From: a virus
Taxonomy: Duplodnaviria > Heunggongvirae > Uroviricota > Caudoviricetes
IMG/VR virus record: IMGVR_UViG_2660238176_000005
Length of the DNA stretch: 6,346 bases
Direction: 5' to 3' (one strand)
Shown here: positions 1 through 6,346 of the stretch, piece after piece
Numbering within the stretch: the stretch's first letter is position 1
How the letters are laid out: each line of letters opens with the position of its first letter
Program-made: the position numbers and the translations under genes
The notes under the pieces: generated by a model
Databases searched by the model: none
Told to the model about the DNA's origin: nothing
Seen by the model: only the letters and a program-made list of their open reading frames with translations

Positions 1-119
1 CCATCTCAGTAATACGGGAATACATTGAGATTTTCTACAATCGTCAGCGTCGTCACTCTCGTCTGGGGAATATCTCCCCGGCAGCCTTCAGGGAAAAATA
101 TCATCAGATGGCTGCTTAA
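1..119 (+). CDS. IS3-family transposase OrfB, C-terminal fragment (frame starts at nt 3; stop TAA 117-119)
   Basis: Translation from nt 3 gives ISVIREYIEIFYNRQRRHSRLGNISPAAFREKYHQMAA*. The FYNRQRRHS-LG-SP motif is the conserved C-terminal signature of IS3-family (DDE) OrfB transposases, from memory. Confidence 0.7.
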   Translation, partial: ISVIREYIEIFYNRQRRHSRLGNISPAAFREKYHQMAA

Positions 120-162
120 AAAAAGAACAAATGGTAGTGTCCGCTATTGCCAGTACACCTCA
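1..162 (+). mobile_element. IS3-family insertion sequence, right (IRR-proximal) end, truncated by the window edge; terminus ...CACCTCA at 162
   Basis: Positions 1-162 are the exact reverse complement of 6185-6346. The segment contains the 3' end of a transposase reading frame and ends in CA (the other strand begins TGAGGTGTACTGGCAATAGCGGACAC, which resembles IS3-group termini as I recall them). Confidence 0.7.
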
Positions 163-361
163 TCCATCACCGAAAAAAATTGGCTTTTACACCATTGGCG
201 ATAAAAGCATTTACCTGTATGACCTACGCCGCATGGATGAAATCATGGAGGCTCTTGATAATCGTTCGTCGATGGATTGGTGTGTTGCTGTTCATGATAT
301 GAATGCAGGGTTTGATGAAAAGATTTTGTTCCCCTCATCAGTTGAAAGCACTGCGGGTTAA
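163..361 (+). pseudogene. 3' portion of a gene interrupted by the left IS copy; the track ORF 131-361 begins inside the IS terminus
   Basis: The open frame runs without a break from inside the IS end (ATG at 131) to TAA at 359-361. The stop directly precedes the AGGAG Shine-Dalgarno of the next gene, so this was the upstream member of the same operon. No family recognised. Confidence 0.35.
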
Positions 362-371
362 GGAGTAACAC

Positions 372-539
372 ATGACCACTATTACCAAAGAACGTATTGA
401 ATTGTTCATTAAAAACCCGCTTGAAAACGGGCTTACCCGTGGTGAACAAATGGAACTGGCACGGATTGCGCTGGCATCGCTGGAAGCAGAGCCGGTTGTG
501 TTCTGGTTTGAAAAATATCAAGAAGGGGCTACGGCATGA
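372..539 (+). CDS. Hypothetical small protein, 55 aa ([55 protein letters not shown]); paralogue of the next gene
   Basis: Not in the supplied ORF track, probably because it is short. AGGAG at 361-365 sits 6 nt before ATG 372. The stop overlaps the next start as ATGA (536-539). It shares an MTT-x-T-K/R-E N-terminus and an IAL-SL-AEP motif with the 114 aa product downstream. Confidence 0.6.
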
Positions 540-880
540 CGACTTTTACCAGAGAGCAGTTAATAGCTCACGCAGAGGAGACTATTGAAGCACAGAGACT
601 GTGCATACCGGGCACAATCGACCATGACATCATCCGCACATATAAGATGGATATTGCTGTTCTGGAAATCGCACTGGTATCGCTGGCAGCAGAGCCAGCC
701 GGTAAATTGCATGAATACAAACCAGTGGGATATCAGCGTCTGGTCGATGAGTTAACCATGCTGGTAAAGCAGTTAACCTGGCAACTGAGGAAAGCGAAGC
801 CAGACTGCAAATTACCGGATAAGGCGATGAGTTATCTGGAGCGGAACGGACTGATAAGCGTGGAGGATATTTTACGATGA
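536..880 (+). CDS. Hypothetical protein, 114 aa; N-terminal half paralogous to the preceding 55 aa protein
   Basis: ORF from the track. Start overlaps the upstream stop (ATGA) and its own stop overlaps the next ATG (ATGA at 877-880). Shared motifs MTTFTREQ / [10 protein letters not shown]. No family recognised from memory. Confidence 0.65.
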
Positions 881-960
881 CCTGGCCTGAAGCATTAACA
901 ACGGTAGGAATTGCGATGGCGGTGGCGCTGGTGGTGTATTCGATTTGCCGCTGGGGATAA
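877..960 (+). CDS. Small hydrophobic peptide, 27 aa ([27 protein letters not shown]), predicted single transmembrane helix
   Basis: GGAGGA at 863-868 lies 8 nt upstream of ATG 877. The ATG overlaps the stop of the 114 aa gene. The hydrophobic core [14 protein letters not shown] is long enough to span a membrane. Below the ORF-track size cutoff. Confidence 0.45.
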
Positions 961-1171
961 AAACGGTTTGCGGGAAAAGGAGAGTTAAGTAGAATTGCAG
1001 CGGGTGCTTGAGGCTATCTGTCTCAGGCATGAACACCAAAAGGCAGATAGAGAAAAGCCCCAGTTAACATTACGCGTCCGGCAAGACGCTTAACATTAAT
1101 CTGAGGCTCAATCTATGAACGGCAAATCTAGGTTAGCCTCTTACGTGCCGAAAGGCAAGGAGAAGCAGGCT

Positions 1172-1327
1172 ATGAAGCAGCAAAAGGCGATGTTAATCGC
1201 CCTGATCGTCATCTGTTTAACCGTCATAGTGACGGCACTGGTAACGAGGAAAGACCTCTGCGAGGTACGAATTCGAACCGGCCAGACGGAGGTCGCTGTC
1301 TTCACAGCTTACGAACCTGAGGAGTAA
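1172..1327 (+). CDS. hokD: Hok/Gef-family type I toxin (HokD/RelF-like), 51 aa
   Basis: Translation MKQQKAMLIALIVICLTVIVTALVTRKDLCEVRIRTGQTEVAVFTAYEPEE matches my recollection of E. coli HokD/RelF and the Hok/Gef consensus (N-terminal TM helix, conserved Cys, C-terminal periplasmic tail). AAGGAGA at 1157-1163 sits 8 nt before the ATG. The track ORF 1115-1327 is an in-frame upstream extension. Confidence 0.85.
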   Translation: MKQQKAMLIALIVICLTVIVTALVTRKDLCEVRIRTGQTEVAVFTAYEPEE

Positions 1328-1395
1328 GAGACCAGGCGGGGGAGAAATCCCTCGCCACCTCTGATGGGGCAGGCATCCTCAATGCACCCACACTT

Positions 1396-1425
1396 AACCC
1401 GCTTCGGCGGGTTTTTGTTTTTATT
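1396..1425 (+). terminator. Rho-independent terminator / hok mRNA 3' hairpin
   Basis: CCCGC (1398-1402), UUCG tetraloop (1403-1406), GCGGG (1407-1411), followed by TTTTTGTTTTTATTTT. Confidence 0.6.
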
Positions 1426-1547
1426 TTCAACGCGTTTGAAGTTTTAGATGGTGCCGGAATAGAATCAAAAATACTTAAGTAGCGCGCAGGGAGAAGAGGG
1501 ATGGACCCCGAACAGGGGAGTGCTATTTATCTGGAAGGATTCTGTTG

Positions 1548-1829
1548 ATGAAAATCGAAGAATTACGTGAAATTTTTAGTGAAGATGGCCTCTATACTGT
1601 GCGCGTTGAGAATGGCGCTATTGTCAGCCACTGCCTTCCAGACTACACAATTCTGATAATTCAGCCGTCTTTGCCAGCAGGCACGGGCGGCGCTCTCACG
1701 CATTTAAATCTGATTGGTACCAGCATCCCCCATGCACTGAAGAACAGGCCGAATGGCTCATTCAGTGTTACCGCAGGCGCGGATGCGAGGTTAAAAAAGC
1801 CCTTAGCCTCGACTACCGTCACTGGATAA
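1548..1829 (+). CDS. Hypothetical protein, 93 aa, at the position of rem in Qin-type prophages
   Basis: ATG at 1548 follows GGAAGGA (1533-1539) with 8 nt spacing; the track start 1545 is a TTG one codon upstream. Sits between hok and the DUF968 gene, as rem does in Qin. Sequence identity to Rem is not verified. Confidence 0.5.
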   Translation: MKIEELREIFSEDGLYTVRVENGAIVSHCLPDYTILIIQPSLPAGTGGALTHLNLIGTSIPHALKNRPNGSFSVTAGADARLKKPLASTTVTG

Positions 1830-1904
1830 TCTCCGTCAGGCTCCCTTACTCCGAACGGCCAACGCGTCCGTCCCGCACATTCCAGCAACGGATCTGGAGG
1901 TAAT

Positions 1905-2963
1905 GTGCGGGTATTACTTCGACCTGTTCTGGTACCGGAACTCGGTCTGGTTATCGTTAAGCCAGGCCGTGAATCAATGTCAGCATTCCATAACGGCAGA
2001 ATACTGGTGGAGCCGGAACCAAAAAGCATGCGTAATCTGCCGTCCGGGGTCGTTCCTGCCGCTCGCCAGCCGCTGGTGGAAGACAAAACATTGCTGCCGT
2101 TTTTCAGTAACGCACGGGTGATTCGTGCTGCTGGTGGTGCTGGTGCATTGTCTGACTGGCTGTTGCGCCATATTAAATCCTGCCAGTGGCCACACGGCGA
2201 TTATCATCACAGCGAAACCGTCATTCACCGTTATGGTACCGGCGCAATGGTGTTGTGCTGGCACTGCGACAACCAGCTGCGTGACCAGACATCCGAATCA
2301 CTCGAGCAACTTGCTCATCAAAACCTGTCAGCATGGATGATTGACGTCATCGGTCACGCAATAAGCGGTACGCAGGAGCGTGAATTATCTCTGGCTGAAT
2401 TATCCTGGTGGGCGGTCCGCAATCAGGTGGCGGACGCGCTACCGGAAGCGGTATTACGTCGTTCGCTGGGGTTGCGTGCGGAAAAAATTCGCTCTGTGTA
2501 CAGTGAAAGCGACATCATACCGGGAGAGCAGACAGCCACCAGCATACTGAAGCAGCGCACAAAAAATATTGCGTTACTGCCTCACGTCCACCAGCAACAG
2601 AACCCACCACAGGAAAAGACGGTGGTCAGCATTGCCGTTGATCCGGAGTCACCGGCTCAGTATCTCCAGCGCCAGAAATCACAACGGGAAGAGATGCCTG
2701 TATACACGCGCTGGGTAAAAACGCAGAAATGCATGACGTGTGGCAATCAGGCAGATGATCCGCATCACATCATTGGTCATGGACTGGGAGGGATGGGAAC
2801 AAAGGCTGATGATTTGTTTGTTATTCCGTTATGCCGTAAATGCCGTAACGAACTACATGCCGGAGTAAAAGATTTTGAAGAGAAACACGGCAGTCAGCTG
2901 TTGTTGCTGATTCGTTTTTTAATGCACGCGAGAAATTCGGGTGTTCTGAAGTGGAAAGCATAA
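1905..2963 (+). CDS. DUF968 (YdfU-like) prophage protein, 352 aa, with a C-terminal HNH-like motif
   Basis: Long ORF with GGAGG (1896-1900) ahead of GTG 1905. The C-terminus reads C-MTC-G...DPHHIIGHG...LCRKCRNELH, a CxxC...HH...CxxC...H arrangement typical of HNH/zinc-ribbon nucleases. Same position as ydfU in Qin, between rem and Q. The start codon is uncertain (GTG 1905 or the in-frame ATG at 1977). Confidence 0.7.
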   Translation: MRVLLRPVLVPELGLVIVKPGRESMSAFHNGRILVEPEPKSMRNLPSGVVPAARQPLVEDKTLLPFFSNARVIRAAGGAGALSDWLLRHIKSCQWPHGDYHHSETVIHRYGTGAMVLCWHCDNQLRDQTSESLEQLAHQNLSAWMIDVIGHAISGTQERELSLAELSWWAVRNQVADALPEAVLRRSLGLRAEKIRSVYSESDIIPGEQTATSILKQRTKNIALLPHVHQQQNPPQEKTVVSIAVDPESPAQYLQRQKSQREEMPVYTRWVKTQKCMTCGNQADDPHHIIGHGLGGMGTKADDLFVIPLCRKCRNELHAGVKDFEEKHGSQLLLLIRFLMHARNSGVLKWKA

Positions 2964-3344
2964 ATGACCGAGCGCATAGAATTTGTTTTACCTTACCCGC
3001 CGACGGTGAACACTTACTGGCGTCGTCGTGGCAGCACATATTTTGTATCAAAAGCCGGGGAGCGTTATCGCCGGGCAGTGGCGCTTATTGTTCGCCAGCA
3101 GCGGCTGAAATTAAGCCTGTCCGGAAGGTTGGCAATAAAAATTATTGCAGAACCACCGGATAAGCGCCGCCGTGACCTGGACAATATTCTGAAAGCGCCG
3201 CTGGATGCGCTGACGCATGCGGGGTTGCTAATGGACGATGAGCAGTTTGATGAAATCAATATCGTTCGTGCTCAGCCAGTATCTGGTGGACGTCTGGGGG
3301 TGAAGATTTATCCCATAATGCTTGAAGGGCAGGTCAAAAAATGA
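2964..3344 (+). CDS. rusA: RusA-family Holliday junction resolvase, 126 aa
   Basis: Translation contains PPDKRRRDLDNILKAPLDALTHAGLLMDDEQ, matching the RusA catalytic acidic motif (RRRDLDN ... DD) as I recall it from E. coli RusA. The start ATG directly follows the DUF968 stop. Confidence 0.8.
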   Translation: MTERIEFVLPYPPTVNTYWRRRGSTYFVSKAGERYRRAVALIVRQQRLKLSLSGRLAIKIIAEPPDKRRRDLDNILKAPLDALTHAGLLMDDEQFDEINIVRAQPVSGGRLGVKIYPIMLEGQVKK

Positions 3345-4195
3345 AACTGGAAGATTTACCGAAATACTACTCCCCAAAATCCCCCGGCCTGACTGATGCA
3401 TCGGCCTCAACGTCGAAAGATGCGCTGAGTATCACTGATGTGATGGCCGCGCAGGGCATGACACAGAATCGGGCTGAGATGGGGGTTTCTGCGTTCCTTG
3501 GGAAAATGGGCATTAGTATGAATGACAGAGAGCGGGCAACAGAATTGCTGACAGAATATGCACTCAGTCGGTGTGATCGCGTGGCGGCGTTAAGAAAACT
3601 CCCGGCAGAAATAAAACCGGCAGTGATGCGTATTATGGCTTCGTATGCGTTTGAAGATTATGCCCGTAGCGCGGCGAGCAAAAAACAGTGCCCCTGCTGT
3701 CACGGAAAAAAATTTATTGAAAGCGAGGTTTTTACAAACAAGATCCAGTATCCGGATGGTAAGCCGCCGGTATGGGCAAAGTGTACGAAAGGTGTGTATC
3801 CGTCTTACTGGGAAGAATGGAAAAAAGTCAGGGAGGTGGTAAAAGTTGCCTGTCCGGAGTGTGGCGGAAAGGGTGAGGTTTCCACCGCCTGTAAGGATTG
3901 CCGTGGGCGTGGTGTCGCCATTCATCGTGAAGAGTCGGTAAAACGTGGTATGCCTGTTATCAGAGACTGCCAGCGTTGTGGTGGTCGTGGCTATGAAAGA
4001 CTACCATCAACGGAGGCATTTAATGCTATATGCGAGGTGACAAACCAGATAACACGCGCGTCATGGGAAAAAACAGTTAAGAAATTCTATGATGCGCTGG
4101 TGACTCGGTTTGATATTGAAGAAGCATGGGCTGAGCGGCAGTTAAAAAAGGTAACTAGGTTGATTTTTCCGGAATCTGTGGTAAATTCGTCATAA
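3341..4195 (+). CDS. Late-gene antitermination protein Q (phage 82/Qin QuuQ-like), 284 aa, with DnaJ-like zinc-finger repeats
   Basis: Start overlaps the rusA stop (ATGA). Central region carries CPCCHGKKF, CPECGGKGE, CKDCRGRG and CQRCGGRGYE, i.e. repeated CxxCxGxG motifs. Lies immediately upstream of a terminator and tRNA genes, as Q does in lambdoid/Stx phages. Confidence 0.7.
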   Translation: MKLEDLPKYYSPKSPGLTDASASTSKDALSITDVMAAQGMTQNRAEMGVSAFLGKMGISMNDRERATELLTEYALSRCDRVAALRKLPAEIKPAVMRIMASYAFEDYARSAASKKQCPCCHGKKFIESEVFTNKIQYPDGKPPVWAKCTKGVYPSYWEEWKKVREVVKVACPECGGKGEVSTACKDCRGRGVAIHREESVKRGMPVIRDCQRCGGRGYERLPSTEAFNAICEVTNQITRASWEKTVKKFYDALVTRFDIEEAWAERQLKKVTRLIFPESVVNSS

Positions 4196-4234
4196 CTATG
4201 GGCGTTTTATGCCTGACGTTAGAAGAGTTTCTAC

Positions 4235-4260
4235 AACCCGCCGCCGAGCGGGTTTTTTAT
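4235..4260 (+). terminator. Rho-independent terminator downstream of Q (candidate tR'-type site)
   Basis: CCCGC (4237-4241), 6-nt loop, GCGGG (4248-4252), then TTTTTT (4253-4258). Confidence 0.5.
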
Positions 4261-4288
4261 TGCGGAATTAATTACGGACCGTTATTAT
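4260..4288 (+). promoter_or_regulatory. Candidate sigma70 promoter directly upstream of the first tRNA
   Basis: TTGCGG (4260-4265), 17-nt spacer, TATTAT (4283-4288). The predicted start site falls about 7-10 nt later, at the 5' end of the tRNA (4298). Motif match only. Confidence 0.3.
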
Positions 4289-4297
4289 TCTGCTCCC

Positions 4298-4373
4298 GGC
4301 CCTTTAGCTCAGTGGTGAGAGCGAGCGACTCATAATCGCCAGGTCGCTGGTTCAAATCCAGCAAGGGCCACCA
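4298..4373 (+). tRNA. tRNA with anticodon CAU, most similar to minor tRNA-Ile2 (ileX/ileZ-like; decodes AUA after lysidine modification); Met cannot be excluded from the anticodon alone
   Basis: Full cloverleaf read by hand: acceptor GGCCCTT/AAGGGCC, D-arm GCTC-AGTGGTGA-GAGC, anticodon loop CTCATAA, T-arm GCTGG-TTCAAAT-CCAGC, discriminator A, encoded CCA. Near-identical to my memory of E. coli ileX. Confidence 0.8.
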
Positions 4374-4473
4374 TCACAAACCGCCATTAGCTTATCAGGA
4401 AGAGCAGACGACACGATAACAGGGTTGTTGGTGCGGGGGCGGGTCCCCGATGGCGGTCCATTATCGGTATTCA

Positions 4474-4550
4474 GCGTTGTTAGCTCAGCCGGACAGAGCA
4501 ATTGCCTTCTAAGCAATCGGTCACTGGTTCGAATCCAGTACAGCGCGCCA
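4474..4550 (+). tRNA. tRNA-Arg, anticodon UCU (decodes AGA/AGG); phage argN/argO-like
   Basis: Cloverleaf read by hand: acceptor GCGTTGT/ACAGCGC (one G-U pair), D-arm GCTC-AGCCGGACA-GAGC, anticodon loop CTTCTAA, T-arm ACTGG-TTCGAAT-CCAGT, discriminator G, encoded CCA. Confidence 0.8.
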
Positions 4551-4660
4551 TATTCATTCTTCCAGATTCCTTCCGGCAGAGCCTTATACTGAAATATACC
4601 TGGCTCAGGATATTGTTGAAAATATTTTATGTTTGTCAAAAATAAAAGTTCTGTTAAGTA

Positions 4661-5014
4661 TTGATTGAGTGTTTGTTATACGGTCTAATGGTTTTTTCAG
4701 CATTAAATATTTATCATTCATATGGTGTGGGTAGAGTGAATATTGATGAGGCGTCGGGGTGTTTCATCCTTAGGCAGCGTATTGATATAGTCAATGCAGC
4801 ACGAGCAAAGGCCTTCAGCCGTTTGACAGTTTTGTTCTGTACTCCTGATCGTCTTTCGGGAAGAGACGTTATTATTCTGAATAGTGATGCTATACAGAGG
4901 GTTTGCGATGAGTTCATGGTTGCTAATTCAGAATTATTTGCTCTTGTTCAGGAGTACAACAGAATAGCCAGGACCTGTGGTATGGATGAACTTCGGATTA
5001 CTCATCTGGGGTAG
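4661..5014 (+). CDS. Hypothetical cargo (moron) protein, up to 117 aa, start uncertain (TTG 4661, ATG 4688 or GTG 4727/4736)
   Basis: ORF co-directional with the tRNAs and ending 5012-5014. Of 11 Arg codons, 6 are AGA/AGG; of 11 Ile codons, 3 are AUA. These are the codons read by the two adjacent tRNAs. No strong Shine-Dalgarno sequence and no recognisable family. Confidence 0.45.
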   Translation: MIECLLYGLMVFSALNIYHSYGVGRVNIDEASGCFILRQRIDIVNAARAKAFSRLTVLFCTPDRLSGRDVIILNSDAIQRVCDEFMVANSELFALVQEYNRIARTCGMDELRITHLG

Positions 5015-5094
5015 ATACATATCTGGATTATCACCTGTTACGGTAAAAAGTGATTGCTTACTGTTTTTGTGAATGGCATTGCAGCAGCCGGATA

Positions 5095-5181
5095 ATGTCA
5101 GTGCTGGCTGACGGTGTGCTGGTGGCGGGTGTGGTGGTTGTTGCTTTCCCGTTGCTGAAAAAGAAAACGCCAGACTGTTAG
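5095..5181 (+). CDS. Possible small hydrophobic peptide, 28 aa (MSVLADGVLVAGVVVVAFPLLKKKTPDC); could equally be a gene remnant
   Basis: ATG at 5095 to TAG at 5179-5181; the frame is open back to 5047 with a GTG at 5050. Hydrophobic stretch followed by KKK. Weak ribosome-binding site. Confidence 0.2.
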   Translation: MSVLADGVLVAGVVVVAFPLLKKKTPDC

Positions 5182-5405
5182 CCGGGTATCAGTTAGCGGG
5201 AGAAATTTTTAAATACTTCACAATTCAGGCGGTTGACTGTTGTCTGGTTTGCGGGGAGTTTGTTAAAAGAAACTGGCATGGTGAATCCCCCTGTGCGGAG
5301 GGGCAATCAGCGAGTAGGTATATGGGATAATCGCGGATTCAGGTGCTGGTACTGAATTCACCGGGAGGCACCCGGCACCATGCAATGGCACATAGCGCCA
5401 CTCTC

Positions 5406-5445
5406 CAGCCCCTCTCCGGAGGGGCTGTTTATATTGATTTTGTCA
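5406..5445 (+). terminator. Rho-independent terminator ending the + strand tRNA/cargo transcription unit
   Basis: CAGCCCCTC (5406-5414), loop TCCG, GAGGGGCTG (5419-5427), then TTTATATTGATTTT. Confidence 0.6.
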
Positions 5446-5458
5446 GATGTGAGTAAAC

Positions 5459-5492
5459 TCCTTATGGACTTTGTTGTTTTAGTCCATAAGGA
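5459..5492 (-). repeat. Perfect 12-bp inverted repeat (TCCTTATGGACT / AGTCCATAAGGA) with 10-nt loop, overlapping the 3' end of the minus-strand ORF; possible terminator or RNA stability hairpin
   Basis: 5459-5470 is the exact reverse complement of 5481-5492. The stop codon of ORF 5462-5797 (-) lies inside the stem. Confidence 0.5.
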
Positions 5493-5797
5493 CATATTTG
5501 CAGAGTGCAACGGTTATTAAAGCATTCATTCAATACGTTATCTGTATTTGTAGGGCATTCCTGGCTATTTTTGATTGAATTCCAGAATGTTTTATTGAAT
5601 GGTACTACGTTGTAAATGGTTACAGGTAGCACTTTGTTATTGAGCATGATGCCTGTGTGAGTCAGTGTAAATATACTTTCAGGAGGTAAGAAAGCATCCG
5701 ATTGATACCAGATTATTAATTTTATTTTACTCCATATGACTGAAAAAGATATTCCGCATGATGGCTGGATAACTGTATCAATCACAATCCACTTCAT
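5462..5797 (-). CDS. Hypothetical protein, 111 aa, encoded in an AT-rich island; cysteine-containing C-terminal region
   Basis: Only sizeable ORF on the minus strand that does not overlap a + strand gene. Upstream on its own strand is ...CAAGGAAACTAA-ATG (AAGGA about 6 nt from the start). Local G+C is about 27-30% in the two 60-nt lines counted by hand, against an estimated 60% in a line counted inside the DUF968 gene. Transcribed convergently toward the + strand terminator. Confidence 0.5.
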
Positions 5798-6057
5798 TTA
5801 GTTTCCTTGTTTATGCCTTGCTGGTGATGTTCTGAAAAGTATAAATGATATTTTTGAATGTAAACCATAGAGCAGAATTATTTTTCTGATGTTGTTTATT
5901 GTTTATTTAAATGCAGGGTGGTTTATATCTCGTCTTGTAGTTTATCCATGCATATCTGCTTGATAATCAGGTTTTTATTTAAGGTATGGTTTTGTGTTTT
6001 TTCTGTATTACATGTCAGGTATTTTAAAGAATTATTTTTCAGATGGTGGAAAGAACC

Positions 6058-6184
6058 ATGGCATTTAAACACTATGATGTTGTCAGGGCGGCGCCGCCGT
6101 CAGATCTTGCGGAAAAGCTGACACATAAACTGAAAGAGGGCTGGCAGCCGTTTGGTAGTCCGGTGGCCATAACCCCTTATACCC
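6058..6184 (+). pseudogene. 5' fragment (42 codons, MAFKHYDVVRAAPPSDLAEKLTHKLKEGWQPFGSPVAITPY) of a gene interrupted by the right IS copy
   Basis: ATG at 6058 (an in-frame ATG also at 6043). The frame runs straight into the IS terminus at 6185, so the rest of the track ORF 6043-6231 is IS sequence. Confidence 0.4.
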
Positions 6185-6346
6185 TGAGGTGTACTGGCAA
6201 TAGCGGACACTACCATTTGTTCTTTTTTTAAGCAGCCATCTGATGATATTTTTCCCTGAAGGCTGCCGGGGAGATATTCCCCAGACGAGAGTGACGACGC
6301 TGACGATTGTAGAAAATCTCAATGTATTCCCGTATTACTGAGATGG
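6185..6346 (-). mobile_element. Second copy of the same IS3-family element end, inverted relative to 1-162, IRR facing inward, truncated by the window edge
   Basis: Exact reverse complement of 1-162; terminus TGAGGTG... begins at 6185. Confidence 0.7.
6228..6346 (-). CDS. IS3-family transposase OrfB, C-terminal fragment (minus strand; stop complement at 6228-6230)
   Basis: Mirror image of the 1-119 partial CDS. Confidence 0.7.
   Translation of the reverse strand, partial: ISVIREYIEIFYNRQRRHSRLGNISPAAFREKYHQMAA

Follow-up and report, generated by a model that had tools for sequence, protein, structure and literature searches.

The insertion sequence IS600, a member of the IS3 family, was first described in Shigella sonnei. 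Elements of this family move by copy-out/paste-in transposition and generate a 3-bp target duplication. In the Stx prophage of Shigella dysenteriae type 1, the stx genes are bracketed by IS600. This defective prophage (PMC7819885), likened here by its description, is, as in the present case, a lambdoid late-region remnant cut by IS600; its cargo is stx, in contrast to iraM and tRNAs here, and both the species and the locus are different. IS-mediated chromosomal inversions and deletions have been documented in S. sonnei (PMC12795559), and IS-mediated rearrangement in this species was addressed by Seferbekova et al. 2021, as cited therein. The biology underlying the locus described below, namely prophage-disabling IS600 insertions and inversion between IS copies, is already well documented in Shigella.

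The window, i.e., the whole stretch of 6346 nt that was analysed, has the lambdoid late-control (Q) layout of DUF968, RusA, then Q, then tRNAs, according to the PF06147, PF05866, and PF03589 matches, tRNA calls, and synteny with E. coli. Its features are listed in Table 1. Intact lambdoid prophages integrated at ompW in E. coli (e.g., L037, GL872249.1; L001, NZ_CP093011.1) have the same gene order and 92-99% identity to the window interior. Their order is hokD, DUF968, RusA, Q, (methyltransferase), tRNA-Ile/Arg, DUF3927, iraM, DUF1737, holin, lysozyme, and Rz. Lysis genes are absent from the window, whereas the syntenic E. coli prophages run on into the last three of these genes. The ompW prophages of E. 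coli also differ from the S. sonnei remnants in lacking IS600 and in retaining their integrase and early region intact.

Table 1. Genes, RNAs, and repeats of the 6346-nt window.
Feature	Position	Strand	Basis or remark
IS600 3' end	1..162	+	orfB last 38 codons 3-116, stop 117-119, 43 nt to IRR ending ...GTACACCTCA
3' fragment (199/264 nt) of small prophage gene	163..361	+	Annotated in S. sonnei, e.g., Q3Z0Y9_SHISS
Two short prophage ORFs of 55 and 114 aa	372..880	+	ORF calls, homologues
hok/sok type I toxin-antitoxin module	1002..1327	+	sok RNA model match 1002-1177; hokD CDS 1172-1327 (PF01848)
DUF968 protein, 352 aa	1905..2963	+	PF06147
RusA Holliday-junction resolvase, 126 aa, left-locus allele	2964..3344	+	PF05866, locus comparison
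Q antiterminator, hybrid, 284 aa	3341..4195	+	PF03589; N-terminal part left-locus, C-terminal part right-locus allele
343 nt identical between the two S. sonnei loci, containing the allele switch	3744..4086	.	Alignment
tRNA, CAT anticodon	4298..4373	+	Met per ARAGORN; RefSeq labels homologue tRNA-Ile
tRNA-Arg (TCT)	4474..4550	+	tRNA prediction, homologue
DUF3927 small protein, 43 aa	5050..5181	+	PF13064
STnc100 sRNA family	5247..5436	+	RNA model match, 132 bits
IraM anti-adaptor protein, PmrD fold, 111 aa	5462..5797	-	PF11183
DUF1737 ORF 5' fragment, 42 codons	6058..6184	+	Fusion ORF extends to 6231 within IS600 (57 aa)
IS600 3' end	6185..6346	-	Exact reverse complement of 1-162, IRR at 6185

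The inverted-repeat search returned the two window ends as arms of 162 nt, fully (100%) complementary and separated by 6022 nt, and no further inverted pair longer than 34 nt anywhere in the window. Translated in frame 3, the left arm reads ISVIREYIEIFYNRQRRHSRLGNISPAAFREKYHQMAA up to the stop codon. Repeat search and translation agree with an earlier note on this DNA, which had described exact reverse-complement ends, each holding the last 38 codons of an OrfB-type transposase and the IS terminus, with the right termini (IRR) inward. Its assignment of the repeats to an IS3-family element was likewise upheld, the arm being 100% identical to copies labelled "IS3-like element IS600 family transposase" in RefSeq. 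Complete IS600 comprises 1264 bp, and the element ends precisely at window positions 162 and 6185, both IRR pointing inward. Its terminal repeats are imperfect and begin with TG (TG...CA); the aligned left and right repeats are TGAGGTAGCCTGAGTTTAACGGACAC and TGAGGTGTACTGGCAATAGCGGACAC, respectively. No difference from IS600 was found, and the window holds merely the last 162 nt of each copy, including the right terminus and not the left one. The complete elements at both junctions encode a 100-aa orfA product (HTH_Tnp_1) and a 272-aa orfB product (rve), or a 385-aa fusion; a programmed frameshift is noted by RefSeq for a neighbouring IS3-family transposase CDS. Among 46 IS600 copies or pieces, there was no polymorphism 163 nt from the right terminus to account for the contig stop. 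Other draft contigs begin 31-98 nt inside the same IS600 end.

In closed S. sonnei chromosomes, both junctions occur beside full-length IS600, in different prophage remnants. The left remnant, adjoining ompW, consists of IS600, a truncated 87-aa gene, hokD, DUF968, RusA (126 aa), Q (273 aa), and a methyltransferase gene. The right remnant, near an ipaH gene, consists of IS21, RusA (124 aa), Q (284 aa), tRNAs, DUF3927, iraM, and truncated DUF1737, met by IS600 in the opposite orientation. The two junctions lie 734,400 bp apart in CP022457.1, in the same orientation. The 273-aa Q and the methyltransferase accompany the left-junction ORF in each of its 10 distinct closed-genome contexts, and the right-junction ORF goes with the IS21-RusA124-Q284 arrangement in each of its 10. 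The 126-aa RusA is followed by a 273-aa Q and the methyltransferase in 10 of 10 further complete-genome contexts (E. coli and S. sonnei).

These two remnants together make up the window, a mosaic joined inside Q, with the switch located in the 343-nt common stretch. Positions 1-4086 differ from the left locus (L013) by a single base, at 1369; downstream of 4086, three SNPs and an 8-bp indel separate the two, and beyond 4260 they are unrelated. Positions 3744-6346 differ from the right locus (L023) by a single base as well, at 4342, while upstream of 3744 there are 69 differing sites; 35 left-specific SNPs lie within Q at 3385-3743.

The earlier note had described different gene fragments abutting the two termini and had read them as two separate insertions of one IS; both statements were supported. 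Window 163-361 belongs to a prophage gene of 264 nt, of which it holds the final 199 nt (homologue WP_000224216.1; window position 163 corresponds to position 4001 of L001), and 6058-6184 is the opening 42 codons of a DUF1737 ORF. The target sites are distinct, with complete 1264-bp copies at both in closed S. sonnei genomes. At the left end, a fusion ORF (131-361, 76 aa) begins within IS600. Of the checks that the earlier note had proposed, extension into the flanks yielded complete IS600 copies with both termini but no matching 3-bp duplication. The outer/inner flanks are TTT/TCC for the left-junction copy and TAG/GGG for the right-junction copy, mismatched in both, whereas simple IS600 insertions nearby do show 3-bp duplications (GGA/GGA and GTG/GTG). 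The search for the missing gene halves located the 5' half of the left gene, which has been displaced, but not the 3' part of the DUF1737 ORF. The former still ends with TCC, like the first three bases of window 163-361, which suggests that the left insertion originally made a 3-bp duplication. For the latter, only intact nanS-p-type DUF1737 genes matched among the loci examined, where no IS600 left-terminus flank ending ...TCAGGG was seen either; the missing part may have been lost. Queries of 160 nt spanning the left and right junctions found neither junction in 5426 complete E. coli genomes. One two-piece E. coli match (H58) is a separate IS600 insertion close to a DUF1737 gene and was rejected as a window junction. 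The exact left junction was also absent from a species-representative genome collection, among whose representatives S. sonnei is apparently not included.

The outer flank that adjoins the left-junction IS600 in strain CP045932.1 corresponds, in reverse complement, to the right-junction outer flank of other strains, with 99.93% identity over 8768 nt. The swapped flank in this strain implies an inversion of about 0.73 Mb, and the alignment indicates that homologous recombination between the two inverted IS600 copies has occurred. A reverse-complement outer flank is the same signature of inverted-IS recombination as in the inversions reported for S. sonnei (PMC12795559); the segment concerned here is about 0.73 Mb, unlike the 6 kb of the window. 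The idea that inverted IS copies can invert what they enclose was right about the process but was not supported for an enclosed segment of 6 kb.

The hybrid Q (P0004) was found on 366 contigs, the longest of 83,956 nt, whereas the parental forms P0001 and P0002 each occur on at least 1000 contigs of up to 5.04 Mb. None of the 385 index blocks with the hybrid Q has a contig above 0.2 Mb, compared with 89 of the 795 blocks with the left-junction ORF (Fisher's test, p about 2e-28, with blocks counted as independent although blocks and contigs are phylogenetically non-independent and some lineages may be under-represented among closed genomes). In draft contigs, the hybrid Q leads to the methyltransferase (L004 and L010) or to the iraM side (L005, L006, and L011), and alternative paths are strung in tandem in L003, L005, and L009. 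Scaffold L008 holds both reciprocal hybrid Qs. As a general marker of mis-joining, the reciprocal form (right N-terminus and left C-terminus) had to be discarded, being a common natural E. coli allele (P0003, on 5.36-Mb contigs); the co-occurrence in L008 of exact S. sonnei-derived reciprocal hybrid DNA with the window-type hybrid is nevertheless suggestive of a mis-join. The hybrid Q is present in about half of the draft assemblies, a proportion which is high for random mis-joining yet fits a coin-flip between equally covered alleles.

The most probable explanation of the 6-kb IS-bracketed unit is, in our assessment, an assembly path between near-identical prophage copies and not a physical segment, the join in Q being presumably the work of the assembler. 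As in a chimeric contig, both ends stop at the same position of IS600, the switch between paralogues falls within an exactly shared stretch, and closed genomes do not contain the join. The earlier note had itself raised a fold-back artefact. A palindromic misassembly lacking real IS junctions would yield perfectly identical arms, but it is extremely improbable, as both junctions stand beside full-length IS600 in dozens of independently closed chromosomes and the window interior is not palindromic. That alternative was wrong in form, the junctions being real; the note's distrust of perfect identity was well placed, because the arms are contig ends in a collapsed repeat. Another suggestion, of a composite transposon in which a pair of IS600 copies would mobilise the prophage genes between them, draws on the geometry alone, i.e., inverted copies of one IS around a 6-kb cargo. 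It is very improbable: the outer flanks (TTT, or TAG after inversion, and TAG) and the inner ones (TCC and GGG) share no common 3-bp duplication, the junctions always lie in two native chromosomal contexts or in derivatives of these produced by IS-by-IS recombination, and neither was detected in the complete E. coli genomes. No contiguous unit was found either, the junctions being as far apart in CP022457.1 as stated above and the linking hybrid Q never occurring on contigs above 84 kb. With no flanking duplication around the unit and no second site seen, mobilisation as a composite unit was not supported.

A more serious competitor, although still unlikely, is that the source strain truly contains the unit, which arose by ectopic gene conversion or a double crossover using the 343-nt stretch of Q and the downstream IS600. 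The tRNA-iraM-DUF1737' side of the right remnant would then have replaced the methyltransferase side of the left one, leaving a 6-kb segment between inverted IS600. Both loci share the layout of Q followed by minus-strand IS600 in the same orientation, which would supply homology on both sides, and most closed genomes do show the left remnant between inverted IS600 copies, right termini inward, with a 6365-nt interior. S. sonnei undergoes frequent IS-mediated and homologous rearrangements (PMC12795559). The window has one clean switch; such a lone switch, without fine-scale alternation of alleles, is also expected from one real crossover or conversion tract and in this respect speaks against the assembly reading. 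On the other side, no hybrid Q occurs on contigs above 84 kb in the collection, where dozens of closed chromosomes carry the parental forms, and in drafts the hybrid Q leads to either downstream path, which a single real allele would not do. Conversion would, moreover, make 3744-6184 an exact two-copy repeat, at which most assemblers would break. There is a similarly small chance that a widespread S. sonnei sublineage without closed genomes acquired the tRNA-iraM module in its ompW remnant by gene conversion across 0.73 Mb. Were conversion true, it would have restored the long 284-aa Q and left a 6-kb segment between inverted IS600 able to flip by homologous recombination. A 734-kb deletion between the directly oriented Q genes was considered as another origin and would be implausible for a viable chromosome.

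Under the preferred assembly reading, each IS600 would have inserted by copy-out/paste-in transposition in the usual way, duplicating 3 bp of its target, and later recombination between IS copies would have reshuffled the outer flanks. The window would represent an entire short-read contig from S. sonnei, with both ends stopping in the multicopy 1264-bp IS600; the contig would enter the 343 common bases of Q along the left remnant and leave them along the right one. Since both ends extend into the collapsed IS600 repeat by the same 162 nt, the arms are identical by construction, and their identity is uninformative on how recently the insertions took place. In IS-rich genomes such as Shigella, identical inverted contig ends mean that both ends enter one repeat family and nothing more, and the interior of a contig can silently join paralogous prophage remnants. 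An invertible or mobile 6-kb cassette, or a linkage of Q with iraM in this prophage, if deduced from the window, would probably misrepresent the real chromosome.

The view that the prophage is defective was confirmed for the S. sonnei remnants, which have a cut integrase and in which the lysis genes have been either separated or lost. Of the integrase, only the last ~355 nt remain, now fused to the 5' half of the left gene, and an inversion has affected part of the early region.

The window's terminal repeats were identified as IS600 ends. The repeat finder returned one outstanding pair, inverted, 162 nt long (1-162 and 6185-6346), 100% complementary and separated by 6022 nt, and translation of the left arm in frame 3 gave 38 residues with a stop at 117-119, exactly as the earlier note had described the arms. 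The arm was 100% identical to RefSeq elements named 'IS3-like element IS600 family transposase' and matched at 6163 positions spread over 2908 of the 5426 complete E. coli genomes. A full IS600 copy from a closed chromosome is 1264 bp long (left terminus TGAGGTAGCC..., right terminus TGAGGTGTAC...), and its boundary falls exactly at window positions 162 and 6185; therefore, both arms are right termini (IRR) facing inward, as had been proposed.

Between the arms lies the nin/Q region of a lambdoid prophage. E. coli prophages have the same gene order at 92-99% identity but, unlike the window, carry extra inserts, lack IS600, and continue into holin, lysozyme, and Rz. Compared with the E. coli prophage of NZ_CP093011.1 (L001), window position 163 is base 66 of a 264-nt gene and position 6184 lies 42 codons into the DUF1737 ORF; thus, both IS copies interrupt genes, and different ones, which bears out the earlier reading of the two termini. 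The STnc100 match is strong and falls in the prophage cargo region, with DUF3927 before it and iraM after it. The tRNA at 4298-4373 was called tRNA-Met (CAT anticodon) by ARAGORN, and RefSeq names its E. coli prophage homologue tRNA-Ile; it is probably the phage ileZ-type tRNA, with lysidine modification giving it Ile identity.

Features of the window interior, in order
Feature	Position	Strand	Remark
Two small ORFs			before hok/sok
sok	1002-1177		Rfam
hokD	1172-1327		hok/sok module with sok
DUF968, RusA, Q antiterminator			after hok/sok
Two tRNAs			after Q
DUF3927			after tRNAs
STnc100 sRNA match	5247-5436	+	Rfam, 132 bits (gathering score 47)
iraM		-	after STnc100 match
DUF1737 ORF			start only, last interior feature

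Neither junction was present in any of the 5,426 complete E. coli genomes, and the exact left junction was not found in the species-representative genomes, among which S. sonnei is apparently not included. The junction-spanning ORFs (76 aa at 131-361 and 57 aa at 6058-6231) were used as look-up queries. Each occurred on hundreds of contigs, dozens of them closed chromosomes with proteins named Shigella sonnei, including HE616528.1 (strain 53G). The two junctions occupy different loci, lying 734,400 bp apart in the same orientation in CP022457.1. The left locus, beside ompW, reads IS600, 76-aa ORF, hokD, DUF968, RusA (126 aa), Q (273 aa), methyltransferase, and tRNAs, followed in most strains by a third IS600, nanS-p, and holin. 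The right locus, near an ipaH gene, reads IS21, 85-aa ORF, RusA (124 aa), Q (284 aa), tRNAs, DUF3927, iraM, truncated DUF1737, and an IS600 facing back towards it, beyond which unrelated phage DNA runs in the reverse direction. The third IS600 (L013, a left-locus sequence, 16398-17661) separates the tRNA region from nanS-p and is flanked by a clean GGA duplication. It is missing from the left loci L014 and L019; strains without it have instead a 250-bp Rem-gene insert at window position 1635/1636, and the two states appear to mark two sublineages.

Base-by-base comparison showed the window to be a mosaic of these loci. A single mismatch (at 1369) separates positions 1-4086 from the left locus, and another (at 4342) separates positions 3744-6346 from the right locus. 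Within 2972-3743 there are 69 differences between the window and the right locus; past 4086, three SNPs and an 8-bp indel distinguish the window from the left locus, to which it is unrelated past 4260. The switch from left to right is located in 343 bases inside Q (3744-4086) where the loci are identical, and translation gives a hybrid Q with a left N-terminus and a right C-terminus. Between the S. sonnei RusA-Q paralogues (window 2972-4260 and right locus L023 6915-8203), the 8-bp indel accounts for the shorter Q (273 instead of 284 aa), and each length is a common natural allele among E. coli. The window's RusA allele (126 aa) was followed in another ten contexts from closed E. coli and S. 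sonnei genomes, and a 273-aa Q and the methyltransferase came next in every one.

The 6-kb IS-bracketed unit is probably an assembly-graph path joining the left to the right remnant inside Q. By exact look-up, hybrid Q occurred on 366 contigs, the longest of 83,956 nt, and the parental forms on at least 1000 contigs each, of up to 5.04 Mb. None of the 385 index blocks with hybrid Q held a contig above 0.2 Mb, against 89 of 795 for the left-junction ORF (p ~2e-28 with blocks taken as independent; because they are not truly so, the value shows the direction of the effect only). In drafts, hybrid Q continues into the methyltransferase path (L004, L010), the iraM path (L005, L006, L011), or the iraM and then the methyltransferase path consecutively (L009), and scaffold L008 contains both reciprocal hybrids; such varied continuations are what a two-copy repeat too long for short reads would produce. 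Other draft contigs start 31-98 nt within the same IS600 end. The symmetric 162-nt ends have the look of a contig with both ends entering one collapsed multicopy repeat: a cut placed arbitrarily would not hit an identical IS position on both sides, and since the ends lie in such a repeat, the perfect identity of the arms says nothing about the age of the insertions. A real ectopic gene conversion, duplicating the iraM module and rebuilding the long Q, would yield the same sequence, and in most closed genomes inverted IS600 copies truly flank the left remnant, enclosing 6365 nt; conversion would need one exchange in Q and another in the IS600 copy downstream in both loci, and we regard it as unlikely.

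Several scaffolds carry alternative paths in tandem. In the public draft scaffolds L003, L005, L008, L009, and L011, the Q, iraM, and DUF1737 blocks are duplicated, with alternative paralogue paths consecutive; these look like scaffolding or gap-filling artefacts and are unsuitable as gene-order evidence. IS600, Shigella lambdoid prophage remnants, IS-mediated rearrangement, and repeat-induced contig ends or mis-joins are all known kinds, and the finding as a whole is already known.

In the loci examined, simple IS600 insertions have 3-bp duplications: the third left-locus copy has GGA, and one inserted in a dam gene has GTG. Of the complete copies with target duplications that the earlier note had proposed to look for, the 1264-bp element was recovered, but inspection of both termini of the window's two copies found no matching duplication (left copy, TTT at its left and TCC at its right terminus; right copy, TAG and GGG). 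The missing gene halves were likewise traced in part. The 5' half of the left interrupted gene lies 3 kb leftward, inverted, ending in ...GCTG and then TCC, so TCC is the original target duplication; no 3' continuation of the DUF1737 ORF was found next to any IS600 in the loci examined. The displaced half now runs into a lambda-type integrase gene beside ompW, fused to its final ~355 nt. Together, TCC and this fusion indicate an ordinary transposition of the left IS600, with an inversion and a deletion after it. The inverted block left of the left junction holds an IS1 in most strains. In CP032523.1 (L014, 6612-7249), the inverted 5' half of the 87-aa gene with TCC is fused directly to the integrase; one breakpoint is exactly the former left terminus of IS600, and no IS lies at the new joint.

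Both prophage remnants are clearly defective. The left has a truncated integrase and an early region inverted or lost; the right has IS21 upstream and foreign DNA downstream of IS600, with no lysis genes after it. The suggestion that the IS cuts Q off from the lysis genes and leaves the prophage defective thus holds for the right remnant as to separation and for both as to defectiveness. Three observations speak against mobilisation as a composite unit: the unit has no common flanking duplication and no second site, and neither junction occurred outside S. sonnei in the collections searched. The idea that inverted IS copies invert the enclosed DNA was right in kind but not in scale. In CP045932.1 (L021), the outer flank of the left-junction IS600 (1-8768, 8768 nt) is, at 99.93% identity, the reverse complement of DNA lying outside the right-junction IS600 in other strains (L023, 11392-20174), and the sequence on the inner side is unchanged; the swap implies an inversion of ~0.73 Mb, not 6 kb, by IS600-by-IS600 recombination. 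Inversions flanked by IS copies have been described as part of genome evolution in S. sonnei (PMC12795559). Nested IS insertions also occur at the right-junction locus, as in strain 53G, where an IS1 (L025, 10275-11043) lies inside the IS600, 148 nt from its right terminus.

Follow-up and report, generated by a model that had tools for sequence, protein, structure and literature searches.

Directly upstream of hok in a lambda-like prophage remnant lie three small open reading frames (ORFs) that encode 55, 114 and 27 amino acids and are joined by overlapping stop and start codons. Does this trio form a toxin-antitoxin (TA) or defense cassette, or does it belong to the accessory genes that lambda-like phages exchange freely? 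We addressed this question in the stretch of 6,346 nucleotides that carries the three ORFs (the window), together with its relatives in bacterial and phage genomes. The trio proves to consist of ordinary, heavily shuffled lambda-like phage accessory genes, rather than a TA or defense cassette.

Inverted IS600 ends (1–162 and 6185–6346, 100% complementary) flank the window, which represents 6 kb of a lambdoid prophage. The features around the trio are collected in Table 1. The left IS600, which ends at 162, cuts the 5′ end of the phrog_1714 gene at 163; the listed ORF 131–361 starts inside the IS sequence, matches to intact prophages begin at window position 163/164, and relatives carry an intact version of this gene (87 aa). 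Since the IS600 insertion took away the upstream operon, expression of the trio in this particular window is uncertain. The bracketing of the whole remnant by IS600 is reminiscent of a composite transposon, and the right copy adjoins a small ORF (6059–6190).

Table 1. Coordinates of the trio and of the adjoining modules in the window
Feature	Position	Strand	Description
Preceding early-operon gene, 3′ part	163..361	+	phrog_1714 family, E=5e-37
55-aa gene	372–539	+	Head module (residues 1 to ~41, MTTITKERI…) and 14-aa tail
114-aa gene	536–880	+	Head (residues 1–54), short linker and C-module (~68–114, ELTMLVKQL…)
27-aa gene	877–960	+	Putative single-pass membrane peptide
hok/mok/sok cassette, complete, separate module	1002..1425	+	Rfam, Pfam, terminator scan
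Leader and sok region	1002–1177		Rfam sok RF01794, 112 bits
mok	1115–1327	+	
hok	1172–1327	+	Pfam HOK_GEF, E=3e-23
Terminator	1396–1413		Terminator scan

Beyond the hok cassette are a rem-like ORF and DUF968, RusA-type and Q-type ORFs, assigned in part by comparison with an intact relative (L001, 98.8% identity), and two tRNAs. The tRNA genes (4298–4373 and 4474–4550) are located downstream of the Q-type gene. One has the anticodon CAT and is read as Met by ARAGORN and as tRNA-Ile in the annotation of the relative, and the other is Arg-TCT. A full-length match to the sRNA family STnc100 (RF02076; 5247–5436, 132 bits, E=7e-30) follows downstream of the tRNAs. Phage 933W has the hok/mok/sok block in the same arrangement, the 27-aa ORF included, annotated there as sokW/mokW/hokW.

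The trio begins 10 nt downstream of the end of the preceding gene. Each ORF has a Shine-Dalgarno sequence: AAGGAG (360–365), 6 nt 5′ of the ATG at 372; GAAGGGG (approximately 522–528), about 8 nt 5′ of the ATG at 536; and GGAGG (862–866), 10 nt 5′ of the ATG at 877. Stop and start codons overlap as ATGA at 536–539, between the 55- and 114-aa genes, and at 877–880, between the 114- and 27-aa genes. The 55-aa protein is 33% identical to residues 1–54 of the 114-aa protein (BLASTP, E=1e-5), and both match the PHROG profiles phrog_60, 3323, 660 and 5117. In the 27-aa product, a single hydrophobic stretch spans residues 6–24, with a mean Kyte-Doolittle value of 2.16. The description in the first-pass annotation, which had listed three small ORFs with ATGA at both junctions and a Shine-Dalgarno sequence each, homology between the first protein and the N-terminal half of the second, and a hydrophobic single-helix peptide as the third product, is therefore accurate. 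That annotation could assign none of the products to a known family, and none falls into a characterized one: Pfam, NCBIfam and PADLOC give no usable match, and the PHROGs are of unknown function. The three ORFs are real genes, coupled in translation, and members of shuffled accessory families.

The setting of the trio is best seen in the intact relative, where a single strand carries the repressor/cro genes, replication genes, an ead/Ea22-like array, the trio, hok, DUF968, RusA and Q. At least six junctions between annotated early genes of this relative are 4-nt overlaps. Thus, the coupling within the trio is real but not distinctive, because such overlaps are routine in operons of this type. 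A simple consensus scan, which a weak promoter could escape, revealed no promoter-like site on the + strand between positions 100 and 1000.

Homolog searches with the two larger proteins define a common head of ∼40–55 residues, which starts with MTTxTKE…, comprises two helices and closes in a near-invariant 10-residue motif. Some proteins end with the head; in others it leads into variable middle segments of up to ∼200 residues or alternative C-terminal modules. One of these modules is the DUF551 domain (…HWMPLPEPPQEVNQ), and another is a C-module of ∼45 residues (ELTMLVKQL…), which is present on the 114-aa protein of the window. Alignments of the homologs place the mosaic joints at EAEP. The 55-aa protein, named 'Eaa/EaA protein' in some sources, matches phrog_3323 (E=1.3e-19) and phrog_60 (E=4.3e-18), and the 114-aa protein (RefSeq WP_000206826.1, 'hypothetical protein') matches phrog_660 (E=8.2e-43). 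The 114-aa protein represents the minimal form, composed of head and C-module. We collected 238 word-indexed homologs, many with partial coverage and some with DUF551; a profile search extended the family to 1116 representatives at 50% identity, with lengths between 50 and 395 aa. Two other proteins, an Ead_Ea22 protein and a dATP/dGTP pyrophosphohydrolase, end in the C-module as well. Both larger proteins fall into a very large family of small helical phage proteins that recombination has shuffled, and their genes are new members of known but uncharacterized families.

Neither of these two proteins matched any family in Pfam (E≤0.1) or NCBIfam (E≤1). The AF2 model of the 114-aa protein is all-helical at low confidence (mean pLDDT 60), and a Foldseek search of the PDB with this model gave no match better than E=0.8; no fold is assigned. 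A sequence search of the PDB with the family profile returned coiled-coil noise alone (E≥0.04).

The 55-aa protein consists of the head and a 14-aa tail, joined at the conserved EAEP joint, and its first 38 residues recur unchanged at the N-terminus of proteins of 101, 260 and 300 aa. That tail also forms the C-terminus of an HNH endonuclease of phage ArgO145 and of a 61-aa head-only protein of PhiR49_2; both genes are located directly upstream of a 114-aa gene (98.5–98.8% identical). Since the tail is borne by two other proteins in front of a near-identical 114-aa gene, it travels with the translation-initiation region, including the ribosome-binding site, of that gene, with the EAEP joint as the crossover. 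Around the motif, the two adjacent genes of the window are identical at 25 of 33 nt. A natural in-frame deletion fusion of 101 aa (P0075 and L023) joins the head of the 55-aa protein to the C-module of the 114-aa protein at EAEP. End-to-end read-through fusions of the two genes (P0046 and P0047, 167–168 aa) were observed in assemblies of sequencing runs.

To follow the 27-aa gene, we searched viral contigs with a degenerate DNA pattern for WPEA…VG…MA. Of the 128 instances recovered, 122 share the start, the stop and the length of 27 aa; the rest comprise a variant of 24 aa and a few copies with read-through or a frameshift. The start, stop and 27-codon frame are kept by 42 distinct DNA variants. 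On codons that are not fixed by the search pattern, pN/pS is 0.31 in frame (0.18 for codons 16–26), compared to 1.5–1.9 in the shifted frames. The most divergent variants differ by more non-synonymous than synonymous codon changes, with hydrophobic residues swapped for hydrophobic ones, and all of them retain W3-P-E-A, G11, Y21-S22 and R25-W26. What selection maintains thus appears to be the helix character of the peptide, not its exact sequence. Chance matches to the pattern in other genomes had the ORF shape in 0 of 28 cases.

The peptide gene behaves as a unit with respect to its surroundings. Its ATG forms a module boundary at which matches in E. coli genomes and phages start (window position 877), following DUF551 genes, and its stop codon forms another, at which matches end (960/961). 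In 109 of 111 instances, the gene is coupled to the one before it by an overlap of start and stop codons (4 nt in 99, 1 nt in 10), and a GGAGG-type motif always precedes the start in the coupled instances. Upstream of the gene are 62 distinct proteins with at least five kinds of gene end, including some unrelated proteins; the partner ends in DUF551 or the C-module in 82% of the instances. Directly 3′ of the stop codon are at least ten unrelated sequences, among them the hok promoter, about five intrinsic terminators and the next gene. With a frame that is kept under divergence and independently of the flanks, the 27-aa ORF is, on the evidence of its conservation, best regarded as a genuine gene.

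Two other origins of the peptide ORF were considered and rejected. It is not part of the hok cassette, as hok is located within 600 nt in 66 of 120 instances and is absent from that distance in the other 54. It is not a truncated DUF551 gene either, since a direct comparison reveals no similarity to the 185-aa DUF551 proteins. A 90%-identity cluster does group the peptide with these 185-aa proteins, one of which is a frequent upstream neighbor of the peptide gene; the grouping looks like a database artifact.

In a scan of one genome per species, true hits to the peptide gene were found in Escherichia and Shigella only, apart from two tiny contigs with an E. coli-type gene, assigned to Xanthomonas pisi (L138, 431 nt) and Acinetobacter idrijaensis (L157, 369 nt), which are probably contamination. 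The gene is present in 95 phage records, including 933W, VT2-Sakai, VT1-Sakai, BP-4795, P1-like phage-plasmids and Av-05. The last of these is a virulent Vequintavirinae (rV5-like) phage of 121 kb, in which a 220-aa head-family gene is followed by an ATGA-coupled peptide gene (L166, 842–1581). This pair shows that exchange occurs between temperate and virulent phages, and since a virulent phage carries the peptide gene, a role in lytic infection is more plausible than one in prophage maintenance.

The 27-aa ORF is not annotated by PGAP, and its exact sequence is called on 15 contigs, compared to at least 1000 contigs for its neighbors. In phage vB_EcoS-689R5, a 36-aa ORF in another frame (MTGLRHLQRQ…; L007, 3626–3736) is annotated over the peptide gene, apparently owing to a mis-call or to an indel of 1 nt in that record. 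No homolog of the peptide was identified in the K-12 prophages Qin (10-kb part), Rac and CPS-53, and a literature search for the peptide sequence gave no match. Rfam contains no family that matches positions 877–960, the sok match being confined to the cassette downstream. Comparisons with KdpF (E=0.12), DUF883_C (E=0.029) and phrog_4612 (E=0.011) all fell below the cut-offs. The peptide gene thus constitutes a small, real and overlooked family and is the mildly new item of this locus.

The first-pass annotation had interpreted the trio as a TA or small defense/anti-defense cassette that replaced relBE, in which the 55-aa product would neutralize the 114-aa product, the 27-aa product or both. 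Its appeal is apparent: the genes are small and tightly coupled, all three products are uncharacterized, relBE takes their position in Qin, and TA modules lodge nearby (hok here, and a convergent toxin/antitoxin pair just downstream in ArgO145). Nevertheless, we now consider this interpretation very improbable. The gene order in K-12, relB-relE-hokD-rem-ydfU-Q, bears out that Qin has relBE directly upstream of hokD, but the junction with hok is only one of at least ten found downstream of the peptide gene. Profile and structure searches lend no support to a TA role: PADLOC-DB v2 yielded 0 families at E≤1 for the three products and both neighbors, and no TA superfamily domain was found in the trio products with Pfam, NCBIfam and PADLOC or by PDB sequence and fold matching. 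The 4-nt overlaps are the norm in operons of this type, and the consensus scan, a weak test, detected no promoter of the trio's own. Type II systems rely on a fixed pair, whereas the pairing of the 55- and 114-aa genes is facultative. In 16 cases the 114-aa gene is preceded by the 55-aa gene; elsewhere its upstream neighbor is an HNH endonuclease (5 cases), a 170-aa protein (3), a 61-aa head (1) or, directly, the phrog_1714 gene (1). The 55- and 114-aa genes also occur fused, and the 114-aa gene is retained at 98.5% identity where the 55-aa gene is missing. A 114-aa toxin that depends on the 55-aa protein is improbable, because such arrangements would then not be viable. The block of the 114- and 27-aa genes recurs close to xis/int, on their upstream side, within the ea region, and the convergent pair that it adjoins in ArgO145 is unrelated. 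The 27-aa product resembles type I toxins as a small hydrophobic peptide, but the gene has neither an antisense RNA on a transcript of its own, as judged with Rfam, nor restrained translation, given its GGAGG motif and stop/start coupling; its many upstream partners and its occurrence in a virulent phage also speak against a TA cassette. What stands of the original proposal is that the locus is a site of module exchange, with numerous alternative neighbors on both sides.

Other readings concern single members of the trio. Recombination may have left the 55-aa ORF behind as a by-product without function, a head stranded at the EAEP crossover, with the 114- and 27-aa genes as the only functional ones. 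Such an origin would account for a protein that is only a head and a tail from the region upstream of the 114-aa gene, for the identity of that head with those of the 260- and 300-aa proteins, for the absence or fusion of the gene in relatives, and for the nucleotide identity of the motif region between the adjacent genes. We regard it as somewhat unlikely, since the gene, which has kept its frame and a good Shine-Dalgarno sequence, recurs without change on more than 1000 contigs, and since a 61-aa head-only variant with another head exists; an intact and widespread gene, together with this variant, suggests that head-only forms are tolerated or used. The 27-aa peptide, in turn, might be a membrane-active effector of host killing or shut-off in lytic growth, made only when the early operon is derepressed and delivered or regulated by the preceding head-family protein. 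Its size and hydrophobicity are those of type I toxins, it has a strong Shine-Dalgarno sequence and obligatory coupling to the upstream gene, the upstream partners mostly share two kinds of C-terminus, and it occurs in temperate as well as virulent phages. However, many small single-pass peptides are benign regulators, neither an antisense RNA nor an Rfam element was found at 877–960, and the upstream partners include unrelated proteins, which makes such an effector quite improbable. A variant of this idea, in which the peptide (WPEA…YSxCRW) and the coupled head-family, DUF551 or C-module protein would form a two-part unit for host takeover or counter-defense, with the soluble domain picking the target and the peptide acting at the membrane, is also improbable, if a little less so.

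The explanation that we favor, and consider likely, is that the trio comprises co-transcribed, translationally coupled accessory genes of a lambdoid early operon, made up of members of a shuffled head family and a separate, conserved gene for a 27-aa peptide. The genes would be expressed from the early (pR-type) operon in lytic growth, after derepression. By analogy with Ea22, the head may serve as a helical scaffold, or as a part that binds partners, on which exchangeable C-terminal domains are displayed, and the head-family proteins may act as accessory factors that modulate the host or phage development. The peptide is predicted to insert in the inner membrane with its N-terminus out and its C-terminus in, with E5 on the N-terminal side and R25 on the C-terminal side, and could pack against itself or a host membrane protein by a small-xxx-small face (G11/A15, A13/A17). 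Its gene rides on the 3′ end of head-family genes by means of the stop/start overlap, often as the last gene before a terminator or hok. By the same analogy, the trio products are most likely early host-modulating accessory proteins.

These results remove a tempting but unsupported candidate for a TA or defense system: ATGA coupling, small gene size and proximity to hok are all normal in the mosaic early regions of lambdoid phages. The head shared by the two larger proteins acts as a recombination joint in a family whose representatives at 50% identity number more than 1000, and a second portable C-terminal module is now documented besides DUF551. In addition, a conserved gene for a 27-aa peptide goes unrecognized by standard annotation in Stx phages of medical relevance and in E. 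coli and Shigella genomes that number in the hundreds. The peptide is a cheap target for studies of small proteins.

Among known systems, relBE of Qin and other type II TA pairs resemble the trio in their small size, their overlaps and, for relBE, the slot upstream of hokD. They differ in that the trio displays no homology to them, no detected promoter and no conserved pairing. The 27-aa product is comparable in size to the type I toxins Hok, Ibs and ShoB and to the regulators KdpF and AcrZ, which likewise have a single hydrophobic helix. In contrast to these small hydrophobic peptides of E. coli, to which it has no significant similarity, it is phage-borne, and it is translated by coupling to the upstream gene, unlike the type I toxins, which are controlled by antisense RNA.

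The protein YfdT of the cryptic prophage CPS-53 in E. coli K-12 carries a head of this kind (MTTFTNKELIKEIKERISSLEVRDDIERRAYEIALVSLEVEP), nearly identical to the heads of two homologs (P0092 and P0114) with the C-module of the window. The C-terminal half of YfdT differs from the window proteins. The only reported phenotype of YfdT is that yfdS or yfdT, together with yfdQR, inhibits replication initiation in multicopy (PMC4776307). YfdS has no such head; a shared head as the basis of the redundancy between YfdS and YfdT was rejected for this reason, and the phenotype is not assignable to the head.

The closest parallel is provided by the Ead/Ea22-like and DUF551 proteins (lambda Ea22; PF13935 and PF04448). 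Ea22 has been described as a mosaic of an N-terminal oligomerizing scaffold and a portable C-terminal domain, and DUF551 as a 'portable domain' (PMC10834534). The window proteins do not match the Ead_Ea22 and DUF551 models, and the N-terminus and coiled coil of Ea22 differ in sequence from the head, so that the link consists of shared mosaic modules only: many DUF551 proteins start with the head of the window proteins, and their C-module recurs on an Ead_Ea22 protein. The two groups occupy the same neighborhoods, namely the ea/exo-xis region and the early region that follows the replication genes, and they share the same design, in which a conserved helical N-terminal part is combined with swapped, portable C-terminal domains.

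Follow-up and report, generated by a model that had tools for sequence, protein, structure and literature searches.

The late region and the stxAB slot

The window analysed here, by which we mean the whole stretch of 6,346 nucleotides from a Caudoviricetes virus, contains a lambdoid late region whose features are collected in Table 1. The product of the Q gene matches the Pfam family Antiterm with an E-value of 1.8e-53 and corresponds to phrog_127 and phrog_25523, which are described as anti-termination protein Q-like; in E. coli 042, PGAP names the Q product "antitermination protein". A candidate PR' promoter overlaps the 3' end of Q and reads TTGATT, 16 nt, (TGg)TAAATT, 6 nt, AACTAT, GGG, the lambda counterpart being TTGACT, 17 nt, TAAATT, 6 nt, AACGAT, GGG. 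The consensus scanner did not list this candidate because only 8/12 positions match, and its putative assignment as PR' comes from similarity to lambda alone; the promoter and pause elements presumably act as their counterparts in lambda do. The intrinsic terminator that follows has a 7-bp stem with 5 GC pairs and a 6-nt loop, followed by TTTTTTATT, and is the predicted target for Q-mediated readthrough. The holin, lysozyme and Rz genes of E. coli 042 lie ~3.3 kb downstream, which places the cargo between the tRNAs and the lysis cassette; in the window itself, the holin/lysis part is cut off by IS600. The order laid out in the original prediction, i.e. Q, terminator, tRNA-Ile2(CAU), tRNA-Arg(UCU) and cargo, is borne out by Pfam, a terminator scan, ARAGORN and Rfam.

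The tRNA cluster is where the relation to Shiga toxin phages becomes apparent. We compared it with that of the Stx2 phage Stx2a_WGPS8 (AP012540), which has a 933W-type slot. The first tRNA is identical at every base to ileZ of this phage, and the second differs from the Stx-phage argO by a single, compensated acceptor-stem base. PGAP annotates the same two genes as tRNA-Ile and tRNA-Arg in near-identical E. coli DNA (99.4–99.7%). The two intact tRNAs had been described as a pair, but the alignment with the Stx2 phage reveals a triplet with a decayed argN relic in the middle that had been overlooked. The relic keeps both acceptor arms, while its anticodon stem-loop region has been replaced or scrambled, and it is called neither by ARAGORN nor by Rfam at E<=1. 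The block as a whole is 88% identical to ileZ-argN-argO over 306–308 nt. Homology to the Stx2 phage stops directly after argO, which in the phage is 92 nt before stx2A, and because it ends there the open reading frame (ORF) that follows in the window occupies the position of stxAB, as predicted. No stx homology was found. A search of the literature on TciA/TciB and on ileZ/argN/argO returned matches that were almost all unrelated.

Table 1 Late-region features of the window, with positions counted from its first nucleotide.
Feature	Position	Strand	Basis or description
Q antiterminator gene	3341..4195	+	284 aa, PF03589 type, DnaJ-like zinc-finger motifs
Candidate lambda-like PR' with promoter-proximal -10-like pause element	4160..4199	+	read from the sequence and compared with lambda
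Intrinsic terminator (tR' analogue)	4235..4262	+	stem-loop 4235-4254, then T-run (terminator scan)
tRNA-Ile2, anticodon CAU, homologue of Stx-phage ileZ	4298..4373	+	ARAGORN; Rfam tRNA
Decayed argN pseudo-tRNA	4381..4460	+	alignment with ileZ-argN-argO of Stx2 phage
tRNA-Arg, anticodon UCU, homologue of Stx-phage argO	4474..4550	+	ARAGORN; Rfam tRNA
In-frame upstream extension, likely 5' leader	4661..4735	+	interrupted in sister lineages
92-codon gene (probable extent), GTG start, 10.4 kDa, pI 5.7, phrog_2873	4736..5014	+	dN/dS, orthologue starts
DUF3927 (P1 TciB-like) small single-pass membrane protein gene	5050..5181	+	Pfam E 1.7e-27; phrog_1470; PGAP
STnc100 prophage sRNA, own terminator 5406-5427	5247..5436	+	Rfam RF02076, 132 bits

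A protein-coding gene under purifying selection

The cargo ORF had been put forward as a real gene, and comparative data confirm that its last 92 codons are a genuine protein-coding gene under purifying selection. Three E. coli lineages that share 71–76% nucleotide identity all have this frame open and free of indels. Its dN/dS is 0.26–0.27, whereas four of five control frames reach ~1 (about 0.8–1.7). The remaining one, an antisense frame, also has a low dN/dS (0.23–0.38) because its wobble positions are shared with the sense frame; it is interrupted by stops in three of four lineages, for which reason the antisense ORF 4714-4917 was rejected as a true gene. The sense frame is the only one that is open in all four lineages including Citrobacter, where a prophage of the C. 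freundii complex carries a homologue with 38% amino-acid identity, also between Q and holins. Third codon positions carry an excess of substitutions (24/23/43, 19/19/39 and 24/18/40 for the three positions; chi-square p 0.006–0.015). Across 72 near-identical copies from IMG/VR, polymorphisms are least dense in the core, at 3.6 per 100 nt, with 6 synonymous and 5 nonsynonymous changes, zero stops and zero indels. At E<=1, Rfam assigns no RNA family to this stretch, and an internal hairpin at 4850-4868 was discarded as a terminator, having just 3 GC pairs and lying inside the conserved coding region.

The original prediction gave the gene as 117 codons. A frame of that length, with a TTG start, is indeed open (4661-5014), but its start and length as a gene do not hold, and comparison of the alleles indicates that translation probably begins at GTG 4736. 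The upstream extension is broken by a stop or a frameshift in the sister lineages L004 and L005, and within the window's own lineage it has accumulated four nonsynonymous polymorphisms against one synonymous, as well as a 1-nt deletion. These 25 unconserved codons, which led us to reject the TTG, are very probably untranslated. An ATG at codon 10 of the longer frame (4688) is the start of the 108-aa NCBI and PHROG versions of the window allele; it lacks both conservation and a Shine-Dalgarno sequence, and we rejected it as well, although for this lineage the rejection is not strict. By contrast, the PGAP-annotated 92-aa homologues WP_001017777.1 and WP_047671475.1, from two lineages, have the same GTG start, which in L005 has AGGAG 5 nt upstream, and distant homologues have an ATG at the aligned residue, preceded by a Shine-Dalgarno sequence. 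In the window's lineage, the GTG has a weak Shine-Dalgarno sequence (GGUG/GGGU).

Codon usage skewed towards the codons read by the adjacent tRNAs had been offered as an argument for a real gene, and here the evidence turns out to be weak. The reported counts for the 117-codon frame are exact, with AGA 3 and AGG 3 of 11 Arg codons and AUA 3 of 11 Ile codons. Tested against neighbouring genes (Fisher), AGR relative to CGN is marginally above chance, with p=0.025 for the 117-codon and p=0.056 for the 92-codon frame, but AUA shows no enrichment (p=1.0 relative to AUY, 0.69 in a second comparison), AGA by itself is also non-significant, and the UCU anticodon reads AGG by wobble only. When ranked by AGA+AGG+AUA density together with 19 annotated genes from the prophage in E. 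coli 042, the 92-codon gene comes first of the 20, at 8.7 per 100 codons as against 2.9 (uncorrected p=0.007). Out of frame, however, the same DNA is equally rich or richer in these triplets (7 in frame +1 and 12 in antisense frame -1), so that base composition accounts for much of the signal. Orthologues contain just 3–5 such codons at different positions, and there are homologues without nearby Ile/Arg tRNAs (L005, L015). On these grounds we do not accept co-adaptation of codons and tRNAs as evidence of coding.

Family, predicted fold and neighbours

The original prediction recognised no family for the product. The protein does belong to one, phrog_2873 (E 3.8e-70; residues 10–117 of the 117-aa frame against positions 1–108 of the 108 in the profile), and is known to NCBI as a hypothetical protein, yet the family is uncharacterised. 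Relatives match phrog_2873 with E-values from 1e-11 to 1e-48, and phrog_4827 is a sister family. NCBI equivalents are WP_001017777.1, WP_047671475.1 and WP_097292279.1; the annotated sister alleles share 59–63% identity with the window protein and have the same length and start position, and the phrog_2873 and NCBI versions of the window allele are 108 aa long compared with a conserved core of 92 aa. The name "GGDEF domain-containing protein", given to one member of a UniRef cluster, has no Pfam support and was disregarded. A profile search of 1.8 billion representatives produced just 23 matches, so that the family is small and specific. With the window or the Citrobacter protein as query, tblastn of 50,697 phage records found mEp460_ev081 alone, and a profile scan of genome contigs found two loci. 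Of 5,426 complete E. coli genomes, 1,314 contain the gene, and in 1,169 the copy has an identity of ≥99%. EAEC 042 and O104:H4 are among the carriers, with a locus identity of 99.2–99.5%. Sister alleles are annotated by PGAP, which leaves the frame unannotated in 36 of the 36 listed records with at least 99% identity. A related phage is without the gene, which is therefore dispensable.

Two AlphaFold2 runs gave models with pLDDT 84.1 and 88.6 and pTM 0.71 and 0.75, the model improving with more diverse homologues in the alignment. Both consist of two long helices (residues 3–33/35 and 50–81), and the connection between them is the most conserved segment of the protein (FSRLTV.F.TPDR.SG..V.ILN). 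The hydropathy maximum over 19 residues is 0.94, so that a signal-like or transmembrane hydrophobic segment is absent. The prediction is of a soluble, mildly acidic protein folded as an antiparallel hairpin of two helices, a fold that in the models is generic and carries no functional information. A fold search returned generic hairpins and no specific match. Pfam and NCBIfam have no family for the 92-aa protein at curated cut-offs (RHIM is sub-threshold at E 0.093), the best hit in a profile search of PDB sequences has E 0.038, and PADLOC at E<=1 reports nothing for the protein, two homologues, the DUF3927 protein or an IraM homologue. Features of Shiga or other AB5 toxins (RIP-type A subunit, pentameric B subunit, export signals) were looked for in the protein by Pfam and NCBIfam matching, as a signal-like segment and in the fold; the first two gave nothing and the third is a hairpin. 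Homology and structure searches have therefore yielded an uncharacterised family and a hairpin, and the suggestion of a toxin, virulence or defence effector gains no positive support from transmembrane segments, enzymatic domains, PADLOC or a specific fold.

The neighbours of the gene offer other clues, but the associations are inconsistent. A DUF3927 gene lies 35 nt downstream (Kyte-Doolittle maximum 2.47 for a 19-residue window) and is probably co-transcribed with it, and the STnc100 sRNA marks the downstream boundary of the cassette, the L003 lineage sharing segments 5173-5303 and 5357-5384. No TerB-domain gene is present in the window, where the 92-codon gene and DUF3927 are only 35 nt apart. 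The order 92-codon gene, TerB, DUF3927 occurs in E. coli ARS-C301, a contig of a metagenome bin and Citrobacter, and among viral contigs in 9 of 19 lineage-C and 2 of 2 Citrobacter-type loci; loci with an adjacent TerB are L015, L020 and L007, plus 11 viral contigs. About half of the lineage-C loci are without both TerB and DUF3927. The TerB/DUF3927 pair is ~97% identical between E. coli and Citrobacter compared with ~40% for the alleles of the 92-codon gene, so that the pair moves independently of this gene. Elsewhere, the gene is found next to AraC-type regulator genes (see below), near GerE or PapB regulator genes, or inside tail modules.

Interpretation and comparison with known systems

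We consider it reasonably probable that 4736-5014 is a late-operon moron in the stxAB slot of a lambdoid prophage, encoding a conserved, uncharacterised 92-aa phrog_2873 protein that probably acts by binding protein. Transcription would start at the lambda-like PR' that overlaps the end of Q and would halt at the terminator at 4235-4262 unless RNA polymerase has been modified by Q. After induction, Q-modified polymerase would pass the terminator and the tRNA cluster (ileZ, the dead argN and argO), which would be processed out of the late transcript, and would then run on, first into the 92-codon gene and next into its TciB-like neighbour, DUF3927. On this model, expression of the gene would depend on Q and on induction. 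As for its product, the absence of a catalytic domain and of a hydrophobic segment for a membrane span makes binding to another protein the most likely mode of action, rather than that of an enzyme or an exported toxin. Candidate partners would be the recurrent neighbours and are speculative: the membrane-associated TerB/DUF3927 pair, which resembles TciA/TciB of P1, or an AraC-type regulator of the YdeO/AppY kind, such as WP_000382065.1. A bolder extension, which we regard as rather unlikely, is that phrog_2873 proteins form a new class of induction-made adaptors that modulate the TerB/DUF3927 pair or prophage AraC-type regulators (acid resistance, virulence). If true, the TerB/DUF3927 variant would be a compact Ter-like exclusion or envelope-stress module, and by way of such adaptors lytic induction would be tied to host regulation in roughly one in four E. 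coli genomes.

An alternative that we regard as unlikely is that the protein is a small anti-activator, comparable to ANR/Aar or TraM, that binds an AraC-type (YdeO/AppY/GadX-like) prophage regulator and has been orphaned in the window, where no AraC-type gene is present. An intact AraC-family gene of 241 aa is present in 78 STEC-type genomes, where its end lies 94 nt upstream of the homologue's GTG. In L103, a different allele of the 92-codon gene is directly preceded by another AraC allele, which shares 64% identity with the first. The nucleotide match between the window and L003 starts 20 nt past the AraC stop codon, so that the window retains the intergenic leader and lacks the regulator gene. 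The GerE and PapB neighbours mentioned above and the helical hairpin itself fit such a role, and TraM (2q0o_D) is among the generic fold matches. However, that Foldseek match is non-significant (E 1.6), the protein has no sequence similarity to known anti-activator families in Pfam, NCBIfam or the PDB profile search, and more than 1,100 genomes of the window's lineage, which hold most copies, have no adjacent regulator gene. Moreover, adjacency in mosaic prophages is a weak sign of a functional link.

Less likely still is an effector that, by analogy with Stx, is timed by induction and serves as a toxin, in virulence or in abortive infection, encoded by the full 117-codon TTG frame with codons adapted to ileZ and argO. 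The shared slot, the correct codon counts and the top rare-codon density speak for such an effector; against it stand the N-terminal 25 codons, which are unconserved and, within the lineage, carry a deletion and a 4:1 ratio of nonsynonymous to synonymous changes, the failings of the codon argument set out above, and the lack of a hydrophobic segment, catalytic domain, PADLOC match or toxin-like fold. Finally, that the stretch is no gene at all, but an ORF arisen by chance in AT-rich spacer DNA or sequence conserved for an RNA element or the antisense ORF, is hardly credible: PGAP is silent in the window's lineage, the GTG has a weak Shine-Dalgarno sequence and one antisense frame has a low dN/dS, but the sense frame alone is stop-free in four lineages, has a third-position excess and a low dN/dS of its own, is annotated by PGAP in sister alleles, overlaps no Rfam family and yields a confident AlphaFold2 model that diverse homologues improve.

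The stx slot of lambdoid prophages is the best-known site for induction-timed cargo, and its contents in non-Stx prophages are of real interest. The coordinates from GTG 4736 to 5014 (92 aa), together with purifying selection, provide annotators and experimentalists with a defined target, and the TerB/DUF3927 and AraC-type neighbours point to specific, inexpensive interaction tests. The result is useful, yet unsurprising for phage specialists, and there is no sign of a new toxin or defence system.

Several known systems invite comparison. ANR/Aar and TraM are of similar size and all-helical like the hairpin described here, which occasionally adjoins AraC-family genes, but there is no detectable homology and the likeness is one of analogy alone. 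In P1, tciA-tciB carries an annotation of tellurite/colicin resistance and inhibition of cell division. As a point in common with this system and with plasmid Ter systems, the next gene after the ORF in the window is of the DUF3927/TciB type, and relatives of the ORF have TerB and DUF3927 directly downstream; the Ter and Tci proteins have no sequence similarity to the 92-aa protein, and TerB is not in the window. In lambda, orf-64, located between PR'/tR' and S, is likewise a small, non-essential ORF on the way from a Q-controlled promoter to the lysis cassette, and the PR' architecture is very similar, but the two ORFs show no sequence kinship and the lambda site has no tRNA genes. A further parallel is provided by the Stx-converting lambdoid phages. 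The Stx2 phage has a shorter Q, of another type than the 284-aa PF03589 protein of the window, argN has decayed in the window, and the cargo in Stx phages is an AB5 toxin instead of a 92-aa helical hairpin and a DUF3927 protein; the order is shared throughout, with Q, the late promoter and terminator, ileZ-argN-argO, cargo and lysis genes following each other.

A conserved gene and its start

Divergent copies of the ORF downstream of the tRNA genes are present in three more lineages: an STEC lineage (loci L003 and L004; 59% amino-acid identity to the window protein), an ETEC and bovine lineage (L005 and L015; 63%) and a prophage of the Citrobacter freundii complex (L007; 38%). Across the three E. 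coli lineages, in which the DNA is 71–76% identical, a 92-codon core is free of indels, its dN/dS is 0.26–0.27 compared with about 0.8–1.7 in four of five control frames, and substitutions pile up at third codon positions (p 0.006–0.015). The single antisense frame with a low dN/dS shares the wobble positions of the sense frame and has stops in three of four lineages. In a set of 72 near-identical copies from IMG/VR, no part of the region is less densely polymorphic than the core, which has six synonymous and five nonsynonymous changes and neither stops nor indels. These data show that the ORF is a genuine gene, as the original prediction held, but not at the proposed length of 117 codons, since the first 25 are not conserved. 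This stretch is broken by a frameshift and a stop in L004 and, ten codons before the conserved block begins, by a stop in L005; in the window's own lineage it carries four nonsynonymous changes versus one synonymous, plus a 1-nt deletion. PGAP gives the sister alleles a length of 92 aa and begins them at the GTG of 'VNID...', and remoter homologues have an ATG at the aligned residue, preceded by Shine-Dalgarno sequences. Together with the unconserved upstream codons, these starts indicate that the gene probably spans 4736–5014, with a GTG start and 92 codons. L005 has AGGAG 5 nt 5' of the GTG; the Shine-Dalgarno sequence of the window lineage is weak. Other pipelines call a 108-aa version from ATG 4688, a less probable start for the window allele.

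Coding capacity had originally been argued from a skew towards codons read by the adjacent tRNAs. The codon counts were exact. Against the window's own genes, AGR versus CGN gives p = 0.025 for 117 codons and p = 0.056 for 92, AUA versus AUY shows no enrichment (p = 1.0), and AGA alone is not significant. In AGA+AGG+AUA density the 92-codon gene does rank first when compared with 19 annotated genes of the prophage in EAEC strain 042 (8.7 vs. 2.9 per 100 codons, p = 0.007 uncorrected). Read in other frames, this DNA yields 7 and 12 of these triplets, and the signal therefore largely tracks local base composition (GC 0.44). Orthologues have just 3–5 such codons, at differing positions, and there is no Ile or Arg tRNA gene in the 5 kb examined upstream in L005 or the 4 kb examined in L015. 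On these comparisons the codon-tRNA argument is weak, and it is made unnecessary by the evolutionary evidence.

Prophage layout and the stx slot

The 6,346-bp window spans the junction between the early-right and late-left regions of a lambdoid prophage of E. coli, with 97% identity to the 042 prophage over 2965–6187 and 99.4% identity to phage mEp460_ev081 over 4200–5200. The tRNA(CAU), tRNA-Arg(UCU), terminator and TTG frame of the predicted layout are all physically present.

Features of the window
Feature	Position	Strand	Remarks
IS600 3' ends	1–162; 6185–6346		perfect 162-nt inverted copies
hok/sok type I toxin-antitoxin locus	sok 1002–1177; hokD-like ORF ends 1327	+	sok by Rfam
DUF968 gene, then RusA	between hok/sok and Q	+	
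Q antiterminator, 284 aa, PF03589-type	3341–4195	+	
Intrinsic terminator	4235–4254		followed by T-run
tRNA(CAU)	4298–4373	+	ARAGORN, Rfam; tRNA-Ile by PGAP in near-identical DNA
Decayed argN	4381–4460		
tRNA-Arg(UCU)	4474–4550	+	ARAGORN, Rfam
Predicted ORF, TTG start, 117 codons	4661–5014	+	
DUF3927 gene	35 nt downstream of the 92-codon gene	+	
STnc100 prophage sRNA	5247–5436	+	Rfam, 132 bits; own terminator 5406–5427
iraM (RssB anti-adaptor) homologue	5462–5797	-	NCBIfam E 4.7e-48
DUF1737 gene, truncated	right end of window	+	

The 3' end of Q contains TTGATT, 16 nt, TAAATT, 6 nt, AACTAT and GGG (lying, with the terminator, in the 4160–4262 region). In lambda, PR' and the pause element close to it have almost identical spacing (TTGACT, 17 nt, TAAATT, 6 nt, AACGAT, GGG), although the Q family of the window differs from that of lambda. 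The PR'-like promoter overlaps the Q stop codon, and only ~69 nt separate its inferred start site from the terminator. The roles of PR' and promoter-proximal pause elements are familiar from lambda, and we infer that the window promoter would yield a terminated RNA of roughly 69 nt unless Q acts.

We aligned window 4230–4600 with the stretch of an Stx2 phage (Stx2a_WGPS8, AP012540) that carries ileZ-argN-argO. The tRNA(CAU) is identical to ileZ, and tRNA-Arg(UCU) departs from argO at a single acceptor-stem base, which is compensated. What looks like a 100-nt 'spacer' between the two tRNAs is a decayed argN which keeps its acceptor arms and has an anticodon stem-loop scrambled or replaced relative to Stx phages; neither ARAGORN nor Rfam calls a tRNA here. 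The cluster is a degenerate triplet rather than a pair. Homology to the Stx phage stops just past argO, with stx2A beginning 92 nt further on in that phage, which places the ORF in the stxAB slot, as predicted. The gene is dispensable, since phage vB_EcoS-640R1 (ON470612.1; locus L101, 3290–3560) lacks it; there, argO breaks off in its anticodon loop and continues directly into the coding sequence of a divergent DUF3927.

The IS600 (IS3-family) copies consist of the 3' end of the transposase gene and the terminal repeat. As the 042 match breaks off within the DUF1737 gene, at 6187, and picks up again at 164, the window holds a 6-kb prophage fragment flanked by inverted IS600 copies. The arrangement may resemble a composite transposon, or the assembly may have broken at two IS insertions. 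Near the left end, a 29-nt direct repeat (465–493 and 668–696, 86% identical) lies inside two adjacent small ORFs (372–539 and 536–880) that have the motif 'IAL.SL.AEP' in common and may encode paralogous small proteins. The STnc100 sRNA, treated as a PasD relative (bioRxiv 10.64898/2026.05.13.724894), is convergent with the prophage-borne iraM homologue, and Q-driven late transcription would cross iraM in antisense.

The hairpin protein and its neighbours

The original prediction recognised no family for the product, and indeed there is no match in Pfam, NCBIfam, PADLOC or PDB sequences. The protein does, however, match phrog_2873 (E 3.8e-70) and, more weakly, its sister family phrog_4827, neither with an assigned function; its NCBI entry reads only 'hypothetical protein'. 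Searched exhaustively by profile, 1.8 billion representatives yielded just 23 matches. AlphaFold2 predicts an antiparallel two-helix hairpin (residues 3–33/35 and 50–81; pLDDT 84 with 6 sequences, 89 with 10), in which Y74, N75 and the connection between the helices are most conserved. The 92-aa protein (10.4 kDa, pI 5.7) has no hydrophobic segment, and fold searches found generic hairpins only. Most likely the gene encodes a small protein that works by binding, and not an enzyme or a toxin that is secreted. Members of phrog_4827 lie inside tail-gene modules (protein P0034 at L012 and L013, P0033 at L018), at one site between tail-completion and tail-tube genes and at the other just before a Mu-like DNA-circulation protein gene, so the wider superfamily is not confined to the late-promoter slot.

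Throughout its relatives the gene occupies accessory positions, mostly between Q and holins. A TerB-family gene followed by DUF3927, resembling the P1 TciA/TciB pair, recurs downstream in E. coli ARS-C301, a metagenome bin contig, Citrobacter and viral contigs (9 of 19 of one allele lineage, lineage C, and both Citrobacter-type); the window has DUF3927 without TerB. The pair shows ~97% protein identity between E. coli (L015, 4593–5152) and Citrobacter (L007, 5489–6063), whereas the hairpin alleles are only ~40% identical; the two modules therefore shuffle independently, and the sequences suggest that TerB/DUF3927 is a mobile cassette of two genes that was exchanged recently. On the upstream side, two different hairpin alleles are preceded by intact genes of the AraC family (YdeO/AppY-like), likewise of two alleles, and nucleotide homology between the window and one AraC-bearing locus (L003) starts just past the AraC stop codon. 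The late region of E. coli O43 RM10042 (L004, 2693–6845) is Stx-phage-like without stx; its stx slot holds tRNA-Ile, tRNA-Arg(UCG), a TolA-like gene, a DNA methyltransferase remnant, an AraC-type (YdeO/AppY-like) regulator and an unannotated hairpin homologue, followed by ~1.5 kb without annotation and a SASA (NanS-p-like) esterase gene.

The hairpin gene, usually overlooked by annotation, belongs to the late operon as an accessory gene and occupies the Stx slot; for a partner, the best leads are TerB/DUF3927 and the regulators of AraC type. Late-region morons of lambdoid phages are already known, as is the family of the hairpin protein, which is catalogued as hypothetical proteins.

Follow-up and report, generated by a model that had tools for sequence, protein, structure and literature searches.

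A convergent reading frame in an AT-rich part of a lambdoid prophage raises the question of which gene it represents and what it does for the bacterium that carries it. The stretch of DNA analyzed here, 6,346 nucleotides long and referred to as the window (IMG/VR virus record IMGVR_UViG_2660238176_000005), contains a minus-strand coding sequence at positions 5462–5797, with the ATG at 5797 and the stop codon at 5464–5462, that encodes 111 amino acids including a C-terminal QQSP tail. A Shine-Dalgarno sequence (AAGGA) is found on the minus strand at 5804–5808, read from 5808 to 5804 and located 6 nt before the ATG, and purine-rich motifs occupy the same position in diverged alleles. The 111-residue ORF with its own ribosome-binding site, first noticed from the sequence, is thus confirmed. 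Homology searches, proposed at the same time, place its product in the IraM/IraL family: NCBIfam model NF007393 (IraM) matches residues 1–110 of 111 at 162 bits (cutoff 121), residues 1–78 align without gaps to the crystallized IraM core (PDB 8TWD_A, E 6e-31), and the protein is identical to Escherichia coli CFT073 IraL at 110 of 111 positions, the sole difference being L74S. Identity to K-12 IraM is 61%. An exact copy of this 111-amino acid sequence is found on at least 999 contigs under the record name 'MULTISPECIES: anti-adapter protein IraM [Shigella]'. Membership in the iraL group has been defined by at least 95% identity to the complete CFT073 iraL coding region together with a conserved iraL promoter and upstream region (PMC4045071); here, protein identity is 99%, dS against CFT073 is 0.015 and the upstream 260 bp are nearly identical. 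A Pfam scan of the ORF and 15 family members returned only sub-threshold noise (Nairovirus_NSm, E 0.056) and was uninformative, so that the identification comes from NCBIfam and PDB. PF11183 (PmrD) matched none of these 15 family members in the local Pfam-A scan, although E values up to 10 were allowed, whereas precomputed tables tag all IraM/IraL family members with PF11183. Overall, as judged from sequence, the minus-strand ORF is almost certainly iraL (Shigella allele), a prophage-borne paralogue of the K-12 anti-adaptor gene iraM whose product would stabilize RpoS. The seemingly anonymous AT-rich cargo gene is resolved as a known one, real and already described, with a probable function taken from near-identical proteins. 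The PHROGs family phrog_4407, a full-length match to IraL at 241 bits that is labelled 'unknown function', can now carry the annotation IraM/IraL anti-adaptor.

The window is a lambdoid prophage fragment in which iraL occupies a position between the antiterminator gene Q and the late genes. It carries hok/sok, a DUF968 gene, rusA and the Q gene, followed by tRNA-Met(CAT)/Ile, tRNA-Arg(UCU), a phrog_2873 ORF, a DUF3927 ORF, the sRNA STnc100, iraL and the start of a DUF1737 gene. The hok/sok type I toxin-antitoxin system (1002–1177 and 1115–1327, plus strand) is represented by a sok RNA (RF01794, 112 bits) and a 70-amino acid Hok/Gef ORF (PF01848); RefSeq names the corresponding CDS in related prophages hokD. 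Just downstream of Q, at 4196–4262 on the plus strand, a G+C-rich stem precedes a run of T (ACCCGCCGCCGAGCGGGTTTTTTATTG). By analogy with other lambdoid phages this stem occupies the pR'/tR' position, where Q antitermination would act. It is overlapped by a weak Trp_leader match of 25.7 bits, below the threshold. The 117-amino acid ORF at 4661–5014 (plus strand, 41% G+C) matches phrog_2873, a family of unknown function, over its full length at 234 bits and carries no RefSeq annotation in CFT073. The 43-amino acid DUF3927/TciB-like ORF at 5050–5181 (plus strand) belongs to phrog_1470, assigned to the category 'moron'. On the far side of iraL, the 5' part of the DUF1737 gene (6058–6184, plus strand) marks the start of the late, lysis-side genes and is cut after about 42 codons by an IS3-family element beginning at 6185. 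Both ends of the window (1–162 and 6185–6346) are perfect inverted copies of the 3' end of an IS3-family transposase gene plus terminal repeat TGAGGTGTACTGGC, which probably resembles IS600. The window may be a complete contig from short reads that stops in repeat copies, or else a fragment truly bracketed by IS elements. The transposase fragment at the right end is also the exception to the view that iraL is the only convincing minus-strand gene, a view that otherwise holds for proteins; the remaining minus-strand ORFs overlap plus-strand genes or tRNAs.

The IraL protein retains most residues of the RssB interface and ends in a conserved cysteine-containing tail. Fifteen IraM residues have been named as RssB contacts (clusters I–III plus Pro66; PMC10844676). 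In an alignment to K-12 IraM, 11 of the 15 are identical in the window protein (I4, I6, W22, K26, I42, C14, F18, W30, I61, Y62 and P66), three carry conservative changes (T13S, L75I and I64V) and one differs (H63N). The L74S substitution of the Shigella allele is non-conservative, adjoins contact residue 75 and could alter affinity. An AlphaFold2 model built from a 15-sequence alignment is of low confidence, with a mean pLDDT of 51.5 and values below 40 for residues 77–111, and the fold is for this reason taken solely from the sequence alignment to 8TWD; within its low confidence, the model contains strands followed by one helix at 69–76, as described for IraM. IraL would accordingly consist of a PmrD-like beta-barrel core (residues ca. 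1–78) and a four-cysteine tail. The tail, with the spacing C-x10-C-x4-C-x4-C, corresponds to residues 79–111 in the family alignment (5462–5560, minus strand). Across 15 family members that are 53–97% identical to the window protein, C81, P82, C92, C97, C102, P103 and G105 are invariant, and the cysteine-containing C-terminus described by the earlier note is thereby extended to four cysteines shared by the whole alignment. For crystallography this tail was cut off, leaving IraM 1–78, because it was proteolytically unstable (PMC10844676). Neither 'cysteine' nor 'zinc' occurs as a word in the two structural and biochemical papers searched. The invariant four-cysteine tail may represent a metal or redox switch controlling the stability of IraL and IraM.

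Could the frame be a chance opening in AT-rich non-coding DNA, with no gene behind it, or a decaying copy left in a broken prophage? AT-rich DNA can yield spurious ORFs, although it is poor in some stop-free frames, and RefSeq lists a doubtful pseudo-CDS next door, antisense to STnc100. Against a chance opening stand the match over the full length to a curated family, with a score exceeding the cutoff, the match to a solved structure and the protein-level phenotypes that have been published (PMC4045071). Conservation of the frame, suggested earlier as a check on this very point, was assessed in nine alleles: the window, CFT073, phage 640R1, an allele of 88% identity, two Stx2-phage alleles, an Escherichia albertii allele, an allele of 60% identity and K-12 iraM. 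No internal frame-breaking indels were found among the nine, and Nei-Gojobori dN/dS ranges from 0.08 to 0.28 over 33 computable allele pairs, some of them with dS > 1. With the frame preserved even where dS exceeds 1 and purifying selection acting across alleles, a chance ORF is excluded for all practical purposes. The idea that the Shigella allele is a non-functional copy draws on the state of the prophage, a 6-kb fragment between IS3-family ends in which the adjoining DUF1737 gene is interrupted by an IS at 6185, and on the non-conservative nature of L74S beside contact residue 75. Yet ORF, ribosome-binding site and promoter are all intact, the same allele is fixed across Shigella (at least 999 contigs), and deletion of iraL in Shigella sonnei lowers sigma-S (PMC4045071). 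The dN/dS between the window and CFT073 iraL is 0.26, a value resting on very few changes. Decay is thus very unlikely, and an intact iraL gene under purifying selection is the preferred reading.

The iraL gene possesses its own promoter directed against the phage late operon. The 5'-RACE sequence published for CFT073 iraL, ACATCACCAGCAAGGCATAAACAAGGAAACCA (PMC4045071), maps uniquely in the window, from 5830 to 5799, with 31 of 32 bases matching and one mismatch, while shuffled sequences gave 0 matches. The end of the RACE sequence at 5830 places the transcription start at this position and results in a leader of 33 nt (5' UTR, 5798–5830, minus strand), the start being transferred from the CFT073 data. 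A putative core promoter at 5838–5864 (minus strand) would be composed of the -10 hexamer TATACT (5843 to 5838), located 7 nt before the start site, and the candidate -35 hexamer TTTACA (5864 to 5859), separated by a non-canonical spacer of 15 nt. The promoter region equals that of CFT073 except for the base at -1, and from the -35 candidate to the ATG two positions differ in total. A -10-like element (TATACT, TATGAT or TATAA) is preserved in diverged alleles. Owing to the short spacer, a consensus promoter scan does not call the RACE-supported iraL promoter. The two minus-strand promoters that the scan did call, at 5905–5877 and 5746–5719, were set aside, 3.1 being expected by chance. The notion of an independently promoted gene, put forward in the earlier note, is borne out by the published start site mapping to 5830.

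The published properties of IraL indicate a function in stabilizing RpoS in growing cells. The gene corresponds to CFT073 c1429, formerly ycgW, and was characterized by Hryckowian et al. (2014, mBio; PMC4045071). [quoted passage not shown] By analogy with the 110/111-identical CFT073 protein, IraL of the window would likewise bind RssB and stabilize RpoS. In the proposed mechanism, a sigma-70-type promoter with its start at 5830 would drive iraL in the direction opposite to the late operon, and this antisense arrangement with a promoter of its own should allow expression from a repressed prophage. IraL would then bind the response-regulator-like adaptor RssB and stop the delivery of RpoS (sigma-S) to ClpXP. 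RpoS would thereby be stabilized already during exponential growth, priming the general stress response of the lysogen. Following induction, Q-modified polymerase running through STnc100 would be expected to transcribe iraL in antisense. The gene has its own start site, lies antisense to the late operon, has a G+C content of 32% against 50% and is patchily present, in about 26% of complete E. coli genomes and a minority of phage records, which supports its classification, by analogy, as a phage moron and a factor of the lysogenic-conversion type that would change host physiology. Of the two roles originally considered for a cargo gene at this position, lysogenic conversion agrees with the promoter, the counter-orientation and the published effect on RpoS. 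IraL is a horizontally acquired factor raising RpoS in growing Shigella and uropathogenic E. coli; in the course of an infection it may prime these bacteria for resistance to stress and acid.

The second role, anti-phage defence, and a regulation like that of K-12 iraM have to be weighed against this assignment. A counter-oriented moron position in the late region is typical of defence and superinfection-exclusion genes and phrog_4407 is listed as 'unknown function', but PADLOC returned 0 families at E ≤ 0.01 and the family has a defined, structurally characterized host target, RssB. With RpoS stabilization as the known function, a defence gene is extremely improbable and this part of the original suggestion is abandoned. 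If the gene behaved like K-12 iraM, it would be silent unless PhoP/PhoQ induced it under Mg2+ starvation. The two proteins are homologous, with 61% identity, and a direct repeat resembling a PhoP box, TGTTTATTGTTTATTTA, is present at 5893–5909, 63–79 bp upstream of the start site. A search for the PhoP box consensus (T/G)GTTTA-N5-(T/G)GTTTA found this one match (one mismatch) where 1.9 were expected from shuffles, which is not above chance. In addition, the upstream DNA does not align to the K-12 iraM upstream region, and the promoter is nearly identical to that of CFT073 iraL, a gene expressed in log phase without stress (PMC4045071). We consider PhoP-dependent silence highly unlikely and favor an iraL-type promoter active in unstressed log phase.

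The upstream DNA and published expression data bear on the regulation of iraL. The intergenic region from which iraL and the DUF1737 gene diverge (5798–6057, 260 bp, 29.6% G+C) includes the iraL promoter and upstream regulatory DNA. Given the 30% G+C of the promoter region and a study on H-NS and iraM that was reportedly published by Battesti et al. in 2012, control by H-NS is plausible, and 5798–6057 is a likely H-NS target. The upstream region is at least 96% conserved among iraL strains (PMC4045071). In CFT073, a later study reported that the iraL transcript rises upon a shift from 23 to 37 °C, and IraL levels were likewise reported in later work to rise in a fur mutant.

Base composition and allele divergence argue for inheritance of iraL within a larger phage module. 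G+C content is 32.0% over 5462–6042, 34.5% in the ORF and 29.6% in the intergenic region 5798–6057, compared with 50.0% in the early region (164–4560). The G+C of about 27–30% first estimated for the island by hand therefore fits the intergenic part and is slightly too low for the ORF. Low G+C, between 34 and 44%, is found throughout the IraM/IraL family, and synonymous distances between alleles are saturated (dS > 1). Identity to CFT073 reaches 98.1% over the block at 4256–6187, which comprises the tRNAs, STnc100, iraL and the DUF1737 start, whereas the early/Q region (1638–4262) shares only 89.6% identity with the CFT073 potB prophage. At the sequence level, this mosaic identity indicates that modules have probably been exchanged, the Q/pR' boundary being the junction, and the contrast between block and early region suggests that iraL travels within a larger conserved late-region module including STnc100. 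A separate and probably recent acquisition of the AT-rich island, as initially suggested, is not supported in view of the family-wide low G+C, of dS > 1 and of the conservation of 4256–6187 as a unit.

The 3' end of iraL contains an allele-specific hairpin that overlaps the coding sequence. The inverted repeat at 5459–5492 (minus strand) consists of a 12-bp stem with arms at 5459–5470 and 5481–5492, complementary at 12 of 12 positions, and a 10-nt loop. No other perfect inverted repeat in the window is as long, and a length of 12 bp was reached in none of 300 dinucleotide shuffles. Transcribed in the direction of iraL, the repeat has a folding energy of -17.5 kcal/mol (z = -4.1). The repeat is thus as real as the earlier note described it; its position differs in that it spans the last iraL codons (PYGLKQQSP) and the stop codon and does not lie downstream of the ORF. 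With 5 G-C pairs among 12, a 10-nt loop and a 3' sequence, GUUUACUCAC, containing only 3 U, the hairpin lacks the character of a terminator, and a terminator scan calls it on neither strand. It is perfect only in the allele shared by CFT073, Shigella and 640R1; pairs are lost without compensation in the alleles of 88% and 75% identity, and the structure is absent in K-12 iraM. A canonical Rho-independent terminator is ruled out by the U-poor 3' side, the composition and the non-conservation, and a conserved RNA structure by the uncompensated decay in the 88% and 75% alleles and the absence in K-12. Among 1432 complete E. coli genomes carrying the hairpin 3' end, 1000 are identical over 48 nt. 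All three variant genomes sampled have a synonymous change (GGA to GGG) at 5483, the common variant in E. coli, which would leave a G-U pair in the iraL mRNA; this agrees with an mRNA structure without being diagnostic of one. The hairpin could possibly act as a stabilizer of the 3' end or as a weak terminator.

The convergent partner of iraL is the sRNA STnc100. This RNA (RF02076) is located at 5247–5436 on the plus strand, scores 132 bits against a gathering score of 47, has its Rho-independent terminator stem at 5406–5427 and ends 25 nt from the iraL stop. The plus-strand terminator that the hairpin was thought to abut does exist, though it ends this sRNA and no protein gene. Its use as a bidirectional terminator for iraL is unsupported, as the minus strand has no U-tract after the stem, and the terminator scan found no canonical U-tract terminator in the direction of iraL. 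In consequence, iraL mRNA would read antisense into STnc100. Three diverged loci share with the window this convergence of STnc100 with an IraL-type gene; the gaps are 7–36 nt, and one of the pairs is directly downstream of stx2B. In these loci, STnc100 lies at 3780–3995 in L004, 3373–3582 in L007 and 2481–2693 in L006. The four alleles with a convergent STnc100 have diverged to 69–98% identity. This recurrence leaves some room for the speculative proposal, which we regard as rather unlikely, that iraL and STnc100 are inherited together as a convergent module, with transcripts overlapping at the 3' ends, and that this couples prophage sRNA expression to RpoS stability. In such a module, the 3' end of iraL mRNA would be shaped jointly by the shared G+C-rich stem and by the 12-bp hairpin peculiar to this allele, and, if the proposal were true, Q-antiterminated late transcription after induction would read through iraL in antisense and silence it. 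STnc100 neighborhoods are covered in a preprint of 2026 on prophage sRNAs (10.64898/2026.05.13.724894), which does not mention iraM or anti-adaptors, and we did not find the pairing discussed.

The iraL block occurs in about a quarter of complete E. coli genomes, and the family was found in few genera in a broader survey. A survey of presence and absence, proposed in the earlier note for related prophages, detected the iraL block in 1428–1432 of 5426 complete E. coli genomes (ca. 26%). Phage records include four with a near-identical iraL, and an allele group of about 74% identity occurs in some 330, mostly Stx-converting phages. In a scan of one genome per species, the family was found in Escherichia, Shigella and one Citrobacter. 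The genomic position is constant: in every relative examined, the IraM/IraL gene lies antisense between Q, the tRNAs or, where present, stx2AB on one side and the start of DUF1737 or nanS-p on the other.

The closest known system is CFT073 IraL (WP_000871291.1), which shares 110 of 111 amino acids, the promoter, the mRNA 5' end and the 12-bp hairpin with the window. The CFT073 potB prophage also has the same slot, with Q, tRNAs, DUF3927, STnc100, antisense iraL, DUF1737 and holin in this order. In contrast, the window carries L74S, which defines the Shigella allele, an IS3-bounded prophage fragment and an early region of only 89.6% identity. The iraM-like genes of Stx2 phages, such as the one annotated 'iraM: RpoS stabilzer during Mg starvation' in LC567834, belong to the same family, have the same antisense orientation and lie directly after a STnc100 copy and directly before a DUF1737 or nanS-p gene. 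They differ in forming a distinct allele group of ca. 69–74% nucleotide identity, most of whose members encode 106–107 amino acids without the QQSP tail, and in their location downstream of stx2AB, immediately after stx2B. We found no functional study of these Stx2-phage alleles in the literature; Stx2 phages thus carry a diverged, unstudied allele right after stx2B and beside a STnc100 copy. PmrD, a connector protein that binds the response regulator PmrA, resembles the family in structure, the IraM core superimposing on 4HN7 at ca. 1 Å rmsd and both proteins binding a receiver domain (PMC10844676). Differences are found in the target, PmrA instead of RssB, in the missing cysteine-rich tail of PmrD and in the absence of a local Pfam match to IraL.

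K-12 IraM (b1160) is an RssB anti-adaptor induced by Mg2+ starvation through PhoPQ, and the structure of its complex with RssB has been determined (8TWD; PMC10844676). The 61% identity between IraM and the window protein extends without gaps over 107 amino acids, most RssB contacts are shared, and the four C-terminal cysteines and a CPYG motif are present in both; iraM also has a low G+C content (34%). The window gene differs from iraM in its unrelated upstream DNA, the QQSP extension of four residues and the 3' hairpin. [quoted passage not shown] K-12 iraM is located just outside the annotated e14 boundary, beside the DUF1398 gene ycgX (L002, 3681–5108). Other DUF1398 genes (ybcV and ydfO) are found in the lambdoid prophages of L001 and L003, which suggests that K-12 iraM, too, sits in an old prophage remnant.
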